Part shown: one piece after another, positions 1 through 64,000 of the stretch
How positions within the stretch are numbered: position 1 is the stretch's first letter
How the letters are laid out: each line of letters starts with the position of its first letter
Source of the DNA: Candidatus Kapaibacterium sp.
GTDB lineage: Bacteria; Bacteroidota; Ignavibacteria; Kapaibacteriales; UBA2268
Assembly (NCBI GenBank): GCA_963665665.1
Contig: OY762428.1
Coordinates: 3,776,001-3,840,000 of the forward strand
DNA: 64,000 bases
Direction of reading: 5' to 3'
The notes under the pieces: generated by a model
Database searches by the model: none
What the model saw: only the letters and a program-made list of their open reading frames with translations
Told to the model about the DNA's origin: nothing
Position numbers and translations under genes: made by a program

Positions 1-234
1 GAAACAGCTGGCATTGTATTAACAGATAAGCCGGAAAATGATATTTATCCCATGATATTAAGTGCCGAAGATAAAGATTCTGTATTTATCGGCAGGATAA
101 GAAAGGCTGTTAACAGCAGTAAAGCTCTAAATATGTGGGTTGTTGCCGATAACCTGCGAAAGGGCGCTGCAACTAATGCTGTTCAGATAGCAGAATTGAT
201 AGCAGTAAACGATTTATGGGAATTTGATTTATAA
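1..234 (+). CDS. asd: Aspartate-semialdehyde dehydrogenase, C-terminal part (truncated by window edge)
   Basis: Open frame from base 1; signature VFIGRIR...LNMWVVADNLRKGAATNAVQIAE. Confidence 0.95.
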   Translation, partial: ETAGIVLTDKPENDIYPMILSAEDKDSVFIGRIRKAVNSSKALNMWVVADNLRKGAATNAVQIAELIAVNDLWEFDL

Positions 235-264
235 AAAATAATACGGCAAACATAATGTTGATTT

Positions 265-300
265 AAAAATCCGGTTTTTTTCTTAAACCGGCTTTTTTAT
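265..300 (+). terminator. Rho-independent terminator after asd
   Basis: ccggttt-loop-aaaccgg stem followed by a T-run. Confidence 0.65.
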
Positions 301-722
301 TTTGACAGCATTTATGAATATATATACAATTCAACTGAAGTCAAGTGAATGTTCAGGAAGTACGATTTTCAAATTCATAATAGTTTATATTCAATTAAAT
401 AAGTATTATATTTTTTTAATTTTTATTAATATTTGTAATTATTATCACTACATATTCTTTTATATTGCTATAAACATATATATATTAATAGTTTATATAA
501 TTCAAAAAACAATAAATATTTATAATTTCAATTTAAAGAAATTTTGTAACATTTTTTAAACTTGCAAAAAATACCACAGAAGTTTGTATTTAAGCTGTTT
601 TTTCAATAAATTTATACAATTGATGTGACGATATGTTTTTATTGTTTTTTATTGGTATTACAGTAAATTATTAAAAAAGAAATAAAATATTTGTTTGTAT
701 TAAGTTATCATAAGGAAGGATT

Positions 723-3700
723 ATGAAGCTTTTCAAGACACTCAGTCTTCTAACGGTTTTATTTTTCATGTGCTTCGGCATATCTAAAGCCCAGTTAGGC
801 GGTACCGTAACAGTTGGTACCGGAGGTAATTACACCTCACTTGCTACTCTATTTAGCACAATTCAGTCCAACGGACTGTCAAGCAATCTCGTTATTGAAA
901 TTGTCAGCGACCTTAATCTTGGTACAGCCGGCGCTGAACTGAGAATGTGGACCTATGGCACTTCATATTCAGTAACAATGCGGCCTACAGGCGGCGACAG
1001 GAGAATTTACGGTTCAATATCCGGTACAAAGGGATTGATTGAACTTGCATCAGTCCACAATTTTATAATTGACGGACGTATCGACGGCACTGGTAGCGGC
1101 AGGCATCTGACGCTCGAAAACACATCTACAGGCACTTATGCTGCCCTTGTTTGGCTGCAGAGCGCTGGTTCCAACAACGGCTGCCAGGATATTACTGTTA
1201 GGAATTGTAATTTAATTGGCGGTTCCTATACTTCCAGTTATACAATTGGTATTGCAGGAACAAGCACTACATCACTTTCATCAGGCGGTTATGACCATGA
1301 TGATATCACAATTCATGATAATAGCTTTAAACGCTTGTACTACGCCATGAACATTTATGGCCAGAGTTCAACTCTGACTTATCGCAACGAAGGTATTACA
1401 GTAACTGATAATACCATTGGTTCCGAAGTCAGCTCAGACAGGGTTTACTACTATGGTATTCGTATTTACTACGGAGCTGATGTAGAAATTACCGGTAATG
1501 AAATCTTCAATTTCGGTACTACTTCAGCTTATCCTGTTTACTTGTACTATGTTGACGGGGTAATATTTAATGACAACGTAATGCATGATTTTAATAATTA
1601 TGGCGTTTATTCATATTATCTCTCGGGCGATTGTGAGTTTAACGATAATATGTTATACCAGTCAGAATTAACATCATATAATTTCTATTATGGCCTTTAT
1701 CTCAGGTTCTCATCATCAACATCATATCCTGTTGGAGATATTGAAATCAAGGATAACGATATACAGAATTGCCGTTATTATGGGTTATATGCATATTATG
1801 CAGATGATGCCGATATTTCAGGCAATCATATCCATAATTTTAATTATTCTAATTCCTACCTGGCAGGCATCTATCTCTATTATGCCGATGGCGCTGTATT
1901 GACAAAGAATAGAATTCACGACATTACCAGCACTTATTCAAGTGGTGGCGGTACTTATGGGATCTATCACTATTATAGTAATGATACGAAACTTATTGAA
2001 AACGAGATTTATGACCTGAGTAATACAGGTAACGGAACAACTTACTATTATGGTGTTCATGGTATCAGGATGTATGGTTCAGATAATACAGCCATGTATC
2101 ACAACCTGATATATCTCGACGGTGCTTTTACTGGTAGTGCAACAAGTAAATCCTCGTGTATATTCTTTTCAGGTTCAGCTATCAACGAATGTGACTTCCA
2201 GAATAATATATTCATAAACAGGATGACAGGTGGTACTGCAGAACAGTATATTTATTACCTGTATTATGGCCAGTCAGACTTCGATGAAGTTGATTACAAT
2301 GCCTATGACATGACGGGTGCTACCAATGCTTATTTTGCTTATGACGATGATATGTTCCAGTGGTATAACACACTCGAAGATTTTGCCGGATATAATGGAA
2401 ACGATGCAAACTCAACAGAACGTTACATACAGTTCAAAGCTTATGAAGACTGGCATCTTGACGGCGAAACAGCTACAGACCCGTCAATGAACTGTAATAG
2501 GAAATCAGATGTTATGACTGATATGGATGATATCGACAGGTCGCTTACAACAACTATGGGCCTTGATGAAGTAAGAATGGAAGTTGGAATGGCTTCCGGC
2601 GGTGATATCAACCAGTATGAAGAAAGAATGTGCGACGGATCATCCATAAGCTATTCATTTACAGCCGAAGTAACCGGATTTGCTGATGAGGTTCCCAGAA
2701 CTGTTCCTCCTGCAAAATTCAACTATTCATGGTTCCACAACGATGCATGGATGAATCCTGCCCTTGATCCGAACATGACAGTTGAAGACAACACAATGAC
2801 TGTTGACAACTTTGGCGAGGATTACGAAGGCTGGTACGTTGCCGTGGCTACTCTTGGCGACCTGTCAGTTACATCCAGTACTTCAACAGTTGAAATGGAA
2901 CCTCCGGCAGACTTCACAGTTGAACCGGTTGAATATGCTTCTTCTTGCGAAGACTCAGAACCGATTTACCTTAATGTTGACGCTTCCGGTATCTACGAAG
3001 GATTCCAGTGGCAGAAACAGGACGGCGAAGGCAACTGGAACGATATTGAAGGAGCCACCCGCGATGAACTGATGATCCCTGCAAATGACATTGAAAATGC
3101 AATGGGATTCTACAGGGCAAGGTTTGTAAATCCGAAATGTACTCCTGTCAGAGATTATTCAAATGCAGCAGAAGTTTTCTTCTACGAAAAAGTTAAGAAT
3201 ATTTCAGCAATGTCACCGACAAAAAATAAATTACAGCTCTGCATGGGTGCTGATGCTGAATTTATGGTTACAGCCGACGGTTATGTAACCGGTTATCAGT
3301 GGTATTTCTCTGAAGATGGTGAAAACTGGATAAAAATAAATACACGCAGAAATGAAACAGCCGGTACAGACCACCTTGTTCTTGAAGATCTCGAAGTTAT
3401 GGAATCCGGTTATTATCGCTGTGAAGTTATTGGTAATACACTTTGTAACCCGCAGTCATACCTAAGTAATGCAATTGAAATTCAGGTTTGGCCGATGTAT
3501 GACATCGTTTCACATCCTGAAGGAATGGTTGTATGCGAAGGCGAAGACGTGGAACTTAACTTCATCGGCGACGGTGTTCTCCATGCTATTCACTGGCAGA
3601 GAGACGGCGTTGACATTAACCAGGAAGACAATCCGAGCGCAGGTACTCCTCTGCTCCAGCTTCCTGAACTCAGCTATGAAACATCAGGTGTTTATCGTGC

Positions 3701-4910
3701 ACGTCTTACTATCGAAGACTGCCGCGGTATAATCGACCTTTATACAAAATCAGCTCTTGTTTATGCTCTTACTGATCCTGAGATAGTAAAACAGCCGATG
3801 ACAAAAGCTGCAAACGAAGGCAAAAGTTTATTCTTTGAAGTTCGCGCTCATGTACGCGAAGAAGGCGAACCGATTGAAAGATTCGAATACCAGTGGTATC
3901 GTGGCACAACTCCTCTTGTTGACGACGGTCGTATCGCAGGCGCTCAGTCTTCAATCCTTTCAATAACAAATGTTCTTGCAAGCGATTATGGCAACGATTA
4001 CTCGGTATTCGTTAAGGGCCAGTGCGGCGAAACACAGTCTGACGTATTCTCAATCAATGCAGGCCCGTCAATCAATATTACATTGCAGCCCGTTGATAAC
4101 TCAGAATGCGAAACAGGAAACGCTCAGTTTGTTATCGACGTTGAAGGTAACAACACAACAAGTATTGATTACCAGTGGACAAAAGACGGCGCTGACCTGA
4201 TGGATGATGCACGCATTACAGGTTCTAACTCAATGACTTTCTCAATTGCAGGCCTAATGCCTTCTGATGCCGGTACTTATAACTGTAAAGTTACTGCACA
4301 GCCCGGCGATCTGATGGCTGTAACAGACGATGCAATGATTGAAGTTAAAGACCTCCCGGTTATTACCGGACAGTCTGACGACCTGACAGTTGATGCCAGC
4401 CGTTCATTCAGTATTGAAGTTGAAGCAACAGGCTACGAACCAATGACATACCAGTGGATGCTTGACGGAAACGATATTGCAGGCGCAGTTGACGCTATGT
4501 ACAGCGTAGCATCCGCTACAGTTTCAGACGCAGGTATTTATACATGTAAAGTAATGAATGAATGCGGCGAAGTAACAAGCGCCGACATCCAGGTTACTGT
4601 AAACATGAGTGGTGTGAATGGTGTGAATGATGCAGTTGCAGGCGGATTTGTTCTTCTTGGCAATACTCCTAACCCATTCGATTTCGAAACAGAAATTTCC
4701 TTCGTAGCTCCTTACGAAGCTGACGTGAAAGTTTCTGTTACTGATATGTACGGTAAAGAAGTTGCAGTTCTATTCAACGGAATGGCAACATCAGGACTGA
4801 ACAAATTCAGCTTTAACTCCGGCGATTACAACCTAAGCTCAGGTGTTTATTACTACACAATGACAACACAGGGCTACTCTGTAACACGCAAGATGATCAT
4901 CGTTAAATAA
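723..4910 (+). CDS. Large secreted protein: right-handed beta-helix repeats, multiple Ig-like domains, T9SS C-terminal sorting domain
   Basis: Signal peptide (SKA-Q); Tyr/Asn-rich 'I..N.I.N...YGIY' repeats; repeated YQW...G.Y.C Ig motifs; C-terminal NTPNPF...LSSGVYYY...KMIIVK; AAGGAAGG RBS. Confidence 0.85.
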   Translation: MKLFKTLSLLTVLFFMCFGISKAQLGGTVTVGTGGNYTSLATLFSTIQSNGLSSNLVIEIVSDLNLGTAGAELRMWTYGTSYSVTMRPTGGDRRIYGSISGTKGLIELASVHNFIIDGRIDGTGSGRHLTLENTSTGTYAALVWLQSAGSNNGCQDITVRNCNLIGGSYTSSYTIGIAGTSTTSLSSGGYDHDDITIHDNSFKRLYYAMNIYGQSSTLTYRNEGITVTDNTIGSEVSSDRVYYYGIRIYYGADVEITGNEIFNFGTTSAYPVYLYYVDGVIFNDNVMHDFNNYGVYSYYLSGDCEFNDNMLYQSELTSYNFYYGLYLRFSSSTSYPVGDIEIKDNDIQNCRYYGLYAYYADDADISGNHIHNFNYSNSYLAGIYLYYADGAVLTKNRIHDITSTYSSGGGTYGIYHYYSNDTKLIENEIYDLSNTGNGTTYYYGVHGIRMYGSDNTAMYHNLIYLDGAFTGSATSKSSCIFFSGSAINECDFQNNIFINRMTGGTAEQYIYYLYYGQSDFDEVDYNAYDMTGATNAYFAYDDDMFQWYNTLEDFAGYNGNDANSTERYIQFKAYEDWHLDGETATDPSMNCNRKSDVMTDMDDIDRSLTTTMGLDEVRMEVGMASGGDINQYEERMCDGSSISYSFTAEVTGFADEVPRTVPPAKFNYSWFHNDAWMNPALDPNMTVEDNTMTVDNFGEDYEGWYVAVATLGDLSVTSSTSTVEMEPPADFTVEPVEYASSCEDSEPIYLNVDASGIYEGFQWQKQDGEGNWNDIEGATRDELMIPANDIENAMGFYRARFVNPKCTPVRDYSNAAEVFFYEKVKNISAMSPTKNKLQLCMGADAEFMVTADGYVTGYQWYFSEDGENWIKINTRRNETAGTDHLVLEDLEVMESGYYRCEVIGNTLCNPQSYLSNAIEIQVWPMYDIVSHPEGMVVCEGEDVELNFIGDGVLHAIHWQRDGVDINQEDNPSAGTPLLQLPELSYETSGVYRARLTIEDCRGIIDLYTKSALVYALTDPEIVKQPMTKAANEGKSLFFEVRAHVREEGEPIERFEYQWYRGTTPLVDDGRIAGAQSSILSITNVLASDYGNDYSVFVKGQCGETQSDVFSINAGPSINITLQPVDNSECETGNAQFVIDVEGNNTTSIDYQWTKDGADLMDDARITGSNSMTFSIAGLMPSDAGTYNCKVTAQPGDLMAVTDDAMIEVKDLPVITGQSDDLTVDASRSFSIEVEATGYEPMTYQWMLDGNDIAGAVDAMYSVASATVSDAGIYTCKVMNECGEVTSADIQVTVNMSGVNGVNDAVAGGFVLLGNTPNPFDFETEISFVAPYEADVKVSVTDMYGKEVAVLFNGMATSGLNKFSFNSGDYNLSSGVYYYTMTTQGYSVTRKMIIVK

Positions 4911-4927
4911 TAGCGATAAGATATTAT

Positions 4928-4962
4928 AAAAAAAGCCCCGGCTTATGTCGGGGCTTTTTTTT
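4928..4962. terminator. Bidirectional intrinsic terminator between convergent genes
   Basis: aaaaaaagccccggc-ttat-gtcggggctttttttt. Confidence 0.85.
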
Positions 4963-5051
4963 GCATACTTTCTTCTTTCACGGGGCTGCCTTACTGGCTT
5001 GAGAAACTATTATTTAATAGAACTGAGTCATCTGGCGAAAACCAACATTAT

Positions 5052-7244
5052 TTAGTGAATAAACAGAAGTTCCCTGTATTTTGGCAGCGGCCATATCTCA
5101 TCGTCAACAATTAGTTCAAGTTTGTCAATATGGTAACGTATTTCGTTAAGATATGGAAAGACATTTTCAGAATACATTTTGGCTTTGTTGAAGCTGCCTT
5201 CAATTTTGTTAGCTTTTTTTCTTTCTTCTATCATATCAAACACACCGGATTTGATATTTGTTATGTGGTGGGAAATATTTTTTATAAGATCCATTCTGTT
5301 TCCGGCAAGGTCATTAAATTCTTTATCACATGATGTAACTGACTTTAGTAATTTAATATTCTCCATCAACCTGTTCTGATATTTCACCGCGATAGGTACG
5401 ATATGATTTATTGCCAGATCACCCAATACGCGAGCTTCTATTTGTATCTTCAGGGTGTAGCTTTCGTGCATAACCTCGGTACGGCTGAAAATTTCTCTTT
5501 CGGATAGTATATGCTGTGAAGTAAATAAATCCTTTGCCTCTTTTGATTCGTAGGCGCTGATTGCGTCCGGTACATTGGTAATATTAGTAAGTCCTTTTTG
5601 GGCTGCTTCCTTTTTCCAATCATCACTATAACCGTCACCTTCGAACCTGACGGATTTCGAGGCTTTTATACAATTTCTCAGAGCCTGGAAAATTGCTTCA
5701 TCCTTATTTACCCCGCTTTCCGTCAGTGCCTCCACTTTCATCCTGAATTCATTGAGCTGCTTTGCCACTGCCGTATTCAGAACTGTTATCGGCGCGGCAC
5801 AGTTTGCCGAAGAGCCGACAGCCCTGAACTCAAACCTGTTTCCGGTAAATGCAAAAGGTGAAGTTCTGTTTCTGTCGGTATTGTCAAGAAGGATTTCAGG
5901 AATTTTACCGATATCCAGCTTAAGGGCAGTTTTTTCGTCCGGGGTCATTTTTTTGCTTGAAACCTGTGCCTCTATCTGATCCAGCATTTTGCTGACTTCC
6001 TTGCCAAGGAAGCATGACATGATAGCAGGCGGGGCTTCATTAGCGCCAAGCCTGTGTGCATTGGACGCGGACGATACGCTCGCCCTGATCAGATCCTGGT
6101 TGTCATATACAGCTTTGATAGTATTCACGATGAAAACAAGGAATTGAGTATTTTTCTTGGGGGTTTTGCCGGGTTTGAAAAGATTTACCCCGGTGTTCGT
6201 TTGCAAAGACCAGTTGTTATGTTTGCCGCTGCCGTTAATTCCCTTAAATGGTTTTTCATGAAACAGTACTCTGAACCTGTGTTTGCGAGCAATTCTTTTC
6301 ATCAGGTCCATCAGCAGTGAATTATGATCAACTGCCAGGTTGCATTCTTCAAAAATAGGGGCTACTTCAAACTGGTTCGGAGCTACTTCGTTATGTCTTG
6401 TTTTTATTGGAATGCCCAGTTTGTATGCTTCAATTTCCAGGTGTACCATAAAGTTCTTAACTCTTTCCGGTATCGAACCAAAATAATGATCGTCAAGCTG
6501 CTGATCTTTTGCAGAGGCATGCCCCATAAGTGTTCTGCCTGTCAGCGCCAGGTCAGGCCTTGCATAATACAATGCTTCGTCAATCAGGAAATATTCCTGC
6601 TCCCACCCAAGATTTGCCTGAACTTTTTCTACGTTTTTATCAAAGTACTTACAAACTGCTGTTGCTTCTTTATCTATTGCAGCGAGCGATTTCAGTAACG
6701 GTGTTTTATGATCGAGTACGTCGCCTGTATAGGATATGAATATAGTAGGGATACAGAATGTATTATCAATGATAAACGCCGGGGATGCCGGATCCCAGGC
6801 AGTATATCCCCTGGCTTCGAATGTATTCCTGATACCGCCGTGAGGAAATGAAGAAGCGTCAGGTTCCTGCTGGGCAAGCGCATTACCGTCAAATCTTTCC
6901 ACCACCCTGCCGTCAACGGAATGCTCAATAAAAGCGTCGTGCTTTTCGGCAGTTCCCCCGGTTAATGGCTGAAACCAGTGAGTATAGTGAGTAACACCTT
7001 TATCCAGCGCCCATGCTTTCATACCGATGGCAATTTCATCGGCCATTTTCCTGTTTACAGGTTTGCCGGTTTCAATAGATTCTATTACGTGTTCGTAAGC
7101 AGTTTTCGAAAGATACTTCTCCATTTTTTTCCTGTCGAATACATTTTCAGCAAAATATTCCGATGTCAGGGGGCGGGGCGGCTGTATTTCAACAGCTTTC
7201 CTGTCGAATACTTTATCAAGGGCCTTGAAGCGAAAAACAGACAT
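5052..7244 (-). CDS. glnA: Glutamine synthetase type III
   Basis: 730 aa; THYTHWFQPLTGGTAEKHD, EPDASSFP, HNEVAPNQFE, HEKPFKGINGSGKHNNW, DRNRTSPFAFTGNRFEFRAVG, WPLPKYRELLF. Confidence 0.97.
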   Translation of the reverse strand: MSVFRFKALDKVFDRKAVEIQPPRPLTSEYFAENVFDRKKMEKYLSKTAYEHVIESIETGKPVNRKMADEIAIGMKAWALDKGVTHYTHWFQPLTGGTAEKHDAFIEHSVDGRVVERFDGNALAQQEPDASSFPHGGIRNTFEARGYTAWDPASPAFIIDNTFCIPTIFISYTGDVLDHKTPLLKSLAAIDKEATAVCKYFDKNVEKVQANLGWEQEYFLIDEALYYARPDLALTGRTLMGHASAKDQQLDDHYFGSIPERVKNFMVHLEIEAYKLGIPIKTRHNEVAPNQFEVAPIFEECNLAVDHNSLLMDLMKRIARKHRFRVLFHEKPFKGINGSGKHNNWSLQTNTGVNLFKPGKTPKKNTQFLVFIVNTIKAVYDNQDLIRASVSSASNAHRLGANEAPPAIMSCFLGKEVSKMLDQIEAQVSSKKMTPDEKTALKLDIGKIPEILLDNTDRNRTSPFAFTGNRFEFRAVGSSANCAAPITVLNTAVAKQLNEFRMKVEALTESGVNKDEAIFQALRNCIKASKSVRFEGDGYSDDWKKEAAQKGLTNITNVPDAISAYESKEAKDLFTSQHILSEREIFSRTEVMHESYTLKIQIEARVLGDLAINHIVPIAVKYQNRLMENIKLLKSVTSCDKEFNDLAGNRMDLIKNISHHITNIKSGVFDMIEERKKANKIEGSFNKAKMYSENVFPYLNEIRYHIDKLELIVDDEIWPLPKYRELLFIH

Positions 7245-7277
7245 AACATACTCCTAATAGAAAAAATCAATGTTTTA

Positions 7278-7285
7278 CAAAAATA
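7278..7285 (-). promoter_or_regulatory. Bacteroidota-type -7 promoter element (TAnnTTTG) for glnA
   Basis: TATTTTTG on the minus strand about 34 nt upstream of the ATG; the same motif lies upstream of rodZ (41660-41667), the methyltransferase (26959-26966), rpe (53393-53400) and the small peptide (48845-48852). Confidence 0.55.
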
Positions 7286-7600
7286 GCATAAATTTTATCA
7301 ATACCCTGTAATTACTAAGGGGTAATACGAGAAATTGATGTATTTATTTCCATTCATACCCCTAAAAATTTCATTACATCAATAATATTTGAAATAATTA
7401 TATTTTTTCTATCCTTAATTCAATGAATAAAACAGGTCATAATTTTTGCATCTGATTATAAATTTTACGATATTTACAAATAGGATGCAATCATGGGGGT
7501 ATCCTTAATTAAATTTTTGAATTATTAATATTGCTGATTACTACTGTTATCTTTTAATTGTAAAAAGATGAATTAAATTATTTCTAATATAAATACAGGT

Positions 7601-9757
7601 TTGATGATGAAAAAGATTGTCCCGATCATAATCGCATCGCTGATTTTTGTAGTTAATGCTTATTCAAAAACTGATACCGTGAATATCAAATACGGAGTTT
7701 ACGGAGGAGTTAACCTCAACTTCCACAGCGCTGAATTTTATAAGCTCGATGGCATCCCTAACTGTTGCCAGGGCTTCGAAAACGGAGATGGGCTTGGGTT
7801 TAATGCCGGAATTCTGATTGATTACAGAATTGCCGAAAAACTTTTCCTTGCCGGCAGGCTGGGATTCATGACTCTCGACGGCGAACTTATTCAGGAGGAA
7901 ACAACTGAAATTCACACGCCCGAAGGCCCCGAGCAGGGTATTTTCGAACATCGTTTGACGGGAAAGTTTTTCAACCTGGGTTTTGAACCTGCCGTTATGT
8001 ACAATCCTTTCGGCAGTTTTTATGTATCAGGCGGAATGAGATTCGGAATAAATATGACCTCCGATTTTGACCAGATAGAGGAAATCACCAAACCCGAAAA
8101 ATACGGTACATTCATGGATGAAAATGACAACGATACGCACAGCCGTACCAGGAATGACATTTCCGGCGAAATTCCTAATGCAATTTCATTCCAGATGGCG
8201 CTTCAGGGCGGAGTAAGCTATGAACTCCCGCTGAACAGGGCGAATACTTTAAGGCTGGTTCCTGAATTGCAATACTATTTACCTCTTGGCGAGCTTGTCA
8301 GCGACACGAAGTGGAAGGTTCAGTCGTTAAGGGCTGGCGTGGCTATAAAATACGCGCCTTCAACAAGTCCGGAATTCGAACATATATTCAAACAGGAAAC
8401 AGATATCGATACGGTAGAAATTCCTTCGGATGTTTATGCCGAGGAAACATATATTGAAGGTAAATCAATATCGAGTGTCAATACGGTTGAGGATGGAAAT
8501 ACAATAATTGAAACTGAACTGACCACAAGAATTGATACTATTTATACCCCCGTTAAATATGCGCTTGAAGGCAGAATCAGCGCTTATGGCGTTGACGACG
8601 ACGGCAAAGAGATACCGAATCCGGTGTTCCGCATTGAGGAATTTGTAGCCAACAGGCTGGACCCGCTGCTTAATTATCTGTTCTTTGCCGACGGTTCAAC
8701 GGAAATTCCCGAAAGATATTCGCTGCTTAAAGAAGCCGACACTGATAAATTCTGCATAGACAGCCTTTATAACGAGGAAACACTTGATATTTATTACCAG
8801 ATATTGAATATCATCGGACGCAGAATGCAGAAAAATGCTAACGCGGCTATTACAATAACAGGTTGCAACTCCAATACCGGTGTTGAGAAAGGTAACAAGA
8901 CGCTATCGGCTGCAAGGGCTGAAAACGTTGCCAGATACCTGCGCGATGTATGGGGAATTGACGGATCAAGGATTAGCGTTAAATCCCGCAACCTGCCGGA
9001 GCTTGCATCAACTCCTATCACACAACCCGAGAAAATTGCGGAAAACCGCAGGGTGGAAATTACTTCCAACAATGCAAAAATTCTTGAGCCTATATTTATA
9101 AGCAGGATAGACCGCACCTCCAACCCGCCGATAGCAAGATTCAAAGCTGAGGGCAGCGCCGAAGCAGGGCTCAGAGAATGGTCTATCGAGGCATATCAGA
9201 ATGCTGCCCCGGATGATAAATTCTTTGCAAGCGGAAAAAATACAGTTAAGCCCCAGGTGGACTGGAAAATGGAAAGCATACAGAAAATTATCCCGCGCGC
9301 TGCCGAGCCTGTGATATTTATACTGAACCTGACCGACAAAAAGAACCAGGAAAAACAGGTAAAAGGCAGTACACAGCCAATCGAAGTAATATCGGTGCAG
9401 AAGAAAAGGGCCATGCGCGAAGGCGATTTCGAGATAGAAAAATTCAGCCTCATACTGTTTGGCTTTGATAAATCCGATATCGAGGGAGGAAACCGAGAGA
9501 TTATCAATATGATAAAAAGCAGGATCAAGCCCGGCTCGCAGATTGAAATTAAGGGTTACACCGACCGCACCGGCGACGACGACTACAACAGCAGGCTGTC
9601 CGAACGCCGCGCCACCAGCGCAAAATCCGCTCTTGGCCGCAACGATGCCCAATCAGTAGGAATTGGCGAAGCTGAACTTCTCTACAATAACGAATTGCCC
9701 GAAGGCCGTTTCTACTGCCGTACCGTTGTTATCACGGTAAAGACACGGGTAGAATAG
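7601..9757 (+). CDS. Outer-membrane beta-barrel plus two OmpA-like peptidoglycan-binding domains
   Basis: Signal peptide; amphipathic beta-strands in the N-terminal third; 'LSAARAENVARYL...ENRRVEI' and 'FGFDKSDI...GYTDRTGDDDYNSRLSERRA'. Confidence 0.85.
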   Translation: MMMKKIVPIIIASLIFVVNAYSKTDTVNIKYGVYGGVNLNFHSAEFYKLDGIPNCCQGFENGDGLGFNAGILIDYRIAEKLFLAGRLGFMTLDGELIQEETTEIHTPEGPEQGIFEHRLTGKFFNLGFEPAVMYNPFGSFYVSGGMRFGINMTSDFDQIEEITKPEKYGTFMDENDNDTHSRTRNDISGEIPNAISFQMALQGGVSYELPLNRANTLRLVPELQYYLPLGELVSDTKWKVQSLRAGVAIKYAPSTSPEFEHIFKQETDIDTVEIPSDVYAEETYIEGKSISSVNTVEDGNTIIETELTTRIDTIYTPVKYALEGRISAYGVDDDGKEIPNPVFRIEEFVANRLDPLLNYLFFADGSTEIPERYSLLKEADTDKFCIDSLYNEETLDIYYQILNIIGRRMQKNANAAITITGCNSNTGVEKGNKTLSAARAENVARYLRDVWGIDGSRISVKSRNLPELASTPITQPEKIAENRRVEITSNNAKILEPIFISRIDRTSNPPIARFKAEGSAEAGLREWSIEAYQNAAPDDKFFASGKNTVKPQVDWKMESIQKIIPRAAEPVIFILNLTDKKNQEKQVKGSTQPIEVISVQKKRAMREGDFEIEKFSLILFGFDKSDIEGGNREIINMIKSRIKPGSQIEIKGYTDRTGDDDYNSRLSERRATSAKSALGRNDAQSVGIGEAELLYNNELPEGRFYCRTVVITVKTRVE

Positions 9758-9775
9758 AAAACAGGGATTTAAGAG

Positions 9776-10804
9776 ATGAAAGAAATTCAGGATTATCATA
9801 GCTTTCTTTCTGAAATAAAGAAGAAAATACGAAATGCTCAATACGAGGCATTGAAGAGTGTAAATAAATACTTGATAAGCCTGTATTGGGATATTGGGAA
9901 AATGATCGTTGAAAAACAGAATATTTCAGGCTGGGGAAAATCCGTAGTAGAAAATCTTTCCAAAGATTTGCATACGGAATTCCCTGACTTAAAGGGATTT
10001 TCGGCAAGAAACTTATGGAATATGAAAGTTTTTTATGAAGAATTTAGTTCAAATGAAATTCTGCAACCATTGGTTGCAGAAATTAGCTGGACAAAACATT
10101 TGCTAATAATGGCTAAGTGCAAGGATGTCAGGGAACGGCAATTTTATATTCTTTCCACAAAAAAATATGGCTGGTCAAAAGATGTCCTTATTCACCAAAT
10201 AGAAAACAAGTCATTTGAAAAATATATTCTTAATCAGAATAATTTTGATGAAACTTTGCCTGTTGAAATTCAAAACCAGGCAAAATTAGCGGTTAAAGAT
10301 TCCTATACTTTCGATTTTCTTGAGCTTGGAGGCCAACACTCTGAAAAAGAGCTTGAAATTGAGCTGGTTAGGAATATTCGAAAATTTCTGCTTGAAATGG
10401 GGAACAATTTTGCATTTATGGGAAATCAATTTAAAATTACTGTTGGGGATACTGATTTCTACATTGATTTGCTTCTTTACCACCGTATTTTAAATTGTCT
10501 TGTGGCAGTAGAATTAAAAGTTGGAGAGTTTAAACCTGAATTTAAAGGTAAAATGGAATTTTATCTGAATGTATTGGATGACAAAGTTAAAATTGATGCA
10601 GAAAATGATTCAATTGGCATTATTATTTGCAAGGATAAAAACCGGGCTATTGTCGAATATGCAATCAAAAACTCTAATCATCCAATAGGCGTTTCCACAT
10701 ATAGAATAACTGACAATTTGCCGGAACACTATAAAAATTTACTTCCCTCATCGGAGATTATTGCTGAAAAAATCGAGTTAATATTAAAAGAGAATGATAA
10801 ATGA
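9776..10804 (+). CDS. YhcG/DUF1016 family PD-(D/E)XK nuclease
   Basis: LISLYWDIG, WGKSVVENLSKDL, GFSARNLWNM, KDSYTFDFL, FYIDLLLYH, VAVELKVGEFKPE. Confidence 0.92.
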   Translation: MKEIQDYHSFLSEIKKKIRNAQYEALKSVNKYLISLYWDIGKMIVEKQNISGWGKSVVENLSKDLHTEFPDLKGFSARNLWNMKVFYEEFSSNEILQPLVAEISWTKHLLIMAKCKDVRERQFYILSTKKYGWSKDVLIHQIENKSFEKYILNQNNFDETLPVEIQNQAKLAVKDSYTFDFLELGGQHSEKELEIELVRNIRKFLLEMGNNFAFMGNQFKITVGDTDFYIDLLLYHRILNCLVAVELKVGEFKPEFKGKMEFYLNVLDDKVKIDAENDSIGIIICKDKNRAIVEYAIKNSNHPIGVSTYRITDNLPEHYKNLLPSSEIIAEKIELILKENDK

Positions 10805-13800
10805 AAAAAGCTATCCTTACCCTATTACTACTGCTGCCGCTTGCAGCGCAGGCGCAAAGCCTTTCGGTATTTGATATTGACACAACTGACTACCCGATAA
10901 TGCGGGCAAAGTTCTATGTATTTGATGAGAATAGAGATCAAATCATTAACCTTTCTCCCTCCGATTTTGAAATAACTGAAAATGGAGAGCAAAGGGATGT
11001 GATTAGTGTTTCCTGCCCGGAACCGAAAGAACCTGTTGCAATTTCAAGCGTACTGACGATAGACGTTTCGGGTTCTATGACGACGGGCACCAAACTTAAT
11101 ACGGCAAAGGAAGCAGGAAAAGCTTGGATAAATGGGCTGCCCCTCGGAAAATCAGAATGCGCTATTACTGCTTTTGATACAAGAAATAATATGATTCAGG
11201 ATTTTACAACTAACAGATCAAGGCTGCTTGAAAAGTTAAATATCCTTTCTGCTGGTGGCGGTACTGATTTTGATGCCGGTTTTATCAATCCAATGTCAGG
11301 AGCTTTGCTTGCCGCTGAAAAAGGAAAATATAAAAAAGTTGTTGTATTTGTAACTGATGGATTTGCAGATGGTAACGAAGTAGCAATTATCCAAAAGTCA
11401 AATGAAATCGGCGCTACAGTGTTTTGTGTTACAATTGGCTTTACTTGTCCGCTGATATTAAGGAATATTGCCGAACAAACAGGCGGAAAGTGGTTTGAAA
11501 ATATAGCAACTGTAGATCAGGCAAGGCAAACATATTTGAAAATTTTACAAATGGCACAGGGAGGTGGTCCCTGCGAAATTGAATGGGAAAGCGGGATACA
11601 TTGTAATTATAATAAAGTAATCTTTGAAGCTAAAATTCCAAAATTTATGTTAGTGTATTCCGGAAATTATCTTTCTACGATTAGTTCCATTGCAAAACTA
11701 CAATTTTCTCCTGTCGGAATTTTATTATTAAATAAACCTGTAGGTGTGCGTGCTGATACTGTGGTAACAATTACTGCGTTCAATTCTGATTTCATTGTAA
11801 GCAATATAACAAGTAATAACCCTGAATTTGAAATAAATCCCAAATCATTTTCAATTAAAGCCGGGGAAAGTAAAGAATTGATTGTAAGTTTTACACCTGT
11901 TGATGAAAGTAATAAATTTGCAAAATTTGATATGAAAAATGATCTTTGCAATATTAATTACTATTCTGCTGGCAGGCATATTGGACAGACTGAACAGCAA
12001 AAAACATTAAAACTAACACATCCCAACGGCGGAGAAGAATTCCTTGTTGGCAGAGATACAATTATAACATGGGAAGGTATTTTGCCTACCGGTACAGTAT
12101 CTTTGGATTATAGTATTAATAATGGCAAAAACTGGAATAATATCACAGACAGCGCAAGTGATTATAAGTATGTTTGGAAAAATATACCAAGTCCTGAATC
12201 TGACGAATGTCTAATAAAAATTGATCAGGATGCATATAGAGAATCTGATTCTCATCTTATTTGGAGTACTGCACCCGGTGGTCATATCAATGATATTGCT
12301 TATAACCCGGATGGCAGTAAAATCGCTTATAATATTTGGGATATTGTTTACATAGTTGATAGTAAAACAGGAAATTTATTAAGGATTCTATCTGGACATA
12401 GTGATGATGTAAAGTGTTTATCCTTCAGTCCGGACGGGAACAAAATTGCTACAGCAAGCTATGACAATACCTGCAAATTGTGGGATTTACAAAGCGGAAA
12501 AGAAATATCTACTTTAATTGGACATTCACGTGGTGTTGAATGTATAATATTCAGTCCAGACGGCAGTAAAATCGCTTCAGGGAGCTGGGACAATACAATA
12601 AAGATATGGGACTCAAACAACGGTGCAGAATTGTGTAATCTATCAGGACATAAAAGTACAATAGAAAGCTTATCATTTAGCCCCGATGGCAAACTACTGG
12701 CATCCGGAAGCAGGGACAGTACCTGCAAGATTTGGGATATTGCAAGTGGTTCAGAGATACGGACTCTAACTAAGAGCGTTGATATATTTAGTGTAGATTT
12801 CAACCCTGACGGTAGTATACTCGCTTCAGCTGGTCGGGATGGAATCAAGCTCTGGGACGTTAAAAGCGGAGTTAAGATTAGTCATGATACATCACTAATA
12901 GGGCATAAAGATGTTATACTAGACCTAATGTTTAGTCCTAACGGAAGAATGCTCGCTTCGGGTAGCAAGGACAAAACAATTAAGCTATGGGATGTAGATA
13001 GTGGAGATTTGATCCGCACTCTAATAGGACATGAATGGGGAGTATATTGCTTATCATTCAGTCCAGACGGCAGCAATATTGCTTCCGGAGGATTAGACAA
13101 AACAATAAGAATATGGGATGTTAGTAGCGGTACTGTGATTGATACATTATCAGGTCATGAAAATAATGTTAACAGTGTAAAATTCAGTCCAGATGGCAAC
13201 AAGATCGCTTCTTGCAGTGATGACAGAACAATCAAAATTTGGGATTCAAAAAGTGGTATTGAGCTTACAACATTCATTGGTTATTCTATGGCAAACGACT
13301 TATCATACAGCCCGGATGGCAGCAAGCTAGCTTCTGCCTGGGATAACAGAATACTAACGCTCTGGGATATTGAAACTGGAACGGAAATAGACACATTGAC
13401 CGGGCATAGTGGCAATGTAATAAGCGTATCGTTCAGCCCTGACGGTAGTATGATTGCTTCGGGAAGTGCTGATAAAACTATCAAGCTCTGGGACGCTTCC
13501 AACGGTACGGAAATACGCACACTGACCGGGCATAGTAGCAATGTAATGAGCGTATCGTTCAGCCCTGACGGCAGCATGATAGCCTCCTGTAGTACTGATA
13601 GTACTATCAAGCTCTGGGACGCTTCCAACGGTACGGAAATACGCACACTGACCGGGCATAGTAGTTATGTCATGAGTATATCGTTCAGCCCTGACGGTAG
13701 TATGATTGCCTCAGGTGGGGCAGACAGTACAGTTAGAGTTTGGGATGTTAATAGCGGGATGGAAATACATACACTTAAAGGTCAATCATTTATTATTTAT

Positions 13801-15372
13801 TGTGTAACTTACAGTCCCGACGGAAGCAAGATTGCTTCAGCAGGGAACAAAATGATCAAAATATGGGATGCTAATCGTGGCATTGAAATTAGTACATTGA
13901 AAGCTAATTCCATTTGTTGGACCGCTCGAAACTTATCTTTTAGTCCAGACGGCAAAATACTCGCTTCCGGAAGTGTTGATAATACTGTAAAAACCTGGAT
14001 AATTGAAGAAAATATCCTCCAATCCGATACATCTGACGCAGTTTTCTCCATCGTCGCCCCACACGCAGAAGCGCGAAGCATAGATATGGGCAGGGAGATT
14101 GTGGGCGAAGTGAAAGATTCCCTTTTTGCGGATTTTGTTGTTAATACCGGGTCGTATAAGGTAAGGATTGATTCCATATATTTCTCCGGGGCTGATGCAA
14201 ATGCTTTCGCGCAGGTTTCGGCTTTCCCTGTATATGAAATTGATGTGGATAAGGCGCAATCCACAGAGTTCAGGTTTATACCAAACCGTGTAGGTCTTCA
14301 TACTGCAAAATTGAATATAATAACACAGGCTGAAAACCTGGAATATGATATATCAGGCATTGGCGAGGAAAGAAGATTGCAGCTTGCCTGCGATATTCTC
14401 GACTTTGGTGAAGTGGAAATGGGCAATGATACTATCATTGCCGATACCGTTCTTATCAGGAATCTGACAAACCAGCAAATAGATATTACGGGCGTCAGCC
14501 AGCTCGGGCCGGATATGGAGCAGTTCAATATCATCAGCGGCGGCGGCACTTTCACACTTGCCCCGAGCGGTGAGCACAAAATGTCATTGCAGTTCATGCC
14601 TAAATACGGAGGCAGGACTTCCGGACAGCTTGGGTTTGAATACGAGGGCGCTGGAAGCCCTGCAATAGTTCAGCTATTCGGTACAGGCAAGGGCGGCCTT
14701 GTCTATGCTGCGGACGATTCAGCCTACGCCGGAGACCAGTTCAATATTAAACTCATGCTAGGAAATGTAAAACCCGAGGGCATTGCCAAACTTGCCACAG
14801 ATTACAAAGCAACTATCCGTTTCCAAAGAACACTGCTTGCCCCCTCGGGAAGCATCGACTGGCAAAGTACAGTTGATTCCATTTACATAACCATAAAAGG
14901 AAAAATCGGCAATACTGTTGAATTATCAGAAATACCGGTTATTGCCTGCCTTGGCAACACGGAGGAAACTGCAATCGATGTGGTGGAAATGAACCTTCTC
15001 GACGAGTCCGGCAATCCGATAGAATACGAATTTGAAAAACAGAGCGGAACATTCACCCTGCTCGGCATCTGCCGCGAGGGCGGCGCCAGGCTGATAAATC
15101 CTAATATCGAAGCAGGGATTATTAATATTTCACCAAATCCTGCTGAAAAAAGCCTGAATATCGAAATATCACTGATAGAAGAAGGCCAGACGGAACTTTC
15201 AATATTCAATTCATTCGGGGAATCTGTTCAGAACATATTTTCCGCAAACAACGAAACCACGGGTGCAAACAAATTTAAAGCCGACATCAGCAATCTTGCC
15301 AACGGAGTTTACTACGTTATTCTGAAAACACCCAATCAGCATTTTATCGAAAAGGTGTTGGTGATAAGGTAG
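10801..15372 (+). CDS. Secreted VWA + 14 WD40 repeats + Ig-like (ASH/choice-of-anchor D-like) + T9SS sorting domain protein
   Basis: Signal peptide; MIDAS DVSGSM, GGTDF, FVTDG; 14 GH...SPDG...WD repeats; C-terminal SPNPA...LANGVYYV...KVLVIR; ATGA overlap with the upstream gene. Confidence 0.88.
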   Translation: MKKAILTLLLLLPLAAQAQSLSVFDIDTTDYPIMRAKFYVFDENRDQIINLSPSDFEITENGEQRDVISVSCPEPKEPVAISSVLTIDVSGSMTTGTKLNTAKEAGKAWINGLPLGKSECAITAFDTRNNMIQDFTTNRSRLLEKLNILSAGGGTDFDAGFINPMSGALLAAEKGKYKKVVVFVTDGFADGNEVAIIQKSNEIGATVFCVTIGFTCPLILRNIAEQTGGKWFENIATVDQARQTYLKILQMAQGGGPCEIEWESGIHCNYNKVIFEAKIPKFMLVYSGNYLSTISSIAKLQFSPVGILLLNKPVGVRADTVVTITAFNSDFIVSNITSNNPEFEINPKSFSIKAGESKELIVSFTPVDESNKFAKFDMKNDLCNINYYSAGRHIGQTEQQKTLKLTHPNGGEEFLVGRDTIITWEGILPTGTVSLDYSINNGKNWNNITDSASDYKYVWKNIPSPESDECLIKIDQDAYRESDSHLIWSTAPGGHINDIAYNPDGSKIAYNIWDIVYIVDSKTGNLLRILSGHSDDVKCLSFSPDGNKIATASYDNTCKLWDLQSGKEISTLIGHSRGVECIIFSPDGSKIASGSWDNTIKIWDSNNGAELCNLSGHKSTIESLSFSPDGKLLASGSRDSTCKIWDIASGSEIRTLTKSVDIFSVDFNPDGSILASAGRDGIKLWDVKSGVKISHDTSLIGHKDVILDLMFSPNGRMLASGSKDKTIKLWDVDSGDLIRTLIGHEWGVYCLSFSPDGSNIASGGLDKTIRIWDVSSGTVIDTLSGHENNVNSVKFSPDGNKIASCSDDRTIKIWDSKSGIELTTFIGYSMANDLSYSPDGSKLASAWDNRILTLWDIETGTEIDTLTGHSGNVISVSFSPDGSMIASGSADKTIKLWDASNGTEIRTLTGHSSNVMSVSFSPDGSMIASCSTDSTIKLWDASNGTEIRTLTGHSSYVMSISFSPDGSMIASGGADSTVRVWDVNSGMEIHTLKGQSFIIYCVTYSPDGSKIASAGNKMIKIWDANRGIEISTLKANSICWTARNLSFSPDGKILASGSVDNTVKTWIIEENILQSDTSDAVFSIVAPHAEARSIDMGREIVGEVKDSLFADFVVNTGSYKVRIDSIYFSGADANAFAQVSAFPVYEIDVDKAQSTEFRFIPNRVGLHTAKLNIITQAENLEYDISGIGEERRLQLACDILDFGEVEMGNDTIIADTVLIRNLTNQQIDITGVSQLGPDMEQFNIISGGGTFTLAPSGEHKMSLQFMPKYGGRTSGQLGFEYEGAGSPAIVQLFGTGKGGLVYAADDSAYAGDQFNIKLMLGNVKPEGIAKLATDYKATIRFQRTLLAPSGSIDWQSTVDSIYITIKGKIGNTVELSEIPVIACLGNTEETAIDVVEMNLLDESGNPIEYEFEKQSGTFTLLGICREGGARLINPNIEAGIINISPNPAEKSLNIEISLIEEGQTELSIFNSFGESVQNIFSANNETTGANKFKADISNLANGVYYVILKTPNQHFIEKVLVIR
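13381..13712 (+). repeat. Near-identical 126-bp tandem repeat (about 3 copies) encoding WD40 blades
   Basis: acggaaata...accgggcatagt...tcgttcagccctgacgg recurs at 13381, 13507 and 13633. Confidence 0.9.
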
Positions 15373-15531
15373 ATAAAATTAGTTAAAAATGATATTTCCA
15401 GTAAAAAGTATAAAATATCTGATAAAAGTCTCACCCCTGCTTGCCCCGCGATCTCTCTTTATCAAAAAAATATTTTACTTATAAAATAGCCAAGTGCTTT
15501 AGCTCGTGGAAGGCATGAACAAAAACACTAA

Positions 15532-15738
15532 CAGAAATATGCTAAAGAGCATGGCTTGAAACATCAGGTAATTATTGCCAGCAAAAATCAACATGTCAAT
15601 GATAAAATATATCATATTAAACATTTTAATAGTATTCATTCTCGTTTAAAATCCAATATTTTAAAATTTAATGGAGTAGCATCGAATTTCGGTTATGTGC
15701 AAGCTGAAAGAATTAATGCACACTATATTTCATCATAG
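15532..15738 (+). pseudogene. IS1595-family (ISXO2-like) transposase remnant
   Basis: KYAKEHGLKHQVIIAS...KIYHIKHFNSIHSRLKSNILKFNGVAS resembles the C-terminal 'IYHIQHVNSLHSRLK...FNGVATKYL' motif; N-terminus missing. Confidence 0.7.
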
Positions 15739-15890
15739 CTAAGAAAATCATGAAATAAAAATTGACTCTTTGTTATATTCAGGTTTATTTGTATCTTGTA
15801 AGAAATCGATATATTTATGTTTATATTCCTATGTTTATATCCCTAATAGATTTAAATATTGTTAAGTCAACCAGAATTTTTGTTTAGGTT

Positions 15891-18530
15891 ATGAAGAAAA
15901 ACATTGATAAAACAGCAAATAAAATTAAAAGTTCTATTGAAGAAGAAGCCATTAATCCAGTCGCAATCAATTGCCCGGATTTTCCAATCGTGGGAATCGG
16001 TGCCTCTGCCGGAGGGCTGGAGGCTTTAGAACAATTCCTGGGTAATGTCCCTGATAACTGTGGGATGGCTTTCGTTGTGATTCAGCATCTGGATCCGCAT
16101 CACGTTGGAGTAATGCCCGAATTATTGCAGCGAACCACCAGTATGAAAGTGCTGCAGGTTAGCGATAAAATGCAAGTGCAGCCAAATCACTTGTATGTAA
16201 TTCCCCCGAACAAAAGCATGTCCATATTAAAAAACTTTCTGCATTTGTTTGAACCGGTTGAAACAAGGGGACTCAGGCTTCCGATAGATTTGTTTTTCCG
16301 TTCATTGGCAGAGGACTTGCAGGAAAGGAGTATTGGCATTATTCTTTCCGGTATGGGCTCAGACGGCAGTCTGGGGTTGCAGGCGATCAAAGAAAAGAAC
16401 GGCATCGTGCTTGTTCAGGATCCCCTCACAGCCAAATTCGACGGTATGCCCGGTAGCGCAATCAAATCCGTGGTCGTGGATATTTCTGCAGCAGCAAATG
16501 AACTGCCTGCAAAACTGATAGATTTTATCAAATACAAACCTGCCGGAATGAGGAAAATCGGAATTGATAATGATAAAAAGAACTATCTCGAAAAAATAAT
16601 GATTCTGTTGCGTTCCCAAACCGGACACGATTTTTCGTTGTATAAGAAAAATACTTTGTACAGACGCTTAGAAAGGCGTATAAACATACATCAAATTGAC
16701 AAAATTGAGCATTACGTCAGGTTTTTGCAGAATAACCCAACCGAAATAGATATACTTTTTAAAGAGTTGTTAATCGGGGTAACTAATTTTTTCCGCGAAG
16801 CTGAAGTTTGGGAAAAACTGAAAGATAGCATCTTCCCTGAATTGTTCAGGGATTTACCTGACGGATATATCCTTCGGGCATGGGTTGCAGGTTGCTCTAC
16901 CGGAGAAGAAGCATATTCATTGGCAATTATTTTCCAGGAAGCTTACCAAAAAATAAAACATGAAAAAAATATAACACTCCAAATATTCGCGACTGATATT
17001 GACAGCGACGCAATAGCAATCGCCAGAAATGGATTTTTCAGCTCGAATATTGCTACTGATGTTTCGGAGGAAAGGCTCAGGAATTATTTTTCAACCGACG
17101 AAAATGGCTTTCGGATTAATTCGGCCATTCGCGAAATGGTGATTTTTGCGACACACAATGTAATCAAAGACCCACCATTCACAAAATTAGACATGCTCTC
17201 TTGCCGTAATTTATTGATTTACATGGAAGCCGAATTGCAGAAGAGGCTGATGAACCTATTTCATTACAGTTTAAATCAAGGCGGTTTCATGCTACTTGGC
17301 AATGCCGAAAATGATAATTCTCAAACCAATCATTTCATACCAATTGATGAAAAGCAAAAGCTGTATAAACGCTCTGAAACCCCGGTGAATTCTCAATTGC
17401 TTGAATTCCCAAGTTCATTTCACCATACCCCGGTACAAACATCCCTCGAAATCAAAACAGTGAAAAATTCAGAAAATATCCAGACTATCGCGGATCAAAT
17501 CATTCTTCAGCGATTCGCGCCGGCAAGTGTATTAATAAACCGGGATGGAGATATTTTATATATCACCGGCCGTACGGGTAAATATTTGGAACCCGCTGCC
17601 GGAAAAGCCAACTGGAATATCTACGCCATGGCAAGGGAGGGATTGAACACCGAACTTCCCGGAGCCATCAGGAAAGCCAGACAAAGTTTCGAACCCGTAA
17701 TATTGCATAATATCAAAGTTGGAACTAATGGCGGAACTCAAATCGTTAATATTACCTTTCAAATGATTGAAAAACCTGATGCTATTAAAGGTACAATAAT
17801 GATTGTGTTTGAAGATGTCGCCGATATTCCCGGGCCGGTCAGAAAAAAAATGAAAAATGTCAACGCCGAATCCACTATTCGAGAGCATGAATTAGAACTT
17901 GAAGTACAGAGGTCAAAAGAAGAACTTCAAAAAACTCGCGAGGAAATGCAGACAACGCAGGAAGAATTGAAATCGACCAACGAGGAAATGCAGTCCACAA
18001 ATGAAGAATTGCAGTCAACCAACGAAGAACTCACTACGTCCAAGGAAGAAATGCAAAGCCTGAATGAAGAGCTTCAAACCGTTAACATTGAATTGCAAAG
18101 CAAGATAAATGACTACATGGTAGCCAATAACGATATGAAGAATCTCCTGAACAGTACAGATATCGCCACCTTGTTCCTCGACAAGGAGCTAAACATCCGG
18201 CGTTATACCGACCAGTTGACAAAACTTTTCAAGTTGCGCCCGACTGATGTGGGAAGGCCTTTTACAGACATGGTAACGGATTTGCGTTATCCCGAAATAA
18301 CCGATCATGCCATGGAGGTATTGCGAACCCTCGTATTCATAGAAACCGACATTTCAACGCACGACCAACGTTGGTTCAAGGTTCGAATAATGCCCTACCG
18401 CACTTTCGACGACCGAATAGACGGGCTGGTGATAACATTCATTGATATCAGCCAGGCTAAAAAAGTCGAGAACGAGCTTAATGAAACTATTGCTTTACTT
18501 CAAAAGCATGATTTATACAAAAAAACATGA
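15891..18530 (+). CDS. CheB methylesterase-CheR methyltransferase fusion with PAS and coiled-coil domains
   Basis: GIGASAGGLEA, IQHL, LSGMGSDG (CheB triad); WVAGCSTGEEAYS, IFATDID, SCRNLLIY (CheR); EELQSTNEEL repeats; C-terminal PAS. Confidence 0.95.
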   Translation: MKKNIDKTANKIKSSIEEEAINPVAINCPDFPIVGIGASAGGLEALEQFLGNVPDNCGMAFVVIQHLDPHHVGVMPELLQRTTSMKVLQVSDKMQVQPNHLYVIPPNKSMSILKNFLHLFEPVETRGLRLPIDLFFRSLAEDLQERSIGIILSGMGSDGSLGLQAIKEKNGIVLVQDPLTAKFDGMPGSAIKSVVVDISAAANELPAKLIDFIKYKPAGMRKIGIDNDKKNYLEKIMILLRSQTGHDFSLYKKNTLYRRLERRINIHQIDKIEHYVRFLQNNPTEIDILFKELLIGVTNFFREAEVWEKLKDSIFPELFRDLPDGYILRAWVAGCSTGEEAYSLAIIFQEAYQKIKHEKNITLQIFATDIDSDAIAIARNGFFSSNIATDVSEERLRNYFSTDENGFRINSAIREMVIFATHNVIKDPPFTKLDMLSCRNLLIYMEAELQKRLMNLFHYSLNQGGFMLLGNAENDNSQTNHFIPIDEKQKLYKRSETPVNSQLLEFPSSFHHTPVQTSLEIKTVKNSENIQTIADQIILQRFAPASVLINRDGDILYITGRTGKYLEPAAGKANWNIYAMAREGLNTELPGAIRKARQSFEPVILHNIKVGTNGGTQIVNITFQMIEKPDAIKGTIMIVFEDVADIPGPVRKKMKNVNAESTIREHELELEVQRSKEELQKTREEMQTTQEELKSTNEEMQSTNEELQSTNEELTTSKEEMQSLNEELQTVNIELQSKINDYMVANNDMKNLLNSTDIATLFLDKELNIRRYTDQLTKLFKLRPTDVGRPFTDMVTDLRYPEITDHAMEVLRTLVFIETDISTHDQRWFKVRIMPYRTFDDRIDGLVITFIDISQAKKVENELNETIALLQKHDLYKKT

Positions 18531-18568
18531 AAAAGCAATAAACATGAAAAAGCAATAAACATGAAAAA
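18523..18568 (+). repeat. 17-bp tandem repeat (about 2.7 copies) spanning the stop/start junction
   Basis: aaacatgaaaaagcaat at 18523 and 18540, partial copy at 18557. Confidence 0.9.
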
Positions 18569-21035
18569 ACAAAAAAGCAATTTAACCGATGAGGCAATTC
18601 TACGCCAGAAGGCGGAAGAGCTTCTAAGGGCGAAGGCTTCTAAGGGCTTCGCTAAACCCAAAACTACTGAAAGCGACCTGTTGAGACTGGTTCACGAATT
18701 GCAGGTACACCAGATTGAACTGGAAATGCAGAATGAAGAGCTATTAATCGCAAAAGAAAGGGCGGAACTTGCCGAAGAAAAATATTCTGATTTATACGAC
18801 TTCGCACCTTCCGGCTATCTTGCTCTTACTAAAGAAGGTGATATTTCAGTATTAAATTTAGCTGCTGCCCGTTTACTTGGAAGTACTCGCTCGTATCTGA
18901 TAAATAAAAAATTCGCACTATTCGTTTCCCCGGATACCCGTTTATCCTTTAACAGGTTTTCCCAGGAGATTTTTAAAAGTCGTATTAAGCATTCATGTCA
19001 GATTGTTATTATAGATAAGGATAATTTACCGTTATATATAAACATTGATGGGATAATCAGTGAAAATAATCAATTATGTATCTTGACTTTAACTGACGTT
19101 TCCATCCACGTACGAGATCAGGAAGCCCTGCGCAAAAAAGAAGCCTTGCAAATGAAGATGGTCTCAAATATCGGCGATGTTATAGTAATAATCGATAAAT
19201 GGGGAATCAATAGATATAAAAGCCCGAATGTTGAAGCTTTGTTCGGTTGGAAACCTGAAGAACTCGTTGGTAAAAATACCTGGGATAACGTGCATCCTGA
19301 TGATTTGAAGAAGGGGCATGATTTTATTGAGTCGCTTGCAGACAAACCCAACTCGAAGGGAACTATAGAATTACGATACAGGCGCGGGGACGGGAGTTAT
19401 GTATGGATTGAAATTACTGTTGTTAATTTGTTTCATGACCCAGATGTTGGCGGACTTTTAGGAAATTATCATGATATCAGCGAACGAATACGAATAGAGA
19501 ATAGTCTTCGGGAAAAAGATCTTCAATTCAGGAAACTGTCTTCGAATGCCCCTGTTGTAATTTATCAAATTACCAGGCGTGATGACAGAAGTTATTGTGT
19601 TCCCATTTCTTCCGATAGAATTACTAACATTTTTGGATGCCTTCCGGAAGACCTGGTTGACACTTTTGATCCTATCAGCAGGGTCATTCATCCCGAGGAT
19701 CTGGAGAAATTTTTATACGATATTGAATATTCGGCAGAGTATCTGACTCCTTTCAGCTGTGAATTCAGGGTTCGGGTTCCCGGAAGAAATAATCAATGTA
19801 TTTTAACTAACTCAATTCCTGAAAAATTACCCGATGGTAGTGTAACCTGGTACGGATTTTTTGCCGATATCACAGATAAAAAAAGAATAGAAGGAGAATT
19901 GCAGAAGCTGGCAAAACTCGAATCTCTTGGAATCCTTGCCGGGGGTATAGCCCATAATTTCAAAAATATACTCACGACAATATCTCTTAGCGCCGAATTG
20001 GCAAGGATAAAACCAAACCGAACAGAATACCACCTTGACAAAATAACTAAATCTATCAGCCAGGCATCTGCCCTGGCAACAAGATTCCAGACATTTTCGA
20101 AATGCGACTCTCCTGTACTGAGTGCTACCCAGATAAATGAAACTATAAAGGAGGCTTGCGAAATATCTTTAGCCGGTTCCAGGGCAAATATTTATTTGAA
20201 CCTTGACAGTAATTTGCCGGATATTATGGCCGATGAGAAACAAATGAACGAGGTTTTTACAAATCTGTTAATCAATGCTGACCAGGCAATGCCGAATGGA
20301 GGCAATATTAATATCAGTACTCGTTACGTGCTATTGCAAAAAGGGCAAATAGTAAATTTACCGGATGGAAAATATATTTGTATTGAAATCAAAGATGAAG
20401 GGGGAGGAATACCTAAATCGATAATAAATGAAATATTTACACCATTTTTCACTACAAAGTCAGACGGGCAGGGCTTAGGCCTGGCTTCTGTTTTTTTTAT
20501 TATTGAAAAGCATAACGGAGCAATTAACGTAGAAACAGAAATTGATAAAGGTACGAACTTCATTATTTATTTACCGATCGGTATTTGCAAGAAAATGAAT
20601 ATTGAATTTGAAGAATTAGCAGTTACATTTGATAAAAGATTAAAAATACTTCTTTTGGATGATGATGTCAACATAACATCTAACTTCGAGGAAATGGCCA
20701 GGGAATTGAATTTCAATATGCTTTGCATGAATGACCCGCGTCTGGCTATTGAACAATATGAGTTTAGTATGGAAAGTGAGCCCTTAGATTTGGTTATTCT
20801 TGATTTGACTTTAAAAGGCTATTCGATGGGGGGATTGGATGTATTAAACGAGCTTAAAAAGCTTAATCCCCGAATAAAAGCCCTTGTTTTCAGCGGGCAT
20901 TCCTCGAGGCCAATTGTAGCGGATTACGAGAAGTACGGTTTTGTCGGGAGAATTGAAAAACCAATCAACTGGAAACAATTTAATAATGAACTCGATAGAA
21001 TCCAAAGGCTTATAAATGCTGAAAAAAACCAGTAA
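18561..21035 (+). CDS. Multi-PAS hybrid sensor histidine kinase with receiver domain
   Basis: ELQVHQIELEMQNEEL coil; PAS motifs (VHPDD, IHPED); H-box LAGGIAHNF; NLLINADQAM, D.GGGI, FFTTK, GQGLGL; receiver LLLDDD...ILDL...EKP. Confidence 0.93.
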   Translation: MKKQKSNLTDEAILRQKAEELLRAKASKGFAKPKTTESDLLRLVHELQVHQIELEMQNEELLIAKERAELAEEKYSDLYDFAPSGYLALTKEGDISVLNLAAARLLGSTRSYLINKKFALFVSPDTRLSFNRFSQEIFKSRIKHSCQIVIIDKDNLPLYINIDGIISENNQLCILTLTDVSIHVRDQEALRKKEALQMKMVSNIGDVIVIIDKWGINRYKSPNVEALFGWKPEELVGKNTWDNVHPDDLKKGHDFIESLADKPNSKGTIELRYRRGDGSYVWIEITVVNLFHDPDVGGLLGNYHDISERIRIENSLREKDLQFRKLSSNAPVVIYQITRRDDRSYCVPISSDRITNIFGCLPEDLVDTFDPISRVIHPEDLEKFLYDIEYSAEYLTPFSCEFRVRVPGRNNQCILTNSIPEKLPDGSVTWYGFFADITDKKRIEGELQKLAKLESLGILAGGIAHNFKNILTTISLSAELARIKPNRTEYHLDKITKSISQASALATRFQTFSKCDSPVLSATQINETIKEACEISLAGSRANIYLNLDSNLPDIMADEKQMNEVFTNLLINADQAMPNGGNINISTRYVLLQKGQIVNLPDGKYICIEIKDEGGGIPKSIINEIFTPFFTTKSDGQGLGLASVFFIIEKHNGAINVETEIDKGTNFIIYLPIGICKKMNIEFEELAVTFDKRLKILLLDDDVNITSNFEEMARELNFNMLCMNDPRLAIEQYEFSMESEPLDLVILDLTLKGYSMGGLDVLNELKKLNPRIKALVFSGHSSRPIVADYEKYGFVGRIEKPINWKQFNNELDRIQRLINAEKNQ

Positions 21036-21307
21036 GTAACTCTGAATTTTCCTTCATCCAGATGCCACGTAATTTTTCATGCCACAGTTTTGATTATAAA
21101 CAATACTATCTGCTCTCTCCCAAACACACGCAGTGTGAAACCCTCCCCAAAGAGAGGGCTTTGAAGAAGAACAAGGCGGCAATGGATTCAAACATTGGTG
21201 AAATGCTTCTGACCAGGAGGTCATTGCCTTCAAACAATGGGGGATCGGCCTTATACAAATATTTTTCGTAATATAATATTATTACAATAAGGATAAACTA
21301 AATTTTC

Positions 21308-21347
21308 TAAAAAGAAAAGATCTTCCAGGGGCTTGCCCGGAAGATCT
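21308..21347 (-). terminator. Intrinsic terminator after the Rieske operon
   Basis: agatcttcc...ggaagatct stem followed by a T-rich run on the minus strand. Confidence 0.65.
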
Positions 21348-21375
21348 GTTAATCGATTAGTCAGAATTTATATGT

Positions 21376-21870
21376 TTAAAAATATATTTCCAGAAGGCCT
21401 GTACCGGCATCAAACTTACTCGGGAATTCTTTTAGCGCTTTTTCGGCGGGGCCTTTGATTGGATTTCCGTGGTCAAATGGATCGAACCTGGAGCCGTGGC
21501 AGTAGCATACAATATCGGTGCGCCCCGGTCGCGGCAGACGTAAGTCGTCGCCGAAGCAGTTGGCGTGAGTGCAAAGCGAGGAGAAACATGCAAAAGCATC
21601 ATCGGCAATACGAACGATTATTATCGGGATTCCAAAGTTTACATGAGTCCATCTTTGAATCACAGACCCTCCAATCCGGGCCAGTGTTTCTTCGGGGTTT
21701 GTATCGAATTCCACCATTCCGCCGGTCAGTCCCTGGTTCTTCTCCCTGTCGAACTCGCAGGAAACCAGTCCGCTGACGGCTGCAACAGTTGCCGGGCAAA
21801 GGCCAAGCAATGCCAGGCCTTTTTTCATAAAATCCCTTCTCTCATCCGATAAAGTTTTATCTCTTTCCAT
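21376..21870 (-). CDS. Tat-exported Rieske [2Fe-2S] lipoprotein
   Basis: RRDFMK twin-arginine motif, lipobox-like LVSC; Rieske boxes CTHANC and CYCHGSRFD; GPA. Confidence 0.85.
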   Translation of the reverse strand: MERDKTLSDERRDFMKKGLALLGLCPATVAAVSGLVSCEFDREKNQGLTGGMVEFDTNPEETLARIGGSVIQRWTHVNFGIPIIIVRIADDAFACFSSLCTHANCFGDDLRLPRPGRTDIVCYCHGSRFDPFDHGNPIKGPAEKALKEFPSKFDAGTGLLEIYF

Positions 21871-22652
21871 TACCTGCTTACCGCCATTTTCTTAGTTCTC
21901 TTTCTGCCGTCCGCTGTTTCCAGACTAATAATATAAGCGCCAACCTGCAATCCAGAAACGTTAATATCAATATCATAGTTTCCGGAATCAACAAATTTAT
22001 TGCTGAAAACGGTTAAAACCTGATTCCCGATTGAATCGTAAACTTTCAGGGAATATTGTCCGGGAAGTTCCACGCCATAGCCGACGGATGTTGTGTTGCT
22101 GCACGGGTTGGGATAGTTTTGCCGGAGATAAAGCAATCCTTCGCTTTCGTCTTCAATACCAACAAGAACTGCGGGAATATCAAGATACAGGCTGTCGCCG
22201 CCATTCCATCGAACTTCAAATGTCTGCAGGTCTTCGGCTGCAGGCCCGTCCACATAAGTGCCGTCGGCTTTAAAAATTGTGCCGTGGCCGGAGCATTCAA
22301 ACTCGTGGTAAATATCAAGGTCGTAAACCGATTCACCTTCGTGCGGGCACAATGTATAAATGCAGGAATAGTGTTTGCCGTATTCTTCGTAATCAAGTTT
22401 GGTGACGATAATTGGTGCAAAAAAACCATCAGTGATATCGTTTGGAATTTGTATCCTGACAGATCCCCAGACTTCCTTTAGTTCGGGATAATCTTTCAGG
22501 CTGATGTGGTATGTACCCATTATTTCATCTTTATTCTTTTTAAGCGAAGGAGTAACTACTCCTTTCAATATGTGCGGGCAGGCAGGAGTAAATATACTGA
22601 TAGCCAGCATATTTTTCAGGAACTGCCTTCTGCGATTGCTGATGTTTTTCAT
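21870..22652 (-). CDS. Tat-signal Rieske [2Fe-2S] domain fused to a T9SS C-terminal sorting domain
   Basis: RRRQFLK; CPHEG...CSGHGTIF...GPA; QNYPNP...LQVGAYIISL...KKMAVSR; TAATG overlap with the next gene. Confidence 0.85.
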   Translation of the reverse strand: MKNISNRRRQFLKNMLAISIFTPACPHILKGVVTPSLKKNKDEIMGTYHISLKDYPELKEVWGSVRIQIPNDITDGFFAPIIVTKLDYEEYGKHYSCIYTLCPHEGESVYDLDIYHEFECSGHGTIFKADGTYVDGPAAEDLQTFEVRWNGGDSLYLDIPAVLVGIEDESEGLLYLRQNYPNPCSNTTSVGYGVELPGQYSLKVYDSIGNQVLTVFSNKFVDSGNYDIDINVSGLQVGAYIISLETADGRKRTKKMAVSR

Positions 22653-22672
22653 TTATATTGCCTCGATAAATA

Positions 22673-23752
22673 TCAAAAATTATCTGTTGGTTTTTTAAAT
22701 TTCTTATTTGCAAGGAACTCGTGGTCAGTAAGTGATTTCAGGAAAGCAACCAGGTCTGCTTTTTCCTGTTCGGTCAGGTTCAGGGGCCTCATCAGCGGGT
22801 CGCGATTGAAGAAGGGCTTCCCGCCCCTGTTATAATGGTTAATAACGTCTTCGAGTGTTTCAAGGTCTCCGTTGTGATAGTAGGGCGCTGTCATTTCAAT
22901 ATTTCTGAGCGTGGGGGTGATAAATACTCCCCAGTCCTTGAAATTCATTGTTTTATAATACCTGCCTTTATCAAAATAATGTGTTGTAACACCGGTATTA
23001 TGGAATTTCATATCTGTAAAGAATATTCCCGAATGGCACTGCGAGCAGTTGGTTTTAGTAGTATCAAAGTACAGTTTCATCCCGCGTATTTCGGATTCGT
23101 TCAGAGCGGCCAGGTCTCCGCGCCTGTATTTGTCATAATCAGAGTTGCCGGAGATAAGAGTTCTTACAAATGTTGAAATTGCCAGGGATACATTAGTTGC
23201 CGTCGGTTTTGCCCCTTTGCCGAAAGCTTTTTCGAACATGGAGGGATAAAGCGGATGTTCGGACAACCTTTTTTCAATTTCATTGGTATCGGCGCCCAGA
23301 ATTTGGTTCAGCCAGAGGCTTCTGTAGGCAGGCCCTTCAATTCTTCTGCCACGTCCGTCCCAGAAAAGCTTATCCCTGTAGGCAGCATTTATCAGGCACA
23401 TGGCATTTCGCGGTTCCGGTTCAAGCTCATTTGCCCTGCTCACAGGTGTGCAGTCCGAGAAAGAATACTCAGGCTTCATACAATGAGAGCAGGATGGCAG
23501 ATTCATGTCGCGGGAAAGCAGTTTTTCATAAAAAAGCCTTCGGCCAAGTTCAGCTTTTTCCTTTGTAATTGGATTGTATTCCGGTTGTGGAACGGGCGGA
23601 AAATCTTCCGGTACAGTCAAAAAGCCTTCTTTCTTTTCAGTTTCCGACTCAACAATGGAGGAGCATGAAAAAGATGAAAGAAGAGCCGTAAGAATTATGA
23701 GAATAGAAAATTTATATATTAGAATCGATTTATTACTGTTCATTTCGTTCAC
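22673..23752 (-). CDS. Di-heme cytochrome c peroxidase/MauG/MbnH-family lipoprotein with an atypical first heme motif
   Basis: NPITKEKAELGRRLFYEKLLS, SCSHCM, RNA..L.N, FWDGR, NCSQCH, TPTLRNI..TAPYYHNG...VINHY, LTEQEKADLVAFLKSL; lipobox-like SFSC. Confidence 0.9.
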   Translation of the reverse strand: MNEMNSNKSILIYKFSILIILTALLSSFSCSSIVESETEKKEGFLTVPEDFPPVPQPEYNPITKEKAELGRRLFYEKLLSRDMNLPSCSHCMKPEYSFSDCTPVSRANELEPEPRNAMCLINAAYRDKLFWDGRGRRIEGPAYRSLWLNQILGADTNEIEKRLSEHPLYPSMFEKAFGKGAKPTATNVSLAISTFVRTLISGNSDYDKYRRGDLAALNESEIRGMKLYFDTTKTNCSQCHSGIFFTDMKFHNTGVTTHYFDKGRYYKTMNFKDWGVFITPTLRNIEMTAPYYHNGDLETLEDVINHYNRGGKPFFNRDPLMRPLNLTEQEKADLVAFLKSLTDHEFLANKKFKKPTDNF

Positions 23753-23955
23753 CCGGCAGTTATTATTATTCCAGAGTAAATATATTCATTAACCTAATCA
23801 AAAAATGTTCATTTCCAAAGCAATACTTTTATCGCTAAAAGTAATGTTTAGCTTTCTTTCCTGTTAATAATAACAAATGTAATTAAAGAAAATTACAATT
23901 GAAATATTTTTATTAATTTATAATCCAGTTTTGTGTAATTAACAATATAAAAGAT

Positions 23956-24495
23956 ATGAAAAGCTTTAATAAGATCATAATGCTTGTTTTTGTGGCAATG
24001 GCGCTTTTGGCAGCCTGCGATGATAATGATACGGTGGAAAGAGCCGAATACGTTACTATGGATGAATTACTAAAATTACCCGGTTACGAGTGGGTAACCT
24101 ACGAAATGAAAGACTATTCCCCCGATCCTGTAATGGTTTCGGATATTGCCGAGGCTTTTGATATCAACCGGCACAGATTTCTTTTCTTCCTGAAGCCCGG
24201 ATGTACCTGCATCGATCCTGAAGTTCCGCTGGCATGGATGTTTAAAACCCTTGATGAAGCTGATATCAGTGATTTTTACAGGGAAATCTATATTATGAAG
24301 GATAAAGATATCGAGCATCCCTATCAGGACAATTTTCAGTTGAACCGTGTGTCATCATATTTGCTTATGGATATGACAGATACAACTGTAATTCTATCAC
24401 TCAGGGATACAATCGATCAGATAATATTTTACTCTCCTGACAGCCTTAAGTATTTGAATATTGAAGAATTGGTTCTTCACGCTCTTCAAAAATAA
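23956..24495 (+). CDS. Lipoprotein, possible thioredoxin-like fold with a CxC motif
   Basis: Lipobox LAAC; FLFFLKPGCTC followed by a helix; fold assignment is an inference. Confidence 0.55.
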   Translation: MKSFNKIIMLVFVAMALLAACDDNDTVERAEYVTMDELLKLPGYEWVTYEMKDYSPDPVMVSDIAEAFDINRHRFLFFLKPGCTCIDPEVPLAWMFKTLDEADISDFYREIYIMKDKDIEHPYQDNFQLNRVSSYLLMDMTDTTVILSLRDTIDQIIFYSPDSLKYLNIEELVLHALQK

Positions 24496-24517
24496 GTTTC
24501 ATGTTTCGGATAATGTT

Positions 24518-24925
24518 ATGAAGCATTGGTTAGTAAAATCAGATCCCGACAGTTATGGCTGGGAGGAAATGAAAAGAGACAGAAAAACCGATTGGGACGG
24601 GGTAAGAAATTATCAGGCAAGAAATAACCTGAAAGAAATGAAAAAAGGCGACAAAGTACTTTTCTACCACAGTGTTAAAGATAAAACCGTTGTTGGTGTT
24701 ACAGAAGTTAGCAGGGAGTTTTACCAGGATCCCACAACGGATGATGAAAGATGGGTGGCCGTAGAGCTAACGTTTTCGGAAGAGTTTAAAAATGAAGTAA
24801 GCCTGAAAGATATTAAAGGGCGGGCCTCTTTATCTGAAATTGCTCTGATCAGGCAGTCAAGATTATCGGTTATGCCCTTAACAAAGAAAGAATTTACAGA
24901 GGTATGTAAGATGGGTGGTATATAA
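24518..24925 (+). CDS. EVE domain protein
   Basis: HWLVKSDP, WDGVRNYQARN, GDKVLFYHS, SRLSVMP; start moved to the ATG at 24518. Confidence 0.92.
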   Translation: MKHWLVKSDPDSYGWEEMKRDRKTDWDGVRNYQARNNLKEMKKGDKVLFYHSVKDKTVVGVTEVSREFYQDPTTDDERWVAVELTFSEEFKNEVSLKDIKGRASLSEIALIRQSRLSVMPLTKKEFTEVCKMGGI

Positions 24926-24986
24926 ATTTTATTCAATTATTTTATCTCACAATCGTTTAAAATAATAAAACTTTGGAGTTTATGTC

Positions 24987-25208
24987 ATGACACGTCAGTT
25001 TGGAAGCATTATTAGCAAGGATGAGGATATGTTCGTTGCCTTGTGTCCGGAATTGGATATTGTCAGCCAGGGATATACGATTGAGGAAGCACGGTATAAT
25101 CTGAAAGAAGCAATTGAACTTTTCTTTGAATGCGCTCCTGATAGTGAAGTAAAAAGAAGGATGAAGTCAGAATCTTATTATACCAATATTGAGGTTGAGA
25201 TTGCCTAA
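24987..25208 (+). CDS. hicB: HicB-family antitoxin (short form)
   Basis: FVALCPELDIVSQGYTIEEARYNLKEAIELF. Confidence 0.88.
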   Translation: MTRQFGSIISKDEDMFVALCPELDIVSQGYTIEEARYNLKEAIELFFECAPDSEVKRRMKSESYYTNIEVEIA

Positions 25209-25419
25209 AAGGAAAGTATATTCCGGAAAGGATATTATTAAAATTTTAGAAATATATGGCTTTATTGAAATTAGACAAAAAGGAAGCCATATTGTAATGC
25301 AAAAGTCAACTAAAAATTCAAAAATAACGATACCTGTTCCTGATCATAAAGAACTTAAAGCCGGGACATTGAATTCAATAATCAGACAATCAGGGTTAGA
25401 TAAAAGGATTTTGAAATAA
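25201..25419 (+). CDS. hicA: HicA-family mRNase toxin
   Basis: SGKDIIKILE.YGF.EIRQKGSHIVM...IPVPDHKELKAGTLNSIIRQSG; probable TTG start overlapping hicB. Confidence 0.88.
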   Translation: MPKRKVYSGKDIIKILEIYGFIEIRQKGSHIVMQKSTKNSKITIPVPDHKELKAGTLNSIIRQSGLDKRILK

Positions 25420-25427
25420 TATCCATC

Positions 25428-26084
25428 TCAAAACAAAGTCAGATCGCGGTCAAAATATTTTTTCATGAAAGAGCGGCGGTGTATAGGGCAGAGGCCCAGT
25501 TTATCAATTGCCTCGTAGTGCTTTTTTGTGCCGTAGCCCTTATGCGAGGCAAATCCGTAGCCGGGGTATAGCTTTTCGGCTTCGGTTTCCATCCAGCGGT
25601 CGCGGCTTACCTTGGCAACTATCGACGCCGCCGCAATTGACAGCGATTTCGAATCGCCTTTTTTTACTGTAATATAGGGAATGCCAAAGCCACGAAAATA
25701 ATTGCCGTCAATAAGCAGGCGTCCCGGAGTATCTCTCAGCTGTTCCACTGATTCCCGCATTGCCTGCATGGTGGCGCCAAGTATATTAATATCGTCTATG
25801 GTTTCATGATCAATAAAGCAAGCTGCCCGGTTAGGGAAATTTGCCGTGATAAATTCAAACAGTTCATCCCTTTTTTTAGGGCTGAGCTGCTTGGAATCAT
25901 TTATGCCAAGTTCGGATAGATCCATATCCGGAAGAATAACAGCCGCTGCAACTACGGGCCCGGCAATACAGCCCCGCCCGGCTTCATCCACTCCGGCAAC
26001 GATTTCCCCTTTTTCCCTGTAGTAGGTTTCCAGTTCAAGGTCGGGCATCTGTTTTATTTTTTTTGGCATAGTTACTTTTTTCAT
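25428..26084 (-). CDS. rnhB: Ribonuclease HII
   Basis: GVDEAGRGCIAGPVVAAAV, DSKQLS, KGDSKSLSIAAASIVAKVSRD, HKGYGT, HRRSF. Confidence 0.97.
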   Translation of the reverse strand: MKKVTMPKKIKQMPDLELETYYREKGEIVAGVDEAGRGCIAGPVVAAAVILPDMDLSELGINDSKQLSPKKRDELFEFITANFPNRAACFIDHETIDDINILGATMQAMRESVEQLRDTPGRLLIDGNYFRGFGIPYITVKKGDSKSLSIAAASIVAKVSRDRWMETEAEKLYPGYGFASHKGYGTKKHYEAIDKLGLCPIHRRSFMKKYFDRDLTLF

Positions 26085-26095
26085 TTTAGGGGAGA

Positions 26096-26905
26096 TTACT
26101 TCTTATCAAATTCAACAGTCAGGAACCAGCCAACGCGGTTGCCGCCAAGAATATAAGCCGCAACTTTTGCAATCCCCCTGAACAGCGATCCGAAGCGGCC
26201 CAGTTTATCCCAATAGGAAAGTACAGGCTTGATTTTCAGATTTTCAATCGGCTGTCCTTTCAATATTTCAGCTACTTCCTTAGCTGTGTATGCCTTGGTG
26301 CCAATGCTTTCCATGTGGTCCCAAAGAATTTTTGCCAGCGATTTCCAGGGTTTGCCTTTGAGCAGGGCATGTTTCATCCAGAAAAAATATGCAAGCAGAG
26401 AATGGCGGTGATAGACCATTATCTTGCACTTGCCGCCGGGCTTGCAAACCCTTACTATCTCCCTGAAAGCTTTGGGTGTATCCGGCGTATGGTGAATAAC
26501 GCCCCAACTGTAAACCAGGTCGAATTTATTATCCGGGTATGGCAGGTTTTCGGAATCGCCAACCTGGAAGTCCTCGGCCTCAAGCCCGTATATTGACAGG
26601 CGGTGGCGGACATGTTCAACTGCCTCGGGCGTAAGGTCAATCCCGTGAGCCCTTGCCCCGGCCCTTGCCCATTGAAGGAAATCAGTTCCAGCGCCGATGC
26701 CAACTTCAAGCACGTCCTGTCCGCGAAACCGGGTGAACTGTGCGAATGAAAATATTTCGGGTTCTCGCAGGTAGCGTTCCCGTTCGATATCCTCGAAATA
26801 CTGCTTAGTATATTTTTCCTTATCAGTAACGTATGTTCCGCAGGCTTCATTGTTCCAATAATCCTTTACCTGCCCCTTCATATTATCATTTTTTTGAGAA
26901 CTCAT
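26096..26905 (-). CDS. Class I SAM-dependent methyltransferase
   Basis: VLEVGIGAG, GIDLT, GDSENLPYPDNKFDLVYSWGVIHH, VCKPGG. Confidence 0.9.
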   Translation of the reverse strand: MSSQKNDNMKGQVKDYWNNEACGTYVTDKEKYTKQYFEDIERERYLREPEIFSFAQFTRFRGQDVLEVGIGAGTDFLQWARAGARAHGIDLTPEAVEHVRHRLSIYGLEAEDFQVGDSENLPYPDNKFDLVYSWGVIHHTPDTPKAFREIVRVCKPGGKCKIMVYHRHSLLAYFFWMKHALLKGKPWKSLAKILWDHMESIGTKAYTAKEVAEILKGQPIENLKIKPVLSYWDKLGRFGSLFRGIAKVAAYILGGNRVGWFLTVEFDKK

Positions 26906-27009
26906 TTTATTCAGCCGATTTTTTTAATTATTTTCGCTATTTGTTTTTGTCAACGTGGCAAATTTAATAAATATCAGGCAAATATCCGGCAGTAAGCAGG
27001 GGAATAAGA

Positions 27010-27423
27010 TTGGCAGAGAATCTTTTAATATTATTAAACGGGCGTGCTTCGGCAGTTCTTGAAGCAAACGGGCTTGATCTAGCGGATTTCGAAGTGATAA
27101 AACTGGACGAAAAACTGCTGGCCTCGCCGGGCTATATAGTTAAGCTGATGAAGTCAGGAAATTACAAATCTGTATATTTTGGATGTATTGAACTTCAGCT
27201 TCAGCGCTTTCATATTTTCATGAAGTTATATCTCTTTCTTTCAATGATTATGAAAGGCGGGATTATAGATGAAAAAGGAGATAAAAACCTTTATTCAACC
27301 GGCAGGCTATTTTTTGTTGAATTGCCCAAACTAATTTTTGAAGTTGGCGCGAGTTTCTTTGCAGTAATTTATTATTATATCAAATATCCGGTTACAAAAT
27401 GGCTTTACCTGAAAAATCGTTAA
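27010..27423 (+). CDS. Hypothetical protein with a C-terminal hydrophobic segment
   Basis: 137-aa ORF overlapping the downstream glycosyltransferase start; no recognised motif. Confidence 0.6.
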   Translation: MAENLLILLNGRASAVLEANGLDLADFEVIKLDEKLLASPGYIVKLMKSGNYKSVYFGCIELQLQRFHIFMKLYLFLSMIMKGGIIDEKGDKNLYSTGRLFFVELPKLIFEVGASFFAVIYYYIKYPVTKWLYLKNR

Positions 27424-28592
27424 AAGGGCTGTTCCAGAGAGCAGATTTTTATGGTGCTGCTACTGAGGGCGGTATGGGATCAATGCACCTGGGACTTCTG
27501 AATGGCTTCCTGAAACTCGGGCACCAGGCTGTTTTTGCTTCCTGTGGCCGTATGAAACTTCCCGAGGGAGTGAAATATTATTTCCTGCCTTATAATAATA
27601 TTTACCGCAACTTTCCCGAAGTGCTGAACCTGGCTTACAACAGGCGCTCGGCCAAAATTATGAAAGATATTATCCGCAAAGAACAACCGGATTTTATTTA
27701 CCAGCACCATGCGGATTTTAGTTTTTCCGGTTCCAAACTGAAAAGGGATACCGGACTGCCTTTCTTCCTGCAATGCGAGGGCGTGCAGCAATGGGTAAAA
27801 AAGAACTGGGGAAAACTATATATGCCCAAACTGCTGCGTATTGCCGAGCAGACCCAATGGGAAATGGCCGACGCAATATTTGTAATCTCACAAAAAGTGA
27901 AAGATATGATGGTGGAGTACGGCGCAGATGCCGATAAAATCCACGTCCACCCAAGCGCTGTGGATCCCGATCAGTTTACACCAGAGGTGGACGGGGAGTG
28001 GGTAAAGAAAAAATACCGCATGGAGGATAATTATATAGTCGGTTTTACAGGTACATTTGCACCCTGGCACGGTATTGAGGTTCTTGCTGAATCCGTGAAA
28101 CATATTATTAAACATATTCCGAACGCTAAAGTCCTGCTCGTGGGCGACGGGGAATTAAGGCCGAGAATAGAAGAAATAATAAAGCGCGATAATGTAGAGG
28201 ATAAAGTTGTTATAACCGGCGTTGTTCCATACCCGACTGTTCCCAACCACCTGAAAGCCTGTGATGTGCTTCTTTCGCCTTGCGTTTCTAATGACGATGA
28301 ATCTGGATTTTTCAACAGCCCGGTTAAATTGTTCGAATATCTCGGTATTGGTAAACCTATTATTGCAACAGATGTCGGTCAGCAGGGCGAAGTGATCATA
28401 GACAACGACAACGGCCTGCTTATCCCTGAAAAATCTCCCGGGGCAATAGCCGAAGCTGTTTATAAAATTTATAAAGACCCTGACCTTTCGGTAAGGCTAT
28501 CTAAATTTGCTAGGCGTGCCGCCGTTGAAAAATATGACTGGAAGGTAAACGCAGCTCATGTTATCGAGATTTATAATAAGATAGTAGCGTGA
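27399..28592 (+). CDS. Glycosyltransferase family 4
   Basis: VGFTGTFAPWHGIE, LLVGDG, SPVKLFEYLGIGKPIIATDVG, YDW. Confidence 0.92.
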   Translation: MALPEKSLKGLFQRADFYGAATEGGMGSMHLGLLNGFLKLGHQAVFASCGRMKLPEGVKYYFLPYNNIYRNFPEVLNLAYNRRSAKIMKDIIRKEQPDFIYQHHADFSFSGSKLKRDTGLPFFLQCEGVQQWVKKNWGKLYMPKLLRIAEQTQWEMADAIFVISQKVKDMMVEYGADADKIHVHPSAVDPDQFTPEVDGEWVKKKYRMEDNYIVGFTGTFAPWHGIEVLAESVKHIIKHIPNAKVLLVGDGELRPRIEEIIKRDNVEDKVVITGVVPYPTVPNHLKACDVLLSPCVSNDDESGFFNSPVKLFEYLGIGKPIIATDVGQQGEVIIDNDNGLLIPEKSPGAIAEAVYKIYKDPDLSVRLSKFARRAAVEKYDWKVNAAHVIEIYNKIVA

Positions 28593-28639
28593 GAGAATTT
28601 CTTAATTTGGTAAGGTAAATATCAATAATCAATTAATTA

Positions 28640-28846
28640 TCAGTCTGTTGTTGATTTCTCAATGGCATTGAATACTGATTTTACAATTTTAGGATGTAAT
28701 ATTTTTCCGGAATGAAAAGGAATCACAATTTATATATTGTTTTTTCCAAAAATTTTATGGCTTCCTTTTGTACGAATAAGAACAAATCCTGCTTTCAATA
28801 ACATTGATTCAGCGATTGCAGCAGTGATTCTTGGCAACTTAGGCAT
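28640..28846 (-). pseudogene. hicA: HicA-family toxin with an internal stop codon
   Basis: Manual translation: MPKLPRITAAIAESMLLKAGFVLIRTKGSHKIFGKNNI*IVIPFHSGKILHPKIVKSVFNAIEKSTTD; in-frame TAA at 28730-28732. Confidence 0.85.
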
Positions 28847-29066
28847 AATCCAACTCAATGTCTGAAAGTATTATCCTTTTCTTTCCAAGGCTTCTTTTTT
28901 CTTCTTCAGTGAGAGTTTCAATATATAGTTCAGCAGCTTCTTTAATATTTAAATAAGCTTGCTCATAGGTATCCCCCTGAGATTGGCATCCGGGCAATTC
29001 AGGGCAATAAACATAGTAGCCGTTTGTTTCGTCATTTTCGAAAATAATATTAAACCTGTAAGTCAT
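28839..29066 (-). CDS. hicB: HicB-family antitoxin (short form)
   Basis: GYYVYCPELPGCQSQGDTYEQAYLNIKEAAELYIE. Confidence 0.9.
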   Translation of the reverse strand: MTYRFNIIFENDETNGYYVYCPELPGCQSQGDTYEQAYLNIKEAAELYIETLTEEEKRSLGKKRIILSDIELDYA

Positions 29067-29141
29067 ATTTTACCTTGTTTACTATTATGATATTGTTGTC
29101 AATTATATTAACGTTGCTGGATAAAATTTTATAATAATTTC

Positions 29142-30266
29142 CTACCCGTTCCTGAAAACCTGTCCTTTCCAGCTGATATCCTTTTTCAGAAGAAGCATTG
29201 GCAGTACCGGCTCGAATAGCATCAGGAATAATACTGCCGGGAATATCCAGGGTATAAGGCGCAATTTTCTCAATTCAAAAATTGCAGGCTGGGCAAGAAT
29301 GAAATCCCCGAAAACCCTGACGGCAAGTATTGATGGAATAGCCCAGTAATTTCCTGTAATAATTCCCGCTACAATTCCTACCCACTGTGCAAGTGTTGTC
29401 ATAACAAACAAGGCACCGCGCCAGCCCAGCCCCATTCCTCCTACTGTCCAGCGGTGGTGCTGTTTCATATAGGATTTAAGATCTGGCAGGGCCCTTGTTA
29501 TAGCAGAGTTGCCGTTCGAGAGAGGATAAACTGCTTTATATCCGGCTTTTAAAGTTGCTTTCAGCAACGCAAGGTCCTCAGTTACTGAAAAAGTAATACT
29601 TCCGAAGCCACCAATCTTTTTATAAACATTCTTTCTTATACTCAGGTTGTTCCCGTGACATCCAAGTACTTGCTTCAAAGATATGGCACCGGATGCCATT
29701 GTATGAAGAAATATCCATTCAACAGCCTGTATGTTTTCAAACCAGGTTTTTCCTTCGATACTTGTAAATCCTCCACAAATTCCAACATCCGGATCGGCAA
29801 ACTGGCGTGTGGTTTCATCTATCCAATTAGGATTAACGGTGCAATCAGCGTCGGTCATCATAAAAATTTCTCCCCTGGCAAGGCCTATGCCTTCTTCAAT
29901 GGCTCCCGGCTTACCTTTCAGGTTTTGATTGTTTCCCGACTTAGTTTTATTAACAATTCTCAAATTGCTAATCTCATTTTTAAGATTTTCCAGGATTTCC
30001 AGAGTTGTGTCCTCGGAACGGTCATTAATGGCAATTATCTCATATTTTTCAGTAGGATAATTGTTCAAAGAAATGGATTTAATACAATTTTCAATATTAT
30101 CTTCTTCGTTCCTTGCAGGTACAAGTACTGAAATAAAGGGGTGTACTTCATATCCCGAAGTATTTCTTTTTTGGATAATGCTTTTGCTGATTCCTATTAG
30201 GAAAAATAGTACCCTGAGTGAATAAATTCCAACTGCAATACAAAAAATTATTGTAAAAATATCCAT
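29142..30266 (-). CDS. Membrane glycosyltransferase family 2
   Basis: ISVLVPARNEE, INDRSED, MTDAD, TEDL, QHHRW, transmembrane segments. Confidence 0.92.
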   Translation of the reverse strand: MDIFTIIFCIAVGIYSLRVLFFLIGISKSIIQKRNTSGYEVHPFISVLVPARNEEDNIENCIKSISLNNYPTEKYEIIAINDRSEDTTLEILENLKNEISNLRIVNKTKSGNNQNLKGKPGAIEEGIGLARGEIFMMTDADCTVNPNWIDETTRQFADPDVGICGGFTSIEGKTWFENIQAVEWIFLHTMASGAISLKQVLGCHGNNLSIRKNVYKKIGGFGSITFSVTEDLALLKATLKAGYKAVYPLSNGNSAITRALPDLKSYMKQHHRWTVGGMGLGWRGALFVMTTLAQWVGIVAGIITGNYWAIPSILAVRVFGDFILAQPAIFELRKLRLIPWIFPAVLFLMLFEPVLPMLLLKKDISWKGQVFRNG

Positions 30267-30422
30267 CCCTACGGGGCCTTTCCTAAGAATTTAATCCAAC
30301 AAAAACCAAAAAATAAAGATAAGAAATTAATCGTTAAGCCTGACTGAATATTGTGTTAATTTATATCAATTTGGGAAGAAAAATTTAATTATTTTAATGC
30401 TGTGTAAAAATTTGAGTTAATT

Positions 30423-30770
30423 ATGAGATCAGAATCCGAAACTGTTGATGAATATCTGGATGAAATACCTCCTGAAAGGGCTTTAGCTGTGAATGAGTTA
30501 AGAAAGTTATTTACCGAAGTTTTACCTGTGTATTCCGAGACAATGAAATATAATATGCCTACATATACGAATGGAAATCGCGTTTTTGCTATGGCATCGC
30601 AAAAGCAATATATCAGCCTGTACTTCGACAGGGCAAATGCTGTTAAAGATGTTGTTAGTACCGGGATGAAATGTTCCGCCGGGAAAAGTTGTGTCCGGTT
30701 TACAAAGGCAGAAAATATTGATATGATAAAAATTAAGAAAATCATAGTGGCTTCATATTCTTATGAGTGA
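30423..30770 (+). CDS. DUF1801 domain protein
   Basis: TVDEYLDEIPPER...ETMKYNMPTY...ASQKQYISLY...GKSCVRF. Confidence 0.8.
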   Translation: MRSESETVDEYLDEIPPERALAVNELRKLFTEVLPVYSETMKYNMPTYTNGNRVFAMASQKQYISLYFDRANAVKDVVSTGMKCSAGKSCVRFTKAENIDMIKIKKIIVASYSYE

Positions 30771-32124
30771 GACCGAGCAAAAAACCAGCCCCTTGCTGAC
30801 CGGGCCAATAGATTCTTCTCTCAGGAAATTTGCTATACCACTTGCAGCAAGTTTCCTGGTGAATATGCTCTATTCCTGGGTAGATACATGGTATGTCAGC
30901 CGTCTGGGGCCTGAAGCTGTTGCGGCAATAGGGATTAGTGAGCAATTGCTGTTTTTTATCTTCACTATTGGTAGTGGATTTGCTATTGGTACGGGTGTTA
31001 TCGTTGCAAGGCGTATTGGCGAAGATAATTTCAAGCAGGCTGAATTAGTTGCCGGCCAGTCAATAGTCGGTATGTTTGTTTTTTCCTTGGGATTGACCTT
31101 GTTTCTATATTGGGGAATTGCTCCGATACTTACTGTTATGGGAGTTGCCGGTAAGGTTCGTGGATTAGCCGATATATACCTTTCCAATGTTGTAATTGGA
31201 ATTTGCGGTAATTTCCTTATGTTTCAGATGAACTCAATCGTCAGGTCTGCCGGTAATTCATTGTTTCCGATGACAATGCTTATTACTTCTGCTATACTAA
31301 ACGCAATTATAGCTCCTTTTCTGATTTTTGGGGTATGGATTTTTCCTGAACTTGGTATGGCAGGGGCCGGGCTGTCCACGGCAATTGCACAATTAACAAC
31401 GGCCATGATAACTTTTTTGATACTTGCGAATAAAGGTGTCAGTATCAGGCCGATCTTCATTGTCAGAGATATGAAGCCTGAATTGTTTCTGAATATTGTT
31501 AAAGTCGGTTTTCCTGCAACAATTCAGTTGTTGAGCGTTAGTGTGAACAGGCTGATTTTGTTTGCTCTGGCAAATAGCTTTGGCACGGCTGTTGTTGCTA
31601 CATATACTCTTGGTCTGAAGATAGACCTCTTTGTGTTTATGTCGATATTTGCAACGGGAACTGCCATAGAAGTAGCTACGGGGCAGAATCTCGGTGCTGG
31701 AAAAATTGACAGGGTTTATAAATATTACTATTCAGGAATCAAACAGATGGCAGTATTGATGGCCATATTTGGCATACTTGTATTTTTCTTTGGCGAATAT
31801 TTTGCAGAAATATTTACGCGAGATCAGGAAATAATTTCAAAAACAGAAAAATATATCAGGATTACCGCCTTTTCATACATACCTTTTGCTATTGGAATAA
31901 TTTCAACCAGAGCCATGAATGGTGCCGGTGATACTAAACGCAGTCTTATTATCGTATTCGGTATTTTGTTTCTTGTTCAATTACCGATTGCGTTTCTATT
32001 AACAAAATCAGGCCTTGCTGGCGAAGAAGGTATATGGTATGCAATTCTAATAAGCCAGATTTGTTTTTCCGGTATCGGGCTCTTGCAGATAAGATTAGGT
32101 AAGTGGCTGAATGTGAAGCTATAG
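30763..32124 (+). CDS. MATE family efflux transporter
   Basis: About 12 TM segments; FAIPL...LYSWVDTWYVSRLG, GMAGAGLST, GQNLGAG. Confidence 0.92.
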   Translation: MSETEQKTSPLLTGPIDSSLRKFAIPLAASFLVNMLYSWVDTWYVSRLGPEAVAAIGISEQLLFFIFTIGSGFAIGTGVIVARRIGEDNFKQAELVAGQSIVGMFVFSLGLTLFLYWGIAPILTVMGVAGKVRGLADIYLSNVVIGICGNFLMFQMNSIVRSAGNSLFPMTMLITSAILNAIIAPFLIFGVWIFPELGMAGAGLSTAIAQLTTAMITFLILANKGVSIRPIFIVRDMKPELFLNIVKVGFPATIQLLSVSVNRLILFALANSFGTAVVATYTLGLKIDLFVFMSIFATGTAIEVATGQNLGAGKIDRVYKYYYSGIKQMAVLMAIFGILVFFFGEYFAEIFTRDQEIISKTEKYIRITAFSYIPFAIGIISTRAMNGAGDTKRSLIIVFGILFLVQLPIAFLLTKSGLAGEEGIWYAILISQICFSGIGLLQIRLGKWLNVKL

Positions 32125-32588
32125 TTAAAATTTAGTTAAAATATTATAATTATTTTTTCAAAATTTAAAGTTCAGAAAAAATACCAAAGCTTTTAAAATA
32201 ATATTTGCATAAATATATGATACTGAAAGGATTATAAACAAACTAAATGTGGAGGCTTAAAAAAATTGAAAAAAAAGTAAAAAAAATTGAAAAAATCCTG
32301 AGACCTTTTTGCAATTAATGTGTCACTAAAATTAGAACAGATCAGCAATTAGGGAAATGAAGCGGTTATTTTCCATAAATTGTTGGGATATATATGAATA
32401 GATTGTTCTGCGAATACTCGAAAAGTTCTTTGAAAACCGGAAATGAATTAAACCTGAAAATTAGAGACAAAAACAGTGCTAATAATAAAATTTTCAACAT
32501 TTTTAGGAAAGTTAATGCGATTTTTTTATTTTAGTTAATTATGGTTTTATGGGATTTTATGTTTACAATATAAATTGTGGTATGAATT

Positions 32589-34280
32589 ATGCAGATTAAC
32601 GGTTCGAAGATTTTAATATTAGGTGGATGGGGCCTTGTTGGCTCGGCAATTTGCCATAAACTTATGGAACATTCGCCTGCACAGCTCATTGTCTCTTCTC
32701 TTAAAAAATCAGAAGCGGAAGATGCTGTTGAGCAGCTAAGGAAAGAATACTCGGATAAAGATCCTAAGATGTTTGTACCTGCTTGGGGAAACATTTTTAC
32801 ACGTGAAGAATGGAAAAATGAAAACTGGTGGAATGTGATTTCAGAGCCAGATTCCCGCAGGGGCGTGGTTGAAGATATTTTCTTCGAGTTGGATGATGAT
32901 GTTCTTAATCGTTCTGCTTTATACAGGATGATTGCAGATCACAAACCTGATGTGGTAATTGACTGTATCAATACAGCCACAGCAATAGCTTACCTTGATA
33001 CTTATAACACAACTCTTGATACTATCAAGAAAATGGATCAGGGAACTCTTGATAATGAAGCAGTTGAAAGATTGATGGCAAGTTCATATATTCCTCAGCT
33101 TATCAGGCACGTACAGATATTTAATAAGGGCCTGAATGATGCAGGAACACAGCTTTACCTGAAAATCGGAACAAGCGGTACTGGCGGAATGGGCATGAAT
33201 ATTCCTTATACTCACAGCGAAGAAAGGCCTTCCAGGGTTCTTCTTTCAAAAACAGCATGTGCCGGTGCACAAAGCCTGCTGTTATTCCTAATGGCCAGGA
33301 CTCCAGGCGGCCCGAAGGTAAAAGAAATCAAACCAACGGCAGCAATTGCATGGAAACGCGTTGCTCACGATAGTGTGAAAAAACACGGACAGCCAATTAA
33401 ACTGGTTGACATGGATTATAGTAATGCTAAACCTGCAGAAGGTAAGTTCGTATTTGACGACTTTAATAATATTGAAGAAACCGGCGGAGTCTATCAGTCG
33501 ATATTTATTGATACTGGTGAAAACGGAATTTTCTCCAAAGCAGAATTCCAGGCAATCAGTTCTCTCGGCCAGATGGAAATTGTTACACCGGAAGAAATAG
33601 CTGAATATGCTGTGTTTGAAATTGCCGGCGGTAACACAGGTAAAGACGTTATGCAGGGACTTGACAGTTTTACTATGGGCCCGACATATCGCGGAGGCCT
33701 GCTAAGAAATACTGCAATGGAAATGCTTAATAAGCTTGAAGAAGAAACCGGAATTGATTCGATAGCATTTGAACTTCTTGGCCCGCCGAGGCTTTCAAAA
33801 CTTCTGTTTGAAGCTTACCTGATAAGAAAAGTTGCTGAAACCATGGAAGATGCTGTTGCTTTCAAACCGGAAGACCTTGCAAATGAGGCAAATAAAATTT
33901 TGAATAGTAATAATAAACTTCGTTCTGAAATGCTTTCTATCGGACTTGTTATTCTTACTCCCGACGGTAAAAATTATCTTAGGGGCAAGGAAGTTAAAAT
34001 ACCTGTTCGCAGAGCCCAGGACGAACTGGATCTTACTCCTGAGAATATTGAACAGTGGTGCTATGAAGGTTGGATAGACCTTAGGCCACAGAACTTTAAA
34101 GCCTGGCAGGACAGGCTGAATGAAATTATGAAACAGGCAAATTCATTACCGGAAGGCGTTACAAGTTCCAGATATACTTATACAAAGGGATACTGGAATA
34201 ATTTTAAAGCCATAGATGAAGGTAAAATTGTTGGCTGGATCTTCGAATTTGAAGATAAAGGCTGGCGATTCAAAAGATAA
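32589..34280 (+). CDS. NAD(P)-binding Rossmann-fold (SDR-like) protein of unknown function
   Basis: N-terminal ILILGGWGLVGSA; VIDCINTAT; long, well-formed ORF. Confidence 0.7.
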   Translation: MQINGSKILILGGWGLVGSAICHKLMEHSPAQLIVSSLKKSEAEDAVEQLRKEYSDKDPKMFVPAWGNIFTREEWKNENWWNVISEPDSRRGVVEDIFFELDDDVLNRSALYRMIADHKPDVVIDCINTATAIAYLDTYNTTLDTIKKMDQGTLDNEAVERLMASSYIPQLIRHVQIFNKGLNDAGTQLYLKIGTSGTGGMGMNIPYTHSEERPSRVLLSKTACAGAQSLLLFLMARTPGGPKVKEIKPTAAIAWKRVAHDSVKKHGQPIKLVDMDYSNAKPAEGKFVFDDFNNIEETGGVYQSIFIDTGENGIFSKAEFQAISSLGQMEIVTPEEIAEYAVFEIAGGNTGKDVMQGLDSFTMGPTYRGGLLRNTAMEMLNKLEEETGIDSIAFELLGPPRLSKLLFEAYLIRKVAETMEDAVAFKPEDLANEANKILNSNNKLRSEMLSIGLVILTPDGKNYLRGKEVKIPVRRAQDELDLTPENIEQWCYEGWIDLRPQNFKAWQDRLNEIMKQANSLPEGVTSSRYTYTKGYWNNFKAIDEGKIVGWIFEFEDKGWRFKR

Positions 34281-34349
34281 TTAACGTAAATGTTGTAAAA
34301 AATAATAATTAAATTGAGTTTTGTACCATATTTTTCTTCGGAGTGCCTT

Positions 34350-37300
34350 ATGAAAAGGTTTTTACTGCTAACTGCACTAATGATTGGACTCCTGATTTCC
34401 GTGACAAATGTTCAGGCATCAGGAAATGACGAAGTGCAGCGCAAATCTCAGATAGCTGAAGGAACATTCCCTGTTCCATTTAGTGAACTGGGTAATGTTA
34501 ACACACCGGAACGTGCAGCTGTATCAACAGGTTACTACTTTGTTGACTCAGATGACGATGCACCGGATTACTGGCGTCCCACACCGGAAATCGTAGATAC
34601 TACGGAAGATCCGACTCTGTGGCGTCGTATCATGGCCGGGCCGCGTATTCTTGTAGGTAATAACGATCCTACACCGCGCGGATATTGGAACGAAAATCCT
34701 GACGAAGGTTTTCGCTTCTTCCGTAACCCTGCCCTACCGAATAACCCGAGCGATACAAGAAACTTCTTTGTTAACGGACCGAATGACGAGGATGTTGAAG
34801 CAAATGCAACTGACTCGACAGACGATGCTATTGCAGGACCGATTCCGATTGGTTTCGGCTTTTACTTCAATGGCCTTCGTTATGATTCATTTTATGTTTC
34901 AACAAACGGTATTATCGGCTTAACAAACAGGCGCTATTTTTATGATTCTGACGGTAACAGGACTATTCCTGCCGGTTCAAATGACTGTTACGACCCAATG
35001 AGTGCTGACTGGTTTGAATATACTGGAAACCGTAGCTATCTTGGCCACTCAGGTAACGGGCTTAATGATGCTATTGATGACGATTATGGTTACAGATATA
35101 TGGTTTGCGGTGGCAATCCTCTTAGCAGGAATGCCGGCCTTCGCAGGCGTCCCGCATCTGCTAACCCCAATGATGCATCACTGACTAATATACCATACAA
35201 AGCAGCAGTTATTGCTCCTTTCTGGGGTGATATGCAGCTTTCACAGTATGATGATGAAAACAACATGATTGATGACTGGGGACGCGTTTATTTCAAACGT
35301 TCTTTCAGTAATGACAAACTTATCATTTATTTCATCAACATTGCTCCTGTTCGTACAAAATATAATCCTCTTGGCCAGGGTTATAATGCTCCTATCGATT
35401 CCAGGCCGGGTATGCAGAATTATACTTCTGCAAATGCTCAGGTAACACTTAACCGCCTTGATTCATCCGTAACAATCGTTTACGAACGTTTCGACGGTAC
35501 TGCTGTTATTTCAGGCCGCGGTTATCCCGCATCTGCAATCTTCCGTGCTTCTACATGTTCTGGTGTTCGCAGTTTTGCACGCCACGTTGATTACGGCACA
35601 GAAGACGGCCCATCATATCCATGGGGCGGTGAGTACGAATCTTGTACACATTATTGCAACAACTTGCTGAATCCTTCAGTACAGTTCCCGCATAACTATC
35701 TAGCTATCAAATTCAAACAGTGGAAAAATACTCTTCGCGTGGTTGATATTCAGTACCGCGTAAGGCAGCAGGATCCTGAAGCAGGTCTCGACTTTGCTCC
35801 TCAGGGTTGCAGCGACTGTATCATTCCTTCCAGTGAAGTAAATAACTATGAGTTGCTCGCCGGTGAACCAAACATTGGTGCTGTTCAGCCTGTAGCTATT
35901 ATACAGAACCTTTCTAATGAAATTCAGGGTCCTAACGGCGTAAACTTCCAGCCTCAGGAACTTAATTTCCGTGCTCGTTTCAGGATTGTGAATATGGCTA
36001 CAGGTATGATCGTTTATAACCGTCTGGTTCCGATCGATTCTACATGCCTTGACCTTCCTGATTCACTTACACAGGACTGTACTGGCGATCCTTATGTTAA
36101 GGTTCGTTACGTAACTGTTACTAAGAGTGGACAGGACTACGAAGCTGAAGAAACTGATCCTATCCTTCCATATAAGAGGCCGGGTCAGAAATATAATGGT
36201 ATCAAACCTTACGGTTTCGTACAGGTGTACTTCCCGCCGTTTGAACCAAACGAATTCCTTGAAAACCATATTGGACGTCTTCGTGCATTTATCATTGCCG
36301 ATCCAACCAACCCGAGAACCGGTGAAGGTTATGGCGACGAATGGCCGTTTGATGATACAACATTCGTTAATCTTTTTGTAATGAGAAGACTTGAATCATT
36401 TAATGATGATGTTAACGAATTCCACCTGATCGAACAGGCTGCTATGCCTTCTGTTCTTAAATGGGTAAATATCGAAGCTGAAGTTTCAGCTGGTGAGGAC
36501 CTTTCACATTATCCGCTTCCTCCAAGGGGTGAATATGCTGCAAGGAACAACGAAGATTATACTCTTAAATCACCTGTTATCCGTATGAACAGGAAATTCC
36601 TAAATGGTTTTGATCCTTCAACAGGCGGAACTGATTATAAAGGTGATGAAATCAGGTCATTCCCGATTGATATGCGTGGTAAATACGGAGCTGTTCTTTC
36701 AGTTTCATTCCAGAGAACTCTTAAAGCTGATGATTGGCCCAGAGGCTGGTCAGACCAGACACTTATTGGCCCGGAACCCCGTACATTCGTAAACGGTGAC
36801 CTGATGTCACAGTTTGGTAAAGAATATATGGGTACAGCTTACTCCTATGCAGCAGCCGGATCACAGAATCCTGACTGGATAGAAGTACAGCTTATGCAGC
36901 CCAGCCCGGACGGTGTTGCATTTATAACTAATGTTGAAGATAAAAGGTGGCAGCAGCACCCGCGTCGCGGTGGCCTAAAACCTATTACTAACATGCCGGC
37001 ATACAAACTTTGGGGTTCTAACGGTTATTCAGTTGGTTTCTTAGAATCAGATCGTGATTCTTCACTCGAGCCAGTAGATTATCCTAATCGTAATGGTTTC
37101 CGCCCGAACATGTATGACGACGGTATTGATTATGAATTCCAGAAAGCATTTATTGCCATTCCTGATACATTTATCAGGTCTGAAAACGAAGGCGCTAAGA
37201 ACTTCCGCTTCAGGATCAGGGTTCGTGCATCAATGGACCGCAAGTGTATGACTTGTATTCCTGATGACGATGATCCGTTCCTCGTTGATAACGTGAAGAT

Positions 37301-39179
37301 ACTTATGCCTGACGAGATCACTGACCTTGAAGTAACATCTGTTAAGATCAGGTGGCCTTATACTATAGCTCCTGCCAGCCAGGCAACAGCTGTACCGATT
37401 ATGGTTAAAGTATCGAATAATACAAATATCCAGGCACCTTCCTGCTGGGTTAAAGTAAAAATCTTCAAAGGCAAAGTTGATTTCAGAGATACTACAGGCG
37501 GAACAAATGCTCCTGCTCATCCTTGGAATGCTATTTATTGCCGTACAATTTCTATTCCTCAGATCCCTTCACGCCACGTTCAGGAAATACTCATGCCTTC
37601 ATGGAATGCACGCCTGACAGGCCCCGGTGATTACACTCTCGTGACAAATATTCACGTTCCCGGTGGCGATCTTGAAGAAAAGAACGATACAACATATTCC
37701 TATGTAAATCTCAGGTTCGGCGATGTATTTGCTTACGATCCTGTTGACAACCCGAGAAATGATGTTCCCGACCAGGCATTTACAGGTACTATGGGACGCG
37801 GACTTAACCTCTTTGGCGCTGCTTATGGCGGTGTTGGTAATGTAAGAGGCTGGACAAACAGTTCCTATAATTCCCAGCATGCAGCAGGTGCTGTAGGTGG
37901 TAGCGGATCAGGCCAGATAGCAGTGAAATTTGAACTTACAAATGCTGATACTGTTTATGGATATAAAGCATACTTCGGCATCCTGAATGCTGCTCTTGAT
38001 GATATCGTACTTTCAATCTATACAGATATGGCAGGAAATCAGCCTGGTGAACTTATTCAGGCATCACGTATCTACAGGGCTCGTACCTGGGATGATATTG
38101 AAGACGAACAGATCCTTGAAGAATACATGACTTATGTAATGCCTTCACCAATCGTACTTCCTGCAGGTACTTATTGGGCAGTGATTGGCCAGCTTGGTGA
38201 AACAGGTATCGAGCTTGGTGCATCAAAAGCCAGGATGGGTATGAGAACAACAAACGTTTATATTCCTCCACTGGTAACTATGACTAATGCAATTGGTGGT
38301 TCAGGTATTTCTCTGATGATCGAAAAGAACTTCAGGAAAGAATCGAATTCAGGTAATAACCTGATCAATAATAACTTCTTTGCATTTGAAAATACTTATA
38401 CAAGCGGTACATGGAATCAGTTTATGCCGACTGTTGGTAATCCTGCTTATGCTCACCTTGGCCACTATGGTAGTGTTGATGGCGGTGCTACACATACACT
38501 TTCACGCGGTGGTTGGATTCCGATGTTCAGGCCATACCTTGGTATGCGTTCATACAGCAACGACCAGACTAAGAGGCCTTGCCCTGATGACGTTCCTGTT
38601 GAACTGACAATGTTTGACGGTTTCGCACGCGAAAACGGTATCGACCTTGTATGGGAAACTGCTTCAGAAATTGACAACTATGGCTTCTATATTGAAAGAA
38701 GAAATTCAGGCGACGAAGAATGGAACCAGATTGGTTTTGTTAAAGGCGCAGGTAACTCCAGCGTTACAAACAGCTACAAATTCTTCGACGGTGAAGTTGT
38801 ACTTAACAACACATACCAGTATCGTTTGAACCAGGTTGATAATGATGGCTCAATGGGTTGTAATTCTTCTGATATTATCACAGTTAAATTTGATAAAGTT
38901 GGAACAATCACACTTCAGGATAACTATCCTAACCCGTTCAGCAGCACAACTAACATAGCGTTCAACCTTCCTGCACCAATGAATGTAAAACTTGAAGTAC
39001 TTGATGTTTATGGCAATGTGATCAATACAATTGCTAATGATAACCTCACAGCTACACAGCATGTTTACAACTGGGACGGAAGAGACATGAGCGGCGCTAA
39101 AGTTGCAAATGGAACTTACATCTTCAGGTTAACTGCAGATGGCAAAGTATTCTCAGGTAAGATGACACTTATCAAATAA
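34350..39179 (+). CDS. Very large secreted protein: NIDO-like domain, CARDB-like segments, T9SS/FlgD-type C-terminal domain
   Basis: Signal peptide from ATG 34350; DDAIAGPIPIGFGFYFNG..YDSFYVSTNG...IAPFWGD; PVELTMF...WETASEIDNYGFYIER; NYPNPF...WDGRD..G..VANGTYIFRL. Confidence 0.85.
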   Translation: MKRFLLLTALMIGLLISVTNVQASGNDEVQRKSQIAEGTFPVPFSELGNVNTPERAAVSTGYYFVDSDDDAPDYWRPTPEIVDTTEDPTLWRRIMAGPRILVGNNDPTPRGYWNENPDEGFRFFRNPALPNNPSDTRNFFVNGPNDEDVEANATDSTDDAIAGPIPIGFGFYFNGLRYDSFYVSTNGIIGLTNRRYFYDSDGNRTIPAGSNDCYDPMSADWFEYTGNRSYLGHSGNGLNDAIDDDYGYRYMVCGGNPLSRNAGLRRRPASANPNDASLTNIPYKAAVIAPFWGDMQLSQYDDENNMIDDWGRVYFKRSFSNDKLIIYFINIAPVRTKYNPLGQGYNAPIDSRPGMQNYTSANAQVTLNRLDSSVTIVYERFDGTAVISGRGYPASAIFRASTCSGVRSFARHVDYGTEDGPSYPWGGEYESCTHYCNNLLNPSVQFPHNYLAIKFKQWKNTLRVVDIQYRVRQQDPEAGLDFAPQGCSDCIIPSSEVNNYELLAGEPNIGAVQPVAIIQNLSNEIQGPNGVNFQPQELNFRARFRIVNMATGMIVYNRLVPIDSTCLDLPDSLTQDCTGDPYVKVRYVTVTKSGQDYEAEETDPILPYKRPGQKYNGIKPYGFVQVYFPPFEPNEFLENHIGRLRAFIIADPTNPRTGEGYGDEWPFDDTTFVNLFVMRRLESFNDDVNEFHLIEQAAMPSVLKWVNIEAEVSAGEDLSHYPLPPRGEYAARNNEDYTLKSPVIRMNRKFLNGFDPSTGGTDYKGDEIRSFPIDMRGKYGAVLSVSFQRTLKADDWPRGWSDQTLIGPEPRTFVNGDLMSQFGKEYMGTAYSYAAAGSQNPDWIEVQLMQPSPDGVAFITNVEDKRWQQHPRRGGLKPITNMPAYKLWGSNGYSVGFLESDRDSSLEPVDYPNRNGFRPNMYDDGIDYEFQKAFIAIPDTFIRSENEGAKNFRFRIRVRASMDRKCMTCIPDDDDPFLVDNVKILMPDEITDLEVTSVKIRWPYTIAPASQATAVPIMVKVSNNTNIQAPSCWVKVKIFKGKVDFRDTTGGTNAPAHPWNAIYCRTISIPQIPSRHVQEILMPSWNARLTGPGDYTLVTNIHVPGGDLEEKNDTTYSYVNLRFGDVFAYDPVDNPRNDVPDQAFTGTMGRGLNLFGAAYGGVGNVRGWTNSSYNSQHAAGAVGGSGSGQIAVKFELTNADTVYGYKAYFGILNAALDDIVLSIYTDMAGNQPGELIQASRIYRARTWDDIEDEQILEEYMTYVMPSPIVLPAGTYWAVIGQLGETGIELGASKARMGMRTTNVYIPPLVTMTNAIGGSGISLMIEKNFRKESNSGNNLINNNFFAFENTYTSGTWNQFMPTVGNPAYAHLGHYGSVDGGATHTLSRGGWIPMFRPYLGMRSYSNDQTKRPCPDDVPVELTMFDGFARENGIDLVWETASEIDNYGFYIERRNSGDEEWNQIGFVKGAGNSSVTNSYKFFDGEVVLNNTYQYRLNQVDNDGSMGCNSSDIITVKFDKVGTITLQDNYPNPFSSTTNIAFNLPAPMNVKLEVLDVYGNVINTIANDNLTATQHVYNWDGRDMSGAKVANGTYIFRLTADGKVFSGKMTLIK

Positions 39180-39201
39180 TATGTAAGTGAAAATCTTTGA
39201 T

Positions 39202-39240
39202 AAAAGCTCCTGGCTGAGGTCAGGAGCTTTTATTTTTTTA
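39202..39240 (+). terminator. Intrinsic terminator
   Basis: aaaagctcctggc-tgag-gtcaggagctttt followed by a T-run. Confidence 0.85.
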
Positions 39241-39299
39241 TTTGCCGTAAATTAAAATTTGTCGTAGATTGAAATAATGTAAAACACAAGGATTTTGAT

Positions 39300-39644
39300 A
39301 TGGCAGAATCAATCTTTACAAAGATAATCAACAGAGAAATTCCTGCTGAAATAGTATACGAAACAGAGGATTTGATAGCATTTGATGATATAAGCCCACA
39401 GGCACCTCATCATGTGCTTGTAGTGCCTAAAAAACCTATTCCTACAATAAATGACATGGAAGAAGCAGATGCGGAATTAATTGGAAAGTTATTTATCGCT
39501 GCAAAAAAAATTGCCAGCGAAAGGGGAATAGCTGAAAAAGGATACAGAATGGTAATTAATTGCAATGCTGATGCACAGCAGACTGTCTTTCATATTCATT
39601 TACATGTAATAGGCGGAAGAAAATTTACATGGCCCCCCGGATAA
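39300..39644 (+). CDS. Histidine triad (HIT/Hint) nucleotide-binding protein
   Basis: SIFTKIINREIP, QTVFHIHLHVIGGR. Confidence 0.95.
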   Translation: MAESIFTKIINREIPAEIVYETEDLIAFDDISPQAPHHVLVVPKKPIPTINDMEEADAELIGKLFIAAKKIASERGIAEKGYRMVINCNADAQQTVFHIHLHVIGGRKFTWPPG

Positions 39645-39718
39645 TGATGTTTGTATTTTAAAATAATTTTATCAAAGAATGTAATCAGTTTTTTACAATT
39701 TTTATATAGTTTGGAAAA

Positions 39719-40690
39719 ATGGATATTGAAGAGTTAAAAGAAGAGGCAAAAAGAGTTATTCGTGTGGAGATAGATTCCATGAATGAGACAATGAAAGCCG
39801 TTGATGAAAAATTTTCATTGGCAGTGAAGATGATATGTTCATCCCAAAGGCTCGTTATCAGCGGTGTTGGTAAATCAGGAATGATTGCAAAAAAGATAGC
39901 TGCTACATTTTCCAGTATTGGAATATCTGCATTTTTCATGCATCCGGTTGATGCACTTCACGGGGATCTTGGAATGGTGCAGGACGGTGATACTGCAATA
40001 TTACTTTCTAAAAGTGGTAGTACCGAAGATATTGTCAGGCTTATTCCATACCTGAAGGGCAGGGGAGCCGGAATTATTTCCATTGTCAGCGATCTGGAAT
40101 CTGTATTATCAAGACAATCGGATATTAATCTTTATGCAAAGATAACAGAAGAGGCATGTCCTTTTAATCTGGCTCCGACATCAAGTACGGTAGCTGCTTT
40201 AGCTATCGGCGATGCCCTTGCTATTGCATCAATGAAATATAATAAATTTACCCTTGAGGATTTCTCAAGACTGCATCCTCTTGGCCAGATAGGTAGAAAT
40301 ATTACTCTTCATGTAGCCGATATTATGCATACGGGTGAGAATCTTCCAATTCTGAAGAAGGGCGGATTGTTTCGTGATGCCATTATTGAAATTACTAATA
40401 AAAAGCTTGGATGTGTTTGTATAAATGACGATCGGGGAAATTTAACGGGAATAATAACCGATGGTGATGTTCGAAGGGCACTTCAGAAATATCCTGAGAT
40501 CAATGGCCTTAGGGTAGAAGATGTAATGACTCAAAATCCGGTTTGTGTTCAACCTGATGCATTTTTAAGCGAGGCGCTGGCGGTTATGGAACAACGTCAA
40601 AGCCAGATAAATGTTCTGCCTGTTAAAGATGAAAATGGAATTGTTACCGGTATTATCAGGCTACACGATATTATTCGAAGCGGACTGTAG
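39719..40690 (+). CDS. kdsD: Arabinose-5-phosphate isomerase (KpsF/GutQ family; SIS plus CBS domains)
   Basis: SGVGKSG, HPVDALHGDLG, EACPFNLAPTSS, HPLG, GIITDGDVRR. Confidence 0.93.
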   Translation: MDIEELKEEAKRVIRVEIDSMNETMKAVDEKFSLAVKMICSSQRLVISGVGKSGMIAKKIAATFSSIGISAFFMHPVDALHGDLGMVQDGDTAILLSKSGSTEDIVRLIPYLKGRGAGIISIVSDLESVLSRQSDINLYAKITEEACPFNLAPTSSTVAALAIGDALAIASMKYNKFTLEDFSRLHPLGQIGRNITLHVADIMHTGENLPILKKGGLFRDAIIEITNKKLGCVCINDDRGNLTGIITDGDVRRALQKYPEINGLRVEDVMTQNPVCVQPDAFLSEALAVMEQRQSQINVLPVKDENGIVTGIIRLHDIIRSGL

Positions 40691-40695
40691 ATTTT

Positions 40696-41631
40696 TTATT
40701 GATGGTTTGATAATTCTTTTTTTTCGGTACGTTTTTGTGTGTTTCTACGCATAAGATTATCAGGATTAACAGGAGTTATATCAATAGTTTTGGGTTTGTC
40801 TTCTTTTTGGGGTTTCTTGTATCTTCTTTTATTGCCATTCGGGTTTTTATTCCATGGCACGGAAGAATTTTCAACTTTATCAGCCGTGATTTTTACGTTC
40901 CTTACTACCGATCCTTTGCTGCCGAATGGCTCGAGAAGTTGTCCGTTTCGAGTAAATTGTACTGCACCGACGTTACCTACTCCAATTATGAAAAAATCTT
41001 TTGCAGCCCATCGCCTGGACATCCCGTTATACATCAGGAACTGGTCGCTTGATTTTCCGTCTATTTCAATCCTGATCCATGCTGTATCTGTTGCTGATGC
41101 TTCCAATATCAGGCTGTCAGGTTTTTCAAACCAGGACAGAAGGTTGTTTTTATTGTCAATAACAGCTGTGTCCGGAGTATCGGTGAAATTAATATCATTG
41201 TCATTGGCAGAATTTTCTTCTCTTGTAAAAAGTGCAAAATACAACAGGGCAAATAATGCAATTGCCATAGTTGAATAGATAATATAATTTATTATTGTTT
41301 TTTGTGAGTATTTAGCAATCTTTTCCTTTTTTCTCAAGTCGCCATAAGGTGATTCAACAATATTATTACTCGATTTTTTTGTTGATCTGAAATCCTTCAT
41401 TTTCGAGTTAAAAATATTTATCATTTCAGTAATTTCTTCTTCGCCGAAATGAAGGAAAATTGCGTATGTTTTTATAAATGATTTTGCATAAACACCGGGC
41501 AATACATTAAACTCATCATTTTCAATCGATGATATGAATTGTGGCCTGATTTTAGTTTTATCGCTGACCTGCTTAATGGTCAGACCGCTTTCTTCGCGGC
41601 TTTGCCGAAGTGTCTGCCCGATTGATTCCAT
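40696..41631 (-). CDS. rodZ: RodZ-like protein (HTH, TM, DUF4115)
   Basis: SIGQTLRQSRE...KTKIR...IEND.F..LPGVYAKSFIKTYA; TM helix; AWIRIEIDG...GNVGAV. Confidence 0.85.
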   Translation of the reverse strand: MESIGQTLRQSREESGLTIKQVSDKTKIRPQFISSIENDEFNVLPGVYAKSFIKTYAIFLHFGEEEITEMINIFNSKMKDFRSTKKSSNNIVESPYGDLRKKEKIAKYSQKTIINYIIYSTMAIALFALLYFALFTREENSANDNDINFTDTPDTAVIDNKNNLLSWFEKPDSLILEASATDTAWIRIEIDGKSSDQFLMYNGMSRRWAAKDFFIIGVGNVGAVQFTRNGQLLEPFGSKGSVVRNVKITADKVENSSVPWNKNPNGNKRRYKKPQKEDKPKTIDITPVNPDNLMRRNTQKRTEKKELSNHQ

Positions 41632-41726
41632 AGCGCCGTAATCTTTAATAAAAGATGTACAAAAATAGCTAATATCCTGTGATTATAATAATCCAAAATT
41701 AATTAAAAAGGATATAAAACCGCTCT

Positions 41727-41782
41727 TAATGCAATATTAATATAATTTAATATAAAATTCAAGTAATATTAATATTGCATTA
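41727..41782. promoter_or_regulatory. 17-bp perfect inverted repeat in a divergent promoter region
   Basis: taatgcaatattaatat-N22-atattaatattgcatta. Confidence 0.55.
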
Positions 41783-41897
41783 CTTTATTTTGAAATATTA
41801 ACAATTTTCATGCCTGAATATTCTTGATAAGGTAAATTTTATTTTGTAATTTGAATTCAGGTCAGGGACATTTGATAAAAACGATTGCAAAGGAGTT

Positions 41898-42947
41898 TTG
41901 ATGAATAGGGGGATGTTCCTTAAATTGATAATTTCCTTTTTGTTTATGCCTGTTTTTCTTTCAGCAAATAACAGTATTGTGATAAGGGATAGTGTATCGA
42001 CGGGTATAGACAGCATTAAACGCTTGGCGGTAAAAGATTTTATGTATGCAGATACGAAGAGGGCAACACTTGATGGAAATCTTCCATTAATTGAATCTGA
42101 TATAAATGCCTATTATCTTGGCGGTTTCGTTGCTGCATATACTACGTGGTTTATTATTCAGCACGACCTGCAAATGCAAACTATCTGGAAAGAAAGAGGC
42201 GACTTCCATTTCCTTGAGGACGGAGAGTATGCTCTTTACTCTGATAAGGCAGGGCACTTTTATGGATGCTATTTTACTTCTTACATGATGCGCGAATGCC
42301 TTGTAATGACCGGCCTTAGCTGGGACTGGTCCAATGCAGTCGGAACAGCTCTTGGTTTGGGGTATTCCACCTACGTGGAAGTTCTTGACGGTTTTGCAAC
42401 AAGGTGGGGATTTTCGCCCTCTGATTTTTATGCCGATGTTGCGGGGGCATTACTTTTTTATGGACAAAACTATGTGCCTGTGCTACAGAATTTTACACCA
42501 AAATTTACATATATTCCCGCCGACTTGCATGGCCAGCATAAGCGTTGTCCGGCTGATGCAATGATTGATGACTACAGTTCCCATACATTGTGGCTTTCGG
42601 TAAATGTCCATAATATGCTCCCTGAAAATATGAAGGACTACTGGCCTTCGTGGATAGAACTGAGTTTAGGATATGCCGTAAGGAATTTGTGCAGCCCAGG
42701 CGACTGTGCTTGTACTGATGGGTATGCCGAAAAACATTATATAAATGACGGGAATGATATTGTTTACGGCGACCAGAAGTTTATCATTTCCCTGGATTAC
42801 AACCTTGTAAAAATGCTTCCAGACGGTCCGCCTGTATGGAACTGGTTCAAACAGTCGTTGAATTATCTTAAATTTCCGTCGCCTGCCGTAGAGTTTGGGG
42901 ATAAAACAAGATTTTATCTTCTCTATCCTTTTGAAATTAAGTTCTAA
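41898..42947 (+). CDS. DUF2279/YfiM-family protein
   Basis: DKAGHFY, EVLDGF...WGFSPSDFYAD, DDYSSHTLWLS, SLGYA, LNYLKFPSPA. Confidence 0.75.
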   Translation: MMNRGMFLKLIISFLFMPVFLSANNSIVIRDSVSTGIDSIKRLAVKDFMYADTKRATLDGNLPLIESDINAYYLGGFVAAYTTWFIIQHDLQMQTIWKERGDFHFLEDGEYALYSDKAGHFYGCYFTSYMMRECLVMTGLSWDWSNAVGTALGLGYSTYVEVLDGFATRWGFSPSDFYADVAGALLFYGQNYVPVLQNFTPKFTYIPADLHGQHKRCPADAMIDDYSSHTLWLSVNVHNMLPENMKDYWPSWIELSLGYAVRNLCSPGDCACTDGYAEKHYINDGNDIVYGDQKFIISLDYNLVKMLPDGPPVWNWFKQSLNYLKFPSPAVEFGDKTRFYLLYPFEIKF

Positions 42948-43019
42948 CTTATCTTTATTAGCTCCGTAATTTTATTTATATTTAAAGTTTATAAATTGTC
43001 AGGATTATTGAGACTATAA

Positions 43020-43862
43020 TTGAAGAATACTGAAAATATAAATATTGAACATAGAACCAACGGCAAGGCAAAGATTAAAGGATCGGAAGAAATTAAATAT
43101 TTTTCCCGTGGGGGTATGATAAAGGGATTAATCAGTGTTGTTGTTCCGGCATACCAGGAAGAAAAGATAATTGCAGACAATTTGAAGATATATTCCCGGG
43201 AGCTTAGGAAAAAATTTAATTTCGAACTGATTGTAAGTGATGGCGGCAGCACTGATAAAACGGCAGATAATGCTTCGCCCTTTGCTGATAAGGTTGTACT
43301 TCACAGCAGGGATGACAGGCAGACAATTGCCGAAGGCAGGAATAAGGGGGCTGAAGTTGCCGAGGGCGAATACTTTGTATTTATTAATGCTGATACACTT
43401 CCGGAAGATGCTGAGAAATTTTTTACTATTATCCGCGACTGGGCCGACGGAAAAAACAAACTTTCAAAATTTGATGCTCTTGCAACTTACGTAACTTATT
43501 TCGAGGAGGAGGCACTGCTCAGGGATAAATTATTCTACAAATTTCATAATACATACGTACGTTTTCTTAACGCAATAGGTATGGGAATGGGACGTGGTGA
43601 ATGCCAGATAGTAAAAAGAACCACTTTTGAAAAAGTTGAAGGATATAACGGTACTATTGTTGCCGGTGAAGATTTTGACCTGTACAGGAGAATTGGCAGC
43701 GTCGGAAAAATTGGTTTTGCAAACGAAATACGGGTATGCGAATCTCCCCGCAGATTTCGTAAATACGGTTATTTTCGGATTATTATGACCTGGCTGTTGA
43801 ATTCACTGTCTGTTATGTTCCGTGGGCGTTCTATGTCATCGGAATGGGAAGCTGTAAGGTAA
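43020..43862 (+). CDS. Glycosyltransferase family 2
   Basis: ISVVVPAYQEE, VSDGGSTD, GRNKGA, FINAD, GEDFD, SPRRF; true start may be downstream. Confidence 0.9.
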   Translation: MKNTENINIEHRTNGKAKIKGSEEIKYFSRGGMIKGLISVVVPAYQEEKIIADNLKIYSRELRKKFNFELIVSDGGSTDKTADNASPFADKVVLHSRDDRQTIAEGRNKGAEVAEGEYFVFINADTLPEDAEKFFTIIRDWADGKNKLSKFDALATYVTYFEEEALLRDKLFYKFHNTYVRFLNAIGMGMGRGECQIVKRTTFEKVEGYNGTIVAGEDFDLYRRIGSVGKIGFANEIRVCESPRRFRKYGYFRIIMTWLLNSLSVMFRGRSMSSEWEAVR

Positions 43863-43928
43863 GATTTTTGAAAATATAAAGAAATTTATTTCATTCAATG
43901 TTTTGGAAATCAAATCCTAAGTTAATTG

Positions 43929-44061
43929 GATTTGTCATTCCCCGATAAATCGGGCCAGGCTGAACGAAGTGAAGAATCCAGACTTCTTCGATATTATAAA
44001 ATGGATTCTTCAGTTGCTTTACTCCGGAAGCCTGTCCCGACATGTCGGGGAATGACAAATC
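43929..44061. repeat. REP/MITE-like palindromic element with a nested smaller palindromic repeat
   Basis: 17-bp terminal IR gatttgtcattccccga/tcggggaatgacaaatc; inner IR tgaagaatcca/tggattcttca; cccgataaatcggg and cccgacatgtcggg hairpins. Confidence 0.8.
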
Positions 44062-44120
44062 TCGAAAATATTATTTTAAAATGTTTTTTAGATTTAGTCT
44101 GAAAAATCGAAGCAATATAA

Positions 44121-47100
44121 ATGAAAACTGATAGATCACTAGGAATTTGCCTTGGCGCATCATCGCTTAGCTTTGTTGTTGCAGAAAAGGGTAATGATGG
44201 CAGAATTAATATAATTGATAAATTCAGGGTGTCGCATAACGGCGAACCTAAAAGGGTTTTATCGGATAAACTGCCTGAATTTTATAGATCAGGAATGAGC
44301 GTATGCGTGACTGGCCGAAAACTCAAGCATATTGTGAACCTGCCAAATATTTCCGAACCCGAGGCAACAGAATATGCCCTTGATATGATCGATGGGAAAT
44401 ACGATGCCGCAGCATCTCTTGGCGGCGAGACTTTTCTGGTCTATACTCTTGATTCTGAGCGGAAAATATCCAATATAATAACAAAAAACCAGTGTGCATC
44501 AGGTACGGGTGAGTTTTTCCTGCAGCAGATACGTCGTATGGGGCTTGATGTGATTAGCGCAATTGACACTGCCGTAGGTGCTGAGCCCTTCAAGGTTTCC
44601 GGCAGGTGTTCTGTATTCTGTAAATCTGATTGTACCCACGCGCTTAATAAGGGTACTCCGAAAAATGAAGTTACAGCCGGTCTTGCCCTGATGATTGCTG
44701 ATAAAGTAGAGGAACTTATCCGCAAAGTGAAGGGCGAAAAATTTCTTCTGCTTGGCGGAGTAACAAAGAATAAAGTTGTAATGGATTTTATCAGGGAGAA
44801 AATTCCGGGTGCAGTGGTTCCGGAAAATGCAGACGTATTCGAAGCAATGGGAGCGGCTGTATATGCTCTCAAAAATCCTGATGCAAAAGAAATCAATATT
44901 GATGATCTTTATAAAGGTAAAAGCGGCTCCTTTGTTTTTCATCCTCCTTTGAAAAATTCAATATCAAAAGTAAGCTTTAAAAGCCTGGAAAGAGCTGAAG
45001 CTAAAAACGGCGACAGGTGTATTCTCGGGCTGGATGTTGGTTCAACGACGACAAAAGCTGTAATTATCCGGGAAAGAGACAGCAGCCTGCTTGCTTCAGT
45101 ATATTTATATACCAAAGGCAATCCAATTCAGGCTTCACGGGACTGTTACAGGGAGCTTGATAAGCAAATCGATGCAGATATAAAAATCATCGGATTAGGT
45201 GTTACAGGATCAGGCAGGCATATTGCCGGGCTTCACGCACTGACCGACGGTGTAATAAACGAAATAATTGCTCATGCTTCTGCGGCAATTTTCTTTGATC
45301 CGGAAGTTGATACCATTTTCGAGATCGGGGGGCAGGATGCAAAATACACCCATATCGTTAACAAGGTTCCGGCGGATTACGCCATGAACGAAGCCTGTTC
45401 GGCAGGTACCGGATCCTTCCTGGAAGAAGCTGCTTATGAATCGCTCGGCGTTAAATTGACAGAAATTGAGCAGTATGCCATGAAGGCTGAGAACCCTCCA
45501 AACTTCAGCGACCAGTGCGCGGCTTTTATCAGTTCGGATATAAAAACAGCCCAGCAGGAAAACATCAGCAAAGATGATATTATTGCCGGCCTGGTATATT
45601 CTGTTTGCCTGAACTATGTGAACAGGGTGAAAGGCCCGAGGCCGGTAGGAAAAAAAGTATTCATGCAGGGCGGAGTATGCTATAACAAAGCTGTGCCAAT
45701 GGCAATGGCCGAACTATCAGGAAATGAAATTATTGTGCCACCCGAGCCGGGGCTGATGGGTGCTTTTGGCGTAGCGTTAGAGGTGAAAGAAAAGATTTCT
45801 CTCGGTATTATGCGGGAAAAGGACTACGATCTTAAAGAACTTGCCGGCAGGGCTGTTAAATATCATAAGCCGTTTACATGCGCCGGAGGAAGGGAAAAAT
45901 GCGATATAGGCTGTTCTATTAGCCTTATCGAAGTCCGGGGGAAGAAATATCCTTTTGGCGGCGCCTGCGACAAATATTATAATGTTGTCCGGAAAAAGAA
46001 TATCAGGACGGATGAGTTTGACTATGTTAAGGTTCGTCAGAACCTGATGTTCGGTAAATATGCTCCCGAAGCAGACCTTCCTGAAAATGCTCCGACAATG
46101 GGGATGAACCTTTCCTTCCATACTCACACGCTTTACCCGCTTTATTATAATTTCTTTACTAAGCTTGGGTTCAGGGTTGTATTGCCCGACAAAGCCGACG
46201 AAGACGGTATGGAAAGGGAAATGACTTCCTTCTGCTATCCCGGCCAGGTGGCGCACGGAATGTTCCGGAATCTGCTGGATAAGAAAACCGATTATATCTT
46301 TGTGCCCAACCATCTGGAAATGAATGTTGACGAGGGAACATACCAGAGAATGGATTTCAACTGTTCCTGTATATTCGTAAGCGGGGAACCTTATTACCTG
46401 AAGCAGGCGTTTAAGGATTACAATCTGAACGGCCGGTATATTGACCCGATATTTAATTTCGGTAATGGTATTTCAGGACAGAAGGAAATCTTCATTCAAA
46501 CAGCAGCCCGTTTCGGGATAAAAGACAGGCGGAAAGCGTCCGATGCTTTTGATTATGCGCATGAAATGCAGATAAAATTCCGAGACGAGCTTTTTGCAAT
46601 CGGGTCAAAGCTTCTTAAAAAAATCGAGAATGATCCGGATGCTTACGCTATAGTTCTTGTTGGCAGGCCATACAATACATTCACCGAGGATACAAACAAG
46701 GGAATACCCGGAAAGATAGCATCACGCGGCGTTTATGCCATACCTTATGATATGTTCGATTATCGTTTCGAAACGATTGACGACGATATGTACTGGGAGG
46801 GAGGTAAGAAAATATTGAAAGTGGCGAAAATCATTAAGCGCCATCCGAAATTGTTTGCAACCTATGTTTCTAATTTCTCATGCGCACCGGATTCAATGAT
46901 AATTCCCATGTTTCGCAGGATAATGGGCGCGAAGCCGTCTCTTACCCTGGAACTGGACAGTCATTCCGCCGATGCCGGAATAAATACACGTCTGGATGCT
47001 GCTATTGATATTATAAATAATTACCGACGCATTTCCGAAAAAGTTGCAGACCCGGATTTCTCTGATTTTACTCCTGCAAGGGTGGAATTTGGCGAGGACG

Positions 47101-48422
47101 AGGGGTTCTTTATTAGTTCGGAAGGGGAGAAGCTATCATTATCCGATCCCTCGGTTGATATTCTCCTGCCGTCGATGGGCGATCTTGCTTCGGAACTTTT
47201 CGCTGCCGGTATGCGCAGCCAGGGATTCAATGCCAAAGCTGTGAAAATGCCGGATTCAGAGATTTTAAAATACGGCAGGGCAGTGGCAACAGGCAAGGAA
47301 TGTCTGCCGCTTATATTAATGACTGGCTCGCTTCTGGATTATCTGGAGAACCAGTGGGACGGTAAACAGAAAATTTGTTTCTTCATAGTGCAGGGAGCGG
47401 GGAACTGCCGTCTTGGCTACTACCCGTCATTCATGAAAAACGTGATAAAACAGAAAAGGATAAAAAACGTTACCACACTGGAGCTTATGCACGAGGACGG
47501 TTTTGCAGGGCTGGGGCCAAAATTTGCCTCAAGGGGGATTGAAACGCTGATAGCCAGCGATGTTCTTGAAGATACCCGTAATGCCATTCTGGCAAATGCT
47601 GTAGATCCGGTTGCCGGGGAGGAAGCTTTCTATCATGAGTTTAATTCGCTTTGCAAATTGCTGGAAAGCAAACCTGATAATTTTTATAAGGGATTAAAAA
47701 AATTCTCGGCAAATATAAGTAAGTCAATTCCCGTGAAAAGGCCGATTGAAGATTCCCGATACGTGGCCCTGGTGGGCGAGATGTATTGCCGCAGGGACGG
47801 TTTTTCACATAAATGGCTGAACCGCAAGCTTGCCGAAAAAGGCTTTATCGTGAAGGATGCCTATCTGACTGAGTGGATATTCTACGTGGATTACCTGCTG
47901 AAAGAAGGCCTGTACGAACCTCTGAAATCTCTAAAAAATAAATATGAACGCCTTGTCCGTATTTCATACATGAGGGTATCCGAACAGAGAATTAAGAGCA
48001 TGCTTGCAAAGACAGGTTTCTATGAATTTGAACGTACAAAAGTTGAAAAACTGGTGAACCACGGCAAACATATCGTTCCGCTGGAATTCAAGGGAGAGCC
48101 GCTGCTCGTGCTCGGCGCCACAATGAAGGAAACCGGCGAGAAATACTGCGGAGTGATAAATGTTGGCCCATTCGGCTGTATGCAGTCCCGCTTTGCCGAG
48201 GCTGTAACAGTACCCGAGGCGAATATGAACAGCAAGCTGCAAATAAGACAAATGAATGATAAAGGGTATAAACTACCAAAGGGTTTCAAACCTGATATGG
48301 AAATACCCTTTCTGTCGATTGAGGTGGACGGCAATGCCATGCCCCAGATAATTGAGGCGCGCTTAGAAACATTTATGCTGCGCGCTGCCCGCTTTGCTGA
48401 AATAATGGGGAAGAAGGTATGA
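44121..48422 (+). CDS. Fused 2-hydroxyacyl-CoA dehydratase activase-like protein (two BadF/BadG/BcrA/BcrD ATPase domains plus DUF2229/dehydratase-like regions)
   Basis: QCASGTGEF, RCSVFCKSD, GLDVGSTTTK, EIGGQDAK, MNEACSAGTGSF, CAAFISSD, FSCAPDS, PFGCM. Confidence 0.88.
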   Translation: MKTDRSLGICLGASSLSFVVAEKGNDGRINIIDKFRVSHNGEPKRVLSDKLPEFYRSGMSVCVTGRKLKHIVNLPNISEPEATEYALDMIDGKYDAAASLGGETFLVYTLDSERKISNIITKNQCASGTGEFFLQQIRRMGLDVISAIDTAVGAEPFKVSGRCSVFCKSDCTHALNKGTPKNEVTAGLALMIADKVEELIRKVKGEKFLLLGGVTKNKVVMDFIREKIPGAVVPENADVFEAMGAAVYALKNPDAKEINIDDLYKGKSGSFVFHPPLKNSISKVSFKSLERAEAKNGDRCILGLDVGSTTTKAVIIRERDSSLLASVYLYTKGNPIQASRDCYRELDKQIDADIKIIGLGVTGSGRHIAGLHALTDGVINEIIAHASAAIFFDPEVDTIFEIGGQDAKYTHIVNKVPADYAMNEACSAGTGSFLEEAAYESLGVKLTEIEQYAMKAENPPNFSDQCAAFISSDIKTAQQENISKDDIIAGLVYSVCLNYVNRVKGPRPVGKKVFMQGGVCYNKAVPMAMAELSGNEIIVPPEPGLMGAFGVALEVKEKISLGIMREKDYDLKELAGRAVKYHKPFTCAGGREKCDIGCSISLIEVRGKKYPFGGACDKYYNVVRKKNIRTDEFDYVKVRQNLMFGKYAPEADLPENAPTMGMNLSFHTHTLYPLYYNFFTKLGFRVVLPDKADEDGMEREMTSFCYPGQVAHGMFRNLLDKKTDYIFVPNHLEMNVDEGTYQRMDFNCSCIFVSGEPYYLKQAFKDYNLNGRYIDPIFNFGNGISGQKEIFIQTAARFGIKDRRKASDAFDYAHEMQIKFRDELFAIGSKLLKKIENDPDAYAIVLVGRPYNTFTEDTNKGIPGKIASRGVYAIPYDMFDYRFETIDDDMYWEGGKKILKVAKIIKRHPKLFATYVSNFSCAPDSMIIPMFRRIMGAKPSLTLELDSHSADAGINTRLDAAIDIINNYRRISEKVADPDFSDFTPARVEFGEDEGFFISSEGEKLSLSDPSVDILLPSMGDLASELFAAGMRSQGFNAKAVKMPDSEILKYGRAVATGKECLPLILMTGSLLDYLENQWDGKQKICFFIVQGAGNCRLGYYPSFMKNVIKQKRIKNVTTLELMHEDGFAGLGPKFASRGIETLIASDVLEDTRNAILANAVDPVAGEEAFYHEFNSLCKLLESKPDNFYKGLKKFSANISKSIPVKRPIEDSRYVALVGEMYCRRDGFSHKWLNRKLAEKGFIVKDAYLTEWIFYVDYLLKEGLYEPLKSLKNKYERLVRISYMRVSEQRIKSMLAKTGFYEFERTKVEKLVNHGKHIVPLEFKGEPLLVLGATMKETGEKYCGVINVGPFGCMQSRFAEAVTVPEANMNSKLQIRQMNDKGYKLPKGFKPDMEIPFLSIEVDGNAMPQIIEARLETFMLRAARFAEIMGKKV

Positions 48423-48541
48423 GCCTGTTAAAGCAAAGTACATATTGTGCCATAAAAGTTAAAAAAACTGTCTTCCCCGATAAATCTGAGCAGGCTGCAA
48501 GTATGGAGGAGGGGATTTATGTTTCATACCATAGCTTTCTA

Positions 48542-48805
48542 TCAGCTATCGCCGCCACCGGCAATACAATCAAATGGAGCTGCCCCTCCTCCGGTTCCAC
48601 AAGTCGGATGATCATCAGTAGGACCATTAGAACAGTAATCAGCCGGACCGACAATTGTTGTTCCGGCAATACAAAGGTTTGACGCACTTATTCCAGACTG
48701 ACAATGAATTGGCGTGGCATCTGTGCCGCTTGCCGACGAACCATTCGAGCAATATAATAACTGACTGTCGCTAATTTTTCTTAATTCGGGTTTTTGATAT
48801 TTCAT
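48542..48805 (-). CDS. Cys/Gly-rich RiPP precursor-like peptide (87 aa; YxKPxL leader, six CxxG motifs)
   Basis: ATG at 48805; MKYQKPELRKISDSQLLY-CSNG...CQSG...CIAG...CSNG...CGTG...CIAG; TAnnTTTG element at 48845-48852. Confidence 0.75.
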   Translation of the reverse strand: MKYQKPELRKISDSQLLYCSNGSSASGTDATPIHCQSGISASNLCIAGTTIVGPADYCSNGPTDDHPTCGTGGGAAPFDCIAGGGDS

Positions 48806-48887
48806 AATTTTACATTCTTTTATATTTGTGTATCTTAACAAAATCAAAAATAAGAAATATAAAACAAAAAAAATATTACCGGACAGA

Positions 48888-49113
48888 ATATTTTTAATAC
48901 AATAGATATTGGCCGTAACAATTTGACTATTATGGGGGTGTAATTTTACAAATTTTGAAAATTTTGAAATTACCGCAAATGCAATCGGAAGCAATATGTT
49001 TGAAGGTTTTAAAACCAACTCCAAGAGGTATAGAGATAATCTGAGATTACATGATTGGAAAAATCACATTTGGAGAATTGACTAAATTTGCTGAGGACAA
49101 ATCGTATGAATGA
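48888..49113 (+). pseudogene. Decayed VbhA-like antitoxin
   Basis: Fragments FNTIDIGRNNLTIMGV*, ITANAIGSNMFEGFK (contains the S-x-x-x-E-G inhibitory motif), PTPRGIEII*DYMIGKITFGELTKFAEDKSYE; stops and frameshifts. Confidence 0.7.
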
Positions 49114-49366
49114 TTCTTACAAGTACCTTGACATAGATTATACCTATACTGAACCTATAACCGGAATCCTCAGAAATTTAGCAGATATAACTGAACCGGA
49201 TGTTTTACTCTTTTTTGAAATTGGAGCTGTTGCAAAACGAATTCAGGAACTTTATGAAGAAACTATTACGATAAAAGGAGCGGACTGTCTTTTAAGCATT
49301 CATAAACACTTGTTTCAATATGTTTATTTTCTCTATTCCAGCGGGAGCCTTGGGATAGAGATATAA
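49106..49366 (+). pseudogene. Truncated Fic-family protein (N-terminal fragment only)
   Basis: MNDSYKY.D.DYTY....GILRNL..IT...LLSIHKHLFQYVY, then similarity ends; no HPFxxGNGR motif. Confidence 0.75.
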
Positions 49367-49421
49367 TCCAAAAAATTAAATAAAGTTACTCCATGCAGTT
49401 GTTATGTCAATTATTTATTTG

Positions 49422-50834
49422 CTAAGCTATTTCCGGCTCATTAAAGTTGAATTCCATGCGTTCAAATTTCCTTTTTGCCCCGATAAGCATTAGTATTGTA
49501 AGAATAAATATAATCGAAATAAGTATAAACCAAAAAAGATTTAATTCTGCTTTTATACCTGCTATCAGCGCGAAGGACTGGTAAATTGATATCACAATTG
49601 TCATGAATATATTCCAGCCTTTGGCAGAACCGCTGCTGATTGTATCGTGAATAAGTAAAGAAAAGGAATTCAGAAATAAAAACAATACTGAAGCAAATAC
49701 GATATTAATAATTAATTCCGGTATTGTGAAAAACCCTTCTACCTGATTCATAATAACCATCACAGTGGTAATAATAAATAATGTCCGGAAAGCAACGTAA
49801 AGATATGTTTTGATTATATCAACTGAAAATTCTTTCCTGCTGCCCGGGTACATTATCCAAAGCATATCCAGGTTGTGCCTGTGCTGAAGAAAATCAGCGC
49901 TGGTAAAAATTGAACTTATCAGGTATAATACTGTAAATAGCGGAGCATACTCAAGCCGCGATGATGCTGAATTGAAAGAAAATATTATCCCCATTGTTGC
50001 AAAGTAAACAATGATAACCAACAGATAAACAACAAAGCCCTGTCTTAATATGAAATTTGGGCTGAAAAGTGAGAACTGCATTTTTTGGATCAGTTTACTC
50101 TTATTATCAGAATTAGCAATTGAGCTGATTTTGGAATCAATCTCTTTGTCATTGAAACGGCTGGTTTTATCATAATACCTTGTAAAGCTGTCTCTTTTCT
50201 GGTCAATAAAGTATGAAGGCCTGTAGCTGATCTTTTTAAAATAGTAATAAGCCGAAAATACGGACAAAAAGATAAAAGAAAGAACCAAAGCAGGCTGAAC
50301 AATATGGCTGTAATCTGCTACCCAGTCGAAACTTATAAAATCAAATTTACCCAGGCCCCAATCAATTCCGTTCAACCTTGCAAGGATAACATTTGTCCAC
50401 ATAATTGAAATTAATGAAAGTATGTTATCACCGAAAAGAACCGAAATAATTAGAACAATGATGCAGGAATTCGAATACATAATTAGTTTGGGAATAAACT
50501 CAAACCCGCTGAATGACAATACAAATGCCGGTAATACTGTAAAAATCAGATATAAAGGTATCAAACTGAGAATCAGGTATTTTGGAAAATCAGGTAATAA
50601 AACATTCATTATCGTTCCGCTGATCCTTCTGAAATGAATACCTACCCCATAGAAAAAGAATGCTATTGAAAAGAAGAATACATTAACGGCAATATCTGGC
50701 AATTCATTACTATCAGATACGGTTACCAGGATTGCCATTCCAGCTATATAAAATATAACAGCAAGAACCATCATTACCATACCGCCAAAATTACTATCAG
50801 CAAAAGTCCGGTAGATATTTAGTATCTGTTTCAT
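49422..50834 (-). CDS. Multi-pass membrane protein, probable ABC exporter permease
   Basis: About 12 hydrophobic segments; 4-bp overlap with the ABC ATPase gene. Confidence 0.7.
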   Translation of the reverse strand: MKQILNIYRTFADSNFGGMVMMVLAVIFYIAGMAILVTVSDSNELPDIAVNVFFFSIAFFFYGVGIHFRRISGTIMNVLLPDFPKYLILSLIPLYLIFTVLPAFVLSFSGFEFIPKLIMYSNSCIIVLIISVLFGDNILSLISIMWTNVILARLNGIDWGLGKFDFISFDWVADYSHIVQPALVLSFIFLSVFSAYYYFKKISYRPSYFIDQKRDSFTRYYDKTSRFNDKEIDSKISSIANSDNKSKLIQKMQFSLFSPNFILRQGFVVYLLVIIVYFATMGIIFSFNSASSRLEYAPLFTVLYLISSIFTSADFLQHRHNLDMLWIMYPGSRKEFSVDIIKTYLYVAFRTLFIITTVMVIMNQVEGFFTIPELIINIVFASVLFLFLNSFSLLIHDTISSGSAKGWNIFMTIVISIYQSFALIAGIKAELNLFWFILISIIFILTILMLIGAKRKFERMEFNFNEPEIA

Positions 50835-51709
50835 TTGCTCATCTCCAGGAAAATTTCTTCCAGGTTCAGTTCCTCATAATGAGCCTCAGCATTGAATTTC
50901 CTGATAAAGCTGTCAATAAAATCCTGTATTTCGTTGTGATAGGAAATAATAACGGAATTTGCCTTTTTCCTGTAACTGAAAATACTATTATTATCAGGTT
51001 TTTCAGGAAAGGGAAAATCCGAAACCAAATGTGCACGGCGAATGTTTTCCTTCAGGTCTGCAAGTTCTCCGTTATATATAATTTTTCCATCATTAAGAAA
51101 AATAATATCGGCGGCTACTCTTTCAATATCGGATGTAATATGGGTTGAAAACAGGATTGTTTTTTCCATATCGCTGTTAAATTCTATTATCCTGGAAATA
51201 AAATCTCTTCTCGCTGCCGGATCCAGGCTTGCAACAGGTTCGTCAAGAATCAGAATGTCCGGGTCGAATCCAAGATTCTGGATAATAGACAGTTTCTGTC
51301 TCTGGCCTTCGGAAAGTTCGGATATTTTTTTATAAAGGTCAATTCCCCATTCCCTTGCCAGCATTTTTACCTTATCATCTTTCCAATTGGGATAAAAAGC
51401 GCCAATATAATTCAGGTAGGAGCCGGCCTTCATCCAGGTATATCCGCCGAATTTCTGAGGTACATAGCCAATTCTTGATTTTAATTTCGGCTTGATTGAT
51501 ATCGAATCATATCCTAAAATCTCTGACTTTCCATGGTCAAGTTGATATAACCCGAGCAATGATTTTATCATTGTTGTTTTTCCAGAACCGTTTTTACCTA
51601 TCAATCCGGTAATACTGCCCTTTTGTATTTCAAAGTTTATATCATTCAGCGCGATAAGCTCATCAAATTTCTTAGTTGCCGTTTCCATTTTAAGAACAAT
51701 ATTATCCAT
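50831..51709 (-). CDS. ABC transporter ATP-binding protein (YtrB-like)
   Basis: GKNGSGKTT, LSEGQRQK, ILILDEP, STH; start moved to the ATG at 51709. Confidence 0.93.
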   Translation of the reverse strand: MDNIVLKMETATKKFDELIALNDINFEIQKGSITGLIGKNGSGKTTMIKSLLGLYQLDHGKSEILGYDSISIKPKLKSRIGYVPQKFGGYTWMKAGSYLNYIGAFYPNWKDDKVKMLAREWGIDLYKKISELSEGQRQKLSIIQNLGFDPDILILDEPVASLDPAARRDFISRIIEFNSDMEKTILFSTHITSDIERVAADIIFLNDGKIIYNGELADLKENIRRAHLVSDFPFPEKPDNNSIFSYRKKANSVIISYHNEIQDFIDSFIRKFNAEAHYEELNLEEIFLEMSK

Positions 51710-52109
51710 TATTAATCTCCCAGGATTTGTCAATCTCATTTTTTAGTTCTTGTTTCGATATCTTCAATTGGCCGGCCGCAATAACAATTTCTTTTATCGA
51801 AGGCCTAATCATATTAAGTTTTTCACTATTGTCCCCTCTGTTATCTTCTTTTTTTAAAATCCGCATCCCAACACCCCTTACACGTTCAAGAATATTTCTT
51901 TCCTCAAGCAAATTGTATGCTTTTGAAACAGTCATCGGATTAATTTGAAATTCCGAGGCAACACTTCGAACTGACGGCATTATCATCCCTTCCTTGAGCC
52001 TGCTGCTAAGCACCTGCCTTGTAACCTGCTCAACGATTTGCCTGTATATCGGCACCCCCGATCCGGGATTAATTATCAGGGTAATATTTACATTTTCTTT
52101 CATACACAT
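51702..52109 (-). CDS. GntR family regulator, YtrA subfamily
   Basis: PIYRQIVEQV...MPSVRSVA....INPMTVSKAYNLLE...RGVG; short C-terminal domain; precedes ABC genes. Confidence 0.92.
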   Translation of the reverse strand: MCMKENVNITLIINPGSGVPIYRQIVEQVTRQVLSSRLKEGMIMPSVRSVASEFQINPMTVSKAYNLLEERNILERVRGVGMRILKKEDNRGDNSEKLNMIRPSIKEIVIAAGQLKISKQELKNEIDKSWEINNG

Positions 52110-52119
52110 CCTGTCGTAT

Positions 52120-52145
52120 TAGTGTATTACTAATATAATACACTA
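52120..52145. promoter_or_regulatory. YtrA-type GntR operator palindrome
   Basis: tagtgtatta-ctaata-taatacacta immediately upstream of the gntR start; matches the TGTA..TACA-type operators known for the YtrA subfamily. Confidence 0.8.
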
Positions 52146-52306
52146 CGCTGTTATTTCCAAAAAGTTCTGATAAATTTTCATTTCTGAAAACAATAATTTT
52201 CAATATTGAGAAATTGAGGAACAAATAAATTACGTAATTTGTGATAAGCTCTTGATTTTATTGAATACTATTTTTTGGCACGATAATTTTTAACAATTTC
52301 TGCACT

Positions 52307-52693
52307 ATGAAAGAGAACCACAAAAAAAGAATGTTAGTAGTTGATGACGAGTACCCGGTTTTACTCGCCTACAAACAGTTGTTTAAGGGAGAGAAGATCG
52401 ATGTTGATATCTCTGACAATCTTGGCAGCGCCGATAAATTCCTGAACAACAATCTTTATGATGTGGTTATATCAGATCTGGAACTTACCGAAGCAAAAGA
52501 TAAAGAAGGCCTTAGTATAATAAGAAAAGCCAGGGAGGTTAATCCCGAATCTCTTCTTATTGTTGTTACTGCTTATGGAAATAAAGCCATTAAAGACATG
52601 CTTTTCGAAGCAGGGGCCAATTATTACTATGAAAAGCCCCTGTCAGTCGGTACAATAAAAAAAGTATTAGCAGGCGCCGGAATTATCCATTAG
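52307..52693 (+). CDS. Single-domain response regulator (receiver)
   Basis: LVVDDE, VVISDL, VTAYG, YYEKP. Confidence 0.9.
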   Translation: MKENHKKRMLVVDDEYPVLLAYKQLFKGEKIDVDISDNLGSADKFLNNNLYDVVISDLELTEAKDKEGLSIIRKAREVNPESLLIVVTAYGNKAIKDMLFEAGANYYYEKPLSVGTIKKVLAGAGIIH

Positions 52694-53360
52694 CCCCTTT
52701 ATCTGCTGATTTTTGAAGCGCCGCAATATTTTCTATTAAGTTGCCTTTGAATAATCCCGAACCACAGACTAAAATATCTGCTCCGGCACGGACAATTTCT
52801 TCCGCATTTTCAATTTTAACTCCGCCGTCCACCTGTATTCTAACATTCTCAAGGCCGTTTTTATCCAAATAATTACGTAAGTCAGAGCAACGCCTGAGAA
52901 ACGAGGAGATAAACTTCTGTCCGCCAAAACCCGGATTTACTGACATCAATAGAATAAAATCGCAATATTCAGAGGCTTCATAGGCAAATTCCATGGGGGT
53001 TGCCGGATTTAGAGCTATCCCTGATTTGGCTCCAAGTGAACTTATAAGGTCAAGTGTACGGTGCATGTGGTTTACTGTTTCAGCATGTACGGAAACCATA
53101 TTTGCGCCTGATTGGATAAAATCTTCAATATATTTGTCCGGTTCACTGATCATCAGGTGACAATCAATCGGAAGATCAGTTAAAGGGCGAATTGCCTTTG
53201 CTACAAGCGGCCCGATTGTAATATTCGGAACAAAGTGCCCGTCCATAACATCAAAATGTATAATATGTGCTCCGCCATTCTCGCACATTTTTATATCATT
53301 GCCAAGGTTGGCGAAATCTGCCGATAAGATCGATGGAGCAATTTCAATTTTTCTTTTCAT
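52683..53360 (-). CDS. rpe: Ribulose-phosphate 3-epimerase
   Basis: IAPSILSADF, HFDVMDGHFVPNITIG, DCHLM, MSVNPGFGGQ, VDGG. Confidence 0.97.
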   Translation of the reverse strand: MKRKIEIAPSILSADFANLGNDIKMCENGGAHIIHFDVMDGHFVPNITIGPLVAKAIRPLTDLPIDCHLMISEPDKYIEDFIQSGANMVSVHAETVNHMHRTLDLISSLGAKSGIALNPATPMEFAYEASEYCDFILLMSVNPGFGGQKFISSFLRRCSDLRNYLDKNGLENVRIQVDGGVKIENAEEIVRAGADILVCGSGLFKGNLIENIAALQKSADKGANG

Positions 53361-53560
53361 CTTTAAGTCCGCATGATGTCAAAACTTTTATACAAAATTA
53401 ACCTTGTTAAGCAATTAATCCAAATACATATTGCTAAAGTGTTATCTACGTAAAAACACGTATTTTTTAAAAATGAAAGTATTTTAATAGAAATTATTAT
53501 TGCTTTTCTATAATTTGCCTTCATAATTAATGTATAATTTAATGTGTTTGCGGATAAATT

Positions 53561-55078
53561 ATGAAGCTTTTTTGGTTACTGCCTTTATTCCTGTTACTAT
53601 TTTCTTTTATACAGAATTCTTTTAGTGAAGAAACTACTTTGCAGAATATTGGTAACAATATAAATACTAAAAATTGCAATGAGCTTAACCCGATAGTATC
53701 GTCGGACGGAAGTAAACTATTCTTTTGCCGTTGCGATTGTGACAATTCAAATGAAAATCAGAATATCTGGTTTTCTGAAAAAGGAAGCAACGGAAAGTGG
53801 ATGCCTGCGGTTAAACTTGGGGCACCCCTGAACAATAAGTATAATAATTTCATTGCATCAGTCAGCCCCGATGGAAATACAATACTGCTCGGAGGAATTT
53901 ATCACGAAAACGGAACCATGGGCAGAGGCGTATCAATAAGCAGGCTTAGCGAAAACGGATGGACATATCCGGAGCCTCTGGAAATTGACAATTATTACAA
54001 CAAAAGCGAATTTAGCGGTTTCTTTCTGTGTGATGACGGTAAAACTTTATTGTTATCACTGCAAAGAGAAGACAGCCGCGGGGAAAAAGATATATACGTT
54101 AGTTTTATGAAAAATGACGGCAGGTGGTCTGAGCCCATATCTCTCGGAAATAATATCAATACAGCCGAAGACGAAATATCGCCTTACCTGGCATCTGATG
54201 GAATTACTCTTTTCTTTTCTTCCAAAGGGCATAAAGGTTATGGTGATGCTGATATTTTTATATCAAGGCGTCTGGATAAATCCTGGACAAATTGGTCAGA
54301 GCCTGTTAATCTTGGTGATGAAATTAATACAGAAGGATGGGAGGCCTATTATAAAACAACAGCATCTGGTGAATATGCATATTGTGTTTCAGAAAAGAAC
54401 TCGCTCGGAAAAAGCGATATTTTTAAAACAAAAATCCCTGATCGCTTCCGCCCCAATGCTGTGATGCTTGTAAAAGGAAAGGTTATCAACTACAAAACCA
54501 TGGCCCCGCTTGAATCAAAAATAAATTTTAGCATTATTCCGGATGGTGATGAGGCAGGATATACTTCCTCTAATCCGGTTTCCGGTAGTTTCAGGATGAC
54601 ACTACCGGCAGGCCATTATTACAGTTATGAAGCAATGGCTCCTGAATTTGTCGGGTCCAATTATGATCTTGACCTGAGGGAATTGTATGGTTACAAGGAA
54701 TTTGAAAGGAATATTGAACTTGTTCCCGCAGAGGATTCTCTTGTTTGTATAAGAAATATATTCTTTGCTTCAAATCAGACGAAACTTTCGAAAGAGTCAT
54801 CTTATGAAAGAAAAAAACTTCTTGAATTTCTTAGTGAAAATCCAAATACAGTTTGCGAAATTTCTGGATACACTGACAGCAGAGGCTCAAAAGAGATAAA
54901 TGAAAAGCTGTCCAGGGAAAGAGCCAAAAACGCAGCTAATTATTTCATAAGGCTCGGAATAAGCAGCGACAGGCTGATTATGAAAGGTTTTGCCATGAAA
55001 AAATTCGTTATGCCCAATGATACGGAAGAAGGTAGGGCATTGAATCGCCGGGTTGAATTCAAAGTTTATGAAAGGTAG
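53561..55078 (+). CDS. PD40 beta-propeller plus OmpA_C domain protein (PorE-like architecture, no TPR)
   Basis: Repeats INT..DE.SP...DG.TLFFSS.G..GYG..DIF; C-terminal SGYTDSRGS...LSRERA...NRRVEF. Confidence 0.85.
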   Translation: MKLFWLLPLFLLLFSFIQNSFSEETTLQNIGNNINTKNCNELNPIVSSDGSKLFFCRCDCDNSNENQNIWFSEKGSNGKWMPAVKLGAPLNNKYNNFIASVSPDGNTILLGGIYHENGTMGRGVSISRLSENGWTYPEPLEIDNYYNKSEFSGFFLCDDGKTLLLSLQREDSRGEKDIYVSFMKNDGRWSEPISLGNNINTAEDEISPYLASDGITLFFSSKGHKGYGDADIFISRRLDKSWTNWSEPVNLGDEINTEGWEAYYKTTASGEYAYCVSEKNSLGKSDIFKTKIPDRFRPNAVMLVKGKVINYKTMAPLESKINFSIIPDGDEAGYTSSNPVSGSFRMTLPAGHYYSYEAMAPEFVGSNYDLDLRELYGYKEFERNIELVPAEDSLVCIRNIFFASNQTKLSKESSYERKKLLEFLSENPNTVCEISGYTDSRGSKEINEKLSRERAKNAANYFIRLGISSDRLIMKGFAMKKFVMPNDTEEGRALNRRVEFKVYER

Positions 55079-55106
55079 AATCAACAACTCAAAATCATTA
55101 AAAAAG

Positions 55107-55141
55107 AAAATGTCCGGGTCAGTTAAGGCCCGGACATTTTT
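55107..55141. terminator. Bidirectional intrinsic terminator
   Basis: aaaatgtccggg...cccggacattttt between convergent genes. Confidence 0.85.
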
Positions 55142-55158
55142 GTGTGCTAAAAATTATA

Positions 55159-57435
55159 TTAGTCGTTGATACATTCTTTTTCTTTGTGCTGTGCATCAAC
55201 AACAGCAAGAGCTGTCATATTCAGAATGTCGTGAACATCATCGCCACGCTGAAGGATATGAACCGACCTGCAGAAACCGTTTAGAGCCGGCCCGATAATC
55301 TTCAGTCCACCAATTTTATTAAGTAACTTATAAGAGATATTGCCGGAAGCAAGCCCCGGGAATACCAGCACATTAGCTCCGCCCTTCAAGCTACTGAACG
55401 GAAAAGCACTTTCAAGTATTTCAGGTGATACTGCTGTATTTGCCTGCATCTCACCATCAACCATTAATTCTGGTGCTCTTTCGCGGATAATTTTCAGAGC
55501 ACTACGCATTTTATCCGGAACTTTACCTTTTACTGATCCGAAGTTACTGTACGACAGTAAGGCAACTCTTGGAACGATATCAAAATTAGTTGCAAAGTCA
55601 GCAGCCTGCAAAGCAATATCGGCCAATTCTTCAGGAGTCGGATCAACATTTACAGTAGTATCGGCTAAGAAAAATGTTTCATTTTTCTTAGTAACAATAT
55701 ACATACCTGAAACAGTATTATATCTTGAATCCTTGCCGATTATTTGCAGTGCGGGGCGTAAAGTATCAGGGTAAGAACGTGTAAGGCCTGAAATCATACC
55801 ATCAGCATCACCGCTATGAACCATCATAGCTGCAAAATAGTTGTTATTTCGCGGCATTTTTGTTTCTGCAAATACTTTCAGAACTCCTTTTCTCTGGCGC
55901 AATTTATAGAACTCATCAATATACTGCTGGAGTTTATCTGATTCCTTCGGGTTGATAATCTCGATATCTTCAAGATCCCATCCGTGTTCTTCAGCAGTTT
56001 TGCGGATAACTTCTTCCCTTCCAAGAAGAATAGGAGAAGCAATATTTGCATTGGCTGCATTAATAGCTGCCTTGATGATCTTGCTTTCTTCACCTTCGGA
56101 ATAAACAATACGTTTTTTGTTTGCTTTTGCCTTATCAAAGATTTTTGTCATGATCCTTTCTGTACGGCCCATCCTGATATCAAGCTGGCGTTTGTATTCT
56201 TCAAAATCTTCGATTGGTTTGCGAGCCACGCCGGTATCCATTGCGGCTTTAGCAACAGCAGGTGAAACCCAGGTAAGTACACGCGGGTCAAATGGTTTAG
56301 GAATAATATATTTCGGCCCGAATGTCAGGTCTTCACCACCATATGCTTTTCTTACGCTGTCAGGTACTTCTTCTTTTGCTAAATCAGCCAGAGCCTGAGC
56401 AGCAGCTTTTTTCATATCTTCATTGATTGCTGTGGCATAAACATCAAGAGCGCCACGGAAAATAAAGGGGAAACCAAGAACATTGTTAACCTGGTTGGGG
56501 TAATCCGAACGTCCTGTAGCCATGATAACATCAGGCCTTGCTTCAACAGCATCTTCATAAGAGATTTCCGGATCAGGGTTTGCCATAGCGAAGATTATCG
56601 GATTATCATTCATGGATTTAACCATATCTTTCGAAACGCAGTTTCCTTTGGATAGTCCGAAGAAAATGTCAGCCCCTTTCATTGCATCTTCCAGGGTGCG
56701 TGCATCTGTTTCGACGGCAAATTCTTCTTTGTATTCATTCATTCCGGCTGTACGGCCTTTGTAAATAACACCCTTCGAATCGCACATCATCACGTTTTCA
56801 GGTTTGATACCCAGGCTGATATGGAATTTTGCACAAGCTATACCTGAAGCACCGGCACCATTATAAACAGCTACCATATCTTCAAGTTTCTTGTTATACA
56901 TTTCAGCTGCATTCAAAAGTGCAGCGCCACTGATAATAGCTGTTCCATGCTGGTCGTCATGGAATACCGGGATATTTAATTTTTTCTTTAATTCTTCCTC
57001 GATATGGAAGCATTCCGGGCCTTTAATATCTTCAAGGTTTATACCCCCGAAAGTTGGTTCCAATATTTCGCAGGTACGAATAATTTCTTCTGAATTTTTT
57101 GTTTCCAGTTCAATATCAAAAACGTCAATATCAGCAAAAGTTTTGAAAAGGACTCCTTTGCCTTCCATCACCGGCTTGCCGGCAGCAGCTCCTATGTCTC
57201 CCAGGCCAAGAACAGCAGTACCATTAGAAATAACTGCTACAAGGTTTCCCTTGGCTGTATAGTCAAAAACCTTTTCCGGGTGTTTTTCAATTTCACGACA
57301 AGGTTCGGCAACACCGGGGGAATATGCCAGAGATAAATCCCATTGTGTGTCGCAGGGTTTTGTAGTAACTACTTCAATTTTCCCTTTTCTGCCCGTGCTG
57401 TGATATTCAAGGGCATCTTCTTTTCTGATTTTCAT
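55159..57435 (-). CDS. maeB: NADP-dependent malic enzyme with phosphotransacetylase-like domain
   Basis: [50 protein letters not shown]; PTA-like domain VDGEMQ. Confidence 0.97.
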
Positions 57436-57640
57436 TACAAACTCCTTGAGTCTTTTCTTTTAATATAAAAATTGACAAAGTTCGGTTAAGTGTTATTCAA
57501 ACTTATGAAAATAACATATTACTTGAAATTCTATTTTCCAATTGTAATTTAAATGTTGTTTTTGTAAATGTCAACATCTAAATTATTAATTTACAAAATT
57601 ATATAATATATTACTATTAAGCAATATTATTTATTTTTGT

Positions 57641-58100
57641 TTAGTATATCTGTATAAACCGAAAATGTTCTTTTGGTGGTTGCATTTTATGTAAATTTTT
57701 GCAGGTGTTTTCCTGCAGCCCCAGTAAATATTTTTCTGAATAGTGCATCTTTACTAAGTTCAAAAATGTGTTTAGAAAGTATTGCAGAATCCTCCGGCAT
57801 TGCCAGTAAGCCTGTTTTTCCATCAATAACAAGCCCTGGTATTCCCCCGGCATTTGTTGCTATAACAGGAAGATTAGATGCAAAAGAATCAAGAATCGCA
57901 GTACCCGTGCCTTCTGTTTTTGAAGTTATCTGGAAAATATCAGCGCTTTTTAATATTTCCGTGACATTATCCTTAAACACGGTCATTGTAATATTGCTTT
58001 TAAGATTTTTTCGAGAAATATATTCTGCGATATTATTTTTCTCAGGCTCGTCGCTAATTATGAAAAAATGAAAATCAGCTATTGTTTCACGACGGCGAAA
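57641..58100 (-). pseudogene. Glycosyltransferase family 4 C-terminal fragment (decayed)
   Basis: KSADIFQITSKTEGTGTAILDSFASNLPVIATNAGGIPGLVIDGKTGLL; no intact N-terminal half; boundaries approximate. Confidence 0.7.
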
Positions 58101-58627
58101 CCGGGCAGTTGATCCATCCCGTTTTGCGTCCCGGCAGTTGCCATTCAAACAAATGGTTCGTTCATCAATATAACAGAGTAAGGCTTTCCAATTCAAGTTT
58201 CTTATTATTTAGGGCTTTAAATGATAAATGACTGTTAAAAAGACGGGTATTATTTATCATCAAACCTGAAGGATAAACCAATAAATTTTGTATATTAGTT
58301 TTGTATGAGTGTTGGGCTATGTTAATGAGCGACAAAATGGAAATAATCGATGAATGGGAGGTTTAAAATATTTGATATATTATCATTATATTTGCTAATT
58401 TCATAATAATCAGATTGTTCGCTTGTTTTTTATGGGATATAATTAAAATAAGTGCAAAACTCTCACATCTGTGCGAGAATTTTTTTGATTAACTTTTTTA
58501 AATTTATACGATGGATTTTTAAACAAATTTGAGAAGAATAAAGAAGCACTTTGGAATTTATTAAATGTTTATGCCCATAAAGATGAGAAAGACTAATAAC
58601 TTTGAAAGATACACAAACAAAAAAAAT

Positions 58628-59668
58628 ATGAAAAATTCAATGCACAAATATAAAAGAAATATTGACGAGTTAAAAAAATATGCAGCTTTATGGTGGCCAG
58701 ATGAATTGAAGAACAAAAATGCGTTGGCTAATGTTCTACCCTTGTTACTAAAAACCCAAGACGACTTTTTAAAAATTTTAAGCCTAAGCAAAAAGGAACC
58801 CTTTCAGATATTTGATTTAATAGAAGCTGCCAAATTCCCTGCTAATTTATTTCTAAAACACCTTGTTGTTCTTTCCGATTATGGTGGGGAACCTATTCAA
58901 AGATTAGGTCGTTCATTTAAGGAAGTTTTTCCTAAGATAAGTGCTGGCAACTATTATTTAGAGTTTATTTGGAAAAATAAAACTCACATCTATGAATTTG
59001 AAACGTTACCAGTAAAAGGTCTTAACAATAAAAAACTATTTATTGATGGTGAAAACTTATCGACAGAACATGAATTAAACGGACTGTTTAAAGATATGAT
59101 TGTAATTTTATTGTTTGCATCTACGTCAGAACAAGCAGACTTAGCTGCTTTAGAATCATGTGAAATCGGGACATTATTGGGAAATGAATCTGAATTATAT
59201 GAATTTGTTAAGCAACGATATATTATTGTAAGTAGGATAACTGGTGGCGCTACCGCAAACAGTTTAGGGCAATTGGCCCAAACAGAGATTGTTGACTACC
59301 TTAGTAAATCTCTGGGCGGTAATTATGAAGTAATACGTAATGGCTATATTGAACTTGGAGGATATGACAAAAAAGGAGGAATGCCTTTTGATATAGTTGT
59401 TTCACGTAAAAATAAATTTGTTGGAATTGAAGTTAGTTTCCAAGTTACAACTAATAGTACAATTGAGCGAAAATCTGGTCAAGCAGCCGACAGGCATGCC
59501 TTGATGTCAAAAGCAGGAAATAAGATTGCTTATGTAATTGATGGAGCAGGAAATTTCCAACGTTCTTCTGCGATAAGTACAATTTGCAATTATAGTGATT
59601 GCACAGTTGCTTATACGATATCGGAATTTAAAGTATTGTCTAACTGGATTAAAAGTGTCTTAAAATGA
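58628..59668 (+). CDS. Type II restriction endonuclease, BanI/HgiCI-like (predicted GGYRCC)
   Basis: IDEL...A.WWP...LPLL..TQDDF...FPANLFLKHLVVLSDYGGE recalls R.BanI/R.HgiCI; PFD...IEVSFQVTTNSTIERK catalytic region; start uncertain (58565-58640). Confidence 0.8.
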   Translation: MKNSMHKYKRNIDELKKYAALWWPDELKNKNALANVLPLLLKTQDDFLKILSLSKKEPFQIFDLIEAAKFPANLFLKHLVVLSDYGGEPIQRLGRSFKEVFPKISAGNYYLEFIWKNKTHIYEFETLPVKGLNNKKLFIDGENLSTEHELNGLFKDMIVILLFASTSEQADLAALESCEIGTLLGNESELYEFVKQRYIIVSRITGGATANSLGQLAQTEIVDYLSKSLGGNYEVIRNGYIELGGYDKKGGMPFDIVVSRKNKFVGIEVSFQVTTNSTIERKSGQAADRHALMSKAGNKIAYVIDGAGNFQRSSAISTICNYSDCTVAYTISEFKVLSNWIKSVLK

Positions 59669-60981
59669 TAAAGTTCATTGATTTATTTGCAGGCACTGGT
59701 GGTATCCGATTAGGATTTGAAGAAGCCTGTAGAAAACATGGAATAAAAACAGAGTGTGTTTATTCGTCTGAAATTGATAAAAATGCTTGTAAATCCTACG
59801 AACTCAATTTTGGAGAAAATCCACTTTCTGACATAACTCTAGTAAATGAATTACCTGATTTTAATTTCATGCTTGCTGGTTTCCCTTGCCAGGCTTTTAG
59901 TTACGCAGGAAAAAGAAAAGGATTTGGTGATACTCGAGGAACATTATTCTTTGATGTAGAAAGATTATTGAAAAAATATCGTCCACAGGGTTTTTTATTA
60001 GAAAATGTTAGAGGATTAACGACACATGATAAAGGACGAACTTTTAAAACTATAGTTAATTCTTTAAAATCAATTGGTTATTCACTTGAATATAGATTAT
60101 TAAATTCAAGCAATTTCAATATTGCCCAAAATAGGGTAAGAATTTACATTGTTGGTATTTTAAATAATGATTTTACCATAATTACTCAATCTGATGTAGG
60201 TGCGGTTGATTCGCACAATTTTAAAGCCCGAAACGGACAGAAAAGCTTATTTGAAGACATCAAGCCAATTAAAGTTGTAAGAGATGTTCTTGAAAATAAT
60301 CCTGACCCAAAATACATATGCAGCGAAAAGTTCAGCGAAAAGTTGAAAAAAGTAATAGGAAATGATTTAAGTAAGCTTCATGGATATAGGTTAATAGATA
60401 CAAGAAACGGAAATTCGATTCATTCATGGGAACTTGGAATTAAAGGAGAATGTAATAAGGATGAAGTTGAGTTTATGAACCTTCTAATTGCTAACAGAAG
60501 GAAAAAGATTTTCGGTACGCACCAAGATGGAAAAGCATTAACTTTAGACCAGATTAAAACCTTTTACAGAAACGAAAATATAAAAGAGGTTGCTGACTCG
60601 CTGATAAAAAAAGGTTATCTAAGTAATTATAATGGTAAATATAATCCAGTTTGTGGAAATATGTCATTCGAGGTATTCAAATTTCTTGATCCAGACAGTA
60701 TATCAATAACGTTAACAGCTTCAGACACAAATAGATTAGGTGTTGTTCAAAACGGAAAACCAAGACGATTAACACCAAGAGAATGTGCCAGGTTGCAGGG
60801 CTATCCGGATTCGTACAAACTACTTGACAATGATAATGCTGTTTATAAACAAATGGGAAATGGAGTATCTGTACCAGTGATAGAACACTTGATGTCAGAT
60901 TTAATAGATAATAACAAAGAATTAATGGAAGAAATATTCCACCCTGATAAACAATATAAATTATCAAGTTTTTCAAGCTAA
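59665..60981 (+). CDS. C5-cytosine DNA methyltransferase, M.BanI-like
   Basis: DLFAGTGG, GFPCQ, ENV, QNRVRIY, RRLTPRECARLQG, QMGN; TRD with GNSIHSWELG...NPVCGNMSFEVFKFLDP as recalled for M.BanI; ATGA overlap with the REase gene. Confidence 0.93.
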   Translation: MIKFIDLFAGTGGIRLGFEEACRKHGIKTECVYSSEIDKNACKSYELNFGENPLSDITLVNELPDFNFMLAGFPCQAFSYAGKRKGFGDTRGTLFFDVERLLKKYRPQGFLLENVRGLTTHDKGRTFKTIVNSLKSIGYSLEYRLLNSSNFNIAQNRVRIYIVGILNNDFTIITQSDVGAVDSHNFKARNGQKSLFEDIKPIKVVRDVLENNPDPKYICSEKFSEKLKKVIGNDLSKLHGYRLIDTRNGNSIHSWELGIKGECNKDEVEFMNLLIANRRKKIFGTHQDGKALTLDQIKTFYRNENIKEVADSLIKKGYLSNYNGKYNPVCGNMSFEVFKFLDPDSISITLTASDTNRLGVVQNGKPRRLTPRECARLQGYPDSYKLLDNDNAVYKQMGNGVSVPVIEHLMSDLIDNNKELMEEIFHPDKQYKLSSFSS

Positions 60982-61147
60982 GTTGAAGACAAAAATTGTC
61001 CAATAATATGTTTAGCTGACCCGATGAAACAAAAACATGAATTGAATATAGCACGAAAATAAGACAATTTATAAATTTTACAAAGTTTTGGAGCTTTTAG
61101 AGTGCTATCCAATGCATCAATTTATTGGAGTGACTTGATTGGTTTCC

Positions 61148-61260
61148 ACTCCTTCTCAGGTTACACTTGGGAATGTGATTTTCCGAAAAGTTTTACTTTG
61201 GAAAACTGAAGCAAAGCTTCCGATGAAAGCAGCATCAGGAAGTGCAACTTCGTAATAAGG
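61148..61260. repeat. Degenerate REP-like palindromic element
   Basis: ctccttctcaggttacacttgggaatg...gaagcaaagcttc...gaagtgcaacttcgtaataag: short palindromes in the gap between convergent genes. Confidence 0.45.
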
Positions 61261-61345
61261 ACTATAAAAATATTCCTTATGCCTTCCGGCATTTTCACAA
61301 GCGCATTGCCTTATTTAGAGCTTAGCGAATTCGTAGTTGATTTCA

Positions 61346-63391
<2,046 letters not shown>

Positions 63392-63568
63392 TTATTATCG
63401 GTTAAGCAAATAATTAAGTATTAATTGTTCCTAAAAAGTCATTAAATTATTTGTTCATAATCCAGAAAATCAAATAACTGTCAAAAGACCATCAAATAAG
63501 TATATCTATCAATATCATTAGCTTACAGAGACGAAACTTTAATTAACGGATTGTCAATCAAATAAAGT

Positions 63569-64000
63569 TCACTGCCTCGCCCACCAGGGTATATATTTCA
63601 CATACTTTCTACCGGACTTAATATCATATTTTAAAACCATTCCCTTTTCCATAGCGTCCCTGATTATTCTTGATATAGCTGCGCTATTCTTCTCATCAAC
63701 ACCAAATCTGTCTCTTAAAGTTGTATTTGTCATAAATTCTCTTTGTACAAATTTTAGGCATGCATGTAGATAGCAACCCCAGACTTTTTCGTTATTTTCC
63801 ATTTCCCAGAAATTTTTATATTCAAATAAAACAACGCGGGTATGCTCATCAGTAACTTCAAAAACAGGAGCAGGTAATTGATATAATTCTGTTTCAAAAA
63901 CAGCTTTATCAATTCCGCTTCCTCTTTCTTCACAAATTCCAATACGTCTCATAAGGGAGGCAATATTTTCATTTCTTGATTTTGGAGGTGAGTCAAGGAA
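63569..64000 (-). CDS. C-terminal part of an AlbA_2/HATPase_c_4 (RecG-C-like) ATP-binding protein with winged helix (truncated by window edge)
   Basis: Frame open to the edge: FLDSPPKSRNENIASLMRRIGICEERGSGIDK...CYLHACL...MTNTTLRDRFG...YIPWWA. Confidence 0.8.
   Translation of the reverse strand, partial: FLDSPPKSRNENIASLMRRIGICEERGSGIDKAVFETELYQLPAPVFEVTDEHTRVVLFEYKNFWEMENNEKVWGCYLHACLKFVQREFMTNTTLRDRFGVDEKNSAAISRIIRDAMEKGMVLKYDIKSGRKYVKYIPWWARQ

Follow-up and report, generated by a model that had tools for sequence, protein, structure and literature searches.

Introduction

Enzymes of the MauG/MbnH branch have been studied for their long-range, high-valent haem chemistry. MbnH is a protein-modifying enzyme that acts on the product of a neighbour gene, and the genes of the MauG and MbnH substrates adjoin those of the enzymes. 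In a published account, MauG is likewise described as a protein-modifying enzyme acting on the product of the neighbouring gene (PMC6405878). In the present work we analyzed a window of 64,000 nucleotides from Candidatus Kapaibacterium sp. (contig OY762428.1), in which an earlier note, made from the sequence alone, had pointed out three adjacent genes for a MauG/MbnH-type di-heme lipoprotein, a Rieske protein with a signal for the type IX secretion system (T9SS) and a Rieske lipoprotein.

The haem protein of this locus has in common with MbnH (6e1c) the Tyr at the C-terminal ligand position, the Trp of the FWDGR motif and the second CXXCH. The structure 6e1c is titled [quoted passage not shown], and the MbnH family di-heme enzyme is represented by the model TIGR04039. 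Unlike MbnH, the haem protein scores under the family cut-off, reads CSHCM at the first haem site, has the distal Gln and Glu replaced and is followed by two Rieske genes instead of MbnP. MauG, the tryptophan tryptophylquinone maturase (3l4m and others; TIGR03791), belongs to the same superfamily and presents the same His/Tyr haem logic (Foldseek TM about 0.69), and its gene also lies beside genes of exported redox proteins. However, the present locus has no MADH genes, the motif of the five-coordinate haem is non-canonical and the phmmer match to MauG covers residues 122-309 only. With the canonical di-haem bacterial cytochrome c peroxidases (bCCPs; 1nml, 1eb7, 1iqc) the CCP_MauG domain and the overall fold are shared, but these enzymes have a Met ligand, two CXXCH motifs and the residues EEQ...P.EM, whereas the haem protein has Tyr, one CXXCH and no EEQ...P.EM.

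The Rieske pair shares the cluster-binding subdomain, CxH...CxxH, with PetC of the b6f complex, AioB of arsenite oxidase, actinobacterial QcrA and SoxF, through weak matches (E 1e-9 to 1e-5) that do not extend beyond the cluster-binding part. AioB and the bc1 Rieske proteins also have the two disulfide cysteines found in the small Rieske protein, and a twin-arginine signal, of which the small Rieske protein has a putative counterpart. Unlike those systems, the locus offers neither a cytochrome b nor a molybdoenzyme as partner, and the product of gene 2 has a T9SS sorting domain at its C-terminal end. This domain and the presence of SprA in the genome are as in other type A T9SS cargo; known cargo use Sec signals, whereas the Rieske-T9SS protein has an RRxFLK motif and a cofactor that would be assembled in the cytoplasm.

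Organization of the locus

The three genes lie on the minus strand. Positions are given in window coordinates, and residue numbers of the haem protein refer to the 359-aa form (GTG start). The features are as follows:

22673..23752, minus strand: haem gene (gene 1), open reading frame of 359 aa from GTG 23752 or 356 aa from ATG 23743
21870..22652, minus strand: Rieske-T9SS gene (gene 2), open reading frame of 260 aa
21376..21870, minus strand: small Rieske gene (gene 3), open reading frame of 164 aa
23477..23491, minus strand: altered first haem motif C-S-H-C-M, read from the DNA (Cys88-Ser-His90-Cys91-Met92)
23033..23047, minus strand: second haem c motif CSQCH, intact, read from the DNA (C236, C239, H240)
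22832..22834, minus strand: Tyr307 of VINHY, aligned with the position of the axial ligand to the C-terminal haem
21318..21347, minus strand: terminator-like hairpin 3' of the small Rieske gene (12-bp stem, 6 G-C pairs, T run; then TTTCTTTTTA)

A gap of 20 bp separates the haem gene from the Rieske-T9SS gene, and the stop of the latter overlaps the start of the small Rieske gene by 1 nt in the sequence TAATG. This layout of three genes with gap, overlap and terminator, described in the earlier note, was found again in all its parts when the DNA was re-read, and the spacing suggests that the trio may be co-transcribed, as the note had stated. Neither the open reading frames nor the profile searches showed an MbnP, MADH or cytochrome b gene in the operon, as had also been claimed; besides the haem gene, all genes in the operon and its flanks are of the Rieske, thioredoxin-like, EVE or sensor kinase type.

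The divergent gene for a thioredoxin-like CxC lipoprotein (23956-24495) was considered as a dedicated helper and discarded. It adjoins the trio in 6 of 9 loci, but we treat this as shared gene order and not as a functional link, because the gene is found in 39 of 41 relatives regardless of the trio. The fold match of this lipoprotein was weak (best 1z6n, E 1.9e-3, TM 0.5; Atlas leads 0.86-0.88).

Conservation of the trio

Among the 41 related genomes examined, ten have a full-length Rieske-T9SS orthologue, and in all ten the haem gene lies directly before it. The small Rieske gene comes next in nine of these loci, while the tenth locus ends at a contig end. The earlier note had made its proposal dependent on conservation of the trio in other genomes, and the order is indeed kept in 10 of the 41, with the reservation of the locus cut by the contig end. 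All trio loci fall in one bacterial family, and across this family the three genes occur as a set or not at all. The nearest named relatives are MAGs labelled as Kapabacteria or Ignavibacteria. For the trio, identities range from 34 to 64%, and the gene order is maintained even where the flanks differ, for example in loci L023 and L024. A search for related loci starting from a 9-row alignment gave 5 loci only.

The common order is one or more haem genes, the Rieske-T9SS gene and the small Rieske gene. In four genomes, including this one, the haem gene with the altered motif (hereafter, the variant) is alone with the Rieske pair; a canonical-type haem gene alone can also go with the pair. In other families, no MbnH-like haem gene adjoins the Rieske-T9SS homologues. 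An MbnP-like partner was also looked for beside the canonical homologues in other families and was found in none of 10 loci, thyX being the adjoining gene in 6 of them.

A haem protein of the MbnH/MauG branch

The haem protein matches Pfam CCP_MauG (PF03150) with 128.6 bits, against a cut-off of 25.6. With the family models it reached 241 bits for TIGR04039 and 173 bits for TIGR03791, in both cases under the cut-off (362.85 and 443.85, respectively). The AF2 model (pLDDT 90.7) predicts the two-domain bCCP fold, with Foldseek TM values of 0.81/0.83 to 6e1c_A, the best match, and of 0.68-0.72 to bCCPs and MauG. The comparison with 6e1c gave a phmmer E value of 9.6e-41, an rmsd of 2.1 Å and 34% identity.

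Tyr307 of VINHY aligns with the Tyr of 6e1c (in "DIY") and with the Met of the peroxidase 1nml, as the earlier note had read from the sequence, and the ligand column holds Tyr in 143 and Met in none of the 150 nearest representatives of 50% clusters. By this alignment Tyr would be the sixth ligand of the C-terminal haem, in place of Met. The Trp of FWDGR (W131), whose retention had also been proposed, is present and is invariant in a 56-row alignment made of 54 variant sequences plus P0256 and P0020. In addition, C236, C239 and H240 of the second haem motif are conserved both in the variant set and in the canonical set. Family scores, ligand column and Foldseek agree in grouping the protein with the Tyr-type MbnH/MauG-like proteins and not with the His/Met peroxidases, in line with the assignment first made. 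Cys30, conserved in at least 90% of the sequences, is a candidate lipobox Cys, and this conserved motif suggests a putative lipoprotein.

The altered first haem site

The description of the protein as a MauG/MbnH-type di-heme enzyme stands for the branch, the Tyr and the Trp, and not for the two haem sites. There is only one CXXCH motif, CSQCH; the first site reads Cys-Ser-His-Cys-Met and aligns with SCSSCH of 6e1c, and the His of the first CXXCH as well as the distal Gln and Glu are gone throughout the clade. Of the 120 nearest sequence clusters (90% clusters), 85 show the pattern C-x-H-C-[M/L/F/K], and the sequences that carry it form a single clade in the tree. In these 85 clusters Cys-x-His-Cys is invariant, whereas the position of the former CXXCH His is occupied by M, L, F or K. 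The column of the distal Gln holds Pro and that of the distal Glu holds Ile or Val. The Rieske-linked superclade (102 tips, support 0.97) is devoid of the EEQ...P.EM distal residues, which the outgroup keeps. Because the whole clade has lost the first-site His, the distal Gln and the distal Glu, a protein modification of the MauG type through bis-Fe(IV) cannot simply be assumed.

In the variant clade the N-terminal domain is strongly conserved and not relaxed, with a pairwise identity of 0.575 compared to 0.631 in the C-terminal domain. The N-terminal domain otherwise retains the residues common to haem-binding relatives, and in the sister sequence P0020 a normal CXXCH accompanies the same PAYR pocket.

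Several c-haems that do not use the CXXCH His as ligand are known: the CXXCK haem of NrfA, the alpha haem of hydrazine synthase, in which the CXXCH His binds zinc, and haem 1 of NrfH, with a Met ligand. To our knowledge, none of these sites has the His inside the CXXC (C-x-H-C). Attachment to CXXCK needs a dedicated lyase. We looked for a similar dedicated haem lyase for C-x-H-C and discarded it, the PF01578 matches being 2 in this genome and in the seven other variant carriers and 1-4 (mostly 2) in the other 33 relatives searched. Another candidate, M118 as a variant-specific ligand, was also rejected: it is 99% conserved in the variant clade, yet a Met is present there in 23 of the 150 representatives, nearly all of them canonical. 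In distant representatives, the apparent Pro at the Gln column is due in part to a shift of the alignment and was left unused. A word search of the literature for the altered motif gave, among the matches listed, only unrelated acronyms.

Two Rieske proteins with putative export signals

The claim that genes 2 and 3 encode proteins with Rieske motifs was borne out by the ligands present in both and by Pfam Rieske scores of 27.0 bits for the Rieske-T9SS protein and 39.6 bits for the small Rieske protein, both above the cut-off of 20.3. In the Rieske-T9SS protein the ligands read CPH...CSGH, with C102-P-H104 and C120/H123 invariant in 22 aligned sequences, and two orthologues read CKKGH, that is, with one extra residue. 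In the same 22 sequences W62 is invariant and Y133 nearly so. The C-terminal sorting domain is of type A (Por_Secre_tail, PF18962, 36 vs 27; TIGR04183, 32.4 vs 23). The genome encodes SprA (956 bits) and TatC.

The small Rieske protein has the ligands CTHANC...CYCH, of the bc1 type CTHxxC...CxCH, including the disulfide cysteines, and its best PDB profile matches are QcrA, SoxF, PetC and AioB. Residues R11, R12, C38, E39, C100, H102, C105, C122, C124 and H125 are invariant in 8 orthologues. The invariant C38 and a lipobox-like motif, LVSC, point to a putative lipoprotein.

Both proteins carry N-terminal twin-arginine motifs, RRRQFLK in the Rieske-T9SS protein, where RR and F are conserved in at least 90% of the 22 sequences, and RRDFMKK in the small one. 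A TAT-signal HMM gave no match on the Rieske proteins at E <= 0.01, the motifs having been read by eye; on the basis of the conserved motifs, both proteins are presumably exported by Tat. We know of no cargo for which export by Tat and then by T9SS has been described. The rule of T9GPred for T9SS cargo asks for a Sec-type signal and no Tat signal, and derives from 102 experimentally identified cargo (bioRxiv 10.1101/2023.03.31.535141). The Rieske-T9SS protein would depart from the no-Tat part of this rule through its conserved RRxFLK. Surface display would need Tat and then T9SS, a route that the rule of this predictor excludes, and we counted this against the module proposed below.

Paralogous exported Rieske genes are also present in the same bacterial order. 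One type adjoins the gene of an EB_dh-domain lipoprotein, and another is found in the arrangement of a protein with one CXXCH, YceI and Rieske. These positions beside other redox proteins suggest a carrier role for such Rieske proteins in the lineage.

Proposed function and alternatives

We propose, with confidence somewhat short of even, that the trio would constitute an undescribed exported or envelope module for electron transfer. The domains and motifs, the conserved unit and the clade-wide change of motif are what the sequences show, whereas cofactor content and location, any direction of electron flow and any donor or acceptor outside the module belong to the inferred part of the proposal. 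The haem protein would be a lipoprotein of the His/Tyr-haem branch (MbnH/MauG) in which the N-terminal site, normally reactive to peroxide, has been rebuilt. It would carry one canonical c-haem with His/Tyr ligation and a second, strongly conserved site, which could be occupied by an unusually ligated haem or by a metal, or could act as a redox disulfide. Both Rieske proteins would fold and load the [2Fe-2S] cluster in the cytoplasm and would then be exported by Tat; the Rieske-T9SS protein would be passed to the type IX secretion system for display at the cell surface, and the small Rieske protein would be anchored by lipid. Electrons would pass between the Rieske clusters and the haem protein, which together would make up a short relay linking the periplasm or the outer membrane to the surface of the cell. 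Two further points weigh against this reading. The operon has no gene for a membrane quinol-oxidising partner or for a terminal donor or acceptor, so the relay is one without named ends. Tyr-ligated haems usually have a low potential and bc1-type Rieske clusters a high one, so that electrons might run in either direction.

We favour the Rieske proteins as redox partners rather than substrates of the haem protein because Rieske-T9SS homologues exist in other families without a haem gene, which argues against obligate substrates. Furthermore, the Rieske proteins look like electron carriers, judging by their invariant ligands (22/22 and 8/8) and by their nearest solved relatives, which are of the electron-transfer type. 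A bolder form of this proposal, which we regard as unlikely, is a surface FeS/haem module in which a Rieske protein exported in folded form by Tat would cross the outer membrane by T9SS and be wired to an MbnH-derived lipoprotein with a C-x-H-C centre (a new c-haem ligation, or a metal or disulfide site), with electrons passing to or from an extracellular partner such as an iron or manganese mineral, an oxygen species or some polymer.

The haem protein could instead be a maturase similar to MauG or MbnH that oxidatively modifies either or both of the Rieske proteins, for instance on an aromatic residue or on the disulfide of the cluster loop, as MauG does on preMADH and MbnH on MbnP. The best family and structure matches are to the MbnH family and to 6e1c, both the Tyr ligand and the Trp between the haems are retained, W62 and Y133 of the Rieske-T9SS family offer conserved aromatic residues, and MauG and MbnH likewise have their substrate genes next to the enzyme gene. 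However, the haem reactive towards peroxide or O2 in MauG lacks a canonical CXXCH in this protein and its distal Gln and Glu are replaced, the scores remain below the equivalog cut-offs of both MbnH and MauG, homologues of the Rieske-T9SS protein and paralogues of the small one exist without the haem enzyme in other families, and the Rieske pair is accompanied by either the variant or the canonical haem gene alone. We consider a maturase distinctly unlikely. It should be noted that MauG and MbnH, the nearest characterised relatives, do modify the product of a neighbour gene, which we counted against the electron-transfer module. A further possibility is a detoxification of peroxide or oxygen in the envelope, in which the haem protein reduces H2O2 with electrons from the Rieske proteins, as classical peroxidases do with those of cytochrome c or azurin. 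Membership in CCP_MauG, the bCCP-like fold (TM about 0.7 to bCCPs) and the predicted export of all three products are consistent with it, but the electron-transfer haem has Tyr and not Met, the peroxidatic site is without the CXXCH His and the Gln/Glu pair, and no peroxide-responsive regulator adjoins the trio; this function seems to us quite improbable.

The altered site itself suggests a different possibility, namely that the N-terminal domain has lost its haem and binds a metal such as copper through Cys88, His90 and Cys91, the module then handling or sensing metal in an echo of the copper link of MbnH/MbnP. This would fit an invariant Cys-x-His-Cys next to an old His position that varies among M, L, F and K, the lack of an extra haem-lyase (PF01578) paralogue associated with the variant and the copper-homeostasis title of 6e1c, the nearest solved relative. 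We give it only a slight chance: the residues shared with haem-binding relatives are kept, which together with a missing haem core would be unusual for a c-type domain, P0020 combines the same pocket with a normal CXXCH, and no copper genes are present at the locus. Finally, the three genes could be neighbours by descent with no common function. Shared ancestry could explain the adjacency, all trio loci being from one family, and the divergent neighbours are also kept in position, although 39 of 41 genomes have them, with or without the trio. The tight spacing with a single terminator, the order kept against changing flanks, the joint presence or absence of the genes and a linkage retained at identities that imply long divergence make this explanation very improbable indeed.

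Significance

The variant clade is a large natural set of proteins in which the fold, the Tyr-haem and the Trp bridge are kept while the His has moved inside the CXXC, and it offers a ready test of the purpose of the first site. It also tests how far c-haem attachment tolerates the C-x-H-C motif. Our search of the literature found no paper linking Rieske proteins with MbnH-like enzymes and, as far as that search went, the Rieske proteins would be a new class of partners for these enzymes. The combination of a conserved Tat motif with a T9SS sorting domain on an iron-sulfur protein would, if real, mean that T9SS can export proteins loaded with their cofactor and delivered by Tat, and would place a Rieske cluster on the bacterial surface.

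Organization and conservation of the trio

The three ORFs of the trio follow one another in the same orientation on the minus strand, with 20 bp between gene 1 and gene 2 and a one-base overlap (TAATG) at the gene 2/gene 3 junction, and they are flanked by unrelated genes. Judging by this spacing, they are probably co-transcribed. The features considered here are the following:

22673-23752, minus strand: gene 1, ORF for the haem protein of the MbnH/MauG branch, 359 aa from GTG (the numbering used below); the protein collection holds a 356-aa form from ATG 23743
21870-22652, minus strand: gene 2, ORF for the Rieske-T9SS protein, 260 aa
21376-21870, minus strand: gene 3, ORF for the small Rieske protein, 164 aa
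21347-21318, minus strand: terminator-like hairpin after gene 3, with a 12-bp G+C-rich stem and a T run
15891-18530, plus strand: CheB methylesterase-CheR methyltransferase-PAS fusion, 879 aa, downstream and convergent with the operon
18561-21035, plus strand: PAS hybrid histidine kinase with receiver domain, 824 aa, downstream and convergent with the operon
23956-24495, plus strand: small lipoprotein whose P-x-C-x-C motif is invariant; its thioredoxin-fold signals are weak
24461-24925, plus strand: EVE-domain protein, after that lipoprotein
24987-25419, plus strand: small overlapping gene pair, the second with a HicA toxin domain (70.5 bits)

Conservation was evaluated in 41 genomes (the source genome, 24 of the same family and 16 of the same order), taking E < 1e-45 as the threshold for a full-length Rieske-T9SS orthologue. 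Such orthologues were present in 10 genomes, all of the same family, and in all 10 the gene directly follows an MbnH-like gene. The small Rieske gene comes next in nine of these loci, and the tenth stops at a contig end. The trio proposed in the earlier note is thus a real conserved unit. In the class, Rieske-T9SS matches at E <= 1e-25 were found in at least 7 of the 301 sampled genomes, a lower bound obtained with 8 candidates scored per genome.

The two downstream signalling genes are not kept beside the trio in the loci of the relatives. Upstream, and diverging from the operon, there are the small lipoprotein, the EVE-domain protein, a small ORF, the HicA toxin gene, RNase HII and a methyltransferase. 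The lipoprotein and EVE pair is divergent from the operon in six of nine loci, and the lipoprotein itself was found in 39 of 41 relatives, with or without the trio; its best structure match was 1z6n (TM 0.5), and leads in the Atlas at 0.86-0.88 were weak. The first gene of the HicA pair, which has no Pfam match, is probably a HicB-like antitoxin.

Gene 1 in the Tyr-ligand branch

Gene 1 matches CCP_MauG of Pfam with 128.6 bits. Among NCBIfam models, TIGR04039 (MbnH family) scores highest (241 bits), ahead of MauG (173 bits), and gene 1 falls short of the equivalog cut-off of each. Tyr307 aligned to the Tyr of 6e1c, a solved relative, and to the Met of peroxidase 1nml; in this column the 150 nearest representatives carry Tyr (143), Phe (6) or Lys (1), and never Met. 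The AF2 model (pLDDT 90.7) has 6e1c as its closest structure (TM 0.81/0.83, rmsd 2.1 A), with canonical peroxidases and MauG ranking after it at a TM of about 0.7. Sequence and model consequently point to a member of the Tyr-ligand branch, and not to one that clusters with His/Met peroxidases. Also among the nearest representatives are proteins of 700-1400 aa (P0021-P0034), most of them with four or five CXXCH motifs and one with three, which match the gene 1 query in two or four stretches and have the appearance of MbnH-like enzymes that were duplicated and joined into a single chain.

The altered first haem motif

The earlier note had described gene 1 as a di-heme MauG/MbnH-type protein. The branch assignment stands, but the only canonical haem motif is the second, CSQCH (23047-23033, minus strand). 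At the first site (23491-23477, minus strand) the DNA encodes Cys-Ser-His-Cys-Met, where 6e1c has SCSSCH. This is neither an error nor a one-off, since CSHC[M/L] is also present in the seven closest orthologues from related genomes, and C-x-H-C in 85 of the 120 nearest 90%-identity clusters (followed by M in 59, L in 21, F in 3 and K in 2); the others comprise one CSHCH, 30 canonical sequences and four N-terminal fragments. A FastTree (LG) phylogeny, built from the 116 sequences with a length of 300 aa or more, groups the 85 variants in one clade, with the CSHCH sequence nested inside; the sister of this clade is a canonical CGSCH sequence (parent node support 0.97). The variant was absent from the best 150 representatives at 50% identity from 1.84 billion proteins (CXXCH in 146, site uncovered in four), and the clade is therefore narrow.

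Within the variant clade, His90 is conserved in 100% and Ser89 in 98% of the sequences, the A-Y-R-S motif (142-145) in 95-98%, and most residues common to haem-binding relatives are retained. Pro occupies the column of the distal Gln, and Ile or Val that of the distal Glu; EEQ...P.EM, retained in the outgroup, is also missing from the larger Rieske-linked superclade (102 tips, support 0.97). Pairwise identity is 0.575 in the N-terminal against 0.631 in the C-terminal domain of the clade, and 0.407 against 0.572 in the canonical comparison set. The N-terminal domain is thus not decaying. No extra haem-lyase paralogue was found alongside the variant in the genomes that carry it. We conclude that the first site is functional yet non-canonical, whether or not it holds haem.

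The variant occurs in eight trio loci, in four of which a canonical paralogue lies in tandem with it, and two loci have a canonical haem gene only; the source genome carries the variant alone at its trio. Because either type alone can accompany the Rieske pair, the variant must supply what the canonical two-haem paralogue supplies. This interchangeability argues, indirectly, that the variant site would still carry a redox cofactor.

Rieske proteins and their predicted export

The Rieske domains claimed for genes 2 and 3 were borne out by Pfam scores of 27.0 and 39.6 bits, respectively, as was the T9SS sorting domain of gene 2 (36 bits; TIGR04183, 32.4 bits). Across 22 aligned members of the gene 2 family, C102-P-H104 and C120/H123 never vary, nor does the PNP core within the sorting domain; for RR and F in the RRxFLK motif, conservation is 90% or higher. 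In two gene 2 orthologues (L024:5954-6739 and L025:4515-5300) C-K-K-G-H replaces C-S-G-H, so that one additional residue separates the second Cys and His ligands. The eight gene 3 orthologues share invariant RR, Cys38-Glu39 lipobox end, CTHxxC and CxCH. A word-limited search of 5.8 billion proteins found only 19 clusters with the Rieske-T9SS architecture.

In Bacteroidota, acidic residues after the lipid-anchor Cys act as a lipoprotein export signal. Such residues after the putative anchor Cys of genes 1 and 3, together with the gene 2 sorting domain, would place the whole module at the cell surface. The genome encodes both TatC and the T9SS translocon SprA. The T9SS cargo predictor built from 102 experimentally identified cargo proteins (bioRxiv 10.1101/2023.03.31.535141) needs a Sec signal and bars a Tat signal, and for this reason gene 2 lies beyond the accepted definition of such cargo. 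Among the papers listed by literature searches there was none on a Tat route for T9SS cargo, on an MbnH/MauG-Rieske link or on a C-x-H-C haem-site variant; passages from the superfamily network study (PMC6405878) mention neither Rieske proteins nor Bacteroidetes.

Role of the module

The haem and Rieske families were also observed apart. None of the 10 loci at which other families carry a canonical haem homologue (39-50% identity) has a Rieske gene within 1.5 kb, and none has MbnP. Six of them (L011, L012, L014, L016, L017 and L019), with canonical MbnH-like lipoproteins from other families of the order, adjoin thyX (FAD-dependent thymidylate synthase), a recurring and unexplained linkage. Conversely, tblastn revealed no MbnH-like neighbour at eight loci of other families with weaker Rieske-T9SS homologues. 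Two of these adjoin an EB_dh-domain lipoprotein. At L041:7160-9387 and L042:6459-8751 a Rieske protein is directly followed by a lipoprotein, and the lipoprotein of L041 matches an EB_dh (ethylbenzene dehydrogenase-like, haem-binding) domain; the L041 Rieske protein, the only copy scanned, gave a weak sub-threshold sorting-domain match (21 bits, cut-off 27). Small-Rieske paralogues occur in a second module conserved among relatives (L043:4281-6955 and L045:6470-9090), in which a protein of about 390 aa, having one N-terminal CXXCH and matching no Pfam family, is followed by a YceI-domain protein and then by the Rieske protein, a small Tat-motif lipoprotein; this may be an outer-membrane cytochrome and carrier system. 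Two further proteins, L046:6178-7269 (363 aa) and L047:6673-7608 (311 aa), have two tandem Rieske domains per chain, one of them with a bc1-type Tat-signal match.

The earlier note left the Rieske proteins as redox partners or substrates. We favour a role as electron carriers over one as obligate maturase substrates, because their families occur without the haem gene, keep all cluster ligands and elsewhere adjoin other redox proteins. The solved structures weakly matched by the Rieske profiles (PetC, AioB, QcrA and SoxF; E 1e-9 to 1e-5) are electron-transfer Rieske proteins. The trio operon encodes no quinol oxidase or obvious terminal donor or acceptor. The earlier observation was largely right: the unit is real and conserved, and its enzyme was mislabelled as di-haem; that very feature is what makes the finding most interesting.
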